DNA from: a virus
Direction: 5' to 3' (one strand)
DNA: 64,000 nucleotides
Virus record (IMG/VR): IMGVR_UViG_3300035138_000032
Coordinates: 1-64,000 of that record
The notes beneath the pieces were generated by a model, which saw nothing but the letters and a program-made list of their open reading frames with translations, made no database searches and was not told where the DNA came from. Position 1 is the first letter of the stretch, and the number at the start of each line of letters is the position of its first letter. The position numbers and the translations under genes are program-made. Shown here in pieces: positions 1-64,000 of the stretch.

Positions 1-110
1 AGCTTGTAGGGAGGCGATTTTCCACACTCAGAAGTAATTGAAATAATTGATGATTCAGCGGTGAATTTTTCGATGGGATTTATATAATAATATATAATAA
101 TATCATATAG

Positions 111-190
111 TTAGTATAGAGTAATTAGTATAGAGTAGTTAGTATAGAATAGTTAGTATAGTATTAGTTAGAATTATAGTTAATATAGAA
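111..190. repeat. Tandem 14-bp repeats with core TTAGTATAGA
   Basis: TTAGTATAG at 111, 125, 139 and 153, then degenerate copies; the same core recurs at 14805-14879. Confidence 0.85.
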
Positions 191-207
191 CCGGATAGAT
201 GTATATG

Positions 208-498
208 TTAAGTAAAGGGCATTCCATCTTCAATCATATGGGCTATTAATATATCCGGAGTTAAATCAATAGGTTTTATATTTGGTATAGTTAGCATATA
301 ATTTCGTTGCGCGCGAGTAAAATCAAATGATATTGCATGTTCTCTTATATATATAGCTATTACTCTATATTCAGGTAAATATTCCGCTATATATAATAAA
401 TTCAAATATTCTCTAGCGGAATAGCGCCTATCGAAGTCTATTATTGGCCGGCCCGGCCGCGGAATTTTCTTAGAATCAATGAAAGCTTGATTAGGCAT
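208..498 (-). CDS. Hypothetical protein
   Basis: 96-aa ORF overlapping the next ORF by 8 nt in a co-oriented run. Confidence 0.6.
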   Translation of the reverse strand: MPNQAFIDSKKIPRPGRPIIDFDRRYSAREYLNLLYIAEYLPEYRVIAIYIREHAISFDFTRAQRNYMLTIPNIKPIDLTPDILIAHMIEDGMPFT

Positions 499-814
499 TT
501 AGCATTTCCTCCATAGACCTATGAGAATGGGTTATCGTTATGGTGCCTATTATCCTAAATGATTCAGTATCTCCATATGTTACGTGGATAGAATCAATGA
601 ATCTTCTAAGGTGATTGCGTTTGTATATGTATCTTCTTAGTAATAATATATCATTTGTTAGTAATGGCATGTTAGAGAATACAGGTATATCAAGTATCGT
701 ACAGCTATAGGTTTTTCTGCTAAAATCAGCAGATTTTATCACAATTCGTTGTTTTTCTTGCAAAAATCGTTCATTTGGGTCCGATTTTGGTGATTTTGTG
801 GTTATTTTAGGCAT
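491..814 (-). CDS. Hypothetical protein
   Basis: 107-aa ORF in the minus-strand run. Confidence 0.6.
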   Translation of the reverse strand: MPKITTKSPKSDPNERFLQEKQRIVIKSADFSRKTYSCTILDIPVFSNMPLLTNDILLLRRYIYKRNHLRRFIDSIHVTYGDTESFRIIGTITITHSHRSMEEMLNA

Positions 815-845
815 TTTATTGTATAATTTATTGATTTTGTTGTAT

Positions 846-1205
846 TTATTCGAAAGATAGACTTATTCCAGGTGGTTTTGTTCGTTCTATCAGTTCTCTT
901 ATTAGACGTTCCCTATACTCATCCGACGCGAGATTGTGAAAAGTACCTATATATAGTATTTTTTGATTGGTACCATGATAGTAAACTACGTCTCCTGCAA
1001 CATCTATAGTGATTTTACTAAGTGTAAGTATATATGGTAAAGCCTCTGTAATATTAATAATATAATTTAGAACTTCAGTGGTTATTGATTCTGTTGTGTA
1101 TATACCTACACCATGGGATATGTAATATAACTCTTCTCTTTTCAGCGATTTTTCTTTTAATTTGAATCGTCTATATGCTTTATTTGGGTCTATTCTTTTT
1201 TGCAT
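846..1205 (-). CDS. Hypothetical protein (start moved to MQKRIDP, 119 aa)
   Basis: The track ORF 846..1481 has an N-terminus that is only the translated DNA repeat; ATG at 1205 is the plausible start. Confidence 0.6.
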   Translation of the reverse strand: MQKRIDPNKAYRRFKLKEKSLKREELYYISHGVGIYTTESITTEVLNYIINITEALPYILTLSKITIDVAGDVVYYHGTNQKILYIGTFHNLASDEYRERLIRELIERTKPPGISLSFE

Positions 1206-1213
1206 TTTCTCAC

Positions 1214-1241
1214 TTGACAAATTGAAAAAAATGATTATGTT
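1214..1241 (+). promoter_or_regulatory. Sigma70-type promoter reading into the repeat array and RHH gene
   Basis: TTGACA(1214)-16 nt-TATGTT(1236); nearly the same layout as the promoters at 15370 and 22902. Confidence 0.65.
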
Positions 1242-1245
1242 GTTT

Positions 1246-1451
1246 GTATACAAAATGTATACAAAATGTATACAAAATAAAATGTATACAAAATGTATAC
1301 AAAATAAAATGTATACAAAATGTATACAAAATAAAATGTATACAAAATGTATACAAAATAAAATGTATACAAAATGTATACAAAATGTATACAAAATAAA
1401 ATGTATACAAAATGTATACAAAATAAAATGTATACAAAATGTATACAAAAT
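1246..1451. repeat. Array of 16 GTATACAAAAT units spaced 11 or 16 bp
   Basis: GTATAC at 1246, 1257, 1268, 1284, 1295, 1311, 1322, 1338, 1349, 1365, 1376, 1387, 1403, 1414, 1430 and 1441; palindromic core TGTATACA. Confidence 0.97.
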
Positions 1452-1465
1452 GAAAGGACAAAAAG

Positions 1466-1633
1466 ATGTATAAAGAACCAAGACCTAAGGTTATGAGTTT
1501 CCGAGCTACTGAAGAGATGATGGACACTATTAAGGAGTTTGCCGCTGAATTAGATTGTAGTATCTCGGAAGCAATAAATAGAGCTATTGAGTATGGTATA
1601 CTATATTATTACTATAATAATAAAGAGAATTAA
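1466..1633 (+). CDS. Ribbon-helix-helix (CopG/Arc-like) DNA-binding protein, 55 aa; absent from the ORF track
   Basis: MYKEPRPKVMSFRATEEMMDTIKEFAAELDCSISEAINRAIEYG...: alternating beta strand, helix, turn, then an S-x-S-E-x-I helix; AAAGGA RBS upstream. Confidence 0.75.
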   Translation: MYKEPRPKVMSFRATEEMMDTIKEFAAELDCSISEAINRAIEYGILYYYYNNKEN

Positions 1634-1803
1634 TATATTCTCCTTATTGTTGGTTCATAACCTATTTCTATCCTTATGTATTTCTTACAGTGTTCACAAA
1701 TAGATATGTGTCTTTTTGGTCTTTCTGTATTGATATATTCAATCGACATGTTTGAGTATTTATGTAGTTTACCACAATGAGGACATTTTATTTCTTGTTC
1801 CAT
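1630..1803 (-). CDS. Small zinc-ribbon protein, 57 aa; absent from the ORF track
   Basis: MEQEIKCPHCGK...ICEHCKK; start overlaps the end of 1788..2030; converges on the RHH gene. Confidence 0.7.
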   Translation of the reverse strand: MEQEIKCPHCGKLHKYSNMSIEYINTERPKRHISICEHCKKYIRIEIGYEPTIRRIY

Positions 1804-2030
1804 TCTTTTCTTACATCAACTCCTTTTTTCCGGGCCTGTAGGCTGATATCTTCTTCAATAATTATTTCTTCTGATGGCCCGGCTTCAATTTCTTTCACCA
1901 CATCATCTAATATTTTGTGCATAAATTGTACTATAGTTTTCCAAGCGTAGGGAGAGAGGCGCCCATAACCTTTTGTTCCCTGCACCCATCTCCCACCGCC
2001 AGCTTTGTAACCATATTTATCCAGCTCCAT
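1788..2030 (-). CDS. Hypothetical protein
   Basis: 80-aa ORF overlapping both neighbours. Confidence 0.6.
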   Translation of the reverse strand: MELDKYGYKAGGGRWVQGTKGYGRLSPYAWKTIVQFMHKILDDVVKEIEAGPSEEIIIEEDISLQARKKGVDVRKEWNKK

Positions 2031-2433
2031 GCGAATTTTTTCGACTAGTCGCTTCTGTATAATTAGTTCGTTGCTCAGCTTCAGTTACCCTTCTCTTTAA
2101 GTCATCTATCAAGTCAAATAAATATGCCGCGGCATCTATTCCTTTGTCGCCCGACACTCGCTTCATCAGTTCTTCTCTTACTTGGTTTTCTTCTTCCCCC
2201 AGTTCTATAAATTTCCAATTCCGTGGCGGTAATAAATACGTACAATTCTCGTCTGGTATGGTTATTAAAGTAGCTAGGCGATCATTCATACCTAACAAGC
2301 CCGGAGCTACATTAGAAGCAAACATATCTTTTACTTCTAAGACCACTTGTGAAATGTCACGTCTGGTCGTGTCATACTCTCCTCGGGCATACCAATTGCC
2401 TGCTGGTTCAAAATAATCCAGTATAATCTTCAT
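2017..2433 (-). CDS. Hypothetical protein
   Basis: 138-aa ORF with ATGA coupling to the upstream gene. Confidence 0.7.
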   Translation of the reverse strand: MKIILDYFEPAGNWYARGEYDTTRRDISQVVLEVKDMFASNVAPGLLGMNDRLATLITIPDENCTYLLPPRNWKFIELGEEENQVREELMKRVSGDKGIDAAAYLFDLIDDLKRRVTEAEQRTNYTEATSRKNSHGAG

Positions 2434-2834
2434 TTTATACTCACCAATTTGTTGGGTTTTCCTTCACGTTTTATGACTGCAAACTTGGCCGGTCCGAAGG
2501 GCGGAGGTACTACCGAAGAGCGTTCCATTATCTTTCTCATTGTAACTTTCCCTTTGATTCGAAGAGTTTGCCGAGATATCTCCTCCCCTTGATCATTATA
2601 AAATTCAGTTCCAACAGCAGTCATATATCCTTCTTCTAATTCCTCGCTGGTGATAAAGAATGGCTTTTCACCCTCTACTACAACAAGTGCGTGTTCATTT
2701 AGAAATCGTATTGCATTATCTATGATGTAGTCTTTTATCATCATAGGTGATCCAAGCTTCCGGTCCGTTGTGAGATTGCTTTCTCTAATGTGTTGCATTG
2801 TGTTACTATTATACCAATGTATTTTTATTTGCAT
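2430..2834 (-). CDS. Hypothetical protein
   Basis: 134-aa ORF with GGAGG RBS. Confidence 0.7.
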   Translation of the reverse strand: MQIKIHWYNSNTMQHIRESNLTTDRKLGSPMMIKDYIIDNAIRFLNEHALVVVEGEKPFFITSEELEEGYMTAVGTEFYNDQGEEISRQTLRIKGKVTMRKIMERSSVVPPPFGPAKFAVIKREGKPNKLVSIK

Positions 2835-2878
2835 ACTTCCTCCGTGTCAAATAAAAACGGTTACTATTTATTAATGAA

Positions 2879-2921
2879 TAAAAAAACCCAGGTGAACCTC
2901 TAAATAAAGGTTCACCTGAGT
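2879..2921 (-). terminator. Intrinsic terminator
   Basis: CAGGTGAACCT/AGGTTCACCTG stem followed by a T-run on the minus strand. Confidence 0.8.
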
Positions 2922-2961
2922 ATTACTTTAATCAATTATATTTATATATAAAATAAAATGA

Positions 2962-3762
2962 TTATACGCCCACCTGAAAGAATCTGGAGGGTTTCGGCTG
3001 ATCCACCGGTGTTCCAGTCTGCTTGGCCGCATTTAAGAGCGCTTGGATATCCACACCTGCGTTGGCATTTTCGACCGCCGCTCCTCCTGCCTGTGCCCGC
3101 AGCATTGTCATCAGCCCGGTCATGAGTTCATTCGTATTATTTCCATCGATCGCATTTCCTTTTCCCTGGAACGGACCGATACCGGCGCCTCTGGGTGTTT
3201 CCACGGTTGCATATCCATATACCGGTGAATTGGGATTGAATGGCATATTTCGGCGTTTTTCGAGCTCGGCCTGCCACTCCTGGTAATCAGCTGTTCCTGG
3301 CAGGTTCCACCCAATGGGCCTCTGGCCGGCCTGGATTTCCTCCAGGATATGTTTTTGTGATTCCGCACCGAATAGGATCCATCCGGGGATCATCTTAAAC
3401 CCGACTTTCTTGGTGGTGAGCGGGGTGCCGTCCGCTTTGGTCACCATCGTTCCCGGCTGTCCTTGTACGGTGCTGGGTTGAAATACCCGTCCATCATACA
3501 GCTGGGGCACACATACACAGGAGAAGTCTTTTCCCCTGCTCAGGCTTTTCGCGCCCACGTCGGCCATTTTGTTCCATACGGTAAAGTTGTAGACGTCCGC
3601 GCGTCCTCTTCCATCATTTTCCAGGCCGGGTAAGTTGCAGAATGCATCAATCATGAGTCGCTGGTTTACGTCCGTACCGTTTTTGCTGTGCGCCGGTATA
3701 TAGGTGGTGCGAATGGTCGATAATCCGACAAAGATACTTAACGCCATGCTTCTTGAAGCCAT
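2962..3762 (-). CDS. Divergent SSB-like OB-fold protein
   Basis: ADVYNFTVWNKMADVGAKSLSRGK resembles the SSB motif W-x-x-A-E-x5-L-x-K-G; low-complexity C-terminal tail; GGAGG RBS before the ATG at 3762. Confidence 0.55.
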   Translation of the reverse strand: MASRSMALSIFVGLSTIRTTYIPAHSKNGTDVNQRLMIDAFCNLPGLENDGRGRADVYNFTVWNKMADVGAKSLSRGKDFSCVCVPQLYDGRVFQPSTVQGQPGTMVTKADGTPLTTKKVGFKMIPGWILFGAESQKHILEEIQAGQRPIGWNLPGTADYQEWQAELEKRRNMPFNPNSPVYGYATVETPRGAGIGPFQGKGNAIDGNNTNELMTGLMTMLRAQAGGAAVENANAGVDIQALLNAAKQTGTPVDQPKPSRFFQVGV

Positions 3763-3836
3763 AAGTTTTACCTCCGTAGTTTGTTGTTTTGGGTAGTTTG
3801 TAGTTGTGCGTAGGGGCCGACCTCGACCCAACGCGA

Positions 3837-4124
3837 TCAGAAATCGGTTAAGAGAAACTCAAATTCTTCTTCTGGTATTGGCTCACCCGTGTTCGGATTC
3901 TCGTGCGTTAGTGGGATATGGAATATTTCTTTTTGTCGCTCCCGTTCGCATGCCTCTACTTTTCTCACTTTCATTGTTGTATAATCATATAATACGAGGC
4001 AGGGGTCTCCGATTTTTAGTGTCTCGTGTTGGGGAAGCCTAAGTGTACTTCCTGTGGGTAGCTGCACTTTGAGCAGTCCCACGTTTCCGGTAACGACGCC
4101 TTTTAGCGCCGTAACGGTGATCAT
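3837..4124 (-). CDS. Hypothetical protein (small beta-barrel-like)
   Basis: ATGA overlap with the upstream gene; LKIGDPCLVLYD. Confidence 0.6.
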   Translation of the reverse strand: MITVTALKGVVTGNVGLLKVQLPTGSTLRLPQHETLKIGDPCLVLYDYTTMKVRKVEACERERQKEIFHIPLTHENPNTGEPIPEEEFEFLLTDF

Positions 4125-5677
4125 TGCACGGTTTCGTAGACATTGTCCACGATTTTTACGGCGCATTTTTCGTTGAACGTTGATCCGGCGCCTGCTTCAT
4201 CTCTGAACACCCATGCAATGATATGCCCCTGGCTTGCCTGGGCGGCATATTGTGTGAGCGCTCCATTGGCATTTTTCTTGTACGGATTCTGTGTCAGAAA
4301 CGATCTCAATACCTTGTTTCCGCCAAGATTTAGGGCCAGTTTGTATCCAACGATACCGCTTTTGGGAAATACCAAACCTGTTACTGCGCCGTTGAATGGC
4401 AATTCCGTTGCGGATTGTGTGTTTTCGATGGTGTAGCTCTGATATGACACAATCACGCCTTCGGCGCCGTATCGTTTGACAATTTCGCTCAAATCCACCG
4501 GATGGGCGATGGCCGGGATGTTTCCAAAGTGAAACGTATTGGTAGCGGGATTCTTTTTCCAGCCACAGTTCACGAACATGTGGTGGTACAGTTTTAGCCA
4601 TACTTCTTTCAGGAACGCCGGCAACATTTCCGTTGCGATGGTCGGCGCCGCACCCATTGTCACTGTTGATCCTGCTACTTCGTTGGGCAGTGGTACCTCA
4701 AACGGATTCGCATTTTCTTTGGGAGTGCTCGGTGCGTTTGTATTGACCGGTGTAGGGGGTACAGGCTGTGTACCCGTTCCGGCCAACATTGCCGTAATCT
4801 TGTTCAGGTAGTCTTGGGTAATTGCCGGTTCCGGTGTTTCTTCATCGACCTTTACTTCAGCGGTTCCGGCCACGGCTGGTTCCTGAACTTCGACTGATAC
4901 CGGTTTATCCACCACTTCGTGTACCTGTTCACCGTTCTCCAGATGGCCCTCGAGATTCACCGCTGTTACTTCTTGTTCCCACGCTTCCTCATCATTGGTG
5001 TAAGCCATTTTGATGAATTCACGTAGCGTTGTACAGCTTTTGGGGCCATCTTCGTAAACCACGCCATTGGCCAACTGGTCTTTGGCTTTGATCACCCAGG
5101 GCAGGTCTTTGGTGTCTTCACCGATGAATAAATCCATGAGCTCAACGCCGATGTACCCGAGGTCATCCGCCGGGATTTCGATGTCATACGTTTTGGCCAG
5201 GAATACCAGATCCGCCATTGCGTCGTTGTTGGCCGATTCTTCGAGTTCAACCGGTGCTTCCCTTTTTGCCTGTTCGTATATCGCTCTGTCCATCTGTGCG
5301 TTTTCGATGTGACTGATCTCATGTCCAATGGCCACTAATACATTCACCCAGATGATCCCGGCCAGTCCGAGGTTCACGTCCCCGCCGGCCGCAATCACTT
5401 TGGCATCTTCCATGCATTTCGCCAGGTTAATCACGATGGCGTCCACGTCCTCGTGGGCCATTCCGATGTTTCCTTCCGGATAATTGTCTTTCCGGAACAT
5501 CACCAACCGCGGCGGGTAATCCTTGTGTCGATCCAACAGCGCGCAGAGTAATCCGGTCATTTTGTCTCCGACCAGTTCCGCGCCGACGATCATTGTACCG
5601 CCCTTTGTGATGATGAATTCCTCGATCTCGGTTTCAACTTTCTTTTCTTGCTGTACTGCTGTTGCTACTTCATTCAT
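4121..5677 (-). CDS. 518-aa protein with an HExxH metallopeptidase-like motif and a Pro/Thr-rich linker
   Basis: VAIGHEISH followed by a downstream E (LEESAN); two domains joined by a linker; GGAGG RBS. Confidence 0.6.
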   Translation of the reverse strand: MNEVATAVQQEKKVETEIEEFIITKGGTMIVGAELVGDKMTGLLCALLDRHKDYPPRLVMFRKDNYPEGNIGMAHEDVDAIVINLAKCMEDAKVIAAGGDVNLGLAGIIWVNVLVAIGHEISHIENAQMDRAIYEQAKREAPVELEESANNDAMADLVFLAKTYDIEIPADDLGYIGVELMDLFIGEDTKDLPWVIKAKDQLANGVVYEDGPKSCTTLREFIKMAYTNDEEAWEQEVTAVNLEGHLENGEQVHEVVDKPVSVEVQEPAVAGTAEVKVDEETPEPAITQDYLNKITAMLAGTGTQPVPPTPVNTNAPSTPKENANPFEVPLPNEVAGSTVTMGAAPTIATEMLPAFLKEVWLKLYHHMFVNCGWKKNPATNTFHFGNIPAIAHPVDLSEIVKRYGAEGVIVSYQSYTIENTQSATELPFNGAVTGLVFPKSGIVGYKLALNLGGNKVLRSFLTQNPYKKNANGALTQYAAQASQGHIIAWVFRDEAGAGSTFNEKCAVKIVDNVYETVQ

Positions 5678-5740
5678 AATCCCTCCTGTCTTGTTGTTAA
5701 CGTTAACATGTTAGCCTTGCGCTAGGACCTCTATCGCATA

Positions 5741-5773
5741 ACGGTCCAGAGAAACAATGCAATGAACCGATCT
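5741..5773 (-). ncRNA. Repeated intergenic stem motif Q, copy 1
   Basis: Plus-strand RCRGT-N4/5-AGAAAC-Nx-CYGATCT; CGG/CCG version. Confidence 0.5.
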
Positions 5774-5791
5774 ACGCCACATAAATTTGTA

Positions 5792-6046
5792 TTATACCTC
5801 CTTGTGTTTCATGAGTTCTTCCCAAGCCTTTCCCTCACCGCGTCTGAACTTTGATGCCTGACGTTTTGTGGGCGCTATTCCAGATGCCATGCATGCGTTA
5901 ATGAACGATGTGTTCTCCTTAGCAAAAATTGCGTTTGATTCCGGCTCTTGGGTTTTTGGTTTTCGCACTGTAAATTCGAGTTTTTTCTTTATTGATTCTA
6001 TGGCCATTTCCGATAATAAGTCCACTATTTGTGATAATGTTGCCAT
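5792..6046 (-). CDS. Hypothetical basic protein
   Basis: 84 aa, GGGAGG RBS, PTKRQASKFRRGEG. Confidence 0.7.
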   Translation of the reverse strand: MATLSQIVDLLSEMAIESIKKKLEFTVRKPKTQEPESNAIFAKENTSFINACMASGIAPTKRQASKFRRGEGKAWEELMKHKEV

Positions 6047-6097
6047 AATATCCTCCCTAATTTATTTGTCGTGTAGTCTCTTCCTCATGACCACATG

Positions 6098-6862
6098 TTA
6101 ACTCGGAATATCTCTGAGCCAGAGCTTGATATATTTCTCATCAACAACCCGATCACGCATAACCTCTCGATTACCGATGTCCCTGGCCCACCAATAAGCC
6201 CATCTCGACTCGGTGACTCTATCTCTCATTATTTCTTCATCACCGATATGCCTGGCCCAATAAAAAGCCCATCCTGACTCGGTGATCCGATCTCTCATGA
6301 TTTTCCTATCACCGATAAACTTGGCCCAGTTATAAGCCCATCTCGACTCGGTGACTCTATCTCTCATTATTTCTTCATCACCGATATGCCTGGCCCAATA
6401 AAAAGCCCATTCTGACTCGGTGACTTTATTTCGCATGATCTCTTTATCGCCGATAAACCTGGCCCAGCGATAAGCCCATTCTGATTCAACAACTTTATCA
6501 CGCATGACTTCTTTATCACCGATATCCCTGGCCCAATAATAAGCCCATCCTGACTCGGTGATCCGATCTCTCATGATTTTCCTATCACCGATAAACTTGG
6601 CCCAGTTATAAGCCCAATACGATTCAGTGATTTTCTCACACATGATCTTTCGATCACCGATATTCCTGGCCCATCGATAAGCCCATTCTGAATTGATTTC
6701 AATATCTTTGATTACCTCGAGAACAATTTTACGAAATGGTTTTAGCTCTTTCATAATTTCGTCGAAACACTTATCTTCATCCTCAAATATATCTACTACG
6801 TCCTCCGGCAGTTTGCCAGAGAACAATTCTTTTGCCAGTTTTCTTTGTTCTTTGTAATTCAT
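6098..6862 (-). CDS. Trp-rich 23-aa tandem-repeat protein A (8 repeats)
   Basis: ESxWAYxWARxIGDxxxMRDRVT x8 between N- and C-terminal caps; AAGGAGG RBS. Confidence 0.9.
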   Translation of the reverse strand: MNYKEQRKLAKELFSGKLPEDVVDIFEDEDKCFDEIMKELKPFRKIVLEVIKDIEINSEWAYRWARNIGDRKIMCEKITESYWAYNWAKFIGDRKIMRDRITESGWAYYWARDIGDKEVMRDKVVESEWAYRWARFIGDKEIMRNKVTESEWAFYWARHIGDEEIMRDRVTESRWAYNWAKFIGDRKIMRDRITESGWAFYWARHIGDEEIMRDRVTESRWAYWWARDIGNREVMRDRVVDEKYIKLWLRDIPS

Positions 6863-6886
6863 TGAAACCTCCTTGTATGTTTTTCC

Positions 6887-6954
6887 GGCAACGGAGCTTG
6901 ACCTCGTCCAGCGGCTTCCAAAGGGGCAGTCGAGAGAAACGAATCCTCTGATCT
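6887..6954 (-). ncRNA. Motif Q copy 2 (6926-6954) next to a degenerate pseudoknot motif P (6887-6924)
   Basis: Sequence similarity to the other copies; lies directly upstream of the RBS of repeat protein A. Confidence 0.5.
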
Positions 6955-6963
6955 GTTTTTACC

Positions 6964-7404
6964 TTATGCCCTGTGTTCCACGAGGGTATGGTTCAAGCCA
7001 TTGAGTTGCTCATCGATGATCTTCGAAATAATGTTCCAATCACCTCCTCCAATGCGTGGGTATCCGATTCGTTTGTGTGGAAACATTACTCCGACTGCAG
7101 CGAAGGCTGTTTCAATCGCGCTGTAGTTGGTTTGCAGTCTTTTACCATAGCCAAATTGTGTATAGGCATTGATAATGGTAATGTCGTGGCCATTTCTGTT
7201 GACAGTAGCCTGTGTGAACGATCCTAATTTGTTCATATCACCTCGGACCGTTCTCTGATCTGCCGACCAAGCTTCTGGAAAGTTAATGCGAATTTGATTT
7301 GCAAAACCAGCTCCCATGGTATTGAAACAGTTGCATCCATGTACAATAAGATTGAACGTTCCTGTCAGCGCGAGGCTGATTAAATCGCCTTTGATTATTC
7401 TCAT
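6964..7404 (-). CDS. Macro domain protein (ADP-ribose binding/hydrolase)
   Basis: IIKGDL, IVHGCNCFNTMGAGFA, NAYTQ and PRIGGG motifs. Confidence 0.9.
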   Translation of the reverse strand: MRIIKGDLISLALTGTFNLIVHGCNCFNTMGAGFANQIRINFPEAWSADQRTVRGDMNKLGSFTQATVNRNGHDITIINAYTQFGYGKRLQTNYSAIETAFAAVGVMFPHKRIGYPRIGGGDWNIISKIIDEQLNGLNHTLVEHRA

Positions 7405-7772
7405 GATCTTATTCTCCTGTCCAGTAAGGCGGCATCCCCATTGTGTTTAATCCACCATTGGACCCAAGTAATGGGTGTGTTATTGTTTATGAGTGCTTTT
7501 AATACTGCGTGTCTGAGATTTGGTTGTCGGCCTGAGTATATTACCATATCTTCAAAGTCGCCATTTTTAATCATCTCAAGGAGTTCTTCATTCAGGGTTC
7601 CTCGCAGCATTCTCCTTGCCAAGCGCTTCTGTTTTTTTATCTCCTTCTCCGCGTCTTGTTTGATGTTCTTGATACTTGTGGTGATTTTGCCGGCGACGTT
7701 AATTAAGAGTTCATCTCCGAGTTGAATGGACGCAGTGAATTTGTTATTTTCGATTTGAAATGAAAGCTTCAT
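7401..7772 (-). CDS. Hypothetical protein
   Basis: 123 aa, GGAGG RBS, ATGA coupling. Confidence 0.7.
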   Translation of the reverse strand: MKLSFQIENNKFTASIQLGDELLINVAGKITTSIKNIKQDAEKEIKKQKRLARRMLRGTLNEELLEMIKNGDFEDMVIYSGRQPNLRHAVLKALINNNTPITWVQWWIKHNGDAALLDRRIRS

Positions 7773-7802
7773 TCTATTACCTCCTGTTTCTGTTATCAGA
7801 GA

Positions 7803-7831
7803 ACGGTAGTATAGAAACCGTCCTCCGATCT
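7803..7831 (-). ncRNA. Motif Q copy 3
   Basis: ACGGT-agtat-AGAAAC-cgtcct-CCGATCT, enclosed by a GAGAAC/GTTCTC stem. Confidence 0.5.
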
Positions 7832-7851
7832 GTTCTCAGCACCTGGTCTGT

Positions 7852-8016
7852 TCATTCACCTCCCAGACATTTTGTGTAACCGACTGATCTCAGGAATAAG
7901 TACTTTGCCCATTCCTTATAGACACTGATGGAAGCAGCACGTGTAGCATACGGCCGATGTTTTGTGTGGTCGTTAAGGTATGGATCGCAGGCTGCTTTGC
8001 ATTGGTCAGTGTTCAT
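7852..8016 (-). CDS. Small hypothetical protein, 54 aa; absent from the ORF track
   Basis: MNTDQCKAACDPY...; AGGAGG RBS. Confidence 0.6.
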   Translation of the reverse strand: MNTDQCKAACDPYLNDHTKHRPYATRAASISVYKEWAKYLFLRSVGYTKCLGGE

Positions 8017-8061
8017 GTTAATTACCTCCTGGTGTTTGTTTATATGTTAATGATCAAAATT

Positions 8062-8102
8062 ACAGTAATAGAGAAACTGATCAGCAGTTCATTCTCTGAT
8101 CT
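8062..8102 (-). ncRNA. Motif Q copy 4
   Basis: ACAGT-aatag-AGAAAC-18 nt-CTGATCT. Confidence 0.5.
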
Positions 8103-8119
8103 ATTCAGTGTATACGCCA

Positions 8120-8236
8120 TCACAGTAGTGCTACGCCTACGGCCAGTATAAGTCCAAGCCAGCGATCACATTTACCATCACGTACTTCATAGGCGATGAT
8201 GACGCAGGTAACAATTTTTGCAATTAGGATTCCCAT
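8120..8236 (-). CDS. Small hydrophobic peptide, 38 aa; absent from the ORF track
   Basis: MGILIAKIVTCVIIAYEVRDGKCDRWLGLILAVGVALL; AGGAGG RBS. Confidence 0.55.
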   Translation of the reverse strand: MGILIAKIVTCVIIAYEVRDGKCDRWLGLILAVGVALL

Positions 8237-8249
8237 GTTATTCACCTCC

Positions 8250-8285
8250 TGCTACAAGTTTAACCTCAGCCAGCAGCTTCCGAGG
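8250..8285 (-). ncRNA. Pseudoknot-like motif P, variant copy
   Basis: Minus strand CCUCGG-AAGCUGC-UGG-CUGAGG-UUAAACUU-GUAGCA. Confidence 0.6.
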
Positions 8286-8365
8286 AGCCCGGTTTTCCTG
8301 GGACTTCCGAAATTTTTTCCAGTTCTATTCATAGAGGTAGTTTTTAGGGGCAGGGCACCCGGTTG

Positions 8366-8746
8366 TTATACTTCCACTATTACTTGACACTTTGTAATAT
8401 CAAACACCTTTATGAATCCCCTGTCGTCACTCAGCACAAGATTAAGTTGGTCTGAATACCAGCCATTGTTGTGGCCATAGCCAGGAATACGCACAGGGAA
8501 GCCTGCCAATGGGATTAAAGCAATGCCATACCCCTCTATTCGTTCAAAGAATCCATCAGACGTTAAGTCGAACTCAAGTCCTTCGAAGTCTGCAATAGTC
8601 AAGTCTGCGAAACTTAAATAATGCGATTCGCAACAAAATTGACTATTGTCAGAGATTAAATATTCACTATGGTCAGAGGTTAAAACCACCCCATTGTCAA
8701 ACTCCAAAGATTCATCGTCGATCTTAACAACCTTAACTTTATCCAT
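8366..8746 (-). CDS. Phage hypothetical protein (CCES...NNGWYS motifs)
   Basis: Start moved to MDKVKV, which has a GGGAGG RBS. Confidence 0.7.
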   Translation of the reverse strand: MDKVKVVKIDDESLEFDNGVVLTSDHSEYLISDNSQFCCESHYLSFADLTIADFEGLEFDLTSDGFFERIEGYGIALIPLAGFPVRIPGYGHNNGWYSDQLNLVLSDDRGFIKVFDITKCQVIVEV

Positions 8747-8789
8747 ATCTATTCCTCCCGTTCTTGCCGCAAAATTTTCACGATTTCTC

Positions 8790-9383
8790 CTACTGACAGT
8801 TCGCGCCTCTTTGGTGGGAACGCTTTGTAGCGCACAGCGCCTGGCAGGCGTGTGCCCTGTTTTTATGACCCCCAAAGGCTTCCCCGCAGTACTGGCACTG
8901 CCACCCAATCGGCGTCCACTTTATATTGGACGTCTCTGCTACGTCCTTCATCAGCTCTTGCAGCTTCTGAAAGTAAAGGTCTTTCACTACGAACATAATT
9001 CTTCGTAGCAATTTCTTTAATAGGTCATGCTGCGGCCATCGATCGTTATAATCCAGGTAGCCAGCGGCCAATGCCGCATACCTGGCTATTTTGACTTCTG
9101 GTGCCGAATACTTTATTCCTTCCTGGCTATACGAACGGCCCTTCTTTTTCCAATATTTTTGTGGCCATCTTTCATCACACACCACAAACCCCGCAGCAAA
9201 CCCGGCCACCTCCAGTGCCTCCTTGTTGACACCCGCAAACTTCCTTGCTACCCTCACAGCCCATTCCACTTGTTGGGCTGGGCTTAAAAGTAACAGTTTG
9301 GCGGACATGAGATCTTCCATTGTACCATAATTGATATCTTGTAATTTTTCCACGCAGTCTATGTGTGGGTTTAAATTTTTCAT
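8790..9383 (-). CDS. Hypothetical protein with a C-terminal Cys/His zinc finger
   Basis: WQCQYCG...HACQALC. Confidence 0.7.
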   Translation of the reverse strand: MKNLNPHIDCVEKLQDINYGTMEDLMSAKLLLLSPAQQVEWAVRVARKFAGVNKEALEVAGFAAGFVVCDERWPQKYWKKKGRSYSQEGIKYSAPEVKIARYAALAAGYLDYNDRWPQHDLLKKLLRRIMFVVKDLYFQKLQELMKDVAETSNIKWTPIGWQCQYCGEAFGGHKNRAHACQALCATKRSHQRGANCQ

Positions 9384-9429
9384 GATTTAATCCTTCCTGC
9401 CCCGGTTTCCCGGGGCGGTTATGATTGTG

Positions 9430-10239
9430 TTATACCACACAGCCAGTGGCTAGTTTCTTTCTCATAATCCCGTGATAACTTGGGATGCTCCCGAGCCAGA
9501 GTTCGACATGTTTTTTATCAGTGACCCTATCACGCATGGCTTTCCTATCACCGATGTTCATGGCCCACCAAAAAGCCCATTCTGATTCGGTGACTTTATT
9601 TCGCATGATTTTCCTATCACCAATATCCCTGGCCCAGCGATAAGCCCAATACGATTCAGTGACCCGATCGCGCATGATCTCTTTGTCACCAATATTCTTG
9701 GCCCATTTATAAGCCCACTCTGACTCGGTGACCCGATCACGCATGACTTCTTTATCACCAATATCCCTGGCCCATCGATAAGCCCATCCTGACTCGGTGA
9801 CCCGATCACGCATGACTTTTCTATCACCAATATTCTTGGCCCATTTATAAGCCCACTCTGACTCGGTGACCCGATCACGCATGACTTCTTTATCACCAAT
9901 ATCCCTGGCCCATCGATAAGCCCATCCTGACTCGGTGATCCGATCTCTCATGATTTTCCTATCACCAATCCACCTGGCCCAGCGATAAGCCCATTCTGAT
10001 TCAGTGACTCTATCACGCATGACTCCCTTATCACCAATAAGCCTGGCCCAATAATAAGCCCATTCTGAGGGAATTTCGATATTCTTGATCACTTCAAGAA
10101 CAATTTCCCGGAACGGTTTCAGTTTTTCCAGGATAGCACCGAAACACTCATCTTCATCTTCAAATACTTTTACCACATCACTCGGCAGTTTGCCGGAAAA
10201 TAGTTCTTTTGCAAATTTTCTTTGTTCTTTGTAATTCAT
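9430..10239 (-). CDS. Trp-rich 23-aa tandem-repeat protein B (8 repeats), paralog of A
   Basis: Same N-terminus (MNYKEQRK), same RBS context and same repeat unit as 6098..6862. Confidence 0.9.
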   Translation of the reverse strand: MNYKEQRKFAKELFSGKLPSDVVKVFEDEDECFGAILEKLKPFREIVLEVIKNIEIPSEWAYYWARLIGDKGVMRDRVTESEWAYRWARWIGDRKIMRDRITESGWAYRWARDIGDKEVMRDRVTESEWAYKWAKNIGDRKVMRDRVTESGWAYRWARDIGDKEVMRDRVTESEWAYKWAKNIGDKEIMRDRVTESYWAYRWARDIGDRKIMRNKVTESEWAFWWAMNIGDRKAMRDRVTDKKHVELWLGSIPSYHGIMRKKLATGCVV

Positions 10240-10257
10240 TGAAACCTCCTTGTCTCA

Positions 10258-10298
10258 TGTTATGCCACAAGTTTAACCTCAGCCAGTGGCATCCGAGG
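10258..10298 (-). ncRNA. Pseudoknot-like motif P
   Basis: 41 nt identical to 13655..13695; stems CCUCGG/CUGAGG and AUGCCAC/GUGGCAU. Confidence 0.65.
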
Positions 10299-10307
10299 AG
10301 TTGGTTA

Positions 10308-10556
10308 TCATTTAATGGTGCAGATGAGTCCATCCGGAAATGTGTTGTGGAAATCAGTGTTTAACTTCGCACCGATGGTATTGCCACTCTTCATGATTCG
10401 TGATTTCATGTGTATGGGCAAGTCGACAAAGTCAAGCCGAACCTCTGTGTAGCTAGATGGTTCTATCCTGTCCGGTTTCGATAAAAGTTTCAATAAAGCA
10501 TCAATTTTCTTGTTGGCTTCCACCAACATAATCTCCATTGGTGTTAATCTTGACAT
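10308..10556 (-). CDS. Hypothetical protein
   Basis: 82 aa with AAGGGG RBS. Confidence 0.65.
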   Translation of the reverse strand: MSRLTPMEIMLVEANKKIDALLKLLSKPDRIEPSSYTEVRLDFVDLPIHMKSRIMKSGNTIGAKLNTDFHNTFPDGLICTIK

Positions 10557-10578
10557 AATAATCCCCTTTCTTCAAAAA

Positions 10579-10610
10579 GCAGTTAAAGAGAAACGATGGA
10601 GCTCTGATCT
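10579..10610 (-). ncRNA. Motif Q copy 5
   Basis: GCAGT-taaag-AGAAAC-9 nt-CTGATCT. Confidence 0.5.
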
Positions 10611-10626
10611 GTTCGTTTGTATTAAT

Positions 10627-10863
10627 TTACTGACACTGGGCTGCTTCTTCTGGGAATAATCCATTCTCATCCAATTCCTCCCCGCATTCATCACAGAATA
10701 ACTCATTAGGATTTACTGCGCGTTTAGGTCTGGTTCCAGAAGCCGTATGTTCGTCAGATTGGTTATATGATACAACCTGTCTTCCACAACATGGACAATA
10801 TTTTTTAATAAGATTACCTCCTCTCATATTGAATTTAGATCCTCCATTAGTAAACGGTCGCAT
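10627..10863 (-). CDS. Small zinc-ribbon protein (start uncertain)
   Basis: CPCCG...CDECG. Confidence 0.65.
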   Translation of the reverse strand: MRPFTNGGSKFNMRGGNLIKKYCPCCGRQVVSYNQSDEHTASGTRPKRAVNPNELFCDECGEELDENGLFPEEAAQCQ

Positions 10864-11249
10864 TCATGATGAGGGCCTACCATATCAGCCCCAAACCATT
10901 CCCTTGCCCTATTGGTATCTGGAATGACCATCTCACCGCACCATATACACTTGCCAGTTGGAAAATCCTCCTCTTCGAGGGGATCGTTGGGATAACAAAA
11001 CCCATTATCGTATTGGTGAGCTGTAGGGTCCACTACAAGATTATCTTCGGTGAAGCACCAACAATGCCCCTCAAATAGGTCTTGGATTCCAACCAGTCGA
11101 AGTTCCGGAAACCTCTCTACCATCTTTTTGGAGTAATGCACACATGAACCTATCACTTTTTTACCGTCGGCCGGAACATTACTGTTAATCCAATCTTGGT
11201 ACATCACCGCTTTGTTTGGGTCGATGCGTGAATCTACATAACCTATCAT
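10824..11249 (-). CDS. Putative transglutaminase/papain-like Cys-His-Asp protein
   Basis: GSCVHYS...GHCWC...VVDPTAHQY spacing; AAGGAGG RBS before the ATG at 11249. Confidence 0.5.
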   Translation of the reverse strand: MIGYVDSRIDPNKAVMYQDWINSNVPADGKKVIGSCVHYSKKMVERFPELRLVGIQDLFEGHCWCFTEDNLVVDPTAHQYDNGFCYPNDPLEEEDFPTGKCIWCGEMVIPDTNRAREWFGADMVGPHHECDRLLMEDLNSI

Positions 11250-11472
11250 AATACCTCCTTTCTTTATGTTGTCTATGTATTTAATCAACCATTCGGAAGA
11301 CGGATATACTCCGCCTTCCTATGTGATTAATTAAAAGCTGAGAAGCTGAATTTTTTAATCCTGGAATCTTCTGGTTTGCCCAAGGTGCTTGTAGGGCGGT
11401 CGTCATTCCAATAATGGACCAGTGACAATGATTCTCTTTCAGGATCGGGGGGCCTAGTGAGGTCTGAAACAC

Positions 11473-12018
11473 CTATGCACCAGGAATATCAGTATACACA
11501 TCCACGGGCGGAAGATCATAGTCCGGAGGCTCACTGGGATTCGCATATTGCTGTTGTACCCCATACGGAAGTGGTACATGGCTACTCTGTGCCCCTTGCG
11601 TATATGCCCTGGGGTCTCCGTATGCATTCTCCGTGGGTCTCTTGTCAAGATAATTGATGAACGCGGCCTGTATCTCATGGGCGTATCTCTTGGCCATGAC
11701 GGGCTGATTATTGGCGTAGCAGATGACATTCCCATTCGCATCCTTGACCGCTCCCAAGAATTCCCTGGTTTCATATCGCCCCCTCACGAGCACATGACTG
11801 CCCTTGTGAAGGTACTTGGCGGCATTCTCCGCGTCGGCATTCCAACATACCACTGTATGTCGGTCAACCTTCTCACGAGGTTGTCCGGTGGTCTTGTCTT
11901 TCCATCTCCTGTTCGTATAAACCCTGAGGTTGCAAACGGGAATGTTGTTTTTGGTGTATCTTAATTCCGGGTCTGCGGCCAGATGTCCAACAACCAAAGC
12001 TTCGTTAATGTCTGACAT
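11473..12018 (-). CDS. ssb: Single-stranded DNA-binding protein
   Basis: NEALVVGHLAADPELRYT, HTVVCW, AKYLHKGSHVLVRGR; acidic Pro-rich tail. Confidence 0.92.
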   Translation of the reverse strand: MSDINEALVVGHLAADPELRYTKNNIPVCNLRVYTNRRWKDKTTGQPREKVDRHTVVCWNADAENAAKYLHKGSHVLVRGRYETREFLGAVKDANGNVICYANNQPVMAKRYAHEIQAAFINYLDKRPTENAYGDPRAYTQGAQSSHVPLPYGVQQQYANPSEPPDYDLPPVDVYTDIPGA

Positions 12019-12092
12019 AGTAATGTCCTTTCTGCCCGGCTTGGGCATAACAATGACCGATTCAGCGTTCCCCTTGATCGGCGTATATTGGT

Positions 12093-12407
12093 TTAGAAAT
12101 TCTTAAATGTACCGTTTACCTCTACCCACCCTGGCGACATATACCTGTAGCCACATTTGACACAGACGTGAATCTTGTGGCGTAAGTCGGGTTTTCGAAT
12201 AAATTTGATCATATGCCCATCTCCGCAGGCGGGGCAGGTAAATTCCATTATCATCCTTTTACCAGGCACCAGAAATGGCGCACAGCCAAATTTCTTCGCG
12301 CGCTGAACAATGTCGTACACGCTGGGCTTACCATTGGGGTATATCCCGAGCAGATACGGATTCTCCATGACGTTCTTTTTTACACTGGTTTTGTTGTTTG
12401 AATGCAT
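12093..12407 (-). CDS. Zinc-ribbon protein
   Basis: CPACG...CVKCG; AGGAGG RBS. Confidence 0.7.
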   Translation of the reverse strand: MHSNNKTSVKKNVMENPYLLGIYPNGKPSVYDIVQRAKKFGCAPFLVPGKRMIMEFTCPACGDGHMIKFIRKPDLRHKIHVCVKCGYRYMSPGWVEVNGTFKNF

Positions 12408-12469
12408 AAACCCTCCTTTTCTGTATGTGCTACCAAGGTTAACTTTTTAACCTAAGCAGCGGTTCATTT

Positions 12470-12754
12470 TTATACATGTATGTCTATCAGGTTTCCATTT
12501 GGTGAATTTCTGGAATGTATAACGTTTATAGCAAACACATTCTTTCCAGCGGAGTTTTTACCATCAGCCACTCTTCCAGAAGCCTCAATATAATCGTTTT
12601 CCTTGAATAGCTTCCGGAATATGTTTACCACTGCTTCACCAATAATGACGGCAGGGATAATATACACCCTACTTTCAATAATCACTTCACACATTGATTC
12701 TGATACTACATCAATGCTTGTAACGTAGCCGCAAATTCTAACCCTTTCATACAC
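12470..12754 (-). CDS. Small OB-fold-like protein
   Basis: GTG start with AGGAGG; VRICGYV...LFKENDYIEASGRV pattern. Confidence 0.5.
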   Translation of the reverse strand: MYERVRICGYVTSIDVVSESMCEVIIESRVYIIPAVIIGEAVVNIFRKLFKENDYIEASGRVADGKNSAGKNVFAINVIHSRNSPNGNLIDIHV

Positions 12755-12983
12755 GATAACCTCCTTTCGGGATGTTCCTGAGCCCTTGATCACTAAGATT
12801 CATGAACCACCAATAAGGCCACATCGATTCAGTAACTCGATCATGCATAATTTCTTTATTATCACCGATGCGCGATACCCAGTAATAAGCCCATTCTGTT
12901 TCAGTGGTTCTGTACTTTAAAGGTCTTTTCACCGGAGCCCTGTTAAACACCCTACCAAATAACTTTTTTACAAAATTAATCAT
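12747..12983 (-). CDS. Short remnant or third member of the Trp-rich repeat family
   Basis: TETEWAYYWVSRIGDNKEIMHDRVTESMWPYWW, about 1.5 repeats. Confidence 0.7.
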   Translation of the reverse strand: MINFVKKLFGRVFNRAPVKRPLKYRTTETEWAYYWVSRIGDNKEIMHDRVTESMWPYWWFMNLSDQGLRNIPKGGYRV

Positions 12984-13022
12984 AATACCCTCCTTGTATT
13001 TGGTTGTTATTAGTATAATTCC

Positions 13023-13056
13023 AAAAAAACGGGGTAGAAGCAAAAGCTCCTACCCC
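13023..13056 (-). terminator. GGGGTAG-family intrinsic terminator, copy 1
   Basis: GGGGTAG...CTACCCC stem followed by G-T7 on the minus strand. Confidence 0.8.
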
Positions 13057-13178
13057 ATAATACTAAAAACTCCACACACGAGCACCGTTTTTTGCCCACG
13101 TGAAAAGAAGCAAACCGAGCCACTAAACAAGGCCCGCCGCCTTGAGAGCGCTGGCTAACCCGCTCTCAAGTTTTGGAG

Positions 13179-13415
13179 TTACTTTCTGTAATATCTTGAG
13201 TAATTGGGTCTGTAAACCCACCTACCATTCCGGAAGTCGAGGATGCCGAGATTGTAAATCATGATCTCCTCTTCCTCGGTGAGTTTACGGCCGGGGCAAT
13301 GTGTGGTTAGCGTTCCTTCAAATCCATTACACACTGTGCAATATCCCAAACCACCATCACAGAATCGGCAATACGGCTTGCCGCATTTACATTCGAAGTA
13401 TGAGTGTTCAGCCAT
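13179..13415 (-). CDS. Cys-rich small protein
   Basis: CKCGKPYCRFCDGGLGYCTVCNGFEGTLTTHCPG. Confidence 0.75.
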   Translation of the reverse strand: MAEHSYFECKCGKPYCRFCDGGLGYCTVCNGFEGTLTTHCPGRKLTEEEEIMIYNLGILDFRNGRWVYRPNYSRYYRK

Positions 13416-13417
13416 TG

Positions 13418-13597
13418 TCAACCTCCTTTCCTGTTACAAGCAGCCTCATGTTCAGTGAGGCGGTCATAGTAGAATTGGGCTTTAGCCCAAAACCTCTTGG
13501 AGCCCTCCATATTGCCGTCGGTTTCGGCAGTCTGGGCAGCCTCCATGAATCTATAGCACATACTTTCAAGCCTGTGCTTTTCTTTTAGATGATTCAT
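13418..13597 (-). CDS. Hypothetical protein
   Basis: Short ORF with GAGG RBS after a GC-rich hairpin. Confidence 0.55.
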   Translation of the reverse strand: MNHLKEKHRLESMCYRFMEAAQTAETDGNMEGSKRFWAKAQFYYDRLTEHEAACNRKGG

Positions 13598-13654
13598 AGC
13601 CAATATCCTCTCTGCCCCGGGTAACCGGACTGCGCCCCGGGGCGGTTGTGATTG

Positions 13655-13695
13655 TGTTATGCCACAAGTTTAACCTCAGCCAGTGGCATCCGAGG
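13655..13695 (-). ncRNA. Pseudoknot-like motif P
   Basis: 41 nt identical to 10258..10298. Confidence 0.65.
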
Positions 13696-13705
13696 TAGTG
13701 CTTTA

Positions 13706-13918
13706 TTAGTTTTCTACCATCCAGGCAGCCATCTCGTCGATGACGTGCTGGGGGGCATTGGTGTAATCCGCCAGAAAGCACGGAATACACAGAACGGGCC
13801 CCTTCTCATAACGACGAAGGTGCTTATTCTTGGTACTTTCGCCGCAGTGCTCGCAACGGCCCGGGCCATCCTCACCGATGCTGTAGTTCTTGTATTGAAG
13901 CTGTTCTAATGTACTCAT
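13706..13918 (-). CDS. Small zinc-finger protein
   Basis: CEHCG...CIPC; AAGGAGG RBS. Confidence 0.7.
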   Translation of the reverse strand: MSTLEQLQYKNYSIGEDGPGRCEHCGESTKNKHLRRYEKGPVLCIPCFLADYTNAPQHVIDEMAAWMVEN

Positions 13919-13962
13919 AATACCACCCTCCTTTACTGTATTAGTTTGTAAGTTATACTATC

Positions 13963-14003
13963 AAAAAAACGGGGTAGAAGTACATAATACGTACCTCTAC
14001 CCC
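13963..14003 (-). terminator. GGGGTAG-family terminator, copy 2
   Basis: Same outer stem and T7 tail as copy 1. Confidence 0.8.
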
Positions 14004-14009
14004 TCCGGG

Positions 14010-14135
14010 TTAGATGATGCGGAACTTCTTTCTATACTCTTCTCTTTCCTTCTTGGCCTCTTCGGCCTCTTTCCTAACCCGAGCATGGGAATCCAACTTT
14101 CTGTTTTCTTCTTCTTTTCTCTTTAATCTAATCAT
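14010..14135 (-). CDS. Small charged peptide, 41 aa; absent from the ORF track
   Basis: MIRLKRKEEENRK...; AAGGAG RBS; lies between two terminators. Confidence 0.55.
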   Translation of the reverse strand: MIRLKRKEEENRKLDSHARVRKEAEEAKKEREEYRKKFRII

Positions 14136-14180
14136 GATTTACTCCTTTCTTATTTTGGGTTATTGTGTTATGTTCATATC

Positions 14181-14215
14181 AAAAAAACGGGGTAGAGACA
14201 CAGAGTCCCTACCCC
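14181..14215 (-). terminator. GGGGTAG-family terminator, copy 3
   Basis: Same outer stem and T7 tail as copy 1. Confidence 0.8.
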
Positions 14216-14221
14216 ACAGTC

Positions 14222-14488
14222 TTAGATTCTCCAATGTTTGATTACTTTCTTGAGAACGGCTGTCGGATTATCCGTCCCATAGACATCTACGGGGCACTCA
14301 TAATACTCACTCCAGTGCTCCCGGATTTTCGCCATCCCCAGCCGCTCCAGCAGCCGGGTTTGGTTTTTGTGTATCCGGCCGATTTTGTATACACCGGCCA
14401 CCGTCCATGACGACTCAATCTTCTGCAGTTCTTTATTAAGGGCTGCCATTTCTTCTCTAATTTTTTTGTATCTCTGCAAATTTTTCAT
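14222..14488 (-). CDS. Hypothetical protein, first gene of the leftward arm
   Basis: MKNLQRY with AAGGAG RBS. Confidence 0.65.
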   Translation of the reverse strand: MKNLQRYKKIREEMAALNKELQKIESSWTVAGVYKIGRIHKNQTRLLERLGMAKIREHWSEYYECPVDVYGTDNPTAVLKKVIKHWRI

Positions 14489-14804
14489 AATTACTCCTTT
14501 CAATACCCCGGTAGTATACCCCCGGGTCGTCAATGTGTTAGATGTCCATTAAGAACACCCCCCTGCATTATTTTACCTCTCGGCAAGGGTCGAATGAGGT
14601 CAATTTGTCATTTAACGAGTCAAATCGAGTAAAACACTCATTTACCAAAAAATCCAAGAAATGGATATAAAAACTCATAAAGGGAGGGGGGCTATAATAA
14701 CAAATACAAATACATATAACTCCTCTCATATATAGGGTCCCCCTTACAATCAATTTGGTCCCATAAAACAGTTCGACCATGATATATGTAGTAATACTAT
14801 ATAG

Positions 14805-14879
14805 TTAGTATAGAATCAATTAGTATAGAATCAATTAGTATAGAATCAATTAGTATAGAATCAGTTACCATAGAGTTAA
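14805..14879. repeat. 15-bp tandem repeat TTAGTATAGAATCAA x4 plus a degenerate copy
   Basis: Copies at 14805, 14820, 14835 and 14850. Confidence 0.95.
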
Positions 14880-14978
14880 TTAGCACAGCATAGAACTATC
14901 CATATTACCTTATATATAATTTGTCCGGGGTTCTAAAAACAAATCGACCATAATAAATTAGAATAAACAAACCTCCAT

Positions 14979-15054
14979 TTTAATAGGAACGGAGTGAATA
15001 TTAAAATGGCTTTAATAGGAACGGAGTGAATATTAAAATGGCTTTAATAGGAAC
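14979..15054. repeat. 32-bp direct repeat x2 plus a partial copy
   Basis: TTTAATAGGAACGGAGTGAATATTAAAATGGC at 14979 and 15011; partial copy at 15043. Confidence 0.95.
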
Positions 15055-15103
15055 TATGAACTACCGGATTTAATTTCGAGCTTAAAAGGAGAAGTCGACC
15101 CTT

Positions 15104-15295
15104 ATGGTTGAAGTTAATATCTCAGTGAAAGCTGAAAATGACATTGACCTACCAAATCTTCTAAATCACATCATGAGAGAGATCATTGACACAGAATACA
15201 GGCTATCAGAAATGAACTCAAAAAGAAGGGTAGACCTGAACTGGGTGTATTTAGATGAGGGTAAGTACCAGTGGGCTAAAAACTATCACAATTAA
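15104..15295 (+). CDS. Hypothetical protein
   Basis: 63 aa with AAGGAG upstream. Confidence 0.55.
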   Translation: MVEVNISVKAENDIDLPNLLNHIMREIIDTEYRLSEMNSKRRVDLNWVYLDEGKYQWAKNYHN

Positions 15296-15369
15296 TACAG
15301 ACTAAGATATTATACTAACTAAAAAACTTCCTCGTGGGGGAAGATGGGATAGAGTTTTTAAAAACATAT

Positions 15370-15397
15370 TTGACAAATCCAGAAAAATGATTATATT
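15370..15397 (+). promoter_or_regulatory. Sigma70-type promoter
   Basis: TTGACA-16 nt-TATATT. Confidence 0.75.
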
Positions 15398-15435
15398 ATA
15401 TTAGGATAAAATAACATCAAATAAAGGATACCAAA

Positions 15436-18400
15436 ATGAATAAAGTCAAAGAACTGGAAAAGGACATATTAGAATTGATTAGTAAATTTAACAGAGAAAC
15501 AAATTTAATACCTACCAATATAAAACTTGATATAGCAAACCGTAAAGGCCATAAAGCCATATTAGGTTGTTATATTGACGTAATAAAGAACGAGAGGGTA
15601 TAGGAGGAATAAATAATGAGTACGACTATGGAATTAAATGACGCGGATTGCGCTTTGGTAATTGAAAAAGATCTGACTACCAAATTATATCTACCTAAGA
15701 TGGATGAAGAGACCTTGATAAATAGGAATGACAACGCTAATATATTCTATATTGTTACTCTTTTATCATTAATAAACGATTCTGAGGAATTTCAAGAATT
15801 AATTGAGACAGAAATGACTAAACTGATGGAACGAGATCATGATTGCTCTTGCGGGGGTAATTGCGGAGAGGAGTGTGAGTGCAAAAATGGATAAAGAGAC
15901 ATTTGTAAAAGAACTTAAAAATTTAATTGATATACTATCGGATGAGTTTTCAGAATATCTACCAGATGACATAGCCAACATTGACCTGGAGCTTAAATTA
16001 ATCAGAACTGTACCTGGAAGTCCGATTGAAATAAGTGGTGGTTTGTCTGATAAAGAATTAGATATTTATGTACCACAAAAATCGATGGAGATAGGCGACG
16101 GCAGAATGGCCTACGGTGTGTTGGATAATACAGGTAAATATAACAAAGGATTATCGATAGTTATAGATTAAATAAAGGACAGCGGAAAATGAAAGAAGTA
16201 AATATTAACTATTTACCGGAAACAACTAAACAAGCCATACGTAACGAATTACAACTACTGTTGCCTAAGTTTGAAGCATCAGATTCAGCTACAGCAAGTG
16301 GGGCTTTTGGAAGAACAAAGTACGAAGTAAGTGGTGATACAGTAAAAATTACAGTTCCTATATACAATAAAAAATACGAAATTATAATTGTTAATACAAC
16401 TATAGACGAGTTAAAAAAATGGATATAGCTGTTCTATTAGATAGTTATCTTACTATAGATAACATTATTAAATATACACAAGCTATACTACTATTTTTAG
16501 TTATGTGGAATTTGTGGGGCAACAGTTATATAAGGAAGAAGCTATCAATGTCACCCGAAAAGTATAACAAAATCGTAAAGAATTTATCGTGGCCCAAATA
16601 GAGGAGGTATTTATGTTGCGTCAGCAGATTTTAAAACGTTTTTACAAAGGGGAAGAAGATCATGGATACTGGTGGATAGATCCTTCCACAGGTGATTTAA
16701 AATTCACAAAGAATCCTAATGAAATAGAACTTGTTTCATTGTTTAAGTATTCTTCTAATGCATCATGTAAATGGTGGCATATCAGATGTGAATTAGATTG
16801 GTATAGGATGAGAAAAGAATATAAAAGACTTAGAATTGAGTGCAATAAGGGCTAGGGTTGTTTTCCCGCCCGCGAAAATTTTTCAGAATCTTAGTTAATA
16901 TTATATTGGTAGCATGTCTTATACCAGCTTGTTATGTTAGATGTATCTTTCAGGAAACCAAATATATATGGGCTATATTAGTGTGCACAATACTAACTAT
17001 GGTTTTATTCAGAGAGCCATGAATAAAAACAGTCACGGTCGTGGTAGGGTTCTCTATACGAATTAGATAAATGATGGTCGTATATGTATGAAAGATAGCG
17101 ACGAATTTGAAAAACAAAAACAGGTGGTGATGCATAATGAGTAATAAAATTGGATTATTACGAGGCATTATACACGGAATCAAAAATCTTTTGTTGTGGT
17201 TTAAAATCATTTGGGCTGATAGACATTACGATAATTTATTTATATTCAGGATACTTAAGTTTAAATTCATATTAACTGCTGGCTTTTTTTATAAACATAG
17301 TATAAGTATTGATTCAATTAAAATCGCGAAAGACATAGAATTATGTATATTTTTGCTTGACAGAATAATAAAGAATGATTATATTAAAGATGGTAAAAGG
17401 ACTAAACACAAAGATATAGAATTACTCTGTGAAATACTGAAAAGGGAATTACCAAATTGGTGGGACTAGATGAAACTAAAAACAATCGATATATTACAAA
17501 TAACTCTAATAATAATATCAGTAACTTTATTGTTTGCTGCATCTTTCATTGAATCTTTTTAAGGGGGACAAGTGGGAAATTACGATAATGTAATTTGTAA
17601 GTATCCGTTACCTAATACAAAAAAAGAAATTCAAGATTCCATATTCCAAACAAAATCACTGGACTGTAATTTTGAAGATTACACTATTACAGAAGATGGC
17701 TGTTTGATTAGAAATGAGTTTGTATTAGAACTTGTTCCTGAGGAGCAAAGATATTACTACGGAAAACCAGAGTGGAACGAACATAAATTATCTAAGTTGG
17801 TAGGCAGTTTAAAAAAAGTACCAACAAAAGACGTAAGGATACAATACAATGGTGTACTCGACATAATAACATGTATAGATCATAAATGTTTCAGTTACTA
17901 TATTTATTTTAATAACGGTAAATTAGAAAGCTTGGAAATAATTATTTAAGGAGCGGTTATATGCCAGAACTATACGATTATTTTGTGACAGAAAACATAA
18001 TTGATACAATAGTGTCAAAAGTAATGGAAATATATACCAAAATATCTGAAAAAGACATAGAAGCATTCAAAACAATAATAAAAAACATATTAAATAGCTA
18101 TACGTTCAGCTGTAATGAAGAATTACATATGTGTGAGTATACACAAAAGTATATGGATAGATTGCACGATAATCTATCTGATTTAATTGTAAAATACATA
18201 CTTGCCTCAATAAATATATATATGTTAAATAAAGAACTTGATAAGGAACACTAAAATGAGTATGATGGATTACCTAGAAGAGCTAACCAAAGAAGAGGTA
18301 TCAGAGCAACTAGTAATAGCTATGGAGACTAAGGAATTATTTGAAAACAAACTAAGAGAACTTAACTTGGTTATATTAGTACTTAATTATTACTTAAGGA

Positions 18401-18453
18401 CAGGTGTTGTTTTAGAGCCATGGGCAATAGGCTTGAATATAGAGGAAGAATAA
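15436..18453 (+). other. Run of small hypothetical CDSs (15436-15603, 15616-15894, 15887-16171, 16189-16428, 16419-16601, 16613-16855, 17137-17469, 17572-17949, 17961-18254, 18256-18453)
   Basis: Tightly packed, co-oriented ORFs, most with an RBS; no recognisable function. Confidence 0.65.
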
Positions 18454-18458
18454 TAAAT

Positions 18459-18477
18459 TAACCTTTATTTAAATAGA
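18459..18477 (+). promoter_or_regulatory. Candidate phage-specific promoter TAACCT-N9-TAGA
   Basis: The motif recurs at about 14970, 20580, 25645, 35295, 38526 and 46056. Confidence 0.5.
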
Positions 18478-18488
18478 TGGAGTTAAAA

Positions 18489-18782
18489 ATGCCTTATATA
18501 GAAAAATTAAAAAGAGATAGTTTTAAAAATGACATCGGTTCCCTTGCCGAAAAAATCCAAAATAAAGGGGATCTGAATTATGTAATTTGCGAATTAGTTG
18601 GACAATTAATACTGAAGACAAGAATAGGCTATACACAAATATCAGAATGGATAGACGCCGTTAACGGCGCCGAAAGAGAACTAACAAGAAGGATACTTGA
18701 TCCTTATGAAGATATTAAAAAGAATGATAACGAAGATGTGCCTAGTTTTATTGACATTCTTAGTAGTATTAACACCACATGA
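18489..18782 (+). CDS. Phage hypothetical protein (GDLNY motif)
   Basis: KGDLNYVI...RRILDPYEDIKK. Confidence 0.7.
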   Translation: MPYIEKLKRDSFKNDIGSLAEKIQNKGDLNYVICELVGQLILKTRIGYTQISEWIDAVNGAERELTRRILDPYEDIKKNDNEDVPSFIDILSSINTT

Positions 18783-19119
18783 TACATATTCAAATGATTT
18801 AATTAATTCAGAAATGAATACCGATCCTGATTATTTGAAATACACTGAGACCACGTTAAACGGACCCGAAAAAGAAATCATAACTATGTGTAAATATTTT
18901 GTGGGCAATGATGAGTACAAAGTAAGAAAATGTTCTCTAACTCAAGTATATGGTTCTCAAAAAACTTACAAGCTATTATTAGAACTTTCTAATAAAGAAC
19001 AAGAATCGGAAATAATAGATAATATAATTAATGAGAGATTTTTCGGTGGTTATGTTTTTGATTTTGTTAATCTCCATAAAGATATCCTAAATTACTTAAA
19101 GGAGAAAAACGGTGACTGA
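18697..19119 (+). CDS. Hypothetical protein with an N-terminal hydrophobic segment (start uncertain)
   Basis: CLVLLTFLVVL. Confidence 0.55.
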   Translation: MILMKILKRMITKMCLVLLTFLVVLTPHDTYSNDLINSEMNTDPDYLKYTETTLNGPEKEIITMCKYFVGNDEYKVRKCSLTQVYGSQKTYKLLLELSNKEQESEIIDNIINERFFGGYVFDFVNLHKDILNYLKEKNGD

Positions 19120-19384
19120 CACATTACTATACGGGATTGGAATTGGTTGTGTAATCGGATTCTTATTCAGTATTTTGGTATTGGACAAGATCTACAGAGA
19201 ATCGAGTAAGAAAATGGTTGATGCTATATACGAAGAATATACCAAAATATTAAAAGTATTTACAAACAAAATCGATACTTATGGAAATAAATTACGCGCA
19301 TATGAAGAAAAACTAAGTTATTACGAAAACGAGGAAAAGGAAAATGAAGGAAACGATTTATCTAATAGGGCAGATATCAGTTGA
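19112..19384 (+). CDS. Membrane-anchored coiled-coil protein
   Basis: N-terminal transmembrane segment followed by a charged helix. Confidence 0.65.
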   Translation: MTDTLLYGIGIGCVIGFLFSILVLDKIYRESSKKMVDAIYEEYTKILKVFTNKIDTYGNKLRAYEEKLSYYENEEKENEGNDLSNRADIS

Positions 19385-19904
19385 TAAACCAGAAAGTTAC
19401 GAATGGAGAAAAAACATAAGACGATGTTTTGCTGGAAATCCAGATTGGTGTATTATAGATCCATGTAATAATGGGTTCAACAATATGGTATTAAAAAACA
19501 ACGGTAAAGATGATAAACGACTGAAGGTCTATAAAACAAAGGGTATTGAGCTGTTAGTACCAAAGGACTGTTCTTATGTTATGAGAAGTACCATGGCTAT
19601 TTGTAATATGAATCAATATGACGAGAAAAAACCGATAATTGGAACATTTTTCGAATTAGCGTGGTATTATCTTAATCCAGATAAAACGGTAATAGGATTC
19701 TATGATGGCAATCCAGAAGACGATGTGAATTGTAATCATCCATTTGTTAAAAGCACAGTTGATGTGTGGGTTAAAAATGAATATGAGGCCGCTAAATTAG
19801 CTTATTATTATTATCAAGATGTTTATATAGAAGAACCTACATTTGAAGAATACAGAATGGTTAAAGAGGATTTGGAAAATTGTGATTTGGGTAAAGTAGA
19901 ATAA
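19344..19904 (+). CDS. Nucleoside 2-deoxyribosyltransferase-like protein
   Basis: IYLIG...WR...IIDP...KD...IGTFFELAW...HPF pattern. Confidence 0.7.
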   Translation: MKETIYLIGQISVDKPESYEWRKNIRRCFAGNPDWCIIDPCNNGFNNMVLKNNGKDDKRLKVYKTKGIELLVPKDCSYVMRSTMAICNMNQYDEKKPIIGTFFELAWYYLNPDKTVIGFYDGNPEDDVNCNHPFVKSTVDVWVKNEYEAAKLAYYYYQDVYIEEPTFEEYRMVKEDLENCDLGKVE

Positions 19905-19918
19905 AAGGAGTATGCACT

Positions 19919-20810
19919 ATGGTAACACTTATGTTAAAGTGTTATAGATGTGGTAAAGAAAGCTCTCATGATATTACAAACACTGCACTTAGTGATGATT
20001 TAATAACTAAATTTAGATATAAATATATATATACTGGGGAAAAAAATGTACTAATCTGTTTTAACTGCGAAAAAAAGTTAAGAGAGCTCAAAGACACCTT
20101 AGAAGGGCATCGACAAAAAGAAATACATGGCTTTTTTGAGGAAAAAAAGTAATGGCCTTTAATGTGACATTTGAAACAGTAAAGAACATTGAACTGAAAT
20201 TAAAAGGAATCCCTTGGCGTTGTAATAAATGCAGATGTGAAGATGAGATTTTATTAAAAATAAATATTGATTACGACACATTAATAATATGTAAAAAATG
20301 TCTATTAGAAGGCAATTCACTTGTAATTGAAAAAGAAAAGGAATTATATAGATGAGATTTGAAGCAATAAATAATCCAAGAAAAGACAACGGTGACTTTG
20401 GTGATGCTTCTTGTCATATATGTAAAACATATAGCGGAGCTTATATAAAAATAAATGACTCAATAATATGTAAAGGTTGTTTGTTAGCCTTTGTAGATGT
20501 TATAGATAAAACTATCTTAAACTACACTGTTAGGAAGGGTAAACTATTACATGGTAGATAACATCATGGTCGAATAAACTAACCTCATATATTTATGAGG
20601 GTCTATGTTTAAACTAAATCAGTGTGCCAATTGAGGGATGACATGGGTACTACAAAAGAATGGACCAATGAGTTTATTGAAGAAATAAATAAAACTATTG
20701 CTCGAGGTAACGTCGATAAAGATGTTTTAGAGCTCATGAAAGAGCTTCTAAAGGACTCAAAGGTCCAAACCAGTATCATAGCATACTTTGAAAGTTTGAA
20801 GGGGATATAG
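19919..20810 (+). other. Three small CxxC proteins (19919-20152, 20152-20355, 20352-20561) and a hypothetical ORF (20622-20810)
   Basis: Paired CxxC motifs; coupled start and stop codons. Confidence 0.65.
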
Positions 20811-20829
20811 GTCAAATAAGGAGGTATAA

Positions 20830-21039
20830 ATGAGGCGTAAAGAGTGGAGTCATAGTGACGAAAAGAAACTTATGGATAACTATGATAAATGCACCATTAA
20901 AGAATTAGAAATTATGTTCCCTGGTAGATCTAGGGAAAGCATAAATAATAAAATAAAAAGACTCAAAAGAGCTGGAAGATTAGCGGGAGGTAAAACCGAG
21001 GAAACAATAAAGAGGGCTTACGAACAAAGAGAACTATAA
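20830..21039 (+). CDS. Myb/HTH-like small DNA-binding protein
   Basis: WSHSDEKKL...ELEIMFPGRSRESINNKIKRL. Confidence 0.7.
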   Translation: MRRKEWSHSDEKKLMDNYDKCTIKELEIMFPGRSRESINNKIKRLKRAGRLAGGKTEETIKRAYEQREL

Positions 21040-21061
21040 TATTAACATTTCGGAGGTCATT

Positions 21062-21310
21062 ATGATAGAAAGAGACCCGTTAGAAGGATCGATTTGTTCC
21101 TCTTGTATACACATGTTAGAAAGAATTATCATACCGCTTGATAATAAAGACTATGGTATAGATACAGAAACATTTGAATCTGAAGGAGATGTGGTTTACA
21201 AACACAGGCTGTGTATGGAAACCGCTCTTGACCTAGACCATATAGTGTTAAGATGTTCTTGTTACGAACCTAAAGATAAAGGAAATTGCCTACTAAAAAT
21301 TGACCGATAG
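21062..21310 (+). CDS. Cys-containing hypothetical protein
   Basis: 82 aa with GGAGG RBS. Confidence 0.65.
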   Translation: MIERDPLEGSICSSCIHMLERIIIPLDNKDYGIDTETFESEGDVVYKHRLCMETALDLDHIVLRCSCYEPKDKGNCLLKIDR

Positions 21311-21312
21311 AC

Positions 21313-22092
21313 ATGGTTGTATTAAAAACTGAATCACAAATTAATAAAATAAGAAATGCCTGTAGAATTACTGCTGCATACCTACAACTAGTAATTGACA
21401 TTACCTCAAAAACGGCGGGGGTAACCACCAATGAATTAGACAAATTAGGAGAAATATTTGCTAATGATTATGGTGGTTTACCTGCATTCAAAGGATATCA
21501 TGGCTTTCCTAATTCCATATGCGCATCAATAAACAATGAGGTGATACATGGAATACCGTCCGATAAACCACTAGAGGAAGGTGATATACTTAGTGTAGAT
21601 TACGGTGTATTATTGGATGGTTATTATAGTGATTCGGCTATAACTGTTCCAATAGGCGAGGTTAGTTACGAAGCCGAAAAATTAATAAAAATTGGCCAAG
21701 AATGCTTATATAACGGGATAGCAAATCTACAAAAAGGCCGACGACTGAATAAAATATCCCACAGTATACAAATACACGCTGAATCAAACGGTTTTAATGT
21801 GGTTAGAGAATTTGTAGGTCATGGATTAGGTATGGATCTACATGAAGAACCACAAGTATATAATTTCACAGACAAACCCAATGAGGGGTTGGTGTTGGAA
21901 CAAGGTATAGTGTTAGCTATAGAACCTATGATAGTAGAGGGATCCAATAGACTTGAGGTTGTGGATAACGGATGGACAGTAAGAACTGTAGATAAAAAAT
22001 TAGCAGCGCATTGGGAACACACAGTAGCGCTAACTGAAGCTGGGCCGGAAATTTTGACTTTAAGAGAAGGCGAGGATTATAAGGAGAATTAA
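21313..22092 (+). CDS. map: Methionine aminopeptidase, type I
   Basis: CASINNEVIHGIP, GDILSVD, YYSDSA, GHGLG, HEEP, AIEPM and AAHWEHT motifs. Confidence 0.97.
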   Translation: MVVLKTESQINKIRNACRITAAYLQLVIDITSKTAGVTTNELDKLGEIFANDYGGLPAFKGYHGFPNSICASINNEVIHGIPSDKPLEEGDILSVDYGVLLDGYYSDSAITVPIGEVSYEAEKLIKIGQECLYNGIANLQKGRRLNKISHSIQIHAESNGFNVVREFVGHGLGMDLHEEPQVYNFTDKPNEGLVLEQGIVLAIEPMIVEGSNRLEVVDNGWTVRTVDKKLAAHWEHTVALTEAGPEILTLREGEDYKEN

Positions 22093-22542
22093 ATGAAAGA
22101 CAATCAATTTGTAGTGGTGGGTTATAGTTTATTAGACAATGATGAATATAGAAAAATAATGACCTCAAGAAAGGGAATGGAGCTAACATATTATTGGCTT
22201 AGGAGAAATGTTGTTAGAGCACCCATGAGGAATGTGTACGGAAAAGAAGTTTACGAGCAATATTTTTTGAAGGGGTACTTAGCTGCGAGTATAGGCGAAG
22301 AACAACTGGCTCAAGATTTATTTATTTCAAGGCATTGTGTTAGAGATAATTTAAGAGATCTGGAAAAAAATGGTATAATAAAAATAAAAGAATTGAAAAC
22401 CAAAACACGTGGCGACGGTGCACAGAAGAAACAGAAAGTATATGTTTTGGGTAAATGGATGAGCGAAACTGATGCAAAAGGTAGAGAAAAATACGCTCAA
22501 TTTTACTACGCCATCGATGCTGTGGAAAAACCATTTTCCTAA
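22093..22542 (+). CDS. Winged-helix protein, possible replication initiator N-terminal domain
   Basis: SIGEEQLAQDLFISRHCVRDNLRDLEKNGIIKI...KVYVL; direct repeats follow the stop codon. Confidence 0.6.
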   Translation: MKDNQFVVVGYSLLDNDEYRKIMTSRKGMELTYYWLRRNVVRAPMRNVYGKEVYEQYFLKGYLAASIGEEQLAQDLFISRHCVRDNLRDLEKNGIIKIKELKTKTRGDGAQKKQKVYVLGKWMSETDAKGREKYAQFYYAIDAVEKPFS

Positions 22543-22631
22543 AATGCACAGAAAACTTTCCCAAAATGCACAGAAATTTCTGTACCTGGCAGGACATTTA
22601 GGAATAATAGAAGTTACGAATAATAGAAGTT
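22535..22631. repeat. Iteron-like direct repeats
   Basis: TTTCCYAAAATGCACAGAAA at 22535 and 22557; GAATAATAGAAGTT at 22602 and 22618. Confidence 0.75.
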
Positions 22632-22721
22632 TGAATAAAACTACTATGCAGTCGGTTTTTCTAAAACCTCCTGCAGTGAATTTTTTTTTAAAACAATAAC
22701 CTGATTCAGAAAGGTACTTTT

Positions 22722-22913
22722 ATGTTCGAATTAAATTTCGTAAATTTTATATCAGAAACTGCATCAGATAAATTTTATTCAGTTGTCTTCGACAACAAAC
22801 TATTTTATGCCTCGGTCGAAAAGATCACAGGGTTGATTAAGTTTAATTCTTATGCAGATTACGCCGATCAGCTGCGAATAGAAAAGATTTTAACAGATTA
22901 CTTGACAAATTGA
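22722..22913 (+). CDS. Hypothetical protein
   Basis: 63 aa with AAGG RBS. Confidence 0.5.
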   Translation: MFELNFVNFISETASDKFYSVVFDNKLFYASVEKITGLIKFNSYADYADQLRIEKILTDYLTN

Positions 22914-23018
22914 TAATGTGTATTATATTATTTTTGAAAGGAATGAACAACTTTAGCCGCAATCCCCGAACGATGCTCGGGGCTATGCTCTTGACAGATA
23001 GAATTTAGTTTTTATTAT
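22902..23018 (+). promoter_or_regulatory. Two tandem sigma70-type promoters separated by a GC-rich hairpin
   Basis: TTGACA(22902)-16-TATATT; CCCCGA/TCGGGG hairpin; TTGACA(22991)-16-TATTAT. Confidence 0.6.
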
Positions 23019-23036
23019 TGATTTTGGAGAAACCTT

Positions 23037-23306
23037 ATGATAGTTAGAGAATTAAAACTTAAACCCAACGAAAGTCAAACTGCCAACAACCAAAGGAAAG
23101 GTAGAAGGAAAATAGTGGTGGATGGTGGACTATATTATTATTTCATAAAAGGCTCACCAGACCACTGGTATGACTATGATGTGGGTAACATAACTATATA
23201 CTCAGCAGAGTCAGGGAGGTACTATGCTGAGCATTTTGAAAAATTGTCTATTACCCCAAAATATGTTGAAAACATTATTAGAGAACAATTTTTAAGGGAG
23301 AATTAA
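23037..23306 (+). CDS. Hypothetical protein
   Basis: 89 aa with GGAG RBS. Confidence 0.6.
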   Translation: MIVRELKLKPNESQTANNQRKGRRKIVVDGGLYYYFIKGSPDHWYDYDVGNITIYSAESGRYYAEHFEKLSITPKYVENIIREQFLREN

Positions 23307-23307
23307 A

Positions 23308-23892
23308 ATGTCAGTTCCGTACGTTATTGAAAAAGGCACGAATGGTCATGAAAAGATCTACGACCTGTATTCCAGACTACTCAAAGACAGAATTGTTTTT
23401 ATACGCGGTCTGATAGGTGAGGGTTTTGCTGATTCTATTGTCGCCCAACTTTTATTTCTTGAATCGGCCTCAGCAGAGAAGGACATCTATATGTATATTA
23501 ATAGCCCAGGCGGTAGTGTTAATGAAATGATGGGTGTGTTTGATGCTATGCAGTATATAAAACCTGATATAGTCACGCTGGGTTATGGTAAGTGTATGAG
23601 TGCTGGCTCTTTTTTGTTGGCAGCAGGTACTAAGGGAAAGAGGTACGCTCTTCCAAACACAAATATTATGATACATGAGTTATCTAGTGGTATCAAAGGT
23701 AAGTATAGTGAGTTAAAGAATTACCACAAACATCTGGAGGGATTGCATGCTAAAATGGCCAACTATTATGTGGAATTTACCGGCCAGAAATTGAGTAAGA
23801 TAAAGAAAGATATGGAATATGATAATTTCATGACTGCGGAAGAGGCCAAGGAATACGGTCTCATAGATGAAGTTCAGTATAGCAGGAAATAA
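23308..23892 (+). CDS. clpP: ClpP protease proteolytic subunit
   Basis: DLYSRLLKDRIVF, AQLLFLE, YINSPGG; catalytic S (CMSAG), H (IMIHE) and D (YDNF). Confidence 0.96.
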   Translation: MSVPYVIEKGTNGHEKIYDLYSRLLKDRIVFIRGLIGEGFADSIVAQLLFLESASAEKDIYMYINSPGGSVNEMMGVFDAMQYIKPDIVTLGYGKCMSAGSFLLAAGTKGKRYALPNTNIMIHELSSGIKGKYSELKNYHKHLEGLHAKMANYYVEFTGQKLSKIKKDMEYDNFMTAEEAKEYGLIDEVQYSRK

Positions 23893-23894
23893 TT

Positions 23895-24611
23895 ATGATT
23901 TATAGAAAACAACATGTTAAATCTGATGGTCGTCGTTTAAATAGAAGTGGCCCACGTGATATGCAGGCCCGTACCTCATCAGGTTCTGATTCAGAGGTAA
24001 TAGAGATGTTGACGAATGAGTTAACGAGTCTTAAAGCTGAGCTTATTAATCTTAAAAGAGCCTCTTCAACCAGTGAAGCCCCTAATAAGAATTTCTATTC
24101 ACCTGAGCAGGTGGATGAGGAGATAAGAAAGGCTGTAAGTTCTGCAATAGCTGATGTGTCTAAAGGCGACAAAGATATGGCCATTAGGATAAGTGAATAT
24201 AAATCTAATCTATCAGAAATGAGGGCCGCTAATGATAATATTAACAGACTTTACAGCGCCGTGTTAAAGGAAAACAGTCAATTAAAAGAGAAGTTATCTA
24301 AATTAGAGGCTGATGTCGGTGAGTTGGTTGAGTTAAGGCAGCAAGTATCAGTGTTAAAGCAGGACTTAATAGGTAAACAAGAGGTTATAGATGTTTTGAA
24401 GGCCAAACCTGCGGTTATAGATAGTTACAACAACACCTCCGTTGAGGATTCCCAAAGACCACAGATGGAGCAGGTATTTGTTGACCCGTTAGATGATACC
24501 TCTGGAGACGGGCTTAAACCATCAATAAGTGTTGAAACAATCCTTAAAGAGGACACGGTGGATGACAAAGTGGATAAATTAAGGGATTTGTTAGGGAAGT
24601 CTTTACGATAA
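23895..24611 (+). CDS. Coiled-coil protein
   Basis: Heptad-rich central region; lies between clpP and the actin-like gene. Confidence 0.8.
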   Translation: MIYRKQHVKSDGRRLNRSGPRDMQARTSSGSDSEVIEMLTNELTSLKAELINLKRASSTSEAPNKNFYSPEQVDEEIRKAVSSAIADVSKGDKDMAIRISEYKSNLSEMRAANDNINRLYSAVLKENSQLKEKLSKLEADVGELVELRQQVSVLKQDLIGKQEVIDVLKAKPAVIDSYNNTSVEDSQRPQMEQVFVDPLDDTSGDGLKPSISVETILKEDTVDDKVDKLRDLLGKSLR

Positions 24612-24633
24612 TATATTTAAGGAGATAATAATT

Positions 24634-25635
24634 ATGGATGTTAATGGAATTGGTGTTGATGTTGGTACTAACATGTTAGTTTCGGCAAGAGTCAACACTG
24701 AGGGTAAACCGATGTTTAAGATGGCTCGCGATGCTTTCTATCGTATTGTTCCAAAGAGCGATGTTAATCGTAATAGTATTAGGAAAGCCATAGAAAAGCG
24801 AGGGTTTAATTTTATAGAAGATTCAGACGGATCGTTCGTAGTAGTAGGCGAAGAAGCACTTGAAACAGCTATTGAAAGAAATGATGTGGCTAAAAGGCCG
24901 TTAAGGAGGGGAGTTATATCACCTAAGGAAAAAGACTCATTACCTATGTTAAAACTATTGCTTGAGAGTTTGATAGGTAAGGGCGACGGCGAAACAAAAT
25001 TGGTCTATTCAGTGCCAGCAAAACCAATAGACGGTGATTTTGATATTGTGTACCATACTGAAATGATGGGTACTTATTTAAGAGGGATGGGTTATTCTGC
25101 TCAGCCGATAAACGAGGCATTTGCTATAGCTCTTAGTGAGTTGTTAGACGAGGGTTTAACAGGTATATGTTTGAGCTTCGGCGCCGGTATGGTTAATACT
25201 TCAGTAATCCACCAGGGAGATCCTCTCGTTGAGTTTAGTACGACTAAGGCTGGTGATTTTATTGATATGTCAGTAGGTAATGCTCTTGACATATCACCTA
25301 GTATAGTGCAGTTAGAAAAAGAATCTGGTGTGGATTTAGATAAGCACACGTCTAAAATAATGGAAGCTGTGTCTGTTTACTATAATAGTGTCATAGAGTA
25401 TACTATAAGAAATATAGCGTATGAACTTAAACAGCGCGAGAAATCCCTTCCTATCTTTAGGGAGGAGGTTTCTTTGGTTGTATCTGGCGGTCTCACATTG
25501 GCTAAGGGATTTAATAACAGAATTAGGACAATTCTTAATAAAGTCGATTTCCCCATCAAAATAGGTGATGTAAGAAAGGCTGTCGATCCTATGACAGCCG
25601 TTGCTAATGGTGCACTTTTAGCGGCCAGATTATAG
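24634..25635 (+). CDS. Actin-like ATPase (MreB/ParM/MamK superfamily)
   Basis: Phosphate1 GVDVGT, PLRRG, connect1 INEAFA, phosphate2 SFGAGMVN, adenosine VVSGGLT, connect2 DPMTAVANG. Confidence 0.85.
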   Translation: MDVNGIGVDVGTNMLVSARVNTEGKPMFKMARDAFYRIVPKSDVNRNSIRKAIEKRGFNFIEDSDGSFVVVGEEALETAIERNDVAKRPLRRGVISPKEKDSLPMLKLLLESLIGKGDGETKLVYSVPAKPIDGDFDIVYHTEMMGTYLRGMGYSAQPINEAFAIALSELLDEGLTGICLSFGAGMVNTSVIHQGDPLVEFSTTKAGDFIDMSVGNALDISPSIVQLEKESGVDLDKHTSKIMEAVSVYYNSVIEYTIRNIAYELKQREKSLPIFREEVSLVVSGGLTLAKGFNNRIRTILNKVDFPIKIGDVRKAVDPMTAVANGALLAARL

Positions 25636-25644
25636 TAAATAATG

Positions 25645-25664
25645 TAACCTCTTGTTTAATTAGA
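25645..25664 (+). promoter_or_regulatory. Candidate phage-specific promoter upstream of the endolysin
   Basis: TAACCT-N10-TAGA. Confidence 0.45.
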
Positions 25665-25697
25665 GTAAAGTAAATCATAAGAGGGGATGGTATTGTA

Positions 25698-26345
25698 ATG
25701 TTTAATAGAGAGACATTTTATACTCATATACGACCTATGTTCGGTGGTAAGCTTAAACAAAAGCAGGTCGATGGTTTTAATGCTATATTAGATTATTGGG
25801 AAAACGATGTAGAACGGTTGTCGGATTATGAGGACTCCTATGTTGTAGAGTTCCAGTGGTTGGCCTATATCTTAGCCACAGTACATCATGAGACGGCTAA
25901 AACCATACAACCAATAAAGGAGTATGGTAATAACGATTATTTTCATAGAATGTATGACATAGATGGCGAACGACCTCATGTAGCAACTAGACTAGGTAAT
26001 GTAGAGCCTGGTGATGGGGTCAAGTACGCTGGCCGTGGTTTTGTACAACTTACCGGTCGTCGTAATTACGCATTCTGGTCAGATGCCCTGGGTATTGATT
26101 TGATCGGTAATCCTGACATGGCTATGGATTTAGTAGTTGCTAGAGAAATTCTTATTATAGGTATGATAGATGGTACCTTCACTGGTCGAAAATTATCTAC
26201 GTATTTTGGTGATGATAAAACTGATTGGCGCAATGCGAGAAAAATAATAAACGGTCTTGATAAAGCAGATCTGATAGCCGGCTATGGTGAGGGTTATTTT
26301 GATGTTTTAGTGCGCGCGGATAACAGGTTTGACTTAATAATATAA
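25698..26345 (+). CDS. Glycoside hydrolase family 19 endolysin
   Basis: AYILATVHHET, YAGRGFVQLTGRRNY and ARKIING motifs. Confidence 0.9.
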   Translation: MFNRETFYTHIRPMFGGKLKQKQVDGFNAILDYWENDVERLSDYEDSYVVEFQWLAYILATVHHETAKTIQPIKEYGNNDYFHRMYDIDGERPHVATRLGNVEPGDGVKYAGRGFVQLTGRRNYAFWSDALGIDLIGNPDMAMDLVVAREILIIGMIDGTFTGRKLSTYFGDDKTDWRNARKIINGLDKADLIAGYGEGYFDVLVRADNRFDLII

Positions 26346-27940
26346 TGTTTAAAAAGCTAACATATGATTTTGTAAAAAGAAGTTTTGAGGAAAACGGATA
26401 TAAATTACTTTCTAAAGAGTATATTAATTCTTCTTCCAAGTTAGAATATGAATGTCCTAATGGACATAGACGTGGCATTACTTGGAATAAATGGAACGCC
26501 GGTAGACGGTGTCCTTATTGTTCCGAAAACAGTAGAGTATATGGTAGGGATATAGAATATATAAGAAGAGTTTTTGCCAAAGAGGGGTACACTCTTTTAA
26601 GCACTGAATATATATCTTGCGATACAAAACTTGAATATATTTGTCCTAATGGTCATATATACACAACGTCGTGGGATTCGTGGACTTCTAAGGGTAATAG
26701 GTGCGCTTTGTGCTCTAAAAATATCAAACCAACTATAGAGGAAGTAAAAGAGGCTTTCAAAACTAATGGGTATGTCTTATTAGAGGATAGTTATAAAAAC
26801 GCTAATACAAAGATGAGATATAAGTGTCCTAAAGGACATGAGGGTTATATTACGTGGGGTTATTGGAATAATAACTCTACTGAAAGATGCCCTATATGTT
26901 CTGGTAAATGTATACATAGTATAGAGTATATAAAGTCAGAGTTTGAGAAAGAGGGTTATAAGCTTTTAATTAAGGAATACAAAAACGGCAAGCAAAAATT
27001 AAAATATATTTGTCCAGATGGTCATAAACATTCAATAACTTGGAATAGGTGGCAGCAAGGCCAGAGGTGCTATAAGTGTTCTTTTAGTGGTACCTCTAAT
27101 GGTGAACAAAGTCTATTAAATTATCTGAGAGCTAATTTGGAATACGATATTATTGAAAGGGATAGAACCCTAATTTCTCCACAGGAATTAGATATTGTAA
27201 TCCCGGAAAAAAAATTAGCCATAGAATACTGTGGCCTCTATTGGCACTCCGAACTAGCTGGAAAAGACAAAAATTATCATCTTAATAAATTAAAAGCCTG
27301 CGAAGAAAAAGGATATAGGTTATTAACTATTTTTGAGGATGAATTTATTAATAAAAAGGATATTGTTAATAGTACTTTAAATAGTATTATTGGTTTTGGA
27401 GATTGTGAGGTTATTTACGCCCGTGATTGTGAGATAAAGGAAGTTAGCCCGGGTGTAATAAAAGAATTTTGTGAAAAAAATCATTTACAAGGTTATGATA
27501 ATGTATCGTCTGCTAGATTAGGTGCTTTTTATTGCAATAAACTTGTTGGTGTTATGTCTTTTAGTAAATTACCAATGGCTAATGAACAAGAGAATGTTTG
27601 GGAATTACATAGATTTTGTTCAAAATTAAATTATGAAATTATTGGAATTGAGTCTAAGTTATTAAATTACTTTGAAAATAATTGTAGTTGGAAATCGATT
27701 TTTTCATATTCAGATCTCAGGTGGTGTGATGGTGGTTTATACGAGATAATGGGGTTCACTTGTATAGGTAATACCAAACCAGATTATTGGTATTTTAAGA
27801 AGTTAAACAGAAAACATAGGTCTAGTATGGAGAAGTTAAAAAACGAACCGGCCGCTGAGCGGCAAATTCGTAAATCCCAAGGTCGTAATATAATTTGGGA
27901 TTGCGGAAATAAAAAATTTATCAAGGAGAATTGTAAATAG
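26345..27940 (+). CDS. Free-standing Hef-like homing endonuclease with four zinc-ribbon repeats
   Basis: GY-x-LL...Y-x-CP-x-GH...RC-x-x-C x4; ELDIVIPEKKLAIEYCGLYWHS; NHLQG; IWDCG. Confidence 0.8.
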   Translation: MFKKLTYDFVKRSFEENGYKLLSKEYINSSSKLEYECPNGHRRGITWNKWNAGRRCPYCSENSRVYGRDIEYIRRVFAKEGYTLLSTEYISCDTKLEYICPNGHIYTTSWDSWTSKGNRCALCSKNIKPTIEEVKEAFKTNGYVLLEDSYKNANTKMRYKCPKGHEGYITWGYWNNNSTERCPICSGKCIHSIEYIKSEFEKEGYKLLIKEYKNGKQKLKYICPDGHKHSITWNRWQQGQRCYKCSFSGTSNGEQSLLNYLRANLEYDIIERDRTLISPQELDIVIPEKKLAIEYCGLYWHSELAGKDKNYHLNKLKACEEKGYRLLTIFEDEFINKKDIVNSTLNSIIGFGDCEVIYARDCEIKEVSPGVIKEFCEKNHLQGYDNVSSARLGAFYCNKLVGVMSFSKLPMANEQENVWELHRFCSKLNYEIIGIESKLLNYFENNCSWKSIFSYSDLRWCDGGLYEIMGFTCIGNTKPDYWYFKKLNRKHRSSMEKLKNEPAAERQIRKSQGRNIIWDCGNKKFIKENCK

Positions 27941-27941
27941 T

Positions 27942-28157
27942 ATGGAACGTTATATTGGTAGTGTTAGATGGTTTAGTAATCCTAGAGGTTATGGGTTTGT
28001 GCAGATAGATGGTGATCCGAAAGCTAAGGATTATTTTGTGCATTATAGTCACGTAGATATGGAGGGTTACAAGACCCTCACAGAAGGACAAAAGGTGTCT
28101 TTTACGTTGGTTGAGTCTGAACGCGGTATTCAGGCTCGTGAAGTTAGGCCGGAGTAG
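27942..28157 (+). CDS. csp: Cold-shock protein (CspA family)
   Basis: GSVRWFSNPRGYGFV, YFVHYS and GYKTLTEGQKVSF. Confidence 0.95.
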   Translation: MERYIGSVRWFSNPRGYGFVQIDGDPKAKDYFVHYSHVDMEGYKTLTEGQKVSFTLVESERGIQAREVRPE

Positions 28158-28159
28158 GT

Positions 28160-28962
28160 GTGAGTATGGTATTGGCTGAGGTCTTAGTAGAAATGGGCAG
28201 TTTAAAAAAGAAAATAAACCAATTGAGTACATGTTTGGATGATATGATAGGATCCAATCAGGAGTTAGAGGACGCTGTTATAACTATGTTGTTATCATTA
28301 CTTGATAAATATAGAAGCCATCTTATATTGGTTAATAAGGTTAATAATGATGTCACAGTCTCCATTGGTGGTTCGGAAGTAAGTCTGGCTAATGCTGTGA
28401 TTATTGCTAATACCATAAAGAAAAAAATAAATGTTTTGGACTCTCTTATAGAGAATAAAGATGTGTTGTTTGATGTGTTCAGTTTAATTTCGAATAGAGA
28501 TAAGTTGTTGGAGGAATACACCACTATTAAAAACAACCTACGTATGATTGAGTGGAGAACGGAAATTGATTAAGCGGGCGTGGGCAAAATTCAATGGTTT
28601 GGATATAGAATGTGTATGTAATGAGGATAATAGGAAGTGTGATTCGCATGATTGTAAAGAGTATGTAATTAAATTTATCGAAGTTGACAGAAAAAGCGAT
28701 ATAGATGATGCAGTGATGCATCTAAAAAACGAATCTACACATCTTAGACAACAGATAAAGAAATTTCAAAGTAAAATAAGTAGTGATATTAAAAAATTCA
28801 AAATTTAATTGATAAGGATACTACATGGCAAAGAAAGAAGACGATGTATTAAAAAGACGTGATGAAATAATAAAGAGAAATAAAAAAGAGCACGATAAAT
28901 TTATTAATAATGCTTACAGAAAAACTTACAAAAAAATTTTGAAGATAATGAGTAGTAACTGA
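28160..28962 (+). other. Three helical hypothetical CDSs (28160-28573, 28548-28808, 28825-28962)
   Basis: Co-oriented, adjacent ORFs; the last (45 aa) is absent from the track. Confidence 0.6.
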
Positions 28963-28981
28963 CGGAAAAGGGGAATTTAAA

Positions 28982-29569
28982 ATGGCTTTATTTGCGATTT
29001 CGGGCAAGGCCCGCTCTGGAAAAGATGCGTTTGCTGAAATGCTTGCGGAAGAACTTAATAAATTAGCTTATCCGCCATATGTTTTAATGGCGTTTGCTAC
29101 TGAGCTTAAGCGTAGATGCCAGGATGCTTTTGGACTATCGTGGGAACAGTTGTGGGGTAATGAAAAAGAAACTCCAGACAAAAGATATCCGTTATCTTCT
29201 AGTGATGGTTATTGGTGCGGTAGAACTATAATGCAGGAATTTGGGGAGTGGTATAGAACAGTTGATAATGAGTATTGGACCAGGATTTTATTCGATGTGA
29301 TAAAAGAAAAGGATTACAAAAATGTTATAATAACCGATTTACGATATAAATCCGAGGCTTCGTATATTACCAGACATGGTGGACTTCTAATTAGGATAAA
29401 TCGTGATGGTAGAGATGTTATTACTAATTCTACACACGCTTCAGAAACAGGACTGGATGATTATAAATTTGATGTAGAGGTCTCTAATGATGGAACTTTA
29501 GAAGATCTACGGCGCTCAGCCAAAGATGTTTTGGATATACTTTCCAATACACTTATTAAATATAAATAA
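28982..29569 (+). CDS. Deoxynucleoside monophosphate kinase (T4 gp1-like)
   Basis: ISGKARSGKD, FATELK, MQEFG, IITDLRYKSE, HASE and NDGTLEDL motifs. Confidence 0.9.
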   Translation: MALFAISGKARSGKDAFAEMLAEELNKLAYPPYVLMAFATELKRRCQDAFGLSWEQLWGNEKETPDKRYPLSSSDGYWCGRTIMQEFGEWYRTVDNEYWTRILFDVIKEKDYKNVIITDLRYKSEASYITRHGGLLIRINRDGRDVITNSTHASETGLDDYKFDVEVSNDGTLEDLRRSAKDVLDILSNTLIKYK

Positions 29570-29579
29570 GGAGATTAAA

Positions 29580-29843
29580 ATGGCAGCTAAAAAAATGAAT
29601 TTTTCAATAGACCCGGATAGTGTAGTATTTTCCACTATTAGTAAGAGTAAGGATGGTTATAATTATGCCAGGGTAGTTTGTAAGATGGGTGATAATGCCT
29701 ATATGAGCGTTAACTATGAGTGGGAAGGAAAAGACATCCCTGATTTTGCTATGAATCTTATGGGTTTTATGCAGGCTAATAAACTGGAAAATAGTGATAA
29801 AGAAGTAGCTATGGTTGACCTCATAAAGGCTAATAAGGATTAG
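29580..29843 (+). CDS. Hypothetical protein
   Basis: TAAGGAG RBS before the ATG at 29580. Confidence 0.7.
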   Translation: MAAKKMNFSIDPDSVVFSTISKSKDGYNYARVVCKMGDNAYMSVNYEWEGKDIPDFAMNLMGFMQANKLENSDKEVAMVDLIKANKD

Positions 29844-29892
29844 GTTATTAAGTTTCAAAAGAATAAACTTGTAAAGGGGGGGGGGTTAGTTT

Positions 29893-30150
29893 ATGCCTAT
29901 AGATATATCAGAATATGCATCTCCGCGCTGGGTCAAAATGCGTGAGCGATACCCTTGGGTTACAGATAGAAACTATAACTATAAAAATTTGACTATAACT
30001 CCGGGCTCTATTGCTGCAAGACATAATTGTGATGCAGTCAGAGGGGATGGTTGGAAAGCCCCGGGCTATAACCCAAATCATAACTCAATAAGGACTGAGC
30101 CTCTGAGGACTGGTGTTGATACAACTAGTCAACAGTTCAAACCTTATTGA
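29893..30150 (+). CDS. Hypothetical protein preceded by a G10 tract
   Basis: 85 aa; G-run at 29876-29885. Confidence 0.65.
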   Translation: MPIDISEYASPRWVKMRERYPWVTDRNYNYKNLTITPGSIAARHNCDAVRGDGWKAPGYNPNHNSIRTEPLRTGVDTTSQQFKPY

Positions 30151-30167
30151 TATAAAAGGAATTTTTA

Positions 30168-30737
30168 ATGGTTGACGATAAATTTAGGGATGAGGTCTTT
30201 GCTGACCAGTTGGAGCTTATTTTCAGCGTTGTGATAAGAGAGTTCACTCGTCTTTGTTTACATGCTGCACCGGAATATTTTTTTATTGACTGCCCGGCAT
30301 CTTCATCTGGCAAGTTTCATCCTATAGACGAGCTAGGTCCTGATGGCACTATATTACATACAAAGAAGGTGTTTACAGTAGCATATCAGATGTGTCGTAG
30401 TCTTGAATGTGAAAGTAGTAGGGATGAGATACTGTCGGCGTGTATTATACATGATCTCAGGAAGCAGGGTATAGATAAGACTGGTCATACTATGAGAAAT
30501 CATCCAGCTCTGGCCGCTGATTTGGTTAGTGAGGTACAAGAGGCTACACAGATGCTATGTGAAAAATCATATAATATTATAAGAAACGCCTGTGGATATC
30601 ATTACGGTCCGTGGAGCGTAAGGCCCTGGAAAAAGGATTTAAGAACTTATACTCCTGAGGAACTTACTGTCTATCTATCTGATTATATAGCCAGTAAGCG
30701 CGAAATTCATGTGGATTGTAGACGAAAGTTTTATTAA
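30168..30737 (+). CDS. HD-domain phosphohydrolase
   Basis: PASSSGKFHP, ILHTKKV, IIHDLRK, HYGPW and LSDYIAS motifs. Confidence 0.88.
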   Translation: MVDDKFRDEVFADQLELIFSVVIREFTRLCLHAAPEYFFIDCPASSSGKFHPIDELGPDGTILHTKKVFTVAYQMCRSLECESSRDEILSACIIHDLRKQGIDKTGHTMRNHPALAADLVSEVQEATQMLCEKSYNIIRNACGYHYGPWSVRPWKKDLRTYTPEELTVYLSDYIASKREIHVDCRRKFY

Positions 30738-30751
30738 GGTGTTACGTAGTA

Positions 30752-31138
30752 TTTAGTAGATAGTAGATAGTATATAAATCGAGGAGGAAGTAGACATGAT
30801 ATTGAAGATAAGAAGATATGATAATAACCAGAAATGGTGGATTTTAGATGACATAAGAAAAATAAGTATATCAGAGCCTATAATTACTGGTAAGTATCCA
30901 ATTATAGAGGAAAATCCTGATATACTGATATTTGACACAAAGTCAATGTGTGATTGTGACGGTATAGAAAATCAATGTTCTGATTGCAAACGTCACATTA
31001 TATTGATTTGTAGATTAAGTAACGGAGAAGAATTTTCTGTTATATTCGATACTATTGCTTTTTTATTGAATGATAATGGAAAAACCGTAGAAAAAATAGT
31101 AGCCAATTATTAATCTAATTAATCTACTATCTACTAAA
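30752..31138. repeat. 17-bp perfect inverted repeat flanking one gene
   Basis: TTTAGTAGATAGTAGAT (30752-30768) and ATCTACTATCTACTAAA (31122-31138). Confidence 0.85.
30796..31113 (+). CDS. Phage hypothetical protein
   Basis: GAGGAGG RBS; C-terminal AFLLNDNGKTVEKI. Confidence 0.8.
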   Translation: MILKIRRYDNNQKWWILDDIRKISISEPIITGKYPIIEENPDILIFDTKSMCDCDGIENQCSDCKRHIILICRLSNGEEFSVIFDTIAFLLNDNGKTVEKIVANY

Positions 31139-31175
31139 ACAAAGGAAGAGGTAAAGAAAAAAAGAAGTTTGAGGA

Positions 31176-31505
31176 TTGTATATGATGAATAATGAATTTA
31201 TAAAAGATATAACCAAAGGCGTGAAACAAACCTCTTTGAATCAAGAACTACCACCGGGCTCGCCAAGACGTTATGAGCCAGCCGTCGGTATTGGTAAACA
31301 CAACGAAATGATACACAGAGAGAGTAAGAGGTCGGATTCTAAGAACCTACCATTTAGTTTTAGGAAACCCCCTAAAGCTAGGGGTCGCCAAACTTATGTA
31401 TGTTGTGATAGTTGCGGATATATAATTTCAGCTACTACGGTTACAGTAGGGATGGTTTGTCCCGAATGTAAAAAATTCTCGAGTGTCACAGAAGTGGAGG
31501 AATAG
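31176..31505 (+). CDS. Zinc-ribbon protein (start uncertain)
   Basis: CDSCG...CPECKK. Confidence 0.7.
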   Translation: MYMMNNEFIKDITKGVKQTSLNQELPPGSPRRYEPAVGIGKHNEMIHRESKRSDSKNLPFSFRKPPKARGRQTYVCCDSCGYIISATTVTVGMVCPECKKFSSVTEVEE

Positions 31506-31506
31506 A

Positions 31507-31938
31507 ATGGGTAATGGAAAAAGGGGCCGGCCAGTTGGTTTTAAGTTAAGCGAATTGAGTCGACGTGCGATAAGTGAGTCAAAGAAAGGCCAGAGGCATA
31601 AACAGGAAACCAGGGATAAAATTTCGAATTCCTTAATAATTTATTTTAAGAAGAAAAACCCGCTGTCGGACGAATTAGCAAATATGTATTGTGATGACGT
31701 TGATTTTCCAGATGTGTGTTTATGGATGGAGAATAACAAGGACAAATTGGATGAAGTTAATGATGTCATGACTTTAAAGGGTTTAAGAAATGCCAATCGT
31801 ATTGAGTTGTCAGTGGGGGCGGATATAGAATATTTTAGTCATGATATTACTCCAGAGTTATTGGTTTTATTTTTGGAGCAATGCGGGTTGATGAATGTAG
31901 ATCCAGAGGAATATTTCGATGATATGGGATATTACTAA
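31507..31938 (+). CDS. Protein with an N-terminal NUMOD3-like DNA-binding motif
   Basis: GFKLSELSRRAISESKKGQRHKQETRDKIS. Confidence 0.65.
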   Translation: MGNGKRGRPVGFKLSELSRRAISESKKGQRHKQETRDKISNSLIIYFKKKNPLSDELANMYCDDVDFPDVCLWMENNKDKLDEVNDVMTLKGLRNANRIELSVGADIEYFSHDITPELLVLFLEQCGLMNVDPEEYFDDMGYY

Positions 31939-31940
31939 GT

Positions 31941-32450
31941 ATGGGTAGGAAGAAAGGTACAAAAAGATTAGTCAAAGAGATAATACCTGTTAACTCTGTA
32001 TTTAACGAAGAAGAGGCCGCGATGTATAAGGAATTTGTAGAGGTTTATATGGCAGATTTTGAGGACGAGGATTTATCGGCCAGCGATTTAGATGATGTTA
32101 TGGATTTAGCTAAAAATAGGGTACTTGAATATAGATTATTGAAATCTGTTAAGGATGAAGTTAATTCACAGATGGATATAGCTATGAGTTTAGAGAGAAT
32201 AAGAAAAGAAAACAAGGCATTTAAGGAGAACCTGGCCACTAGACGTAAGGATAGAATAAATCCCAATGAATATAAGGGGTTTTCTATAGTTGACTTAGCT
32301 GTAGCTTTTGATGATTTAAAGAAAGAGAAACTGAAAGAGAGAGTTAGACTCAATAAAGCGGAAGAATTAAAAGATCTTGAGAAAAGAAAGGATTACGTTG
32401 GTAATAGATATGATAAAGATGGTCCTAAAGAGAATGAGAATGAGGACTAA
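31941..32450 (+). CDS. Putative terminase small subunit
   Basis: Helical, charged 169-aa protein directly upstream of the large terminase; positional inference. Confidence 0.45.
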   Translation: MGRKKGTKRLVKEIIPVNSVFNEEEAAMYKEFVEVYMADFEDEDLSASDLDDVMDLAKNRVLEYRLLKSVKDEVNSQMDIAMSLERIRKENKAFKENLATRRKDRINPNEYKGFSIVDLAVAFDDLKKEKLKERVRLNKAEELKDLEKRKDYVGNRYDKDGPKENENED

Positions 32451-32469
32451 TTAATAAGGAGAGGTAGTT

Positions 32470-35289
32470 ATGTCCGACATAATCATGGAGCAGGGTATGG
32501 AACTCATAGAATTTTATAGAGAAAATCCATGCATTGCTGCCTATGACCTGTTGCGTGTGGATTTAGCACCTATACAAAGGGCGGTCTTCGAGGATATGTG
32601 GTTTAAGAACTACGTTATAGCTATTTGTGGCCGTGGCGTAGGTAAGACTTTTATGTTAGGAACTTTATCTACTTTGAGTTGTATGCTGTACCCAGGATAT
32701 AGAGTAGGGTTAATTGGGCCCGTTTTCCGCCAAAGCAAGATGATCTTCAGTGAAGTTGAGAAACTTTACGCAAAATCCCCACTATTACGTGAAGCCTGTG
32801 AGAAGAGACCTACCAGGGGCTCTGATACCTGTTATTTAAGATTCAAGTCCGTAGGAGGTTGTAGTCCCTCATTTATCGAAGCGTTACCTTTGGGCGATGG
32901 CTGTATAACTTCTTGTAATTATTTGACATTTAGTGATAGATTTGGAAAAATAGATGACGCTCATGTTGATAATATAGATCACAATCACTATTTAGATAGA
33001 GAAGATATGGTGTGGTCTAATGGTGCTTTTAAGCTAACTGATAGATCTTTATGTAATGGTATAAAAAATACTATCAAAATTAAGACCAAAAAAGGTTTTG
33101 AAAGCGAAGGTACGCCTAATCATGAGTTTAAAGTAGTCAGAGGCGGTGAGATAGTTTGGTGTAGATTTGATGCTATGGTAGTTGGGGATCGTGTATTAAT
33201 AGATCGAACTAAACGGTGGCATAGTGGACATACTGATGTGACAAAGGAACAGGCTTATTCTTTGGGTTTATTAGTTGCTGGGTGTGATTCATCTATAGTT
33301 AATTCGTGGTTATGTGATACGTTTGGTTTATCTAAAGTTAAAACTATAGACAAATCCATACCAAAAGTTATATTATGTTCAAGCAGGGATGTTATGTCAT
33401 CTTTTATAAGAGGATTGATGGACGGTGATGGTTCTATTTCGGATAAAGGTGATAGAATTATTTTTACAAATACTTCAAAAGAATTAGTTGGCCAATTACA
33501 ATATATCTTACTACATTATGGTATTGTTGCAAAGTTGAGTAAAAAGCCCGAATGTAACTCAAATTGGAATGTGTGTTATACATTAGATATTACTGGTACT
33601 AATGTTGATTTATATATGAAAGAAATAGGTTTTGGTTTATCCAGAAAAACCAATAAATACATTCATAGAGATACATATAACCATTATGATACTGTACCAA
33701 TTGACATACATATGGTAATTGATTTTGTTAATGAATATCATTACAAAGGCTTCGATGGTTGTAGAAAATGCCCCGATATAGTCCCCAGCAAACTGATTAG
33801 TAGAAAAGACTTATCTTTTGCATTATGTGATGATTTATTATATAAATATGGACATATTGATGATAGTAGAATAGACATAATACGCAGATTAAATAATACT
33901 AATATATATTATGATGAAATAATAGAAATTACTGATGGAGAAGCGTGTACATATGATATTCATGTACCAGACGGTAATGAATACTGTGCAAATGGTTTTT
34001 TCAGTCATAATAGTAAGATCCGTGGTTCACGTTTCTATCTTATAGTAGTGGACGAGTTAGCTCAAGTCCCAGACCAAGTATTGGATATGGTTGTTAGACC
34101 TATGGGCGCCACAACACTCGAACCAATGGAAAATGTTAGGAGATTACAGCGGCAAGAAAAATTGATTAAGTTAGGACTAGCTACAGAGGATGATTTTGAA
34201 GATGGTAAAATTAATAAAATGGTAATGACTTCATCAGGGTTTTATAAGTTCAATCATATGTGGCGTAGAATGAAAGACTATTGGCGGCAAATGGAGCTTC
34301 ACGGTGAAGAATCTCAATATAAAGTTTGGCAGGTACCTTATTGGGATTTACCAAATGGATTTCTTGATGAGAATAATATAAAGGAGGCGGAACGTATAAT
34401 GTCTTCCGCTGAATTTAGTATGGAATACGAAGCCGCGATGGTATCTGATTCAGAGGGATTTTTCAAAGCTTCCGTGTTGGAGTCTTGTACCGGATCTTTT
34501 GGTTTGGAGGTCCGTGGTGAGCCAGGAGCCGAATATGTTGTTGGTGTAGACCCAAGTCAGGGAGGTAGTGCGAGTTGCGGTGTAGTAATCGTAAGGCTGG
34601 GTAATCCAAATGTGCTTGTTAATGTGTTGGAATTGAAGGGTAAGACCACACAGGAATTAACAATGACAGTACAGGCTATCTGTGAGTCCTATAATGTTGT
34701 TAGGATTTTCATGGATAAGGGCGGCGGTGGTAATGCTATAATGGACTTATTAGAAGAAGGCTATAATAGTAAGGAACCGATAATAGATCGCTCGGATAAA
34801 GATAAGGTAACTTTGAAGGGCCGCCATATACTTGAGATGGTTAATTTTAATCCGACATGGATAACTGATGCTAATTTTACTACTCTAGCTATGTTGGAAG
34901 ATAAGAAGTTATTATTTCCAGAGACCCCTGTTGATGGTGTCTCTGTACTTGATAAGATTTACAAAAACATTTTGACTTTAAAGAAGCAAATGTTGAATAT
35001 AGTTGTAACACAGACTGGCTCCGGCGCTCTGCATTTTGATACACCTAAGAAGGGGCAGAATAAGGATTTATATTCAGCCATGATTCTAGCTGCTCATGGT
35101 TGTAAGCTCGTGGCCCGTGAATTGGAGGGCGATCCTGAACCACTGTTATACCAGACAGGGGGTTATGTACAAGAGCGTAAACCTAATGCCCCTTGGCATT
35201 TTCTAGGAGCTCATAGTTCACCTGGTACTACAGTGCTTGATGGTTTATTAGGACATGCTATATTAAAAAATAAGCGTATAATTAAATAA
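32470..35289 (+). CDS. terL: Terminase large subunit with an intein (mature protein about 569 aa)
   Basis: Walker A GRGVGKT, Walker B LIVVDE, nuclease motifs VGVDP and KDLYSA. Confidence 0.93.
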   Translation: MSDIIMEQGMELIEFYRENPCIAAYDLLRVDLAPIQRAVFEDMWFKNYVIAICGRGVGKTFMLGTLSTLSCMLYPGYRVGLIGPVFRQSKMIFSEVEKLYAKSPLLREACEKRPTRGSDTCYLRFKSVGGCSPSFIEALPLGDGCITSCNYLTFSDRFGKIDDAHVDNIDHNHYLDREDMVWSNGAFKLTDRSLCNGIKNTIKIKTKKGFESEGTPNHEFKVVRGGEIVWCRFDAMVVGDRVLIDRTKRWHSGHTDVTKEQAYSLGLLVAGCDSSIVNSWLCDTFGLSKVKTIDKSIPKVILCSSRDVMSSFIRGLMDGDGSISDKGDRIIFTNTSKELVGQLQYILLHYGIVAKLSKKPECNSNWNVCYTLDITGTNVDLYMKEIGFGLSRKTNKYIHRDTYNHYDTVPIDIHMVIDFVNEYHYKGFDGCRKCPDIVPSKLISRKDLSFALCDDLLYKYGHIDDSRIDIIRRLNNTNIYYDEIIEITDGEACTYDIHVPDGNEYCANGFFSHNSKIRGSRFYLIVVDELAQVPDQVLDMVVRPMGATTLEPMENVRRLQRQEKLIKLGLATEDDFEDGKINKMVMTSSGFYKFNHMWRRMKDYWRQMELHGEESQYKVWQVPYWDLPNGFLDENNIKEAERIMSSAEFSMEYEAAMVSDSEGFFKASVLESCTGSFGLEVRGEPGAEYVVGVDPSQGGSASCGVVIVRLGNPNVLVNVLELKGKTTQELTMTVQAICESYNVVRIFMDKGGGGNAIMDLLEEGYNSKEPIIDRSDKDKVTLKGRHILEMVNFNPTWITDANFTTLAMLEDKKLLFPETPVDGVSVLDKIYKNILTLKKQMLNIVVTQTGSGALHFDTPKKGQNKDLYSAMILAAHGCKLVARELEGDPEPLLYQTGGYVQERKPNAPWHFLGAHSSPGTTVLDGLLGHAILKNKRIIK
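32902..34011 (+). mobile_element. Intein (370 aa) with a degenerate LAGLIDADG domain
   Basis: G|CITS N-terminus, GTPNH block B, FIRGLMDGDGS, TYDIHV...ANGFFSHN|S C-terminus. Confidence 0.93.
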
Positions 35290-35313
35290 TAAACTAACCT
35301 TCTATTTATTAGA
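35290..35313 (+). promoter_or_regulatory. Candidate late promoter upstream of the portal operon
   Basis: TAAACTAACCT-N9-TAGA. Confidence 0.55.
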
Positions 35314-35350
35314 GAACTACACTAAGGATATGGTCGTGGGGAGGTGTACT

Positions 35351-35707
35351 ATGTCTGATGATGAAGTTCGTATGTGTAATTGTAATAAAACATGTCTTAT
35401 ATGCGGAGGCTTGAAGAAGATAGAATTATCCATCTTTGATAGAACCTTTTGGGATCTGTGGATACAAAAACTTTTACGTAATTTTGCTTCTATGAAATTT
35501 CAGTGGTTACTGTTTTTGTATGCTCCTACCGTGTGGGGTATGTTCCATATTATGCCCGGAACTAATGAGCCATGGATCTCTGCTTCGATAGGATTGGGGT
35601 TCTTAGGTGGCGGTTTTGTTACATTAGCGCTAGGACGTATCTACGCTAAGACAAAACTTAGAGAAAATGGTAATGATTCTCATGATGAATTAGATACAGA
35701 CCAATAA
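35351..35707 (+). CDS. Small membrane protein with two transmembrane segments (holin-like)
   Basis: Two hydrophobic segments and a charged C-terminal tail. Confidence 0.55.
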   Translation: MSDDEVRMCNCNKTCLICGGLKKIELSIFDRTFWDLWIQKLLRNFASMKFQWLLFLYAPTVWGMFHIMPGTNEPWISASIGLGFLGGGFVTLALGRIYAKTKLRENGNDSHDELDTDQ

Positions 35708-35718
35708 GGAGATATGTA

Positions 35719-35910
35719 ATGACTGAAGAAAATAAGGATTTTCAACCAGGTCCTTGGTGGGCTACAGTATCTGGTGCAGGCACACCAAATGCCTCAGTAC
35801 CTTCTTGGGCCGATGATTATACAAGGCATAGAATTGGCAGGGAAACCACTTTTGCTGATATGGATTCTGTAATAGGTAGAAAAGAAAGTATTCAGGATGT
35901 TAATCCGTAA
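35719..35910 (+). CDS. Hypothetical protein
   Basis: 63 aa with TAAGGAG RBS. Confidence 0.65.
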   Translation: MTEENKDFQPGPWWATVSGAGTPNASVPSWADDYTRHRIGRETTFADMDSVIGRKESIQDVNP

Positions 35911-35921
35911 AGGGAATATAA

Positions 35922-37742
35922 ATGGATATTAATAAAGTTACAAAAGAGTTACAAGAGAAATACCCCGACGTGGGCATAAAATCTATATCCGTGGATGAGG
36001 CCTCCGGTAAGTCTACTTTTTATTTGGATCCTAAACCAAAAACCCTTGCATTTCTAGAAAGAGGTGGTATTGTTCCAAAGGCCTTTAAAGATAAGGCCGC
36101 TGTAATTAACAGGGACCTATTGGACAGAAACTTTCTTGATCTTGCTAAAAAAGATCCCTTATCACAGACCCCAAAAGAACAATTTAAAAACGCTATTAAT
36201 TACTACCACACAGTTCCAGAGATAGGGAGTTCGACTAATATATTAGCAGGGCTTTCGTCTAAGGGGTTCGAGCATGATATAGACGATGAAAAAATAAAAA
36301 GTTTTTTCGATGTGTGGGCATTTGATGTTAGATTCCATGAGGTACTTGATTGGATTTTTTTAGACTTCTTTAAATACGGGCATGTGACAACTTATAAAGT
36401 ATTAGCCAAATACGAGCCTCGTGTATCTCATTTATCACCGATACCAGGCCAAAAACTCAAGAAAAGTACTGGCCAAATAGAATCAGCAGCAAAGAAAAAC
36501 ATATGGTCAAAAGGCCACCTGCCCGTAGGATACACTGTACTAAATCCGGAATTAGTAAATATCTCAGGAAACTTGTTGTTTGATAAGGTAAGTGTCAAAC
36601 TAACGCCGCCTACTGAATTAACTGAATTACTAAAAAAACCGCCAGCTGAGTTAACTGAGGATGAGAAGGCATTAATAAAATCTCTACCTTCTGACTTAAG
36701 ATCCGCCGCTGAACAAGGTAAGGAATTTCAATTAGATCCACGTCTTGTAGGTTTTGTAACTTATAGAAAAATGCCTTATGAGCGATACGCTAAACCACGC
36801 TCATTTAAATTATTTGACAGTGTTGAATATAAAAAGGCTTTAAGGGATGCTGATCTAAGCACACTAGATGGTATAACTAATTATATATTAAAAATTACGA
36901 TAGGTAGTGACGAATATCCAGTCGTTACACAGACTGAGTTAGAGGCTGTGTCCCAGTTATTTAATACATCTGGTAAGTCTTTTAATGTGGTTTGGAATCA
37001 TACTCTAAGTGTGGAAAAAATAGTTTCCCCTGAGATAGGCGAGGTTTTGGGTAAAGAAAAATATGCTCAGGTAAATGATGATATTTCTGCAGGTATAGGA
37101 GTACCTAGAGCTCTAATAGATGGTATGGGCGATAGTATGAATCCATCGCAAGCTCAACTGGCCTTAAAGGGTATACAAGAAGAAATAGACTATGCTCGCC
37201 GTCAGGTTACTAGGTGGATATATGGTGAATATAGACAGATAGCCGAGGCTATGGGTTTTGATAGATTCCCTAAAATTAGATGGGATGATAGTGTACTTAA
37301 AGACACAATAATGTATATGAATATTATGTCTCAGCTGGTAGATAGGAGGATGATGAGTTACCGCACCGCGCTTGAGGAGATTGGTTTTGATTATCCTAAT
37401 GAATTAGCCAATATGGAAGAAGAGTTCGATCTTGTAGATTCAGGAATATTTGGTATAATAGGATCTCCTTGGCAACAATCCAAGGTACAAGCAGAACAGA
37501 AAGGTCCTACTGGATCACCGTCTAATGGAAGGCCTACAGGTAAGCCAGCCAAAACTAAACAACCACAAAGTCCAGATAAAAAGAATAGTACGAAAGTGAA
37601 AAAGACTACTAAACCACAAACCACCCCGTCCCAAAAAACTGCTTCATTAACTGATGTGGTAAAAGATATGACAGATGAAGTCTTTACAGAATTTATCTTG
37701 GAATTAGCTAAATTAAGAAATGAAAACGATGAGGATGAGTAA
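35922..37742 (+). CDS. Portal protein
   Basis: 606 aa, between terminase and head genes; mostly helical, with a basic Pro-rich tail. Confidence 0.75.
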   Translation: MDINKVTKELQEKYPDVGIKSISVDEASGKSTFYLDPKPKTLAFLERGGIVPKAFKDKAAVINRDLLDRNFLDLAKKDPLSQTPKEQFKNAINYYHTVPEIGSSTNILAGLSSKGFEHDIDDEKIKSFFDVWAFDVRFHEVLDWIFLDFFKYGHVTTYKVLAKYEPRVSHLSPIPGQKLKKSTGQIESAAKKNIWSKGHLPVGYTVLNPELVNISGNLLFDKVSVKLTPPTELTELLKKPPAELTEDEKALIKSLPSDLRSAAEQGKEFQLDPRLVGFVTYRKMPYERYAKPRSFKLFDSVEYKKALRDADLSTLDGITNYILKITIGSDEYPVVTQTELEAVSQLFNTSGKSFNVVWNHTLSVEKIVSPEIGEVLGKEKYAQVNDDISAGIGVPRALIDGMGDSMNPSQAQLALKGIQEEIDYARRQVTRWIYGEYRQIAEAMGFDRFPKIRWDDSVLKDTIMYMNIMSQLVDRRMMSYRTALEEIGFDYPNELANMEEEFDLVDSGIFGIIGSPWQQSKVQAEQKGPTGSPSNGRPTGKPAKTKQPQSPDKKNSTKVKKTTKPQTTPSQKTASLTDVVKDMTDEVFTEFILELAKLRNENDEDE

Positions 37743-37759
37743 AGTTAGGGAGAATCCAA

Positions 37760-38899
37760 ATGGAAAAATTTTATATAGAGGCTGATATCAGGTTGGAAGA
37801 AACCACGGATGAATTGTTTGAGGCTGCGGCAGCTGTAATAGAATTACCAAGGTCTGAGGACAAGCAACCAGATTTACAGTATTTTTCTGCAGTGTTTGTT
37901 TCGGCCGGAGCTAATTTAAACCATGCATATTTCTTACCGTCTGAGTTGGTGCGAGCTAAGGACACTATAGTTAGTAAAGCCTTGGATATAGAGCATAGTG
38001 AAGATGAGATAATAGGTCATATCTATGATAGAGCCTTTGTGGACGGTAACCATAAACGTCTAGATCTAACTGAATTGTCTAATAAAGAGGAAGGCAGTAT
38101 AAATACTGAGAATAGTGATATGCATGTGGTGATAGCCGGTGTAGTGTACAAAAATAGATTTCCGGGTGTAGCAAAAGAAATAGCCGACGGCTCTTGGAAA
38201 GTTTCAATGGAATGTTATTTTTCTGATTACGACGTTAAGGTAGGTGATTTGGTACTTTCACGTAAAGAGGCTGAAGCTATGGGACTGGCTAGTACTGACA
38301 GATTTTTTGGTAAGTTGGCTAAAGTAATGCGTGACGGTAAGGAAATAGCTGATGGTGTTATAGAGCGTGTTCTAAGGAATATAACATTTTCCGGGTGCGG
38401 AATAGTTAAAAACCCAGCAAATCCGTCCTCTGTAATATTAGAGACAGCTAGTGAAAAAGAACATAATACTGAGTGTAAAGAAGTAGTTATATTAAATTAC
38501 AGTGTAATAGACCATGATAATAAACTAACCTCTAATAAGATAGATGAGAATGACTCTGTAATTACAGACCCTTCTGACACACAACCCGATTTAAACAGTG
38601 TGGAAGAAGAAAATTCAGCGGCCCAGCCTAATGATGTTGGGATATGTGTTAATTACAAACGCCGACTTGATACTGGTGAAGAGAACAGTAACAAGGAGGA
38701 TTGGTGTACAGCTTACGATAAAAAATGCACGTCATTTTCTCGTGACACAACTGATCCAGATTGTATGAGGCATGAGATAAAGGCGGCCGCGGCCGTTATT
38801 ATTAGAGACATGTTAAATAGAGCCAATAAATTTGATAATAGAAAAGAGTTAACTAAAAAATTAAATAATCTTTTGGATGTAGCCAAGAAGTTGAATTAG
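37760..38899 (+). CDS. Putative prohead protease / head maturation protein
   Basis: NLNHAYF, DIEH...IIGH, VSMEC and FSGCGIVKNPA motifs; follows the portal gene. Confidence 0.65.
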   Translation: MEKFYIEADIRLEETTDELFEAAAAVIELPRSEDKQPDLQYFSAVFVSAGANLNHAYFLPSELVRAKDTIVSKALDIEHSEDEIIGHIYDRAFVDGNHKRLDLTELSNKEEGSINTENSDMHVVIAGVVYKNRFPGVAKEIADGSWKVSMECYFSDYDVKVGDLVLSRKEAEAMGLASTDRFFGKLAKVMRDGKEIADGVIERVLRNITFSGCGIVKNPANPSSVILETASEKEHNTECKEVVILNYSVIDHDNKLTSNKIDENDSVITDPSDTQPDLNSVEEENSAAQPNDVGICVNYKRRLDTGEENSNKEDWCTAYDKKCTSFSRDTTDPDCMRHEIKAAAAVIIRDMLNRANKFDNRKELTKKLNNLLDVAKKLN

Positions 38900-38951
38900 A
38901 AGCTGCTCGACACGAGGCAGTTAAAACTAGATCGTAGAGGAGGTTTTTATT

Positions 38952-39359
38952 ATGCCAAGTATAAACATTGGACAACAGGGTTTACTTAAGAGTATTCCGA
39001 AAATTACTCGTATAAATGGTGATGACGCACTAGCCGTTATTTATCGTAATATGGGTAATAACCATGCGTATCCTTTCGTATGGGCAGAAACAGTTACATT
39101 TAGTGGGGCTGGTACCGTTACATTGGTTAGTGGGGTTAAGTTTCATGGTATGGCCGCTGCTACTTACTGTAAAGTAACGCTTGGTCCTCAAGCGTCGGGT
39201 ATGAATCCGTATGTTACTAAGGATACTGGTACTAACAAAATTAGTATCACCTCTAGTGCGGCTGGTTCCTGTGATGTAATGGTTATGATGGGAGTTAGTC
39301 CTGATGTTAGCACAATGGCTTGTCGCGGTAATACTGGCGCTGCCCAGTCGTTACCGTAA
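38952..39359 (+). CDS. Putative head-associated structural protein
   Basis: Beta-rich, rich in small residues, located in the head module. Confidence 0.55.
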   Translation: MPSINIGQQGLLKSIPKITRINGDDALAVIYRNMGNNHAYPFVWAETVTFSGAGTVTLVSGVKFHGMAAATYCKVTLGPQASGMNPYVTKDTGTNKISITSSAAGSCDVMVMMGVSPDVSTMACRGNTGAAQSLP

Positions 39360-39460
39360 TCTTTTTTTGTTTTAGGTACTTGGAAAAGGTATAGATGAAT
39401 TAAATTTATTCAGGTTGGAAAAATAAATATCTCATTAAAATTTATAGGAGGTATTACTCT

Positions 39461-40147
39461 ATGAGTGATGAACTGAAAAAAGATGTGGAGAGGCTTGTTA
39501 CTGAAATTTTTTCTCAGAAAGAGGAAGAAGCACAGAGAGCTGAAACCGAGAGGGCTCTCAACAAATCCGCTGAAGCTATCTCCCAGTTAACAGAATCCTT
39601 GGAGGCTAAAAATACCGAATTGGAAGAGGTTGCTGGTACCATCGAGAGTTTGAATAGTAAAATTGACGAGTTGACTTCTGAGCTTGAGGCGGCTAAGAAG
39701 GAAACCGAAGAGAAGGCTAATAAACTCACTGAAGCGGAGACTTTAATTGATAATATGAATAAAGACAAAGCTGCTGAGATCAGAATGAATGAATTGGTTA
39801 GTGTTGGTGTAGCTCTCTCTGATAAGAAGACTCAGTCTGCTAAGGTTAGAGAGATGAGTGATGAGGAATTTGCTTCTTATAAAGAAGAGTTGACTTCTAT
39901 AAGGGCAGCGGTTGAGGCCGAATTGGCTAAGAAACCCGTTGACTCTGTGGTTGTCGAACCGACTCCGAATACACCTACAGTGGAAGACGCTAATGCAGAT
40001 GGTGATTCAGATGATTTGGCTCCTGCTAATGTAGACCCAAATCTTACTGCATCAGCAGCTATGAATTTAGAAGTGAAAACTGATGACAGCTTCCTGTCAA
40101 AGTACGCTGAATTAGGCAAGGCTATGGCAGCGAAGATGAAAAATTAG
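39461..40147 (+). CDS. Scaffolding protein
   Basis: Acidic coiled coil upstream of the capsid genes. Confidence 0.65.
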   Translation: MSDELKKDVERLVTEIFSQKEEEAQRAETERALNKSAEAISQLTESLEAKNTELEEVAGTIESLNSKIDELTSELEAAKKETEEKANKLTEAETLIDNMNKDKAAEIRMNELVSVGVALSDKKTQSAKVREMSDEEFASYKEELTSIRAAVEAELAKKPVDSVVVEPTPNTPTVEDANADGDSDDLAPANVDPNLTASAAMNLEVKTDDSFLSKYAELGKAMAAKMKN

Positions 40148-40168
40148 AAATAAGGAGGAACTGGGGGT

Positions 40169-40816
40169 ATGTTTAGTCCAAGACATCCTGTTGTTTTAAA
40201 TCAATTTTGTAGTTACGGGGCACAGACAGCCACATCTACTGGCGGCGTTGGCGCTGTAGTAGCTTATGCTGGTTCCGTTGTTTATCTTGATTCTTCAGCT
40301 GCAAATCAGGACGCTATCGTCTATAAAATGGCGCATGGTGTTACTGCCACGCCATTTGGGATCGCTATGCAGAAGGTCAAGACTGGGTATCACCAAGTAC
40401 ATCCTACTGGTTTTATGATGCCCGGTGATTTGGGGTCTAGTGATGTGCTTGCCCAGCCGGATTACGATAGTAATGGTGATATCCAGGGTACCAAAGAGGC
40501 ACCTTTGGGTGTCGCTCATCTTGGTATTTGGGATACCGTGCATTATACTTGTGACATGACAGCGAGTGTTATTCAAACTGGCGATAATATGAAACCAGGT
40601 GACGCGTTGTATGTTGCGGCCGATGAGGCTAAGCTGACTAATAATAGTACTGATGTTTCCGTAGGTACAGCTTCCACAGATAAGGCTAATGGGTCTTATA
40701 TCGATGGTCAGACTACAGCTGTGGGTATATGTATGAAGGGAGCCAGTTTGGCTAAGTGTCAGGCTAATTTTAACAACACAACTCTATATCCGATAAGGGT
40801 AAAGCTGTTGGTGTAA
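40169..40816 (+). CDS. Head decoration/cement-like protein
   Basis: Beta-rich, with PGDALYV and AVGIC motifs; directly upstream of the major capsid gene. Confidence 0.6.
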   Translation: MFSPRHPVVLNQFCSYGAQTATSTGGVGAVVAYAGSVVYLDSSAANQDAIVYKMAHGVTATPFGIAMQKVKTGYHQVHPTGFMMPGDLGSSDVLAQPDYDSNGDIQGTKEAPLGVAHLGIWDTVHYTCDMTASVIQTGDNMKPGDALYVAADEAKLTNNSTDVSVGTASTDKANGSYIDGQTTAVGICMKGASLAKCQANFNNTTLYPIRVKLLV

Positions 40817-40880
40817 GTTTTAATGGGATTAAAGCACTCTATAGTGCTTCCTAAACTAATTAAATTTGGAGGAGTTGAAT

Positions 40881-43800
40881 ATGGAACTCAAAGAAATGCA
40901 GGAATTATTTAAAGCCACTGCTGAGATTGGCCCCGCTGGTGAGGCCGCTTTTAAGGCATTTGCTGCTGCTATCACAACTCCTATCCTTCAGAAATTAGAG
41001 CTGGATTCGATTATGCGAGGAATGTTTGCTACTGAACGGTTGGCACCGGGTAAATTTTTGTGCCCCGCGTAGTTGGGAGACTACGTAGTAAACCTAACTA
41101 TATGCTGGAAACTCCTAAAGCTGTTCTTTACTGATAACGTAATAAAAAGGAAGATAAAATGGATAATCATGCAGATAACTTTATTATTAGTACTAATTAT
41201 ATAGCTGGTTTAGTGGATAGTGATTTTGGTGTTTATATAAGTAGATTTTATCCTAGAGGTAAATTACGATTAAGTCCGTGTATACAATTCGTTAATACTA
41301 ATTTTGGTTTGATTGAGTTGTGTCACAAATACTTAGATGATAATGATATAAACCATCATATAAGATTCAGGAAGGCTACAGTAGGTAAGGATAAAAAAGA
41401 GCTCACTATAAATAGACTTATTAAATGTATAGAGTTCGCGGACTTGGTGGTAGGTTGTAGTGTTGTTAGAAAACCTCAATTAGAAATAATTAGGGAATTC
41501 TGTGTTGACAGACTACATTATGTTTATGAATGTGGCTGGAAACAAAATAATACACCTTACACTGATTACCAGAAGAAATTATATGATGAGTTGTTAAATT
41601 TGAATCTTAACTATAATTATGATAATGGTAATAGAAATTACACTGCCTCTTGGTTGGCCGGTATGATAGACGGTGATGGTTCGGTATGTTTTGTTGTTAC
41701 TGAAAACAAAAAAAGTGAGTATGAATTAGTCAATGGGGATATTAGAGAATATTATCATACGCGTGTTATACCAACTATAGATATAACTACTGGATCTGAT
41801 ACTAATCGGAATAACATAATCACTATTTTTGATAATTTGGATATTAAGTATTCTATTAGAACTACTAAGTCTAAGGCCAAGAAAAGATTAGGTAAAAATA
41901 AAAAGAAATACTATTACAATCTATACATTAGGTCTTATGATGATATAGAAAAGTTCTTGTTGTATGTTAAGGATAAATTATATGCCAAACGTAGACAAGC
42001 TATACTGATGTTAGAGTACTTAGAATTAAAAAAGAATAACAAATTCAATACTGACGAAGTTTTCGATATAGTAAATAAAGTAAAGTTTTTAAACAATAAT
42101 CCTAATAATAAAGACATCTCAGAGACTACACGTTAGGTACCTTTATAGGTAATAATATAGTCCGAACTGTATGGAGACATACAGAGGTTATCTCGCGATA
42201 GCCCGCCTGAAATAAAAAAAATTCCAGGTCAAAAAGTAACAGAATGGCTCAAGCCGTTTATCCCGTAAATTGTTGCGTTTCGTAATAGTAATATTACGTC
42301 AAAATCCCCTTAATTGCTGGAAAGCCCTAAAGCTTTTTATACTGATATAGTAATAATTAAAAAGATATATGGGTAATCAGCAGCGTGTAAAAAGCGTTCA
42401 ACGACCAGGCTTTTATAGCCGTAGGCTTCAAGTGAAGCCGAAATTGGGGAAACCCTTAGAAGGGTTTTGATATGGTCTCATCTTTATGGAAACATAAAGC
42501 AGTTTCTTTGTGAAACGACATGTATTTAACGAATACATGTGAAGATATTGAGCAGAAGACTTCGAGATTCCCGTGTGGGTGTTACCGGGACTCGGTTATA
42601 TGGCTCAGAATTTCATTGAAGGTATAGGTGAAGAGGTTTACGTGCCTACGTTTAATATTAACGCGTCGGCACAGTGGAAGATTACTTATGCTCGTGATTC
42701 TCGTATTGATATTGCACAGCGTTCGGCCGCTAAGGTGGCCAAGGAATTGGCAGATTATGAGGAAGAGTAAACACACATGCTCCTTTATATAGTGATATAT
42801 AAAGCAAACTATGAATATGCTGGAAACTCTCGTTAGGTCATAGGTACTAGTCAATGTACAGTAAAAACCCTATGAATAGAGACAATCAGCAGAAATGGAG
42901 AACTTATGATTATAGAAAGAGATATCTTAAAAAATACATTTAAAGGGAATATATTTGAAACAGCTGTAGAGTTGAGAGTATCTATACAAACTGTTATGGC
43001 ATCGCTTAAAAAACACGATATGACATTTATTAAACCAAAACATATATATGGAGAATTAAAAAGAACTGATTTTTCTGATTTTCAAAAAAGTCTTTTGATA
43101 GGTAGTGTATTAGGCGATGGTCATATAGAGAAAAGATCACATTTAAAAAATGCATTATTTAGAGAAGAGCACTCCACGGATCAAGTTGAATGGTTAAAAT
43201 GGAAATATAATAATTTAAAGCCGTTTACCACTTCAAATATGTGGAATAGAGATAGAGGAAAAAAGATGTGGATGCCTGATGGTAGGAGTAATAAAAAATT
43301 ATATAATATTCAGAAAGTGTATTCTATGTCTACCGGTGTTCATCCTTATTTAACTGAATTACACAAACTTTTTTACAAAAATAAAACCAAAATTCTGCCT
43401 AAAGAGTTTTTAATAAGTAATTTTAATATGGTTTCGTTAGCGGTCTTGATAGGTGATGACGGTAATTTTTGTGAAAATAGTCTTCGTTTTTGTACTGATA
43501 ATTTTAGTAAGGAAGAGGTATATTTTTTAGCAGATCTTTTTTCTAATTTTTATAACAGTAGAATTACTGTAAGACAGCAAGACAATAAATATAGGATAGT
43601 TTTTACTTATATTAAGCAGGATTTAAAGTTTTTTGATGGTATTAAGAATATATTACCTAAATGTATGCATCATAAAGTAACTCCAGTTCTCAACGAACAC
43701 CAAGTAGCTACTCATTGAGTAGAAGGTATGTTCTGAACTCCATGGAGACATGGAGAGGTTAAAAGAAATTTTAGCCCGCCTGAAAATAAATAATTTCAGG

Positions 43801-44478
43801 TCATAAAAGTAACAGAGTGGTGGTTGGAGAGTTATTATGCCAGCTTGTACATCGTCTTTTTCTGGTAAAGGTCTGTTAGGGTCCAGGCCTGCTCCGATTT
43901 ATGAAATCAACCCAGCTTCTACAGGAGCTGGATACCTTTCTAAGGAACTCATCAATAAAATGATGGTTGGTTTCAAGAGAGTAGGACGCCAGTTGACTGA
44001 TTTGTATATATCTCCTGAAGATGCGGCTGACATTCGTGAATGGACGGATACGGATATTGACCCCATTACACGGCGAGAAGTTTTCCAGGCGGCCGGAATG
44101 GGAGTTATTTGGAATGTGACAATGCATGAAGTTCAGCATCTTGGCGCCACTGGTCTTTATAACATAAATGGTTACGGATCTGAGTATGGTAAGTTTATTG
44201 CTGCTAGTGGAAATACTTACAATCAGTATACTCTTGATAATCCTAATTTGACCAATGCTGATGGTACCATTAATACGCTGGGCGAGACCCAGATTATAGG
44301 TTTTGACTCTACTGTCAATGATTCTCTTGTTATGCCTATTCGAAAGGAATATGAAGCATACGATGATCCTACTCTGCTTCGTTCTCAACAGCAAGGGTTT
44401 TTTGGATGGGCAGAGCTTGGATTCGCCTGTCTTGATCCGAGAATGCTAGGTATTGGAGTTATTGATAGAAGTCTGTAA
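40881..44478 (+). CDS. Major capsid protein in four exons (40881-41051, 42247-42266, 42551-42768, 43820-44478); 355 aa when spliced
   Basis: The joined exons total 1068 nt in one open frame: ...ERLAPG|AQAVYPV|AEDFEIPVW...DYEEE|CGWRVIMPA...; size and position fit a major capsid protein. Confidence 0.85.
41052..42246 (+). mobile_element. Group I intron 1 with a LAGLIDADG ORF
   Basis: Exon ends in U, intron ends in G; P TGCTGGAAA, R CAGAGACTA, S ATATAGTCC; P9 CTGTATG-GAGA-CATACAG. Confidence 0.9.
41159..42136 (+). CDS. Two-motif LAGLIDADG homing endonuclease (intron 1)
   Basis: YIAGLVDSDFG and WLAGMIDGDGS; the ORF ends in the R element (ISETTR). Confidence 0.9.
   Translation: MDNHADNFIISTNYIAGLVDSDFGVYISRFYPRGKLRLSPCIQFVNTNFGLIELCHKYLDDNDINHHIRFRKATVGKDKKELTINRLIKCIEFADLVVGCSVVRKPQLEIIREFCVDRLHYVYECGWKQNNTPYTDYQKKLYDELLNLNLNYNYDNGNRNYTASWLAGMIDGDGSVCFVVTENKKSEYELVNGDIREYYHTRVIPTIDITTGSDTNRNNIITIFDNLDIKYSIRTTKSKAKKRLGKNKKKYYYNLYIRSYDDIEKFLLYVKDKLYAKRRQAILMLEYLELKKNNKFNTDEVFDIVNKVKFLNNNPNNKDISETTR
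42267..42550 (+). mobile_element. Group I intron 2, ORF-less, 284 nt
   Basis: TTGCTGGAAA, AATCAGCAG, CAACGACCA and ATATGGTCT; P9 CTTTATG-GAAA-CATAAAG; IGS TTGTTGCG pairs with both exons. Confidence 0.9.
42769..43819 (+). mobile_element. Group I intron 3 with a LAGLIDADG ORF
   Basis: P1 GAGU/GCUC; ATGCTGGAAA, AATCAGCAG, CAACGAACA and GTATGTTCT; 3' end GTAACAGAGTG resembles that of intron 1. Confidence 0.9.
42906..43718 (+). CDS. LAGLIDADG homing endonuclease (intron 3)
   Basis: LLIGSVLGDGH and LAVLIGDDGN. Confidence 0.9.
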   Translation: MIIERDILKNTFKGNIFETAVELRVSIQTVMASLKKHDMTFIKPKHIYGELKRTDFSDFQKSLLIGSVLGDGHIEKRSHLKNALFREEHSTDQVEWLKWKYNNLKPFTTSNMWNRDRGKKMWMPDGRSNKKLYNIQKVYSMSTGVHPYLTELHKLFYKNKTKILPKEFLISNFNMVSLAVLIGDDGNFCENSLRFCTDNFSKEEVYFLADLFSNFYNSRITVRQQDNKYRIVFTYIKQDLKFFDGIKNILPKCMHHKVTPVLNEHQVATH

Positions 44479-44489
44479 TTTTTGCTATA

Positions 44490-44539
44490 AAACAATACTT
44501 TATATACCCTCTAAACTTATGGTGTATAAAGTATTGTTT
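44490..44539 (+). terminator. 19-bp hairpin after the major capsid gene
   Basis: AAACAATACTTTATATACC / GGTGTATAAAGTATTGTTT (one G-U pair). Confidence 0.6.
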
Positions 44540-44552
44540 AACTATTCTATTT

Positions 44553-46058
44553 ATGTACAAAGATAAGAAATGTCAATATAAACAGTGTGATAATATTTTT
44601 ACTCCTACTACAGGGAGTCAAAAGTATTGTTCATCCTGTGCTATTAAATCTAAACAGGAAAAGGACAGGCTAAGGTGGCGAGATCGTAACAGAGAGCTTA
44701 ATTGTTATAAAGAATATACAAGGTTATGTAAAATATGCGGTAAAGAGTTTAAAACATTTTATAAAAAGAAAATTTATTGTGGCTCAGAGAAGTGTGAAGC
44801 AGAACGTATTAGATTGAAAAATAAAAATTATCATGAAAAAAGAGATCATGATTATATGATAGGGAAAGGTAGAAGTTATTATAGAAAAAATAAAGCTTCT
44901 ATTTTATTAAAGAAAGCCGCAGTATATAGAAAAAATAATAAAAATGTAAAGAGATATAAAAATAAAATACACATTCATAATATTGATTATATACGAAACT
45001 ATGTTGAAGAGCGCGGTTACCAATTACTTTCAAAAGAATATTTAAATAGTAAAAGTAAAATTAAATTAAAGTGTCCTAATGGGCATACTTGGAAAACAAC
45101 TTTTCATAATTTTAGAGATGCTAATAGCAGGGGAGAGATCATTACTGGGGCTAGATGTATTACATGTTATTTGAACAATAATTATACGTCCAAACCTGAA
45201 CAGAAAATTCGTGATTTTTTTAAGGAACATCACCCCAATATAAAATGTCTATATAATGATAGAACTGTAATAGGACCAAAAGAATTAGATTTGTATTTTC
45301 CTTCTAATAAAGTTGCTGTTGAGGTTTGCGGTTTATACTGGCATTCCGAAAATCTTGGTAATACTGATAGAAATTATCATTATGAAAAGATGGTAGCTTG
45401 TTTTAATAATGGAGTGAGACTAATAACGGTTTTTGAAGACGAGATCTATAATAAGTTTGATATTGTAATTTCTAGGATCTGCCAGGCATTGGGAATTATT
45501 AAACATAAGGTCTTTGCAAGAAATTGCGACGTTAGAGAGATTTCTGCTAATGAAGCTAATGGGTTTTTTGAAAAGAATCATTTACAAGGAAAGTCAAATA
45601 GTGTAAAGGCTTGGGGACTGTTTAATAATAACAAGTTAATTGCAGCATGTGGTGTAGGTAATTTATTAAGAAAACGTATATCAAATAAAAATGTATTAGA
45701 GTTGAAAAGATTCTGTTCTTTGATAAATTATACTGTTGTAGGTGGAGCAAACAAACTATTTAAGCACGTAGTTATGTATGCAAAGAAATTAGGATATGAT
45801 GAGATAAGGTCCTACTGTGATATGAGGTATGCTAATATTTTTAATGTGGTATATGATATATTAGGTTTTAAATTACTGACTTTAACTAAATATACACCAC
45901 ATCATTTTAAATCCGGTATAAGATATAGGAATTTCTCTTTGAGAAAGATTGCTGTAGAACGTGAGTCAGGTAAAACTGAATTTGAATTGAGAAAAGCTCA
46001 AGGTTATGATAGGATTTGGGATTGCGGCCACAGAACTTATGTTTATAGAATTATCTAA
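44553..46058 (+). CDS. Free-standing Hef-like homing endonuclease
   Basis: Zinc motifs; ELDLYFPSNKVAVEVCGLYWHS; NHLQG; RIWDCG; paralog of 26345..27940. Confidence 0.8.
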   Translation: MYKDKKCQYKQCDNIFTPTTGSQKYCSSCAIKSKQEKDRLRWRDRNRELNCYKEYTRLCKICGKEFKTFYKKKIYCGSEKCEAERIRLKNKNYHEKRDHDYMIGKGRSYYRKNKASILLKKAAVYRKNNKNVKRYKNKIHIHNIDYIRNYVEERGYQLLSKEYLNSKSKIKLKCPNGHTWKTTFHNFRDANSRGEIITGARCITCYLNNNYTSKPEQKIRDFFKEHHPNIKCLYNDRTVIGPKELDLYFPSNKVAVEVCGLYWHSENLGNTDRNYHYEKMVACFNNGVRLITVFEDEIYNKFDIVISRICQALGIIKHKVFARNCDVREISANEANGFFEKNHLQGKSNSVKAWGLFNNNKLIAACGVGNLLRKRISNKNVLELKRFCSLINYTVVGGANKLFKHVVMYAKKLGYDEIRSYCDMRYANIFNVVYDILGFKLLTLTKYTPHHFKSGIRYRNFSLRKIAVERESGKTEFELRKAQGYDRIWDCGHRTYVYRII

Positions 46059-46082
46059 CCGCTTATTGTATAGAAGGCGTTT

Positions 46083-46397
46083 ATGAATTCATTTTTAGAA
46101 ATCATATGTTTGGTTATATTTATAGAGGCTGTTACTAATATAATAAGTAAATCTGAGTTATTTAGTCCGTTCAGGGCTTTTTTATTAAGAAACAGTAAAA
46201 ACAAATTTATAGAGTTTGCACATTCTATAATAGAATGTCCTTATTGTTTGTCAGTATGGATGGGTTTGTTCTCTATGAATATGTTTTATTTTTACAGACA
46301 TAATCTATTACATGATGTTTTTATTTGGTTTATGTTTGCTATTATTTTACATAGACTATCTAATATACTTCATTATCTTATAGATAAATTACAATAA
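46083..46397 (+). CDS. Membrane protein with a CPYC motif (DUF1360-like)
   Basis: IIECPYCLSVWMG among hydrophobic helices. Confidence 0.65.
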   Translation: MNSFLEIICLVIFIEAVTNIISKSELFSPFRAFLLRNSKNKFIEFAHSIIECPYCLSVWMGLFSMNMFYFYRHNLLHDVFIWFMFAIILHRLSNILHYLIDKLQ

Positions 46398-46446
46398 AAG
46401 AAAAGGTCAAGGTTACATTAATTTTTGTTATAAAGGAGAAGAGATT

Positions 46447-46929
46447 ATGAATGGTTATGTTAAGAATATGACACACCTCTGGGCACACACTATGAAAAGA
46501 ACAATTGGCCCAGGATCCACTGTTCCCTTGAACGAGTTATATGAACAGTATGGTGAAAAGCATGGTTTAGAAGATGGGGAAGAATTTATTAATTGGCTTA
46601 GAAATGTAAAACTCAGAGATAGTAGTAAATGGCAGATATTTAAAGAAGACGACACAGTTTATGAAGAGGAAGTTAATATATCCATAAATAAGCCTAATAC
46701 TGAAAAATTTAAAGAATATGTTCCGCCGGTAGTTTCTACTACAGATATGAGCGTTGAAGGACTTGTGGAACTTTCAGTAAGGAAGGCCCGTGAAATAGTA
46801 CCTAAAATAAGCGACGTACAGTTGTTAAAGTATGCTGAAAATATTGCCAAACAACGAGCAAATAAGGATAGTTTAAGGCTTATCTTACTGCGTCGTATAA
46901 AAGAGCTATCTCACAGTACTATGAGATAA
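46447..46929 (+). CDS. Hypothetical protein
   Basis: 160 aa with AAGGAG RBS. Confidence 0.75.
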   Translation: MNGYVKNMTHLWAHTMKRTIGPGSTVPLNELYEQYGEKHGLEDGEEFINWLRNVKLRDSSKWQIFKEDDTVYEEEVNISINKPNTEKFKEYVPPVVSTTDMSVEGLVELSVRKAREIVPKISDVQLLKYAENIAKQRANKDSLRLILLRRIKELSHSTMR

Positions 46930-46967
46930 ACCTCTTCGACTAAAATATAATCTTGGAGGATGAGTCG

Positions 46968-48269
46968 ATGGCTAGAAGTTTACTTAGGCAATTAGAACAA
47001 ATAAGAAATACTGGTACATACGATGATGGGGTTGTGTCAGTTAATACGTCTGCAATAGCTGAACCCACCACTTCTGGTACATTGGAAGGTGATATAAATG
47101 TTTTAAGAACGCTCTTGAAGCAGGTAAAGGGTAATACTAACTGGTATGATGACCCTGGAATGTACTTCGATCCCACTAATACAGACGCTGTTAATACAGT
47201 AACCAAACAAATGAGTTTAGCTAATATTAAAGGCAACACTCTAGATTCAAAAACTGTAATTATTGCTGTTAGTGATACTAATAGTAATAGTGGTTATACC
47301 GTATCCGGGACTTCTACAGGTGTTTTAATATCGCCTACAACAGCTACCTACGCTCTGCCTACTGATCGTAGAGGCCTACCTATTTTCAATAGCGTTACTA
47401 ATTCAGGTACTTATTATGATGAAGGTGGTTTAGATAATGTATGTAGGGTAGATATAATTAATACAGCTACGGATGGAGAAATCCAGGATACTTCCGGCTA
47501 TACAATCTATGGTAAACTTCACGATGGTGCTGATTTTAGTGGTTCAGGCGCCGGCAGCGATGTTTACATTAGATTCTATGCTAATGGTAGTACGTGCGAT
47601 CTTTCTAATGCTGTTGGTTATCCCACAAACATTTCCTTTGTTTATCCTTATAGGCGTAGAATGTCGGATGTAGCTGAATATGAATGGCTTAGGACTGATT
47701 TTGTGAGTTCATGGGAAGGTGATATTGTACTAATTGAGGATATTAGTAACTTATGGAGTTACACCGGAGCCTCGGATGGAGATGATAATCCCCAACCGTG
47801 GGATAATACTACAGCAAGTTATATTCTTCAAAGCAATCCTAGTGATTTGACATCAGCCATTAATGACTTGAATGATGGTGTTGGTTCTAGACTTTATTCT
47901 GAAGAAAATTATATTACTGATGGCTCTACAATTACAGCTGCTCTGGAGGCCCTCGACGTTGCCTTGCAGGACGTAGCTGATTCAGTTATAGCGTCTTCTG
48001 GCGACAAATATGTAGAGACCGCAGCTGTTAATATTAGTAAAAATGTAGAACACCCATTACCGTATTCAATAACATACACACCTAGTTCCACCGCAGGCCG
48101 TGAAGGAGCTAATATGGATGTTTATTTAGATGGTCAGTTGTTGGCCGCAGACACCGGTGTTAATGGTGTTAATGCTGATAGAGATTATGCCGAGACCACT
48201 GCATCCGGTATAACTTTTAGATTTAATGTACATGCTGATAGAAATATTACATATGTAGTAAGGCAATAA
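46968..48269 (+). CDS. Virion structural protein
   Basis: Rich in S, T, G and D; C-terminal MDVYLDGQLL...DY-x-E beta domain; GGAGG RBS before the ATG at 46968. Confidence 0.65.
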   Translation: MARSLLRQLEQIRNTGTYDDGVVSVNTSAIAEPTTSGTLEGDINVLRTLLKQVKGNTNWYDDPGMYFDPTNTDAVNTVTKQMSLANIKGNTLDSKTVIIAVSDTNSNSGYTVSGTSTGVLISPTTATYALPTDRRGLPIFNSVTNSGTYYDEGGLDNVCRVDIINTATDGEIQDTSGYTIYGKLHDGADFSGSGAGSDVYIRFYANGSTCDLSNAVGYPTNISFVYPYRRRMSDVAEYEWLRTDFVSSWEGDIVLIEDISNLWSYTGASDGDDNPQPWDNTTASYILQSNPSDLTSAINDLNDGVGSRLYSEENYITDGSTITAALEALDVALQDVADSVIASSGDKYVETAAVNISKNVEHPLPYSITYTPSSTAGREGANMDVYLDGQLLAADTGVNGVNADRDYAETTASGITFRFNVHADRNITYVVRQ

Positions 48270-48291
48270 TAATTAAAGGCGTGGAGGAATA

Positions 48292-48651
48292 ATGTTACAG
48301 GACAGGGCAGAACGAAATAAATTAAGGCAAGTGATAAACACCGCTGAAGACAAAGGTGTTTTGGGTAAAGATGAGGTAGGGTTTGTAATAACATTGTTAG
48401 ACCGTTTCAGACAGGATATAGATGTTAAAGTCAAACAGGTTCATATGATCCAAGGTGAAATAAATCAACTTAGATTAAATGAAAAGACTATTATAAACCT
48501 TATAGAAAATATGGTGGCTTCTGCTGAAAGAGATCTCGCGCGACAGGAAACAGCTAAAAAGCTAAGGGAAGTAAGAGATAATAAAGACGAGAGTCTTTCG
48601 ACCGCCGCCGCAATAGGTAATGACAAAAAAGATGTAGATATTGAAAAATAA
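48292..48651 (+). CDS. Coiled-coil protein
   Basis: 119 aa with GGAGG RBS. Confidence 0.7.
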   Translation: MLQDRAERNKLRQVINTAEDKGVLGKDEVGFVITLLDRFRQDIDVKVKQVHMIQGEINQLRLNEKTIINLIENMVASAERDLARQETAKKLREVRDNKDESLSTAAAIGNDKKDVDIEK

Positions 48652-48664
48652 ATTAAAGGGTGTG

Positions 48665-48743
48665 TAAAATGGCCGATATTTGAAGTGGTTTACCTTATCG
48701 ATTATTAAGATTGATGTAAACTTTTCATGTATTGGCCATTTTA
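48665..48743 (+). other. Long imperfect intergenic hairpin
   Basis: Nested stems TAAAATGGCCGATA/TATTGGCCATTTTA, TGAAG/TTTCA, GTTTAC/GTAAAC and ATCGAT/ATTGAT. Confidence 0.65.
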
Positions 48744-48758
48744 TTTTAATGTATTAAT

Positions 48759-49307
48759 ATGATAACGCTAAGAAGGCCGGGTTCTAGAATAACTTATGTT
48801 GGTAGTTCTTGTATAGAATTTGCTGATGAACTTATAGGCGTTAAGGATAATAATAATAAGATATTTTACACGGATAAAAGATATGTTCCGGGGAAAATAG
48901 ACCTTATTTATAATGGTCAGGTTTTAACTAATAATGATTTTATAGAGTCTGGTGATTACGAAGTAACCTTTAAGTATATAGCCCCACACCCAGAAGATTT
49001 AGTAGGCGCAATATATGAGATCGCTACAACTTCGGGGTTTGTTTATGAACATAATCACGATGATTTATACTATAGGAAGACAGGTTATAAGGTAAACCAA
49101 CCTGTAAGCGGTACTATAGATGATAATAACACGGTGTTTACATTGCATCATACACCGATTAACGATACGGTTCAGGTGTACTTAAATGGTTTGTTACAAG
49201 AACCAGGTAGTGGTAAGGATTATGTAATTTCAGGTAGAAACATAAATTTTGATTTACCTCCCGAGATTGATGATATTATACTTACGAGTTATATGATTGA
49301 TGTATAG
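48759..49307 (+). CDS. Virion protein with two V-Y-L-N-G-L-L-Q beta domains
   Basis: LIYNGQVL and VQVYLNGLLQEPG...DY. Confidence 0.7.
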   Translation: MITLRRPGSRITYVGSSCIEFADELIGVKDNNNKIFYTDKRYVPGKIDLIYNGQVLTNNDFIESGDYEVTFKYIAPHPEDLVGAIYEIATTSGFVYEHNHDDLYYRKTGYKVNQPVSGTIDDNNTVFTLHHTPINDTVQVYLNGLLQEPGSGKDYVISGRNINFDLPPEIDDIILTSYMIDV

Positions 49308-49339
49308 TTTTAAAATAATATAAGGAGAAGTTAAAACCT

Positions 49340-51865
49340 ATGGCTACTAAAATTAGAGGCGCACAAATTAAAGATGCTCTTGCCGGCGCAGGTTTAATAA
49401 TGACTGACGGGGTTATGGCTGTTGGTTCAGGTACTGGTATTAGAGTTTATGATGATTATATAGAAACGTTGCCTTCCGAAATTGACCATGACTTACTACT
49501 TAATTATGTTGCTGATGAACATATAGCTCACTCTAGTGTCTCTATATCTACCGGTGGTATATTGACAGGTGGCGGTACTATAGCACAATCGAGGACTATT
49601 TCTTTATCGAGTTCTGATGTTGATCACGATCAAACAACTAATTTTGTTGCGGCCGAGCACATCAGATGGGATTTGACGGGCGCAGAGGATATTCATCCAG
49701 ATCGTATTGTAGCTTCTGGTATCGATCATGGAGGTCTGGCCAGCCTCGCTGATGATGATCACACACAATATTCTCTTGTAGATGGTGCTAGATCTTTTAC
49801 AAGTACTGTTGGTGGTATTACCCCTACAGATGATGCTCACTTAGCAACGAAGTGGTATGTCGACAATGGGATAGCTACAGCTACTGGTACATTGATAAGC
49901 GATCATGGCGAGTTAATTGGGTTAGATGATAATGACCATACTCAGTATGCTATGGGTGTTGCTGGAGCTCCCCTTTCTTATGCTTCTCAAACAGTAACAT
50001 TTAATTATGACAGCATTGATTTAGGTGTAAGCGGTACCGATCTTTATGTTAAAGATAGCGGTATTGATCATGACCAGACAACAAATTACGTTGCTGATGA
50101 GCATATTGCTCATTCTTCTGTGTCTATTACAGGTGGAGGTATTTTGTCTGGCGGTGGAGATATTACTTCAAGTAGATCCATATCACTTAGTCATTCCGGT
50201 GTTGATCACGATCAAACAACTAATTTTGTTGCGGCTGAGCACATCAGATGGGATTTGACGGGCGCAGAGGATATTCATCCTGATAGAATCACATCTTCGG
50301 GTGTTACTCAGTATGTAAATGATTTAGATCATGGTAGTTTGTCTGGTTTGTCTGATGACGACCACACTATGTATTCTAGAGCGGATGGTACTAGGCCTTT
50401 TACAAGTACCGTTGGGGGTATTACACCTGTTGCTACCTCAGATCTTACAACAAAGGGGTATGTTGATGGTTTAATTCAAGGTCTTGATTGGCAAGATTCA
50501 GTTTTAGATAGGGATCTTACAGCCCCACCTGCTTCTGGAACCAATGTAGGTGACAGGTATATTGTAGGAACTTCTGCTTCTGGTATTTGGGCAGGTCATG
50601 ATAATGAAATAGCTGAATGGAGCGGTGTTTCTTGGGATTTTGTAACTACTTCAGGTAACGAAGGGACAGCCACTTGGGTAGAAGATGAGGATAGGCTTTT
50701 GGTGTGGAACGGGACCTCCTGGGCCACGTTTGGTTCTAATATAGAGCACAATAATCTTATAGGTATACAAGGTGGTTCCTCCAACGAATATTATCATTTG
50801 TCTGCTACGGACTATGATGCTTTGGTTACATATCGTAGAGAAACCATAGAAGACTACGTAGGGGCTATGGTTAGTGGTACCGGTAGTAGTCAGACTAATA
50901 TTACTGTTTCCTATGATGATAGCGGCTCTGCTGCTGGTTTTTTAGATTTTAGCGTTAACACAGCTACAGATAGTGTACTTGGTGTGGCTTCATTTTCGGC
51001 CTCGGATTTTGATGTAACTTCAGGGGCTGTTAGTTTAGAAGACACTGTTCTTAAAGCCATAAACACTGAATCAGGCGCTTTAACTATAAGCAATCATACG
51101 GTTACTATCAGTGGTGGTGAAGGAATAGATGTAACTCACACTGGAACTACCATCAGTGTTGCAGGTGAAGATGCTTCTGATACTAATAAAGGCGTGGCTT
51201 CTTTTAACAGTGATGATTTTACGGTAACAGCAGGTAGTGTGGTTATTGCTACTGGCGGTGTGGATAATGTTCAATTAGCTAATAGTAGTTTAACAGTTAC
51301 AGCTGGTACTGGTATGATAGGTGGCGGTTCAGTATCTCTTGGCGGATCTACTACACTGAATGTGGGCGCTGGTGATGGTATTGATGTTTCTGCTTCTGGT
51401 GTAGCTGTTGACTATAAAGTTAACGATGGTCTTACTATAGATGCTACTGAGTTGACCATTGCTTATGATGATTCTACGATAGGTATCATAAGTAATTCCT
51501 TGGCCGTTAAAGATGCAGGTATAACAGAGGCTAAGTTGGATATAGCTAATAGTCCTTCCGATGGTTATTATCTCAAATATACCACAGCTAGTGGTATGCA
51601 GTGGACTAATATAACCGATGATACTGAGGCAGTTCTTGAGTCTGACATTAAGTTTGAGGATGAGTCTTCCAATTGTGATGGTGCTACTACTGAGTTTACT
51701 TTAGGGTTTACTCCTATCGCTAATTCTGTGCAGGTATTCTTAAACGGTCTATTACAACAAGAAGGTTCAGGTAATGACTATGAATTGTCCGGTACTACGG
51801 TGACGTTTAGTATGGCTCCTGAAACCAGTGACTTATTATTGATTTACTATATTGCTAATAATTAA
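49340..51865 (+). CDS. Fibre-like virion protein with H-x10-H repeats
   Basis: DH...DDDHTQY repeats, a GDRYIV...W-x-GHD module and a C-terminal VQVFLNGLLQ domain. Confidence 0.8.
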   Translation: MATKIRGAQIKDALAGAGLIMTDGVMAVGSGTGIRVYDDYIETLPSEIDHDLLLNYVADEHIAHSSVSISTGGILTGGGTIAQSRTISLSSSDVDHDQTTNFVAAEHIRWDLTGAEDIHPDRIVASGIDHGGLASLADDDHTQYSLVDGARSFTSTVGGITPTDDAHLATKWYVDNGIATATGTLISDHGELIGLDDNDHTQYAMGVAGAPLSYASQTVTFNYDSIDLGVSGTDLYVKDSGIDHDQTTNYVADEHIAHSSVSITGGGILSGGGDITSSRSISLSHSGVDHDQTTNFVAAEHIRWDLTGAEDIHPDRITSSGVTQYVNDLDHGSLSGLSDDDHTMYSRADGTRPFTSTVGGITPVATSDLTTKGYVDGLIQGLDWQDSVLDRDLTAPPASGTNVGDRYIVGTSASGIWAGHDNEIAEWSGVSWDFVTTSGNEGTATWVEDEDRLLVWNGTSWATFGSNIEHNNLIGIQGGSSNEYYHLSATDYDALVTYRRETIEDYVGAMVSGTGSSQTNITVSYDDSGSAAGFLDFSVNTATDSVLGVASFSASDFDVTSGAVSLEDTVLKAINTESGALTISNHTVTISGGEGIDVTHTGTTISVAGEDASDTNKGVASFNSDDFTVTAGSVVIATGGVDNVQLANSSLTVTAGTGMIGGGSVSLGGSTTLNVGAGDGIDVSASGVAVDYKVNDGLTIDATELTIAYDDSTIGIISNSLAVKDAGITEAKLDIANSPSDGYYLKYTTASGMQWTNITDDTEAVLESDIKFEDESSNCDGATTEFTLGFTPIANSVQVFLNGLLQQEGSGNDYELSGTTVTFSMAPETSDLLLIYYIANN

Positions 51866-51870
51866 TATAA

Positions 51871-51900
51871 CGGAGCGTATCGATAGATGCGCTCCTTATT
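51871..51900 (+). terminator. Hairpin / probable terminator
   Basis: GGAGCGTATC-GATA-GATGCGCTCC-TTATT. Confidence 0.6.
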
Positions 51901-51912
51901 ATAAGGAAAAAT

Positions 51913-52356
51913 ATGAAACTTAAAGGTAAGGCGGTGGATAAACTTCCAACACATAAAAGAGAAAAAATGGAAAGAACTTTAGATAGAATGGAAAGAGTTA
52001 GGAGGAATGACAAAATGTTTTTACGTAAAACTATGGAAGAGAAGTTGTTGTGGGCAAGGGCTGAAAGGAACTTAGGTGTTGACACAGTAACTGGTTTGCG
52101 GAATCAAATTAAATCTATTGAAAATCAGATAGATAGAGTCCAAGAGCAGATGCTCAAATTGGACGGTATCATTTTGGTTTTGGAAGATATACTTGCAGCC
52201 GATAGAAAAGAAACAGAGATGTTAGCTAAACAAATTGAAGAACAATGTGAGAAAGTTGAAGATGGTATGAGTACAGACGAAGAATTAATACCTGAAGTTA
52301 ATAAAGAAAAGAAAGTAAGAAAAATACGAAAAAAAACTAAAAAAGAAGAAGATTAG
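51913..52356 (+). CDS. Coiled-coil protein
   Basis: 147 aa with heptad repeats. Confidence 0.7.
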   Translation: MKLKGKAVDKLPTHKREKMERTLDRMERVRRNDKMFLRKTMEEKLLWARAERNLGVDTVTGLRNQIKSIENQIDRVQEQMLKLDGIILVLEDILAADRKETEMLAKQIEEQCEKVEDGMSTDEELIPEVNKEKKVRKIRKKTKKEED

Positions 52357-52390
52357 GATTCAAGTAAAATATAAAGGATAATAAAAATAA

Positions 52391-53131
52391 ATGGCTACAG
52401 CAAACACAGCTATTCGTTCAGAGCAAATTCAGGCGGCCACCATATCTGGCGGGCATTTGGACACTTATAATTTACCAGTAGATGCTTATGTTATTAAGTG
52501 GAATGCTAGTCAGAATAAGATGGAGTGGGCCCCATTGGCAAGTCTGATTTCTAATGAAACCCCGTCTGGCGACGTTAATGGTACTAATGTTACTTTTACA
52601 TTGGGTAGCACACCAGTTACTGGTTCTGTAGAAGTTTATTTGAATGGTTTGTTACAAAAACCAGTTGGCGAGGATTATACTATTAATGGTCAGACTATTA
52701 CTTTTGTTGAAGCGCCCGAAACTAATGATCTTTTGTTAGCGTCATATCTAACTCAGGCTGGTTTGGCTGCCGGCGCTACTACTAAGTACCCTACTACTGT
52801 TGTTAGTTCCTCAGGTACGTATTCACCAACCAGTGATCAATATGCTTATACGTTTATTATGTCAGTTCCTGACGGAGGCGATTTAACTTTTAATCTTCCA
52901 TCAGTAGGGGCTAGTGACATAGGTGCCTGGTATAGATTTACAAAATCTCCCTCCTCCTCTGGTATTTTGACTATTCAGACTGCAGACAGCGACGTTATAG
53001 CTGACACTACTCCGGGAGGTACTATTTACAATGATACTGCCTCAGAGGTTTATGCTAACGTAACTATACAGCTGATATCAGCAACACAGTGGACTATAAC
53101 TGGGGCTCATGGTTCTTGGACTGCTACTTAG
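52391..53131 (+). CDS. Virion/fibre protein
   Basis: VEVYLNGLLQKP...DY domain followed by a TFNLPS...G beta domain. Confidence 0.7.
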   Translation: MATANTAIRSEQIQAATISGGHLDTYNLPVDAYVIKWNASQNKMEWAPLASLISNETPSGDVNGTNVTFTLGSTPVTGSVEVYLNGLLQKPVGEDYTINGQTITFVEAPETNDLLLASYLTQAGLAAGATTKYPTTVVSSSGTYSPTSDQYAYTFIMSVPDGGDLTFNLPSVGASDIGAWYRFTKSPSSSGILTIQTADSDVIADTTPGGTIYNDTASEVYANVTIQLISATQWTITGAHGSWTAT

Positions 53132-53175
53132 TTATAATAACAATAATTGATTGTTATCATTAAGGGAGGAAAAAA

Positions 53176-53940
53176 ATGTCAGGCATAGATGAATATACAG
53201 CTTTGATGCTTCACATGGATGGATCTGAAGACGGTGATTCTTCTATTTATGAGCATACTGTGGTAGCTAATGGTAGCCCTACATGGCAAGAAACACCGGC
53301 AAAATGGGGCAACTCAATATATTTTAAAGCTAGCGAACACGAATACCTGTCTGTGTCAGATCACCCTGTTTTTGCATTTGGAACACAGAAATTTACAATT
53401 GATTTTTGGGTTTATGGTAGGCCTAGTACTACTGGAGCATTTTATGCTCAGTATAACAATAGTGACCAAAGTAATAGAACAGCTATTAAGATGTACAATA
53501 CTACTACTGTTATGTTTTATATAATTTCAGGTGGTAATTATGCTTTTCGTATAATATCTGATGATGGTTTACCGGCCACCCAATGGAATCATATTGCAGT
53601 GGTTAGAAATGGGTTAACTACTAATGATTGGTATCTTTTTATAAATGGTCATAATGGTTCACCTACTATAGATTATGATCCATCCAGCAGTGTGCCTAAT
53701 TATGATCAAGGCCCGACTATTGGTTATTTCTATCATTCTGTACCCCAATATATGAGTAGTTATATGGATGAGTTGAGGGTGTCTGTAGGCATTGCTCGTT
53801 GGAAAAAAGATTTTACTCCGCCTATTAACCCTTATGATGAGTTTGTGGGTCCAGGGAACATTTTTGGTAAAGAGAGGGCCGGGGCTTTTACTTTCGGTTC
53901 TAAAGTTGATGATGTTTGGTATCTTGGTACTGATTCATAA
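53176..53940 (+). CDS. LamG/concanavalin-A-like domain protein
   Basis: LMLHMDG, FTIDFW, WNHIAVVR, LFING, YMDELRVS and FTPP motifs. Confidence 0.85.
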   Translation: MSGIDEYTALMLHMDGSEDGDSSIYEHTVVANGSPTWQETPAKWGNSIYFKASEHEYLSVSDHPVFAFGTQKFTIDFWVYGRPSTTGAFYAQYNNSDQSNRTAIKMYNTTTVMFYIISGGNYAFRIISDDGLPATQWNHIAVVRNGLTTNDWYLFINGHNGSPTIDYDPSSSVPNYDQGPTIGYFYHSVPQYMSSYMDELRVSVGIARWKKDFTPPINPYDEFVGPGNIFGKERAGAFTFGSKVDDVWYLGTDS

Positions 53941-53951
53941 GGAGTAGATAA

Positions 53952-54308
53952 ATGGCAAGAAGTAGATTCACAGAAGACCAAGCATTAGATGCTGATTTCT
54001 TTTCAGAGGACGAGGCCGCCACTTTATCTGGTGTGTTACAGGCAGAGATTGATGCTAAACCAGATAATTTTTTGGACCTAGGTGACACGCCAGATAGTTA
54101 TACTGATAATTATTATTTAAGATTTACTGCTTCTGGTATAGAGGCGGCTGTTGTTACAGCTACATCAGAGTTTCCTAGATATTATATAGAGTCAGATATT
54201 ACTGTTTCAGTTAATGATTATGGTCAGTATGCTATAAGAGAGACTGGTTATATAGAGGTGGCGGGGACTCTTGAATTTGGTAACGGTGGGATGTTAATAA
54301 TAGTATAG
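53952..54308 (+). CDS. Virion protein
   Basis: FLDLGDTPDSY motif, shared with the next gene. Confidence 0.65.
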   Translation: MARSRFTEDQALDADFFSEDEAATLSGVLQAEIDAKPDNFLDLGDTPDSYTDNYYLRFTASGIEAAVVTATSEFPRYYIESDITVSVNDYGQYAIRETGYIEVAGTLEFGNGGMLIIV

Positions 54309-54319
54309 GAGTATTAAAA

Positions 54320-57300
54320 ATGAGTAAAAGTGGACAAATAATAATACCATATGGCGATGCGCCAATGACGCCTAATAGCGGTAAGATAACTATATATGCT
54401 GATAATAATAAGGTGCCATATTACAAAGATGATGAAGGTAACGCATACCAATTGGCTCCAAGTGGTATTGTCACCGCGCATAACGAATTGACTGGACTAT
54501 CTGCTGATGATCATCCTCAATATCACAACGATGTTCGTGGAGATGCAAGGTATTATACACAAGCACAAGTGGATGCGTTTATAACATCAGTGTCTGGTAA
54601 TCCCGCCTTCATAGAGTTGACGGACACTCCTAACACATACCCATCTCATAATAATAATATATTAAGGGCCACTTCGTCTGGTATGGAATATTACGTGATG
54701 GATAGTAGTTGTCGTGTTGTTAATGTTTCTTCCTCTATTGGCTCTTCTTTAGGTGATGGTAGTTTTATTTTTCCTTTGGACACTATAGATAATGCTATTC
54801 AACATATAAAAGACATCGGTGTTTCAGGAACTAATTATGTAGTACAGCTATTTCCGGGTTATCATTACGTAGATTCTGTCATTGTAGACACACCACTAGT
54901 ACGCTCTATAATAGGCTTAGACAGTAATTCTACCTACATAAAACCTAATAGTTCAACACCAAACAGTTTTTTTAATATATATTATAAAACGGATTTATCT
55001 AATATAACAATAGATGCTACTGATTATCCATTGTTAGTTACTTCTTCTGGTTCGATTGGTATAAATGTTTTAGATGACAGCTATAATCAGGTCAATTTTG
55101 ACAGGATTTTTATATATGGTTTCAGAACTGGTTTTTATACTAATGTAGAATCAAATGTGTATATGAATGATTGTGATATACGGTCTGCCGGAACAGCTGT
55201 AAAAGTAGGCGCCGGTGCTTTATTTGATGCTGATAATATTTTTATAGAGGATTGTTGGGACAAGCACATTCATATATTTGGAAACGCTGAAGCCTATTTC
55301 GCTGATGCTGAAATGTGCTCTACAAATACGTTAAGCGGTACTGGTTTGTATGTAGAAGGTGATGACACTTATGTAGAGATTTTCGGCGGCACTAATATAT
55401 GGGGTTGCGATAAAGATCTGTATGTTAGAGACGCAGCAACGGTAAGAGTGGATGGTTGTGTGTTAGAAGAATCGGAAAGTTATCCATGTATAGAGCAATC
55501 TGGGGAATCGACTTTAATTATCATAAATTCTAGGGCCCCATTGAGTTCAGATAGCTTGTTAGTAGAGAACGATACTAGTGTTTATATCAACGCTTATGAT
55601 TCTGATAATTCAATTACTACTATAGGTAAAAGCGCGCCAAAAAATCAACCTCTCTTCAGCATTGCTACTGGAAATGTTAACAATCCTTATCTATCTTATG
55701 AGGATAACCATGATAATTTATATTCTGCCCTTGGTTTTGTAGTTCCGACAACAGGCTCTGGTTCCGAATTATTTGCATCCGCGACAGAAGGTCCAGCTTC
55801 TATAGCAGCGCATTCTATAGGCAATTCTGCTTGGGATAATGAATGTTCTATAAAATTAATGGGTGTGCAGACTGGTGTGGATAGGGGTTGGTACATTAAA
55901 AAATTATCTGGAGCGACGCCTCAACTATCTATTAAATACGTAGATGGAACCACCGCCTTTTATGCAAACCCAGATGGTTCTGTGGAGTTTAATTCGGGCG
56001 TTAGTATCAATAAGATCTTAGATGAAGATGATTTTGCGTCTAATGACCCTTCTGGGTTGGTTACACAACAATCTATATATACTTTTGTATCCACCACATC
56101 TGGTTCTATAAATAATGATATAATAAGTAATACTAATAACATAGCCATAAATGCTGCCAACATAACTACCGTGTCCAATACGGTCGATACTAATATAACT
56201 AATATAGCTACAAACACAAATAATATAAATATAAATGCTGATAATATAAGTGATAATGCCGATGATATAACAACATTATCAGGTCTTATAGATTTTTTTA
56301 GTGATCATGGTAATTTATATGGTAAATCCGATGATGATCATCCACAATACCATAATAATACAAGGGGCGATGCCCGGTATTATACACAAAGTCAAGTAGA
56401 TTCTATGATAGTTGATACTGCGTCTGGAGTGTCTTATGTAAATACAGATTGGAGTACTATTGATGTACAAGATGCTATAGATAAACTTACGGATTACACA
56501 GAAAATACACACGGCTCTGGTAGAATATCACCTGATGTGGTTTTAACGGTATCTGGCGGCCTGTCGCCGTATTTAATAGCACATGCTGGAGAAGGTTATA
56601 TAAATCACGGCGGTCTACATGAATATATATCTTGGGGCGAGGAGGTTGTTGATTTTACCTCTTATTCACAGGGTCTGTATTATGTTTATGTAGATACAAA
56701 TGGTGATGTGTTGACGTCATCCTCGGATCCAGGACTTATACAGGTTGTATCTTTAGGTTTATGTTATTATACTGGTACAGTCATAGGATTTGCGCAATCG
56801 TGTGGTTGTATAATAGAAAACTCTTTAAATAGAATTATTGATTATATGCATAATTTAGGGGTGTTTTTAATTTCAGATGGTGGTTTAGTACAGACTATGT
56901 CTGGGGAAACAAATAGGATTGTGTCGCCAGCCTGCTCAGCTCAAAACGGTACTGCAGTAGTAGCCATGCCCGAAGTGGACAGTGATGACGCTGCTTCAGC
57001 TAATTTTTATTGTATTTATACGTCTGTGGATGAGGACATGGAGGCCCTTGGTTATTTTGCATCTTCTGTAGGTTACAATGGTTCTATATTTACGGATAGG
57101 TGGAATGATGTTACTGCCTCTGGATCTGTACAATTAGCCGGTACATATACCTTTACTCAATATTCTAATACAGTTACAGTAGCGGGCAGCGTAGCTGATT
57201 TACATGTTGATGATTTTATATGGTATGGTACAGATACGGATTCTTATGCTACTCCAATAACTTCTATAGTGGGAAATACTATAACTTTAGAATCTATATA

Positions 57301-59383
57301 TGCTGGAACTGGGGGTACAGGGGCGGCTTTCGCTGATAAATCATTACCACGGGTACCTACAGGTAAATGGATTAAGCATTTAATTAGTAGAACTTTAGAT
57401 GGTTCTATGGAATTATTGGTTACTCAAACCTATTTTGATACGGAAGAGGATGCTCTGGCTGCCCCTGGCCCACAAATTCCTGAAGTTATAGAGAAATCAA
57501 ATATGAAGATGTCTTATGTGGTATGCTCTGGAACAGCCACTGATGTAAGCGATGGTTTAATTGATATACGTCCCCTACCATTCTATGCGAGGGAAGGTGG
57601 CGGTCAATCAGGTGGCGGGGCGAATGACCATGGCGCCCTTTCTGGTCTAAGTGATGACGATCATATACAATATAGTTTGGTAAATGGTAATAGAAATTTT
57701 ACCAGTAAAGTAGGGTATAGCTCACACCCAGGTTTTATGCTAGACACTGATATAGTAGATAAAAAATATGTTGATGATTCAATAAGTGGTTACACTACTG
57801 ACCATGGAGCTCTTTCTGGTCTCAGTGATGATGACCACACACAATATCACAACGATGCTCGCGGAGATGTTAGATATTATACCCAAAATCAAGTTGATAA
57901 TATATCTGGTACGTTAAATATAAAAATAGAGAATCGTTATACAGAGTCTGAAACCGATGCCTTATTGTCCGCTAAAGCCTCTTACTTGTTTAGTTCAAAT
58001 ACTTTTTCAGGTACTGGTAATGTTCATGCTGGAAATTTTTATGGCGATGGTTCTAATCTTACTGGTATATTGCATTCTTCTCTATCCGATATAGATCCAA
58101 ACCAGCACCATAATAGACTACATTCTATAACTTCAACATCAGACCATTCCGCAGGTAATTGGAGTTTGTTTTACTCTGATGGTTCAGGTCATATAAATGA
58201 ATTACCTATTGGTCAAAGCGGTTATGTGCTTACTTCGAGTGGGGTTTCTAATTTGCCTTATTGGTCAAGTGGATACGGTGATACACCGGTAGTTCAAATC
58301 AGGCGCTCCACTAATTACACACTAACAACTAGCTATACTAATGTACCATTCGACCTCACCGATGTTGAAAATGATTCTTCGGTTTTGGAACATAACGCTT
58401 CAAGTACGGAGCGTGTGGATATAAAAGTTTCCGGATTATATATGCTAACGTACTCCATAAATGTTGATTCTGGCTCCAGCTTCGATACCATAGATTTTAG
58501 GATGGTGGTCAACGGCACCACTGTGGTTGATGGAAGTGAAAAACAGATGACTAAATACTCTATAATAGAAAATATATCTAATAGTTGCTATGTAGATCTT
58601 ACTGCTGGGGATTATGTCACTGTTCAAGGGCAGATAGATGGTGGCACTAATTATGTGCTGTCGACCAGTATTTGTACCGTTAGTCGTGCGCAATCAATAA
58701 AAGGCGAAAAGGGTGACATAGGTACCCCAGGATCCGGAAGTACATTAGTGATACAAGATGAGGGTTCTAGCATAACCAGTACGCCTCATTCCGCATTAAA
58801 TTTTGTCGGATCTAATGTGTCCGTAGCTGATTCTGGCTCCGGAGTGGCTACTGTGACTATAAGCGCGGCAAGTGGCGGAATAGGTGTTAGCGATGAAGGT
58901 ATCCCGTTGAGCGGCGGTCCATTTACAACGTTAGATTTTACTGGGCAAATGGTAACAGCTACTAATGCAGGTAGTAATGTGGCTACTATAGATATTCCAT
59001 ATCCTATATTTGGTTCGTGGTATGGTTGGGGAGGTGATTCAAGCGAGTCTTACACTAATTCTACATCTTGGGTTAATAAGGTGTCCGTTAGTGTTCCGAC
59101 TGTGCCGATTGGTCATTATAGAATAGGATGGTATTTTGAATGGCGACTTAATAATGTTAATTATGATTTTAGGTCACAAATTCAAGTAGATAATACTGAT
59201 ACCGTTATGTCAATGAATGTAGAACCTAAAGACTCAGCATCTTATAGCCCAGTATCAGGCTTTGCTATATTGGAGTTTACTAGTGAGGCTTCCCACTCTA
59301 TAGATGTGGACTACTCAGTAGAAGCTGGTTTTACTAGTGGATATATAAGAAATGTGAGGATAGAATATTGGAGGGTAGCATAA
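54320..59383 (+). CDS. Large tail fibre/spike (1687 aa) with a beta-helix region, H-x10-H repeats and a C1q-like domain
   Basis: GDGS...PLDTIDNAI...PG beta-helix lead-in; DDDHPQYHNDxRGDARYY repeats; VPFD...SGLY...DLTAGDYV. Confidence 0.8.
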   Translation: MSKSGQIIIPYGDAPMTPNSGKITIYADNNKVPYYKDDEGNAYQLAPSGIVTAHNELTGLSADDHPQYHNDVRGDARYYTQAQVDAFITSVSGNPAFIELTDTPNTYPSHNNNILRATSSGMEYYVMDSSCRVVNVSSSIGSSLGDGSFIFPLDTIDNAIQHIKDIGVSGTNYVVQLFPGYHYVDSVIVDTPLVRSIIGLDSNSTYIKPNSSTPNSFFNIYYKTDLSNITIDATDYPLLVTSSGSIGINVLDDSYNQVNFDRIFIYGFRTGFYTNVESNVYMNDCDIRSAGTAVKVGAGALFDADNIFIEDCWDKHIHIFGNAEAYFADAEMCSTNTLSGTGLYVEGDDTYVEIFGGTNIWGCDKDLYVRDAATVRVDGCVLEESESYPCIEQSGESTLIIINSRAPLSSDSLLVENDTSVYINAYDSDNSITTIGKSAPKNQPLFSIATGNVNNPYLSYEDNHDNLYSALGFVVPTTGSGSELFASATEGPASIAAHSIGNSAWDNECSIKLMGVQTGVDRGWYIKKLSGATPQLSIKYVDGTTAFYANPDGSVEFNSGVSINKILDEDDFASNDPSGLVTQQSIYTFVSTTSGSINNDIISNTNNIAINAANITTVSNTVDTNITNIATNTNNININADNISDNADDITTLSGLIDFFSDHGNLYGKSDDDHPQYHNNTRGDARYYTQSQVDSMIVDTASGVSYVNTDWSTIDVQDAIDKLTDYTENTHGSGRISPDVVLTVSGGLSPYLIAHAGEGYINHGGLHEYISWGEEVVDFTSYSQGLYYVYVDTNGDVLTSSSDPGLIQVVSLGLCYYTGTVIGFAQSCGCIIENSLNRIIDYMHNLGVFLISDGGLVQTMSGETNRIVSPACSAQNGTAVVAMPEVDSDDAASANFYCIYTSVDEDMEALGYFASSVGYNGSIFTDRWNDVTASGSVQLAGTYTFTQYSNTVTVAGSVADLHVDDFIWYGTDTDSYATPITSIVGNTITLESIYAGTGGTGAAFADKSLPRVPTGKWIKHLISRTLDGSMELLVTQTYFDTEEDALAAPGPQIPEVIEKSNMKMSYVVCSGTATDVSDGLIDIRPLPFYAREGGGQSGGGANDHGALSGLSDDDHIQYSLVNGNRNFTSKVGYSSHPGFMLDTDIVDKKYVDDSISGYTTDHGALSGLSDDDHTQYHNDARGDVRYYTQNQVDNISGTLNIKIENRYTESETDALLSAKASYLFSSNTFSGTGNVHAGNFYGDGSNLTGILHSSLSDIDPNQHHNRLHSITSTSDHSAGNWSLFYSDGSGHINELPIGQSGYVLTSSGVSNLPYWSSGYGDTPVVQIRRSTNYTLTTSYTNVPFDLTDVENDSSVLEHNASSTERVDIKVSGLYMLTYSINVDSGSSFDTIDFRMVVNGTTVVDGSEKQMTKYSIIENISNSCYVDLTAGDYVTVQGQIDGGTNYVLSTSICTVSRAQSIKGEKGDIGTPGSGSTLVIQDEGSSITSTPHSALNFVGSNVSVADSGSGVATVTISAASGGIGVSDEGIPLSGGPFTTLDFTGQMVTATNAGSNVATIDIPYPIFGSWYGWGGDSSESYTNSTSWVNKVSVSVPTVPIGHYRIGWYFEWRLNNVNYDFRSQIQVDNTDTVMSMNVEPKDSASYSPVSGFAILEFTSEASHSIDVDYSVEAGFTSGYIRNVRIEYWRVA

Positions 59384-59384
59384 T

Positions 59385-60128
59385 ATGGAAGAATATACTT
59401 ATTCGGTTGATAATGACTTTCCTAATCAACAGGTCGATATAAATAGTTTTTCTGATGAAATAGTAGTATCAGATATAAGTATAACTTTGTCATACATAGT
59501 GGTAAATGGTGATGTGTGTAGTATGTTTTTTGTTGACTCATTAACGCAATCTGATGAAAGTTTATTGGGGTCTTTAGTAGCTGCACATACCGGCGAGGGC
59601 GTCTCCTGTAGTAGTTGTCAGATATCTATGGGTATCGCTCCTAAACAAGGAGACAAGATATGGTTTGACACAAATAGTGGCCTTATTTATTGTTATGATT
59701 TAATTAGAGAATCTTGGTTGAGTAGTAGTAAATATTACTTTTGCTATTCTAAAAAGGGCAAGTCCTCTGGTATGTATTTACCTGCTATTTTGGATAGTTC
59801 TTCTGTGAGCACTTATACATTATTGGATTCATACGAAGAGGTTAATAAGGTAAGTCTTGACGGTTACGCAGCAGCTCGTACCGCTACAATGACTGGTGTA
59901 TTTTGTAGAAGTCAGTTGGGGCAGGATGACATGACTTTCTACATAATGAGGAATGGTATCGTAGTGTATACTTTTAGTTATGATGGTTCTGGTTCATTAA
60001 GGTATTTGAATAATGATTTGAATATAGAAATAGAGCCTTATGACGAAATACAAGTTTATGTGGCCAGAAAAGGTCAGGGTGTAAGGAACACTTTTTGCAG
60101 AATAGAGATTTCTTGGAGGTATGAATAA
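59385..60128 (+). CDS. Virion-associated hypothetical protein
   Basis: 247 aa with PKQGDKIWFDT. Confidence 0.65.
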   Translation: MEEYTYSVDNDFPNQQVDINSFSDEIVVSDISITLSYIVVNGDVCSMFFVDSLTQSDESLLGSLVAAHTGEGVSCSSCQISMGIAPKQGDKIWFDTNSGLIYCYDLIRESWLSSSKYYFCYSKKGKSSGMYLPAILDSSSVSTYTLLDSYEEVNKVSLDGYAAARTATMTGVFCRSQLGQDDMTFYIMRNGIVVYTFSYDGSGSLRYLNNDLNIEIEPYDEIQVYVARKGQGVRNTFCRIEISWRYE

Positions 60129-61123
60129 TGAGCCCAGATATTATAGTAACCAATACTACTTATAGTGGTATAGAGATAGAAGATTTGCATTATTTTATGA
60201 TACCAGTTTCTGGCACGGAGACATTGACAGATTATTTTAGTGCTGTTGAAATAGCTGGCTCCGATCATCTAATAAGCCTAGTGGCAGCAGGTGATTTAGT
60301 AGTTAATGACGGTATAGAGGACTTAACAAGCACTAATGGTATAAAATATTGTCTTGGTCAATTTAATGAGGTAAATTTATTTCAGGAAAATAGGGACAGA
60401 TCTGGAAAGCTACGTGTGCACCAGACATCTAGAAAGCTTGGTCTGAGAATAGCATGGACTGGCGCCGGTGACGACTCCTCTGATGTCACAAAAGTGTTTC
60501 ATGGCGAACCACTAACATTTGAATTTGTATCCGCAAGTGGTACAGAAATTATGTCAAAATACATAGATTTTAATATAATAGAAAATGAGACATGGCTTCA
60601 TGAGGGTTATTTGACTTGGAAGAATTGCCATTTTGAAAAGTTATCGTTACGTATGGTACCCAGAGTAACATCGATTACTGTAACATCAGGTACTAATTAC
60701 AATCTGTATGGTGGTTATCTGGTGGTGCCGGCTTATCCTGGGACCGGTACGGTAGATATAACTTCTGATATAACTGATCCTACTGCCGGCCTAGTTTATA
60801 TGCCTAATGACGATCTGGGGAATGAGCCTACCGCTTATTGGAATGCCGACTGGAACTCTACTACGAAAAAATTTGAAAATATATCTGCGGCACCTGAAGG
60901 AAACGGTAGATATAATATGTTCGCAGCTGAAGTGATTTTTGTTGAGTTTGTAAGTCAGATACCTTTACTTGAAAATGGATTTATAGCGTTAAATTCTTCT
61001 GATACAGATCAGATGGGTCAAGGTATGAGATTGCAAATGTTATTAGAGCCCGGCAATCATACTGAGGAGGAAACCGTAGGTATCGCATGTATTTTGTGTA
61101 TGCACAGAGATAAGAGTGTTTAA
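60128..61123 (+). CDS. Virion-associated hypothetical protein
   Basis: 331 aa, coupled to the upstream gene. Confidence 0.65.
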   Translation: MSPDIIVTNTTYSGIEIEDLHYFMIPVSGTETLTDYFSAVEIAGSDHLISLVAAGDLVVNDGIEDLTSTNGIKYCLGQFNEVNLFQENRDRSGKLRVHQTSRKLGLRIAWTGAGDDSSDVTKVFHGEPLTFEFVSASGTEIMSKYIDFNIIENETWLHEGYLTWKNCHFEKLSLRMVPRVTSITVTSGTNYNLYGGYLVVPAYPGTGTVDITSDITDPTAGLVYMPNDDLGNEPTAYWNADWNSTTKKFENISAAPEGNGRYNMFAAEVIFVEFVSQIPLLENGFIALNSSDTDQMGQGMRLQMLLEPGNHTEEETVGIACILCMHRDKSV

Positions 61124-61137
61124 ATAAGGAGGCCATT

Positions 61138-61806
61138 ATGAAGGTTCTATTAATGTCAGATTTTCATTTAGGTAGTCCTTTATTTAAATCAAGCGAAAAA
61201 ATAACTTCTTTATTAACCGCCTGCGCTTACGATTACATATTTTTGATTGGTGATTTAATAGATACTTGGGAGGGTAGCTTAAAAAATATAATCGAGAATA
61301 ATGCAGATTTAATAAATAAAATAAATAAATTAGATAACGTTATTATTATAAGAGGTAATCATGACCCGTCTAAGGAAGAGTTAAGTATTATTTTTTGCTG
61401 CGATGTTTTCGATAGTTACGAACTGTATTTGGATAATAAAAAAGCACTAATAACACATGGTTATGAATTTGATGACATGGTGATGAAGTATTCTTGGGCT
61501 GCCAAAACAGTTTATCCAATCCATTGGGTATCTGAAAGGCTCAATCTTAATTTAAAAGGACAGGTTAGGGAGCTCTACTGTTCGGTGGCAAGTAAGAGGG
61601 ATAAACCATACTATAAGGATCTTGTTCTGGCTATGGAAAGGAAACTAGTTGATAAATACCACGAATATGATTATGTCATAGTTGGGCATACACATTTACC
61701 TAAAATAACAGATATAGATGGTTGTTTGTATGTTAATTGTGGTGATTGGATTCATAACATGACTTGTGTGTTGTACGAAAATGGAACTTTTTCATTAGTG
61801 AGGTAG
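61138..61806 (+). CDS. Calcineurin-like metallophosphoesterase (LpxH-like)
   Basis: SDFHLG, GDLID, GNHD, HG, GHTH and NCGDW motifs. Confidence 0.88.
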   Translation: MKVLLMSDFHLGSPLFKSSEKITSLLTACAYDYIFLIGDLIDTWEGSLKNIIENNADLINKINKLDNVIIIRGNHDPSKEELSIIFCCDVFDSYELYLDNKKALITHGYEFDDMVMKYSWAAKTVYPIHWVSERLNLNLKGQVRELYCSVASKRDKPYYKDLVLAMERKLVDKYHEYDYVIVGHTHLPKITDIDGCLYVNCGDWIHNMTCVLYENGTFSLVR

Positions 61807-61811
61807 ATAAA

Positions 61812-62378
61812 ATGAAGACCATGAATAAAGTAATAAACTGGGTTGGTAATATACAAGTTTTTAAGTATCCTTTATTTATAGTGTGTGGAAAGACTTCCTA
61901 CAGAATTAATGGTATTGACCAAAGAGACATATTAAACACGCTTGAGCCTGGTGATATTCTTTTAAGGAGATATGATAGTTATATTAGTAATTGGATAATA
62001 AAGGGTTATTACAAGCATGCTGCCATTTACGTAGGTAACGGTAAAATTATTCACGTTATAGGCAAAGGAATTTGCGAAGAAGATATACTAACTTTTATGA
62101 GATGTGATGATATAGCCATTTTAAGACATGTAGATGTTGATAAAATAGACAAAGCCATTAAATTAGCGTATTTACAATTGGCCAGAAAAGTGGAATATGA
62201 TTTCGAGTTTGACAAAGACAATCCTAGCAAATTTTATTGTACTGAATTCACTGATTTTTGTTATGATTACCCCGTTAAATCTATGTTAACTGCTGATAGT
62301 AAATATATATTACCGGATGATTTTCTGGACTCGGGAGATTTTAGAGTTATTTGGGCCAAGAAAGGAAATATAGATTAA
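61812..62378 (+). CDS. Permuted papain-like NlpC/P60 (YiiX/YebB-like) enzyme
   Basis: PGDILL, HAAIYVG, YDF and FYCTE; His precedes Cys. Confidence 0.85.
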   Translation: MKTMNKVINWVGNIQVFKYPLFIVCGKTSYRINGIDQRDILNTLEPGDILLRRYDSYISNWIIKGYYKHAAIYVGNGKIIHVIGKGICEEDILTFMRCDDIAILRHVDVDKIDKAIKLAYLQLARKVEYDFEFDKDNPSKFYCTEFTDFCYDYPVKSMLTADSKYILPDDFLDSGDFRVIWAKKGNID

Positions 62379-62392
62379 AAGGATATTAAAAA

Positions 62393-62923
62393 GTGATTAG
62401 AGTAGACAGGAATGAACAGTTTCCAATCACAGTGAATCTTATAGACGAGAGCGATGGTTCTGCTGTGGCAGGCCAAACAGTTTATTATGATATAAGACAT
62501 ACTAATGATTCACCACTATCACCTCCAGTAAATGGGCTACTTTCTGAATCTTTTGTTGGTTCTGGGATATACATAACTACCGAGAGTATATCTGAAGCCG
62601 GAAATTATAGAATATATGCTACATGTTCTGGATTTAATACCAATGTAGAAGGTTTAATTGTAAACGAAGAAAGTATTTACGAAGTAACAAAATCTACTCA
62701 TAATTACAATATATCTGTTGAGGATGTACTAAGGACTAATGTATCAGGCACATCCTCGCAGATAGCAAGGAATGTACCGATAGGTAAGACAGATTATCTT
62801 GTTACTTTGATAAAAGCAGATAGTGCTGTTGATTGGTCTAATCCGATTAGTTCAGGTACGGTATATGCCCACTATCGAAGTTTGAGTGAGGAGTTACCTT
62901 ATATGATGGGAGGGCCGTTATGA
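62393..62923 (+). CDS. Beta-rich hypothetical (virion) protein
   Basis: 176 aa, GTG start with AAGGA. Confidence 0.65.
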   Translation: MIRVDRNEQFPITVNLIDESDGSAVAGQTVYYDIRHTNDSPLSPPVNGLLSESFVGSGIYITTESISEAGNYRIYATCSGFNTNVEGLIVNEESIYEVTKSTHNYNISVEDVLRTNVSGTSSQIARNVPIGKTDYLVTLIKADSAVDWSNPISSGTVYAHYRSLSEELPYMMGGPL

Positions 62924-63010
62924 TTTTGATTATTTAATAATGTTTAATGTTAAAAATATTTAGATAACCGATGGATAAAAAAGGAGCCGTTCGGATAGGT
63001 TAAGTCTCGA

Positions 63011-63478
63011 ATGGAAATTACGCTGTGTGGGGCACTAATGGAAATACGGACAATTTCATCTGTAGGTTATAGTTTTTGGTCCGCAGTTTGTGAGGAAACT
63101 GTTAGTAGTGGTGTTGGTGGCCATGGTTCTATAGAGTTAGAGGAGGGTTGGCAGCTTTGTGCTGTTCCTATACAATATGGATATTGGAGTAGCTCAACAC
63201 ATACACATGTGCATGATGACACTACTATAGCTAAATTTAAGAATTACATTTTGGATCAGATCGAAGACTTGTATGGCACTGTAAGTGGTGTAGAAGTAGC
63301 AAATACTTACACGGGAGATGCTCAGGCTTTTTATTCTTATGTGGTAGGTTCAACGCCAGAAAGCAGTTTTCATAACTTTCAACTTATATATGACGATTCA
63401 GGCAACCGAGAGATAGCTGGTTTTTGGATAAAGATTACTACTACAAGTGGTGTAGTTATCACTTGGGGAGAGAACTAA
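63011..63478 (+). CDS. Hypothetical (virion) protein
   Basis: IELEEGWQLCAVP...AGFWIK. Confidence 0.65.
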   Translation: MEITLCGALMEIRTISSVGYSFWSAVCEETVSSGVGGHGSIELEEGWQLCAVPIQYGYWSSSTHTHVHDDTTIAKFKNYILDQIEDLYGTVSGVEVANTYTGDAQAFYSYVVGSTPESSFHNFQLIYDDSGNREIAGFWIKITTTSGVVITWGEN

Positions 63479-64000
63479 ATGGCACTTAATATTACCTTTG
63501 ATGGTTATGTTTACTTAGATGATGAAAGTGTAAGTAATTCTAATGTATACTACAAAGCTTATTTCCATAAGGTAAATAGTGGCTCCTCGTCTTCCAAGTG
63601 GAATAATGTTAGAACGGTAGAGGCCACGGGTTACTGGAATTGTAATCTTGGTGATGGTGATTGGTTAACACAAGATGGAGGTGCTTCTTCTGGAGACAAA
63701 GTAATTATAGCTTTCTGGAGAGGTGGTTCAAGAATGGGAACTAATTGTTCTGTTCTCGATGAGTGGGCCGCTTTTGAAATAACCTTGGATGGGTCAAGTA
63801 CTTATACTAATCAAACCCAAGTGAAAGCTAATTTACTACCAGAATTGATTTGGAGCTTTCCAACTAATGGTCTAGTTGGTCAAACTTATTGGTCCACTAA
63901 TTCAAGTCATGATATCCATACATGGGATTGGATGGGTACTACAATGGGTCATTATTATATATGGAATAGTGAGCCTATTTACTTTGTAAACCATGTAAAC
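63479..64000 (+). CDS. Partial ORF running off the window end
   Basis: MALNITFDGYVY... is open to 64000. Confidence 0.7.
   Translation, partial: MALNITFDGYVYLDDESVSNSNVYYKAYFHKVNSGSSSSKWNNVRTVEATGYWNCNLGDGDWLTQDGGASSGDKVIIAFWRGGSRMGTNCSVLDEWAAFEITLDGSSTYTNQTQVKANLLPELIWSFPTNGLVGQTYWSTNSSHDIHTWDWMGTTMGHYYIWNSEPIYFVNHVN

Follow-up and report, generated by a model that had tools for sequence, protein, structure and literature searches.

Which function could a short sequence have that recurs between the early genes of an uncultured wetland phage? The window analysed here, 64,000 nt of the viral record IMGVR_UViG_3300035138_000032, holds three clean copies of an RNA knot of about 35 nt, termed motif P. 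A preliminary description had pointed to a 41-nt identity on the minus strand between positions 10258–10298 and 13655–13695, and this identity is exact. The third copy (8245–8285) is 80% identical to the 41-nt sequence of copies A and B. A 37-mer, with up to 3 mismatches allowed, gave 2 matches in the window and the 20-nt core gave 3, as compared to none in 100 shuffles, and no further clean copy was found in the whole 77-kb record. The copies and the features around them are as follows (bit scores refer to model R1):

13661–13695, minus strand: motif P copy A, 35-nt core (68.9 bits, E 8e-15)
10264–10298, minus strand: motif P copy B (68.4 bits)
8251–8285, minus strand: motif P copy C, stem 2 GCUGC/GUAGC (60.8 bits)
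13418–13596, minus strand: small ORF downstream of copy A
9430–10239, minus strand: gene of a 23-aa-repeat protein downstream of copy B
8120–8236, minus strand: 38-aa membrane-like ORF downstream of copy C
13614–13643, minus strand: GC-rich hairpin GCCCCGGG / CCCGGGGC without a U tract

In copy A, stem 1 is formed by CCUCGG (13695–13690) and CUGAGG (13679–13674), L1 consists of AU, and stem 2 pairs GCCAC (13687–13683) with GUGGC (13665–13661); UGG occupies positions 13682–13680 and UUAAACUU positions 13673–13666. The knot starts 10 nt past the first and 7 nt past the second stop codon (UAAUAA) of ORF 13706–13918. Between copy A and the Shine-Dalgarno (SD) sequence of ORF 13418–13596 lies the GC-rich hairpin, which is part of the copy-A leader module and has a paralogous module at 9397–9418. 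Copy B starts 9 nt past the first and 6 nt past the second stop codon (UGAUAA) of ORF 10308–10556, and the SD of the repeat-protein gene follows about 13 nt downstream. Copy C directly adjoins the SD AGGAGG (8250–8245). Its stem 2 differs by one swap from C-G to U-A and one change from A-U to G.U, which confirms the compensatory change described before. A role as stimulator of stop-codon read-through or frameshifting was dropped because of the double stops upstream of copies A and B.

Three further sites had been listed as degenerate or truncated copies. They are not equivalent: one is a decayed paralogue, another was left by a deletion, and the third is an unrelated hairpin:

6887–6924, minus strand: decayed copy upstream of the paralogous repeat-protein gene 6098–6862
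9430–9450, minus strand: truncated remnant within the 3′ end of gene 9430–10239
12428–12465, minus strand: perfect nested hairpin GCUGCU-AGGUUAA-AAAG-UUAACCU-GGUAGC, not a pseudoknot

The first of these is the positional homologue of copy B, with about 60% identity within the motif and more than 95% from the SD onward in the alignment. Its UUAAACU core is mutated, its stems are largely broken, no stable fold is formed, and the covariance model of motif P does not find it. The statement that copies precede both repeat-protein genes thus holds for the intact copy before 9430–10239, but only a decayed copy precedes 6098–6862. The remnant at 9430–9450 corresponds to a copy-A-like module minus 10 nt (AGGUUAAACU) and minus the 5′ strand of stem 1; it keeps the stem-2 letters only, has no stem 1 and reaches 8.9 bits with model R1 (E about 6). 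On its 3′ side, the downstream spacer and GC hairpin are the same as after copy A. The hairpin at 12428–12465 (−16.1 kcal/mol, z −4.56) has letters in common with copy C and is possibly a rearranged derivative; the motif P model gave no match to it. The position at gene boundaries that had been claimed for all copies is seen throughout the window, including the degenerate sites.

The covariance-model search that had been proposed earlier retrieved 20 more copies from 12 metagenome contigs and one MAG contig, giving 23 in total. Proteins common to the window and these contigs are only 32–47% identical, yet a 19-nt core of motif P is identical between the genomes, which indicates strong selection. 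The genes downstream of P in the related contigs are varied and unrelated (pilin-like, SSB and membrane-protein genes, and a large conserved gene), so that a special link to repeat proteins, as first suspected, is not borne out. For the large conserved protein 59 homologues were found; the 23-copy alignment consists of the copies from the window and from the 13 contigs. In relatives, P is followed by motif Q, which has a hairpin plus a U run. Many small zinc-ribbon proteins are encoded near motif P.

Other searches were less productive. Blastn with 7.9 kb against GenBank phages gave no match, and the sequencing runs listed are of wetland DNA only. Exact and degenerate patterns in IMG/VR revealed no further copies; the matches were unrelated terminators, namely those with CUGAGGUUUUUU, and a chance match (L055). 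A protein-guided search of IMG/VR with the large conserved protein returned none, and 14 of the 15 matches in a scan of species genomes were chance matches in coding sequence, L056 alone being real. No Rfam family was found at motif P, neither at the gathering score across the window nor at E up to 10 (7 kb and 101 nt), and our literature search found no published description of it.

Our data demonstrate that motif P is an H-type RNA pseudoknot with two crossing helices that each show compensatory changes. Pairing holds in 89.8% of the cells of the 23 copies, with a covariation score of 0.347 versus 0.082 in shuffles. None of 500 shuffles reached this score, and slid controls gave at most 0.11, 3-fold or more lower. 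Stem 1 comprises 6 bp with an invariant G.U beside a G-C, and compensatory changes affect 2 pairs in about 3 independent events (CCUCGG/CUGAGG to CGUCGG/CUGACG, CGCCGG/CUGGCG and CCACGG/CUGUGG); its pairing was not imposed by the search model. Stem 2 has a 5-bp covarying core with compensatory changes at 4 pairs and six pair types; in one case U.G is replaced by G.U among close relatives. The L1 loop has 2 nt, and CUGG and G-UUAAACU are invariant; natural variation concerns the spacer's first U and, in L041, 5 nt inserted immediately 3′ of the stem-1 G. Nested-fold z scores are around 0, and nested energies are uninformative for a pseudoknot. The G.U pairs can form only on the gene-sense strand and all 23 copies have the orientation of the flanking genes, so that motif P is an RNA structure and not a DNA site. 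This supports the initial view of an H-type pseudoknot acting in cis on messages.

A highly conserved 19-nt intergenic block upstream of genes, as known for phage-specific promoters, might also reflect conservation at the DNA level as a promoter, protein-binding site or single-strand initiation signal. Considering the strand-specific G.U covariation and the compensatory changes in two crossing helices, we regard this as barely conceivable; moreover, the record has only 3 copies, all within 5.4 kb. Sigma-70 and sigma-54 promoters were rejected, since sigma-70-like hexamers at the right spacing are missing and the TGGC...TTG spacing, as read from the sequence, does not suit sigma-54. An intrinsic terminator was dismissed as well: stem 1 is followed by UUAAACUU, not by a U tract, while the real terminators of this phage have the form GGGGUAG...CUACCCC plus U7. 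A leader peptide starting from the internal GAGG-N6-UUG was discarded because the UUG is lost in CUCG variants and copy C has an immediate stop codon, and an anti-SD switch through CCUC because this sequence is lost in the CGUCGG, CGCCGG and CCACGG variants. Likeness to a T-box-like UGG that binds the tRNA CCA end, to an S15-type G.U/G-C site or to a T-loop mimic is a resemblance of letters only.

The UGG and the 8-nt segment were originally taken as a 3-nt and an 8-nt loop. They may be better described as two extra stem-2 pairs (G-C and G.U), a U.U mismatch and a 5-nt UUAAA loop. By analogy with the Watson-Crick-type coremin, the G-G just 5′ of the stem-1 return strand would pair with the C-U after UUAAA; the invariant GG/CU would be the counterpart of coremin's short second stem, extended by the covarying 5-bp helix. 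Stem 2 would then consist of 8 layers with the U.U mismatch, and UUAAA would lie in the minor groove of stem 1, leaving no spare base in the 35 nt. All 23 copies have the letters for both pairs, without variation, and the third position is U.U, U.C or U-A. The extra pairs would thus be a refinement that follows from the coremin analogy and not from covariation.

The gap between stop codon and P is 6–10 nt in 14 of the 23 copies and never shorter. Distances from P to the SD are mostly 0–32 nt, with a full spread from 0 to about 260 nt. In five copies P directly follows a stop codon and lies 240–260 nt upstream of the next start codon, which fits a role at the 3′ end of the upstream gene as well as a leader role. 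Once cut within the A/U-rich spacer, the upstream message could be capped by P at its 3′ end, which would block 3′-to-5′ exonucleases, as do the RNase III hairpins of T7 early mRNAs and REP elements. The frequent onset shortly past a stop codon, the A/U-rich sequence 3′ of the knot and the leader of the large conserved gene, where P adjoins the upstream stop about 250 nt from the next start, agree with such capping. We nevertheless consider it unlikely: in six contexts the SD is close to P but upstream stops are 46–80 nt away, P is kept with the downstream gene where the upstream genes differ, and known coremin activity is directional, against 5′-to-3′ machines. L022 and L029, for example, share a stretch of 100% identity that begins about 14 nt upstream of P and extends through the gene start; farther upstream they are unrelated. 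From these sequences we infer that motif P is exchanged between genomes as a leader cassette that includes the downstream gene.

The invariant unpaired bases of P could equally mark a protein-binding site. An operator at which an RNA-binding protein of phage or host would jointly control the translation or decay of a set of early genes, similar to T4 RegA targets or the gene 32 leader pseudoknot, has a modest chance of being correct. In spite of the low protein identity between the genomes, around 13 bases that are unpaired or invariant have been conserved, several leaders per genome carry a copy, and many small zinc-ribbon proteins are encoded nearby. These conserved letters are, however, those of a protein-independent viral element. 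An operator is also difficult to reconcile with a P-to-SD distance varying from 0 to about 260 nt, with single copies that decay while the gene stays, and with the lack of a co-occurring candidate protein.

Of the cis-acting roles first suggested (processing, stabilisation or antitermination), a stabilising or processing-linked role is the best reading; antitermination is possible, but nothing favours it. P would in that case modify the transcribing RNA polymerase or block Rho, as HK022 put RNA does. In line with this, P is a structured RNA that acts in cis in an early operon, intrinsic terminators flank copy A (14217–14187, 14003–13971 and 13058–13029), and in relatives motif Q is found 3′ of P. 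That 3 copies are present in 5.4 kb without terminators between B and C would be superfluous for a put-like effect, P does not resemble the two-stem put structure, and it accompanies the starts and ends of genes, not terminators, making antitermination very unlikely.

Among the readings weighed we give least credence to an RNA that is released from the transcript to act as a decoy or like a type III antitoxin, which had been considered at the outset because length and pseudoknot fold resemble ToxI-type repeats. The copies are single, 2–3.4 kb apart and dispersed in unrelated leaders, no tandem array is present, and no ToxN/AbiE-like gene or match to a toxin family was found downstream. A ligand-sensing aptamer of the H-type riboswitch class (preQ1-I, SAM-II or guanidine-III) shares topology, size class and an A-rich loop in the stem-1 groove with P. 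With unrelated downstream genes, variable SD distance, no expression platform and no Rfam riboswitch match, it is hardly credible.

The reading we prefer, although we hold it at slightly less than an even chance, is that motif P acts as a protein-independent roadblock at cistron boundaries, which shields the downstream message from 5′-to-3′ decay and insulates it from ribosomes. P would be transcribed as a compact, autonomous knot within early polycistronic phage messages and form a coremin-like mechanical barrier, without help of proteins, to machines that move 5′ to 3′ on RNA. At its site between a stop codon and the ribosome-binding site that follows, 5′-to-3′ decay begun upstream, either by RNase J or by RNase E scanning from a monophosphate end, would come to a halt, and the downstream cistron would be stabilised. 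It may also keep terminating or sliding ribosomes out of the next leader. Such a roadblock would explain differing stabilities of neighbouring cistrons in compact phage operons, and P would mark recombination cassettes of leader and gene that move between phages.

How does P compare to known elements? In the pistol ribozyme (env25 sequence), the loop of the P1 hairpin takes part in a pseudoknot and P1 is followed by a UUAAA linker; the distribution of pistol is phage-associated. P shares the hairpin loop that pairs downstream, the UUAAA linker and the association with phages, but lacks the P2/P3 helices and the G-U cleavage junction of pistol (RF02679). A small self-cleaving ribozyme or ribozyme core that processes polycistronic phage transcripts, to which the invariant G.U, the conserved unpaired bases and the intergenic context could also point, is highly improbable: neither pistol nor another ribozyme matched even at E up to 10, no sequence outside the 35 nt is conserved, and all bases are used by the knot. 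The T4 gene 32 leader pseudoknot and the T7 RNase III sites are functional analogues, being structured leader or junction elements of early messages that control stability or translation, without similarity to P in sequence or architecture. The gene 32 knot depends on gp32 and has a single gene as its target, and at the T7 early-mRNA sites RNase III cuts long duplex hairpins. The frameshifter pseudoknots of luteoviruses (BWYV, PLRV) resemble P as minimal H-type knots of similar size with loop-groove triples; they lie inside coding sequence after a slippery site and fail to stall Xrn1, whereas P follows stops, which are often double.

The closest counterpart is coremin (xrRNA-C, xrRNA-WCC), which reads GUCCGAAGACGUUAAACUAC and is carried by beny-, cucumo- and many other eukaryotic RNA viruses, where it blocks Xrn1 and scanning ribosomes and induces frameshifting; the spacer A15–A20 is essential, and in the Watson-Crick-type coremin G8-C18 is strictly needed and adenosines are placed by prediction in the minor groove of stem 1 (PMC6546385, PMC10520033, PMC10321173). 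Bacterial RNase J1 is also stopped by a flaviviral xrRNA. Ordinary frameshifter pseudoknots do not stall Xrn1, so that a stable knot alone is not sufficient. Both elements are compact H-type pseudoknots in intergenic position or just after a stop, with a short stem 1 followed directly by G-UUAAACU. Compared to the coremin spacer G-UUAAACUAC, these 8 of 8 letters of P are identical and invariant, followed by U/C/A-G instead of A-C. P shows no variation at the essential A-A-A-C-U positions, nor in the G and C that correspond to G8/C18; this G directly precedes the stem-1 return strand and would face the C after AAA. Natural variation of P is confined to positions tolerated in coremin mutagenesis.

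P differs from coremin in its loop, A-N-(5–6 nt)-UGG of 10–13 nt versus YGAD/YGNNAD of 4–8 nt, and in its 6-bp stem 1 with a G-C closing pair in place of the C-G loop-closing pair; in BNYVV a G-C loop-closing pair abolished resistance. It has no conserved second hairpin, which in coremin adjoins the spacer with 4 bp or more: a hairpin is found 3′ of P in some copies only (copy A, L041, L056, L037), but not in copies B and C or in L022. Its place is taken by the 3′ strand of stem 2, as the bases 3′ of AAACUU pair with the enlarged loop in the covarying 5-bp helix. Finally, the messages that carry P are those of a DNA phage, a setting that lacks Xrn1. The cultured Synechococcus phage S-CRM01 has 9 short coremin-like knots, all in sense orientation. 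Like P, these knots (25–31 nt) consist of a hairpin plus (N)UAAACU and lie between genes, but their loops are of the Y...A-D type with 4–8 nt and their stem 2 has 2–3 pairs. Many of them adjoin tRNA genes, whereas no tRNA genes are found in the window. Model R1 gave no matches on S-CRM01, and no short-loop coremin-like knots were found in the window and the related contigs.

It is possible, though less likely than not, that a DNA bacteriophage has in P an RNA that resists exoribonucleases and ribosomes, a protein-free knot built on the coremin UUAAACU/minor-groove core with the obligatory second hairpin replaced by a loop-to-tail helix. The literature searched describes no exoribonuclease-resistant RNA of bacteria or phages. 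If the assignment is true, roadblocks of the xrRNA type would be a strategy common to viruses of bacteria and eukaryotes, and P would provide natural covariation evidence for the still unsolved coremin fold. With its compact fold of 35 nt, P is of a size that suits structure determination as well as direct assays with RNase J1, Xrn1 and toeprinting, and it could help to settle the folding of coremin-type knots. Motif P represents a clean, strongly covarying fold that carries the critical letters of coremin and gives a different answer to its requirement for a second hairpin.

The preliminary description had reported a repeated pseudoknot-like element, here called motif P, on the minus strand of the window, and this repeat was confirmed. 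Two 41-nt stretches (13695-13655 and 10298-10258) are identical, and a third copy (8285-8245) is 80% identical to this pair. A 37-mer with up to 3 mismatches allowed occurs twice in the window and the 20-nt core CTGGCTGAGGTTAAACTTGT three times; neither occurred in 100 dinucleotide-preserving shuffles. The change of stem 2 in the third copy from GCCAC/GUGGC to GCUGC/GUAGC, also described earlier, is present. The window derives from a 77-kb IMG/VR virus record (completeness by CheckV 28%), and a search of the rest of this record gave no additional copy. Copies can also decay: the paralogous repeat-protein gene retains only a P wreck of about 60% identity, and in another leader module 10 nt of the P core are deleted. 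In relatives a second leader motif, Q, stands together with P ahead of a large conserved gene; at this place in the window, upstream of gene 4121-5677, Q is kept, but of P there is no more than a weak trace (AAAUUUAUGUGGCG) at 5792-5800 (minus strand), into which the end of ORF 5792-6046 extends.

GenBank phages and IMG/VR were searched for relatives of P, and none were found. A pattern fixing stem 1 alone matched terminators (CCUCGG...CUGAGGUUUUUU) that are unrelated to P. Scanning metagenome contigs with an 18-nt core yielded 39 loci, 12 of which have CCUCGG at the correct upstream distance and a complementary stem 2, neither imposed by the scan. The remaining 27 are chance matches without either feature, and therefore serve as a built-in control. 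A covariance model (R1), a search proposed earlier, was built from the found copies with stem 2 alone supplied as structure, and detected diverged copies, second and third ones, on contigs that already had one. One more copy came from a degenerate scan of species genomes, on the MAG contig L056 (QMND01000176.1; 2.7 kb), so that alignment A2 comprises 23 copies from about 15 independent gene contexts. L056, which is assigned to a Candidatus Shapirobacteria MAG and whose copy has a compensatory stem-1 change (CCACGG/CUGUGG), is probably phage sequence that was binned with this MAG.

The metagenome contigs with P are phage-like and distant from the window, the proteins common to both (SSB, a large 520-600-aa protein and its neighbours) being 32-47% identical. 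Despite this distance the 19-nt core CUGGCUGAGGUUAAACUUG is letter-identical across genomes; P is under strong selection. Genes for type IV pilin-like proteins (N-terminus GFTLIELIAV) and for a PilX-like minor pilin occur in related contigs; L032 and L037 have P upstream of the pilin gene, L040 does not.

Pilin-related genes in related contigs
L032: 249-701
L037: 2609-3031
L040: 3168-3524 and 317-1396

The covariation check proposed in the preliminary description was carried out by counting pairs on the 23 copies of A2 with the pseudoknot written explicitly. Standard pairs fill 89.8% of cells, compared to 75% in shuffles, and the covariation score is 0.347 versus 0.082 +/- 0.017 in shuffles, none of 500 of which attain the observed score. 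When the partners were slid by 1-3 columns, the score was 0.11 or less. In stem 2, four pairs show two-sided changes, with up to six pair types per position, and between the close relatives L022 and L040 a U.G pair is flipped to G.U. Stem 1 shows about three independent compensatory events, although it was absent from the structure given to the model (CCUCGG/CUGAGG to CGUCGG/CUGACG, CGCCGG/CUGGCG or CCACGG/CUGUGG). The earlier reading as an H-type pseudoknot was right, with compensatory changes in both stems. Support for stem 2 is limited to the five inner pairs; in the window copies two A-U pairs follow on the outside, but these lack conservation, and the conserved unit is therefore 35 nt rather than 41. 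Invariant are the C-G, G.U and G-C pairs at the inner end of stem 1, the A following stem 1, the C-G closing stem 2, the U-G-G preceding the stem-1 return strand and the U-A-A-A-C-U after it.

A DNA site recognised independently of pairing is highly improbable. G.U pairs are possible solely in the transcript of the gene sense strand, and all 23 copies have the same direction as the flanking genes. For these reasons P is an RNA structure rather than a DNA site.

In 14 of the 23 copies the distance from the preceding ORF's stop codon to P is 6-10 nt, and it is never shorter; P might accordingly be viewed as a 3′-end cap for the upstream gene, which we consider unlikely. In six contexts P lies 46-80 nt from any stop, yet near a Shine-Dalgarno (SD) motif. 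The next SD is found 0-32 nt downstream in most copies and abuts the knot in the copy at 8251-8285. Five copies follow a stop codon but are separated from the large conserved gene by some 250 nt, and Q lies in this interval. Between L022 (1007-1200) and L029 (reverse), identity is 100% from about 14 nt before P (UCUAACAMAU) through P, spacer, SD and gene, while the sequences upstream are unrelated and belong to different genes; P therefore travels with the downstream gene. The comparison also took in L040. Leader-plus-gene cassettes appear to be exchanged between contigs, with the breakpoint at the knot.

The genes downstream of P are mutually unrelated (repeat protein, small membrane proteins, type IV pilin-like protein, SSB and others). 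The preliminary description had listed a type III antitoxin or decoy RNA, which is barely credible given single copies and unrelated downstream genes; the stabilising or processing-type cis role it also listed agrees with our best reading. Control of such genes by a riboswitch is hardly to be expected, and a protein operator in their leaders is rather doubtful. No sigma-70-like promoter was found at a fixed distance from P, and the real terminators of the phage are quite unlike it. An antitermination element is improbable.

Strong terminators of one family (GGGGUAGA...UCUACCCC + U7), minus strand
14217-14187
14003-13971
13058-13029

Five tandem 15-bp units (TTAGTATAGAATCAA) at 14790-14891 contain, on the minus strand, overlapping TTGATT-16-TATACT promoter-like sites heading the leftward early region, with the three terminators downstream.

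Motif Q (AGAUCAGAG...GUUUCUCU..UAACUG) follows P within 10-20 nt in the ~250-nt leader of the large conserved gene in related contigs, where it forms a small hairpin with a U run (e.g., UCAGUU-UCUCUUU-AACUGA-UUUUUU). Upstream of gene 6098-6862 in the window, Q comes first and decayed P second; this reversed order indicates that Q and P are independent modules. Several leaders have GC-rich hairpins without U tracts (GCCCCGG...CCGGGGC) immediately next to the SD motif GCAGRRAGGA; these hairpins may represent another leader element.

Other leader elements
Motif Q, window, minus strand: 10612-10570, 8105-8060, 7835-7790, 6955-6925, 5770-5740
Motif Q, related contigs: L053, L045, L021, L037, L047
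GC-rich hairpins, window, minus strand: 13614-13643, 9397-9418, about 12020-12040, 8290-8308

The earlier failure to recognise P as a known class is in agreement with Rfam 15, which gave no match in the whole window at gathering thresholds and, at E up to 10 on 7 kb and a 101-nt slice, nothing overlapping P. That P is a ribozyme is very improbable. No description of such an element in phages was found in the full-text literature searched.

We tentatively favour a reading of P as a mechanical barrier that acts without protein on polycistronic early messages. Decay in the 5′-to-3′ direction or RNase E scanning begun upstream would be halted by it, and so would ribosomes, so that the downstream cistron would retain a protected, correctly folded leader. 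A viral xrRNA has been shown to block the bacterial RNase J1 in a fold-dependent, enzyme-independent manner, which makes such a barrier physically plausible.

The closest known system is coremin (xrRNA-C), a plant-virus exoribonuclease-resistant RNA that brings Xrn1 and scanning ribosomes to a halt and also induces frameshifting (PMC6546385, PMC10520033, PMC10321173). It has the sequence GUCCGAAGACGUUAAACUAC and comprises a hairpin of 3-5 bp whose loop is YGAD or YGNNAD, a spacer, and a second hairpin that cannot be omitted. Within the spacer A15-A20 are essential, while U13/U14 may change and an insertion is accepted behind G12. In the Watson-Crick type the loop ends in three bases that pair with the three bases following AAA; the pair G8-C18 is indispensable, and docking of the adenosines into the minor groove of stem 1 is predicted (same papers). 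Like coremin, P has G-UUAAACU immediately 3′ of stem 1, identical to the coremin spacer in these eight letters, after which P has U/C/A-G in place of A-C, and its invariant G-G is at coremin loop positions 7-8, facing the invariant C-U. Within this segment natural copies of P differ only at the first U and by 5 nt inserted directly behind the stem-1 G, both of which coremin tolerates. Unlike coremin, P does not have the published loop consensus, closing pair and hairpin 2; where coremin requires a separate hairpin 2, the tail of P pairs back to an enlarged loop. Read on the coremin model, P could be a classical gap-free H-type knot. Because the G-G and C-U bases never vary, we infer rather than observe the GG/CU pairs and this refinement of the knot.

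Putative gap-free reading of P
Stem 1: 6 bp
L1: 2 nt
Stem 2: 8 layers (G-C, G.U, U.U, then the covarying 5 bp)
L3: UUAAA

Nine short coremin-like elements (hairpin plus UAAACU) were found in the cultured Synechococcus phage S-CRM01 (HQ615693), all nine in sense orientation, one with the validated CGAAAU loop and UUAAACUA spacer. Model R1 did not detect these short knots, and a search for short-loop knots in the window and its relatives gave none.

Short coremin-like elements in S-CRM01 (record positions)
Plus strand: 129028, 129624, 131058, 131945, 136422, 141811, 149417, 149525
Minus strand: 73054

Five begin 2-4 nt past tRNA 3′ ends, three end 4-7 nt short of a tRNA 5′ end, and one is in the gp32 (SSB) leader. 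For the element occupying the entire tRNA-Met/tRNA-Leu spacer, an insulator or processing role fits better than message protection. P itself is not coremin by the published definition but a distinct long-stem-2 form, an uncatalogued variant of the coremin/xrRNA-C kind in a DNA phage.

Follow-up and report, generated by a model that had tools for sequence, protein, structure and literature searches.

Layout and identity of the interrupted gene

A predicted major capsid gene interrupted by three inserts occupies positions 40,881 to 44,478 of the 64,000-nucleotide stretch analyzed here (the window), which belongs to a 77-kb record rated 28% complete. A large terminase gene lies upstream, and the capsid gene is preceded by two ORFs, one coiled-coil and scaffold-like, the other decoration/cement-like. 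When 41052-42246, 42267-42550 and 42769-43819 are excised, the remaining segments (40881-41051, 42247-42266, 42551-42768 and 43820-44478) join into a reading frame of 1068 nt, corresponding to 355 codons plus a stop codon and containing no internal stop, just as an earlier note on this DNA had claimed. The features of the locus are as follows.

40881..41051, + strand: capsid exon 1, 171 nt, amino acids 1-57, 3' end ...CCGGGT
41052..42246, + strand: predicted group I intron 1, 1195 nt, terminal G at 42246
41159..42136, + strand: intron 1 ORF, 325 amino acids, LAGLIDADG-type homing endonuclease, in the P6 loop
42247..42266, + strand: micro-exon 2, 20 nt, GCTCAAGCCGTTTATCCCGT, coding for AQAVYP plus 2 nt of a Val codon
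42267..42550, + strand: predicted group I intron 2, 284 nt, without an ORF
42551..42768, + strand: capsid exon 3, 218 nt, 3' end ...GAAGAGT
42769..43819, + strand: predicted group I intron 3, 1051 nt
42906..43718, + strand: intron 3 ORF, 270 amino acids, LAGLIDADG homing endonuclease, in the P6 loop
43820..44478, + strand: capsid exon 4, 659 nt including the stop codon, amino acids 137-355

A ribosome binding site (GGAGGAG) is found upstream of exon 1. The GC content of the inserts is 0.30-0.35, compared to 0.43-0.55 for the exons. Codons are split at two of the exon junctions, and the junction peptides are LAPG/AQAVYP(V)AEDF and YEEE(C)GWR, giving LAPGAQAVYPVAEDF and YEEECGWR in their joined forms. 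The peptide encoded by micro-exon 2 matches a conserved motif, AQA[VS]YP[VI]A, that is present in every relative. The capsid protein is obtained only from all four exons: skipping of micro-exon 2 shifts the frame, and every skipped form ends at 76-79 amino acids. A stop in the capsid frame is encountered 0-6 codons into each insert, at six codons for intron 1 and as a TAA created exactly at the 5' junction for intron 3.

Alignment with intron-less homologues, which the earlier note had suggested as a check, was colinear. The joined coding sequence aligned with the homologues P0001-3 without indels at the junctions, and of 80 related loci on viral contigs, 70 had an uninterrupted gene to which the joined protein aligned in a single full-length 1068-nt HSP, with amino acid identities to these 70 homologues of 52-83%. 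The exons contain neither stops nor frameshifts, and the protein is 80-83% identical to intact relatives. The four-exon, three-intron structure is far beyond chance. Nor is it an assembly artefact, because a single contig covers the whole stretch, short contigs of identical sequence in a second study cross the boundary of exon 3 with intron 3, and a diverged DNA contig from another wetland sample has exactly the 142-nt spacing between exon 3 and exon 4 that is expected without intron 3. The same phage sequence is also present in DNA runs of two further studies (X2 and X3).

The protein itself was identified by profile and structural comparisons. Exon 4 alone matched phrog_2522 in PHROGs (E = 0.0021), and the uninterrupted homologue P0001 was assigned to the same family, major head protein, at 4.5e-11. 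P0001 is 50-54% identical to the joined protein of the window and served as its stand-in for the fold test. The AF2 model of P0001 had a pLDDT of 92.5, and in a Foldseek search of the PDB all of its top matches were HK97-fold capsid proteins or encapsulins at a probability of 1.00, including those of T5, DT57C, and HK97. The fold as modelled on this homologue identifies the interrupted gene as an HK97-fold major capsid gene, bearing out the fold anticipated in the earlier note. The INPHARED phage collection contained no near match to the window and none at the protein level.

Group I architecture of the inserts

Intron 2 has the predicted helices P1, P2, and P3-P9, together with P7.1/P7.2 hairpins (42408-42440) and P9.1/P9.2; its P7 is formed by GACCA/UGGUC (42403/42473). 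It matched the Rfam group I model (RF00028, Intron_gpI; gathering cut-off 50 bits) across the full model, positions 1-253, with a score of 67.8 bits (E = 2.5e-17) and with 68.7 bits in a second search, and its folding had an MFE z of -5.2. Rfam scans of the whole window, performed at the gathering cut-off and at E<=10, gave no Intron_gpI, a filter effect given that a 341-nt query scores approximately 68 bits.

In intron 1, P1 is GGGUA/UGCCC (41048/41061), P3 is CCUAAC/GUUAGG (41093/42132), P4 is GCUGG at 41104, P6 is AGAU/AUCU (41173/42116), P7 is GACUA/UAGUC (42124/42158), P8 starts at 42138, and P9 (42167-42184) carries a GAGA loop. In intron 3, P1 is GAGUA/UGCUC (42765/42778), the loop of P2 is GUGA, P4 lies at 42819, P7 is GAACA/UGUUC (43695/43729), P8 is CUACUC/GAGUAG (43708/43717), and P9 is at 43738-43755. 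Both introns lack P7.1/P7.2, their P3' strand starting 3 nt after P7. The 3' half of intron 1 scored 40.9 bits against RF00028, under the cut-off of 50, and intron 3 had no match to this model. We attribute these results to the ORF inserts of approximately 0.8-1 kb in L6, which break the model, so that the assignment of introns 1 and 3 to group I rests on comparative analysis.

The ORF of intron 1 contains two LAGLIDADG-type motifs, AGLVDSDFG and AGMIDGDGS, and its ends, on both the start and the stop side, overlap core ribozyme sequence. It scored 20.8 bits against Pfam Hom_end (PF05204; E = 4.4e-4), just under the cut-off of 21.1, and matched phrog_5046 at 9.6e-9. Intact ORFs 43-57% identical to it are found in introns of three related loci (L069, L077, and L068). 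The ORF of intron 3 matched LAGLIDADG_2 (PF03161) at 8.2e-32 and phrog_11023 at 1.9e-12.

For the comparative analysis we used eight precisely mapped introns, the three from the window and five from relatives. A preceding U and a terminal G were found in all eight, confirming for the window the observation of the earlier note that each 5' exon ends in U (T in the DNA) and each intron in G. The strands of P1, P3, P5a, P6, P7, P8, and P9 are complementary in every intron despite their differing sequences, including the long-range strands of P3, which can lie more than 1 kb apart, and GNRA loops are found on P9. RNAalifold, applied to a MAFFT alignment, found no helices other than P9 and P9.1; P7 was entered manually before the covariation test, and a script was used to check P3, P6, and P8 because their columns were misaligned or interrupted by the ORF. 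In P7, P9, and P9.1 taken together, 96.6% of positions were paired, compared to 63.8% in shuffles, and compensatory changes were found in 18 of 20 pairs; none of 500 shuffles did as well, and slid controls reached 31-44%. The pair beside the P7 bulge, for example, changes from G-C to A-U (columns 12/92). The covariation of P7 across the window's introns that the earlier note had described could therefore be located (GACTA/TAGTC, GACCA/TGGTC, and GAACA/TGTTC in the DNA), and the P9 hairpins covary as well.

P1 with a U·G pair at the 5' junction is present in the three introns of the window and the five of the relatives. The guide sequence differs among six insertion sites and fits the adjoining exon in every case; sites a, b, c, e, and f have GCCC, GGCCUG, GCG, GUCUC, and GCUC, respectively, and site d has either GGCCAC or GGCG. 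The 20-nt exon had been proposed as the P1 partner of intron 2. This holds for its last 3 nt (CGU) only, the remaining P1 helix being made up of intron sequence. P10 pairings, read by eye, are weak (2-4 bp), so the choice of 3' splice site between similar introns could be leaky. On these comparisons the three inserts are all classified as group I introns, and splicing at the three junctions would be expected from their sequences. Inteins and group II introns are ruled out by the stops in the capsid frame and by the group I architecture of the inserts.

Related introns and known systems

The arrangement recurs in related phages. Across this capsid family we count 11 introns at seven sites on six contigs, with one, two, or three introns per intron-bearing gene; six of the seven sites lie inside approximately 70 nt of coding sequence, and two related lineages of intron plus LAGLIDADG gene occupy the seven. 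Locus L069 has a homologous intron at a site identical to that of intron 1. Related introns are located at other sites in L077, L080, L068, and L195, with those of L080 and L068 including relatives of intron 3. Spliced translations of L069, L077, L068, and L080 are 356-357 amino acids in length. The partial L195 locus is open to its end, the 3' boundary of its third intron having two frame-keeping options that differ from the consensus by +1 or -1 amino acid. Mini-exons are 20 nt in the window, 15 nt in L068, and 29 and 29 nt in L195.

Viral contigs were also scanned with an intron core pattern, for which raw matches were close to chance by a rough estimate; filtering of the resulting loci by nhmmer left 73 of 117 with a real core. 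Only L091, L149, and L195 among the pattern-scan loci belong to this capsid family; L091 and L080 share one contig, as do L149 and L077. The divergence of the introns (approximately 70% at the nucleotide level) is close to that of the host genes (approximately 75%), and so does not demonstrate recent homing. Conservation of the DNA at the insertion sites ranges from the 25th to the 97th percentile within the gene. The sites thus lie only partly in the most conserved DNA, a weaker pattern than is usual for homing endonuclease targets.

The group IA2 introns of phage T4 in td, nrdB, and nrdD have P7.1/P7.2, a splice-site U·G, an in-frame stop early in the intron, and, in some cases, an endonuclease ORF within a peripheral loop; they reside in genes of nucleotide metabolism and are associated with GIY-YIG or HNH endonucleases. 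By description, intron 2 would resemble them in its predicted P7.1/P7.2 hairpins between P7 and P3', whereas introns 1 and 3 lack these hairpins and encode LAGLIDADG enzymes. Intron 2 also resembles the annotated Intron_gpI of Staphylococcus Twortvirinae: its P8-P7'-P9 core is 81% identical to introns so annotated in a Silviavirus (Twortvirinae) phage, which are located directly after a 'virion protein 5' gene and beside the tail sheath gene.

The rarity implied by the earlier note was overstated, for there is precedent for such an arrangement. The tail tube gene of Staphylococcus phage Twort, orf142, is interrupted by three group I introns and has an exon of 23 nt (Landthaler & Shub 1999 per PMC10136302, PMC11878797), the only phage mini-exon that we found in the literature. 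Like the gene described here, orf142 encodes a late structural component of the virion, is split by three such introns, and has a very short exon between two of them; the present gene differs in encoding an HK97-fold capsid protein rather than a tail tube and in having LAGLIDADG ORFs in two of its introns. In addition, the flanking introns 2 and 3 of Twort are highly similar and exon skipping has been shown, whereas the short exon of the window lies between the dissimilar introns 1 and 2. In lactococcal phage Tuc2009 and in mycobacteriophage LittleE, the major capsid gene is interrupted by a probable group I intron that contains a putative gene for a homing endonuclease, and efficient splicing in late infection was shown for the LittleE intron (PMC3706429). 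These phages have one intron each, compared to three and a micro-exon here, and their capsid families and hosts are unrelated. The capsid genes of Faustovirus and kaumoebavirus contain many introns, some of them group I with homing endonucleases, that vary in number by isolate (PMC9116030). The capsid gene is in those viruses likewise a hot spot for intron accumulation, but they are giant viruses of eukaryotes, their capsid protein is a double jelly-roll, and their 13-18 introns extend across many kb, whereas the gene described here belongs to a tailed phage and encodes an HK97 fold. Very short exons between neighbouring introns are also found in fungal mitochondrial cox1, where mini-exons are flanked by group I/II introns (mitochondrial exons of less than about four codons 'occur regularly'; PMC10352661), and in Coxiella 23S rRNA, where a 34-nt exon separates self-splicing introns (PMC10136302); these are, however, organellar or rRNA genes.

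Origin and significance of the introns

The data are very probably explained by the invasion of an HK97-fold capsid gene, in an uncultured tailed phage of wetland origin, by three mobile group I introns, which would be selfish passengers. Most relatives are intron-free, the number and sites of the introns vary, and most introns carry homing endonuclease genes, all of which argue for selfish homing elements. The gene would be transcribed as a single 3.6-kb precursor, with every intron folding on its own into a group I ribozyme. Pairing of the internal guide sequence with the 3' bases of the upstream exon would create a U·G wobble at the 5' splice site, where an external guanosine would cut, and the terminal G of the intron would then enter the G-binding site in P7, with exon ligation to follow. 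Early in-frame stops may keep ribosomes away from the ribozyme cores. The LAGLIDADG enzymes of introns 1 and 3 presumably cut intron-less alleles of co-infecting relatives, into which the intron is copied. Efficient splicing, and not any regulatory function, would account for the tolerance of the introns, and the 20-nt exon would be a remnant between two neighbouring insertion sites.

The earlier note had suggested instead that splicing throttles or times capsid synthesis. Such an adaptive device might act through serial splicing or through a dependence on GTP, Mg2+, or translation state, and it gains some plausibility from the fact that capsid protein comes only from full inclusion, so that splicing efficiency must set capsid yield, and from the exon skipping reported near a short exon in Twort orf142 and in a Bastillevirinae polymerase gene (PMC10136302, PMC11878797). 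A regulatory device would predict conserved presence and position, however, and this does not agree with the 70 of 80 relatives that encode the same protein without interruption, nor with the one, two, or three introns distributed over seven sites in the others. Most of the introns also contain homing endonuclease genes, and no conserved regulatory element was seen. We therefore consider this explanation unlikely. We would likewise treat as a long shot the idea that the clustering of introns and mini-exons provides a phage with a natural switch for alternative splicing, and that it has been favoured by selection instead of being simply tolerated. Were this true, competition between ribozymes would divert a tunable fraction of the transcript into N-terminal products of 63-79 amino acids, consisting of the helical N-terminal segment and a short tail, which might have a scaffold-like role in assembly or affect the capsid-to-scaffold ratio.

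Could the gene instead be dead, an insertion-disrupted pseudogene on a defective phage fragment with decayed introns that no longer splice? The low completeness of the record, the lack of an endonuclease gene in intron 2, and the sub-threshold Rfam scores of introns 1 and 3 would be compatible with decay. The exons, by comparison, are intact and encode a protein close to that of intact relatives, the ribozyme helices are all intact and show compensatory changes and fitting guides, both endonuclease ORFs are intact, the early in-frame stops are like those of working phage introns, and the phage recurs in the runs of two further studies, making this reading very improbable. Scarcely credible is a model in which the inserts are free-standing endonuclease cassettes and the capsid pieces are translated separately and then assembled, as for some phage nrd genes. 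Two of the three inserts do contain endonuclease ORFs, and free-standing endonuclease genes are found elsewhere in the genome at 26345-27940 and 44553-46058. A 20-nt exon is nevertheless too short for a separate gene, exons 2-4 have neither a start codon nor a ribosome binding site at the 5' end, and two of the junctions fall inside codons; furthermore, intron 2, which has no ORF, scores as a complete group I intron, and ribozyme helices flank the ORFs of the other two.

A phage usually makes more of its capsid protein than of any other protein, so three ribozymes acting in series must each be near-perfect. An exon of 20 nt, or of 15 nt in one relative, would serve two ribozymes at once, and the gene would thus represent a demanding natural test case for the speed and accuracy of group I splicing in bacteria. 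The locus also carries a warning for annotation, since automated gene callers present the capsid gene as fragments and the whole-window Rfam scan missed all three introns. Of greater use is the seven-site family, in which the guide of each intron is retuned to its own site and which may provide a natural series on how ribozyme guides and LAGLIDADG specificities shift jointly in ectopic transposition.

Organization of the capsid gene

The exon coordinates proposed in the earlier note proved exact: joining the four exons of the predicted major capsid gene yields 1068 nt that translate without a stop into 355 aa.

Capsid exons and preceding ORFs
39461-40147: coiled-coil, scaffold-like ORF, preceding the capsid gene
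40169-40816: decoration/cement-like ORF, preceding the capsid gene
40881-41051 (+): exon 1
42247-42266 (+): exon 2, the 20-nt micro-exon
42551-42768 (+): exon 3
43820-44478 (+): exon 4

The intervening stretches of 1195, 284 and 1051 nt have a GC content of 0.30-0.35, compared to 0.43-0.55 for the exons, and all three show the pattern described in the earlier note, a U immediately before the intron (T in the DNA) and a G as its last base. With exon 4 as a query, we recovered three metagenomic homologs, uninterrupted and 404-408 aa long, against which the joined protein aligned with zero indels at all three junctions (for example, ERLAPGAQAVYPVAEDFEIPVW opposite EMLAPGQKAIYPVEDDFEAPVW and YEEECGWRVIMPA opposite YEDEGAFRVIWPA). 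Viral contigs were also scanned with the capsid alignment, giving 80 loci; in 70 of these, a single tblastn segment extended from residue 1-3 to residue 353-355 of the joined protein, and the best uninterrupted relatives were of equal length (1068 nt) and 80-83% identical. The comparison with intron-less homologs suggested in the earlier note is thus colinear throughout. Another wetland sample yielded a diverged DNA contig in which exon 3 is joined to exon 4, with 142 nt between the mapped parts, which is the distance (104 + 38 nt) expected for an allele lacking intron 3. The whole stretch is covered by one DNA contig, and a different study supplied short contigs, identical in sequence, that cross the exon 3/intron 3 boundary, indicating that the arrangement is not an assembly artefact. 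These data confirm the observation of a capsid gene with three introns.

For profile and fold analysis we used P0001, an uninterrupted metagenomic capsid homolog of 408 aa that is approximately 50-54% identical to the window protein. P0001 matched PHROG 2522 'major head protein' (E 4.5e-11) and, when folded with a 60-sequence alignment, gave a model with a pLDDT of 92.5 and a pTM of 0.87. All top Foldseek matches of this model against the PDB were HK97-fold capsid or encapsulin proteins at a probability of 1.00, including T5, DT57C, HK97, cyanophages and HFTV1, so that the homolog models as the HK97 fold predicted for the joined protein. The large terminase gene also lies upstream of the capsid gene. 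The results support the structural reading of a major capsid gene with three group I introns and a micro-exon.

Group I features and proposed splicing

Owing to a filter effect, Intron_gpI was not picked up by Rfam scanning of either the entire 64-kb window or, at E<=10, a 3.8-kb stretch. When a 341-nt query was used, intron 2 matched RF00028 over the full model (67.8 bits, E 2.5e-17, gathering 50); a second profile search scored intron 2 at 68.7 bits and the 3' half of intron 1 at 40.9 bits. In AT-rich phage windows, a negative Rfam scan should not be taken for intron absence. Folded thermodynamically by itself, intron 2 (z = -5.2) shows P1, P2, P3, P4, P5/P5a, P6, P7.1, P7.2, P8, P9, P9.1 and P9.2, and its P8-P9 core is 81% identical to annotated Intron_gpI elements of a Twortvirinae phage, located just after the 'virion protein 5' gene and beside the tail sheath gene.

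In introns 1 and 3, L6 is occupied by an ORF of about 0.8-1 kb, and these two were therefore analyzed comparatively. The aligned 3' halves of eight introns, three from the window and five from the interrupted relatives L069, L077, L080 and L068, paired at 96.6% in P7, P9 and P9.1 versus 63.8% in shuffles, with compensatory changes in 18 of the 20 pairs. None of the five measures was reached by the shuffles (0/500), and pairing fell to 31-44% in controls slid by 1-3 columns; the covariation of P7 and P9 described from the sequence therefore holds across the larger set. A script check found the strands of P1, P3, P5a, P6, P7, P8 and P9 to be complementary yet different in sequence in every intron. 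The P3 pairs are CCUAAC/GUUAGG, UUUGGC/GCCGAA, CUUAGC/GCUAAG, CUUUGC/GCAAAG, GAGAAC/GUUCUC and UCCCC/GGGGA, the two strands being separated by more than 1 kb in introns that bear an ORF. GNRA loops close P9. Invariant elements are P4/J4-5 (UGCUGGAAA) and J5-4/P4' (AAUCA[U]GCAG), exact core matches being found only in the eight mapped capsid-gene introns in a search of approximately 0.8 Mb of related loci plus the entire 77-kb genome; one-mismatch matches elsewhere in those sequences look like chance.

These structures suggest that a single precursor RNA would contain three independent ribozymes, each performing standard two-step, guanosine-initiated splicing. A ribosome arriving from the upstream exon would be halted early in each case, in intron 1 by a stop 6 codons in, in intron 2 by one lying 5 codons beyond the junction codon, and in intron 3 by one at the junction; early stops of this kind are usual for phage introns. 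Since every exon-skipped product would end at 76-79 aa, the capsid protein depends on accurate splicing of all three introns. A role as the P1 partner of intron 2 had been proposed for the micro-exon; this holds for its last three bases (CGU) and not beyond these. Its 5' bases can pair with intron 1 in a P10 of no more than 2 bp (judged by eye), and the ribozymes of introns 1 and 2 thus need little from the micro-exon. The micro-exon begins with GCUCAA (42247-42252), 6 nt that are perfectly complementary to the intron 2/exon 3 junction (UUG/AGC, 42548-42553) and are paired with it in the MFE fold; this could be chance, or a helix bringing the ends of intron 2 together.

Interrupted relatives and insertion sites

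The capsid scan identified four interrupted relatives, L069, L077 and L080 with one intron each and L068 with two, which when spliced at the mapped boundaries encode 356-357 aa colinear with the intron-less genes. At the six sites a-f, the guide of each intron pairs with its own 5' exon, with a U·G at the splice site.

Insertion sites a-f (a slash marks the insertion point; L068_A and L068_B are the first and second introns of L068)
a: LAPG/AQA; guide GCCC; window intron 1, L069
b: AQA/VYP; guide GGCCUG; L068_A
c: YPV, GU/A; guide GCG; window intron 2
d: PVA/EDF; guides GGCCAC (L080) and GGCG (L068_B)
e: EDFEI, AU/U; guide GUCUC; L077
f: YEEE-C, U/GU; guide GCUC; window intron 3

Both introns of L068 (IMGVR_UViG_3300026534_000035; 4002-5073 and 5089-6000) bear endonucleases, and between them lies the micro-exon GTTTACCCAGTCGCT (5074-5088), 15 nt encoding VYPVA. 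A conserved-core pattern scan, followed by nhmmer and tblastn filtering, identified a second capsid gene interrupted by three group I introns, L195 (IMGVR_UViG_3300009702_000031; 3344-5922). Its introns occupy sites b and e and a seventh site, g, which follows GLG. The first (3527-4620) and third (4891 to about 5620, with a 3' boundary ambiguous by a few bases) contain an ORF and the second (4650-4861) does not; two 29-nt mini-exons separate them, and the insertion sites differ from those of the window. Loci L085-L201, on viral contigs, contain the pattern TGCTGGAAA...AATCAGCAG; a P3-P4-P5-P4' core profile built from the capsid-gene introns gave a significant full-length match in 73 of these 117, and L088, L099, L102 and L165 have two such matches each.

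Mobile elements and known systems

Endonuclease and terminase ORFs of the window
26345-27940 (+): free-standing endonuclease, 531 aa
32470-35289 (+): large terminase, 939 aa
41159-42136: intron 1 ORF, 325 aa
42906-43718: intron 3 ORF, 270 aa
44553-46058 (+): free-standing endonuclease, 501 aa, paralogous to the first and directly downstream of the capsid gene

The intron 3 product is a LAGLIDADG_2 protein (PF03161, 8.2e-32). In the intron 1 product, two LAGLIDADG-type motifs are present and the Pfam match is near threshold; intact homologs (43-57% identical) occur in introns of relatives at sites a, b and e. Intron 2 lacks an ORF; in L068_B the ORF follows P7 rather than lying in L6, at the spot occupied by P7.1/P7.2 in intron 2. 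TerL probably carries an endonuclease-bearing intein: between terminase matches at residues ~8-126 and 509-882 are LAGLIDADG_3 (PF14528, 7.3e-16, residues 308-379) and the intein splicing domain PF14890 (33.9 bits, just below cut-off). Both free-standing endonucleases match phrog_559/phrog_3339 (up to 1.5e-118) and the Mom-like phrog_1384, the 531-aa protein having CapR and Mom-like Pfam domains. The genome is unusually rich in selfish elements. The source record is a 77,388-base sequence classed as a linear virus fragment, of 28% CheckV completeness; this value, together with the occurrence of several capsid relatives on contigs of 211-545 kb, indicates that the phage may be a jumbo phage. 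A search of a cultured-phage collection found no relatives.

Most similar among known systems is the tail tube gene orf142 of Twort, in which three group I introns and an exon of 23 nt occur and exon skipping was observed (PMC10136302, PMC11878797); the L068 micro-exon is shorter than the Twort exon. Tuc2009 and mycobacteriophage LittleE each have one capsid-gene intron, and the LittleE intron was shown to splice (PMC3706429). In faustoviruses the capsid genes contain 13-18 introns (PMC9116030), and organellar introns are commonly separated by mini-exons of less than 4 codons (PMC10352661). In the open-access text searched, we saw no report of a tailed-phage capsid gene that contains two or more introns, nor of a phage exon below 23 nt. 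According to a recent survey, phage introns lie mostly in DNA-metabolism and terminase genes (PMC11878797), so that a threefold interruption of a capsid gene is unusual, though not a new kind of arrangement.

The proposal that splicing throttles or times capsid synthesis finds no support in the relatives. The uninterrupted majority, the varying combinations of 1, 2 or 3 introns over 7 sites, the endonucleases encoded by most introns, the TerL intein and the free-standing paralogs favor selfish mobile elements over a conserved timing device. Divergence is alike for the introns (~70%) and the host gene (~75%), a similarity that does not point to recent transfer, and DNA conservation at the insertion sites is no more than moderate. 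What the analysis adds is a family picture, with 11 introns at 7 sites, retargeted guides, and mini-exons of 15-29 nt.
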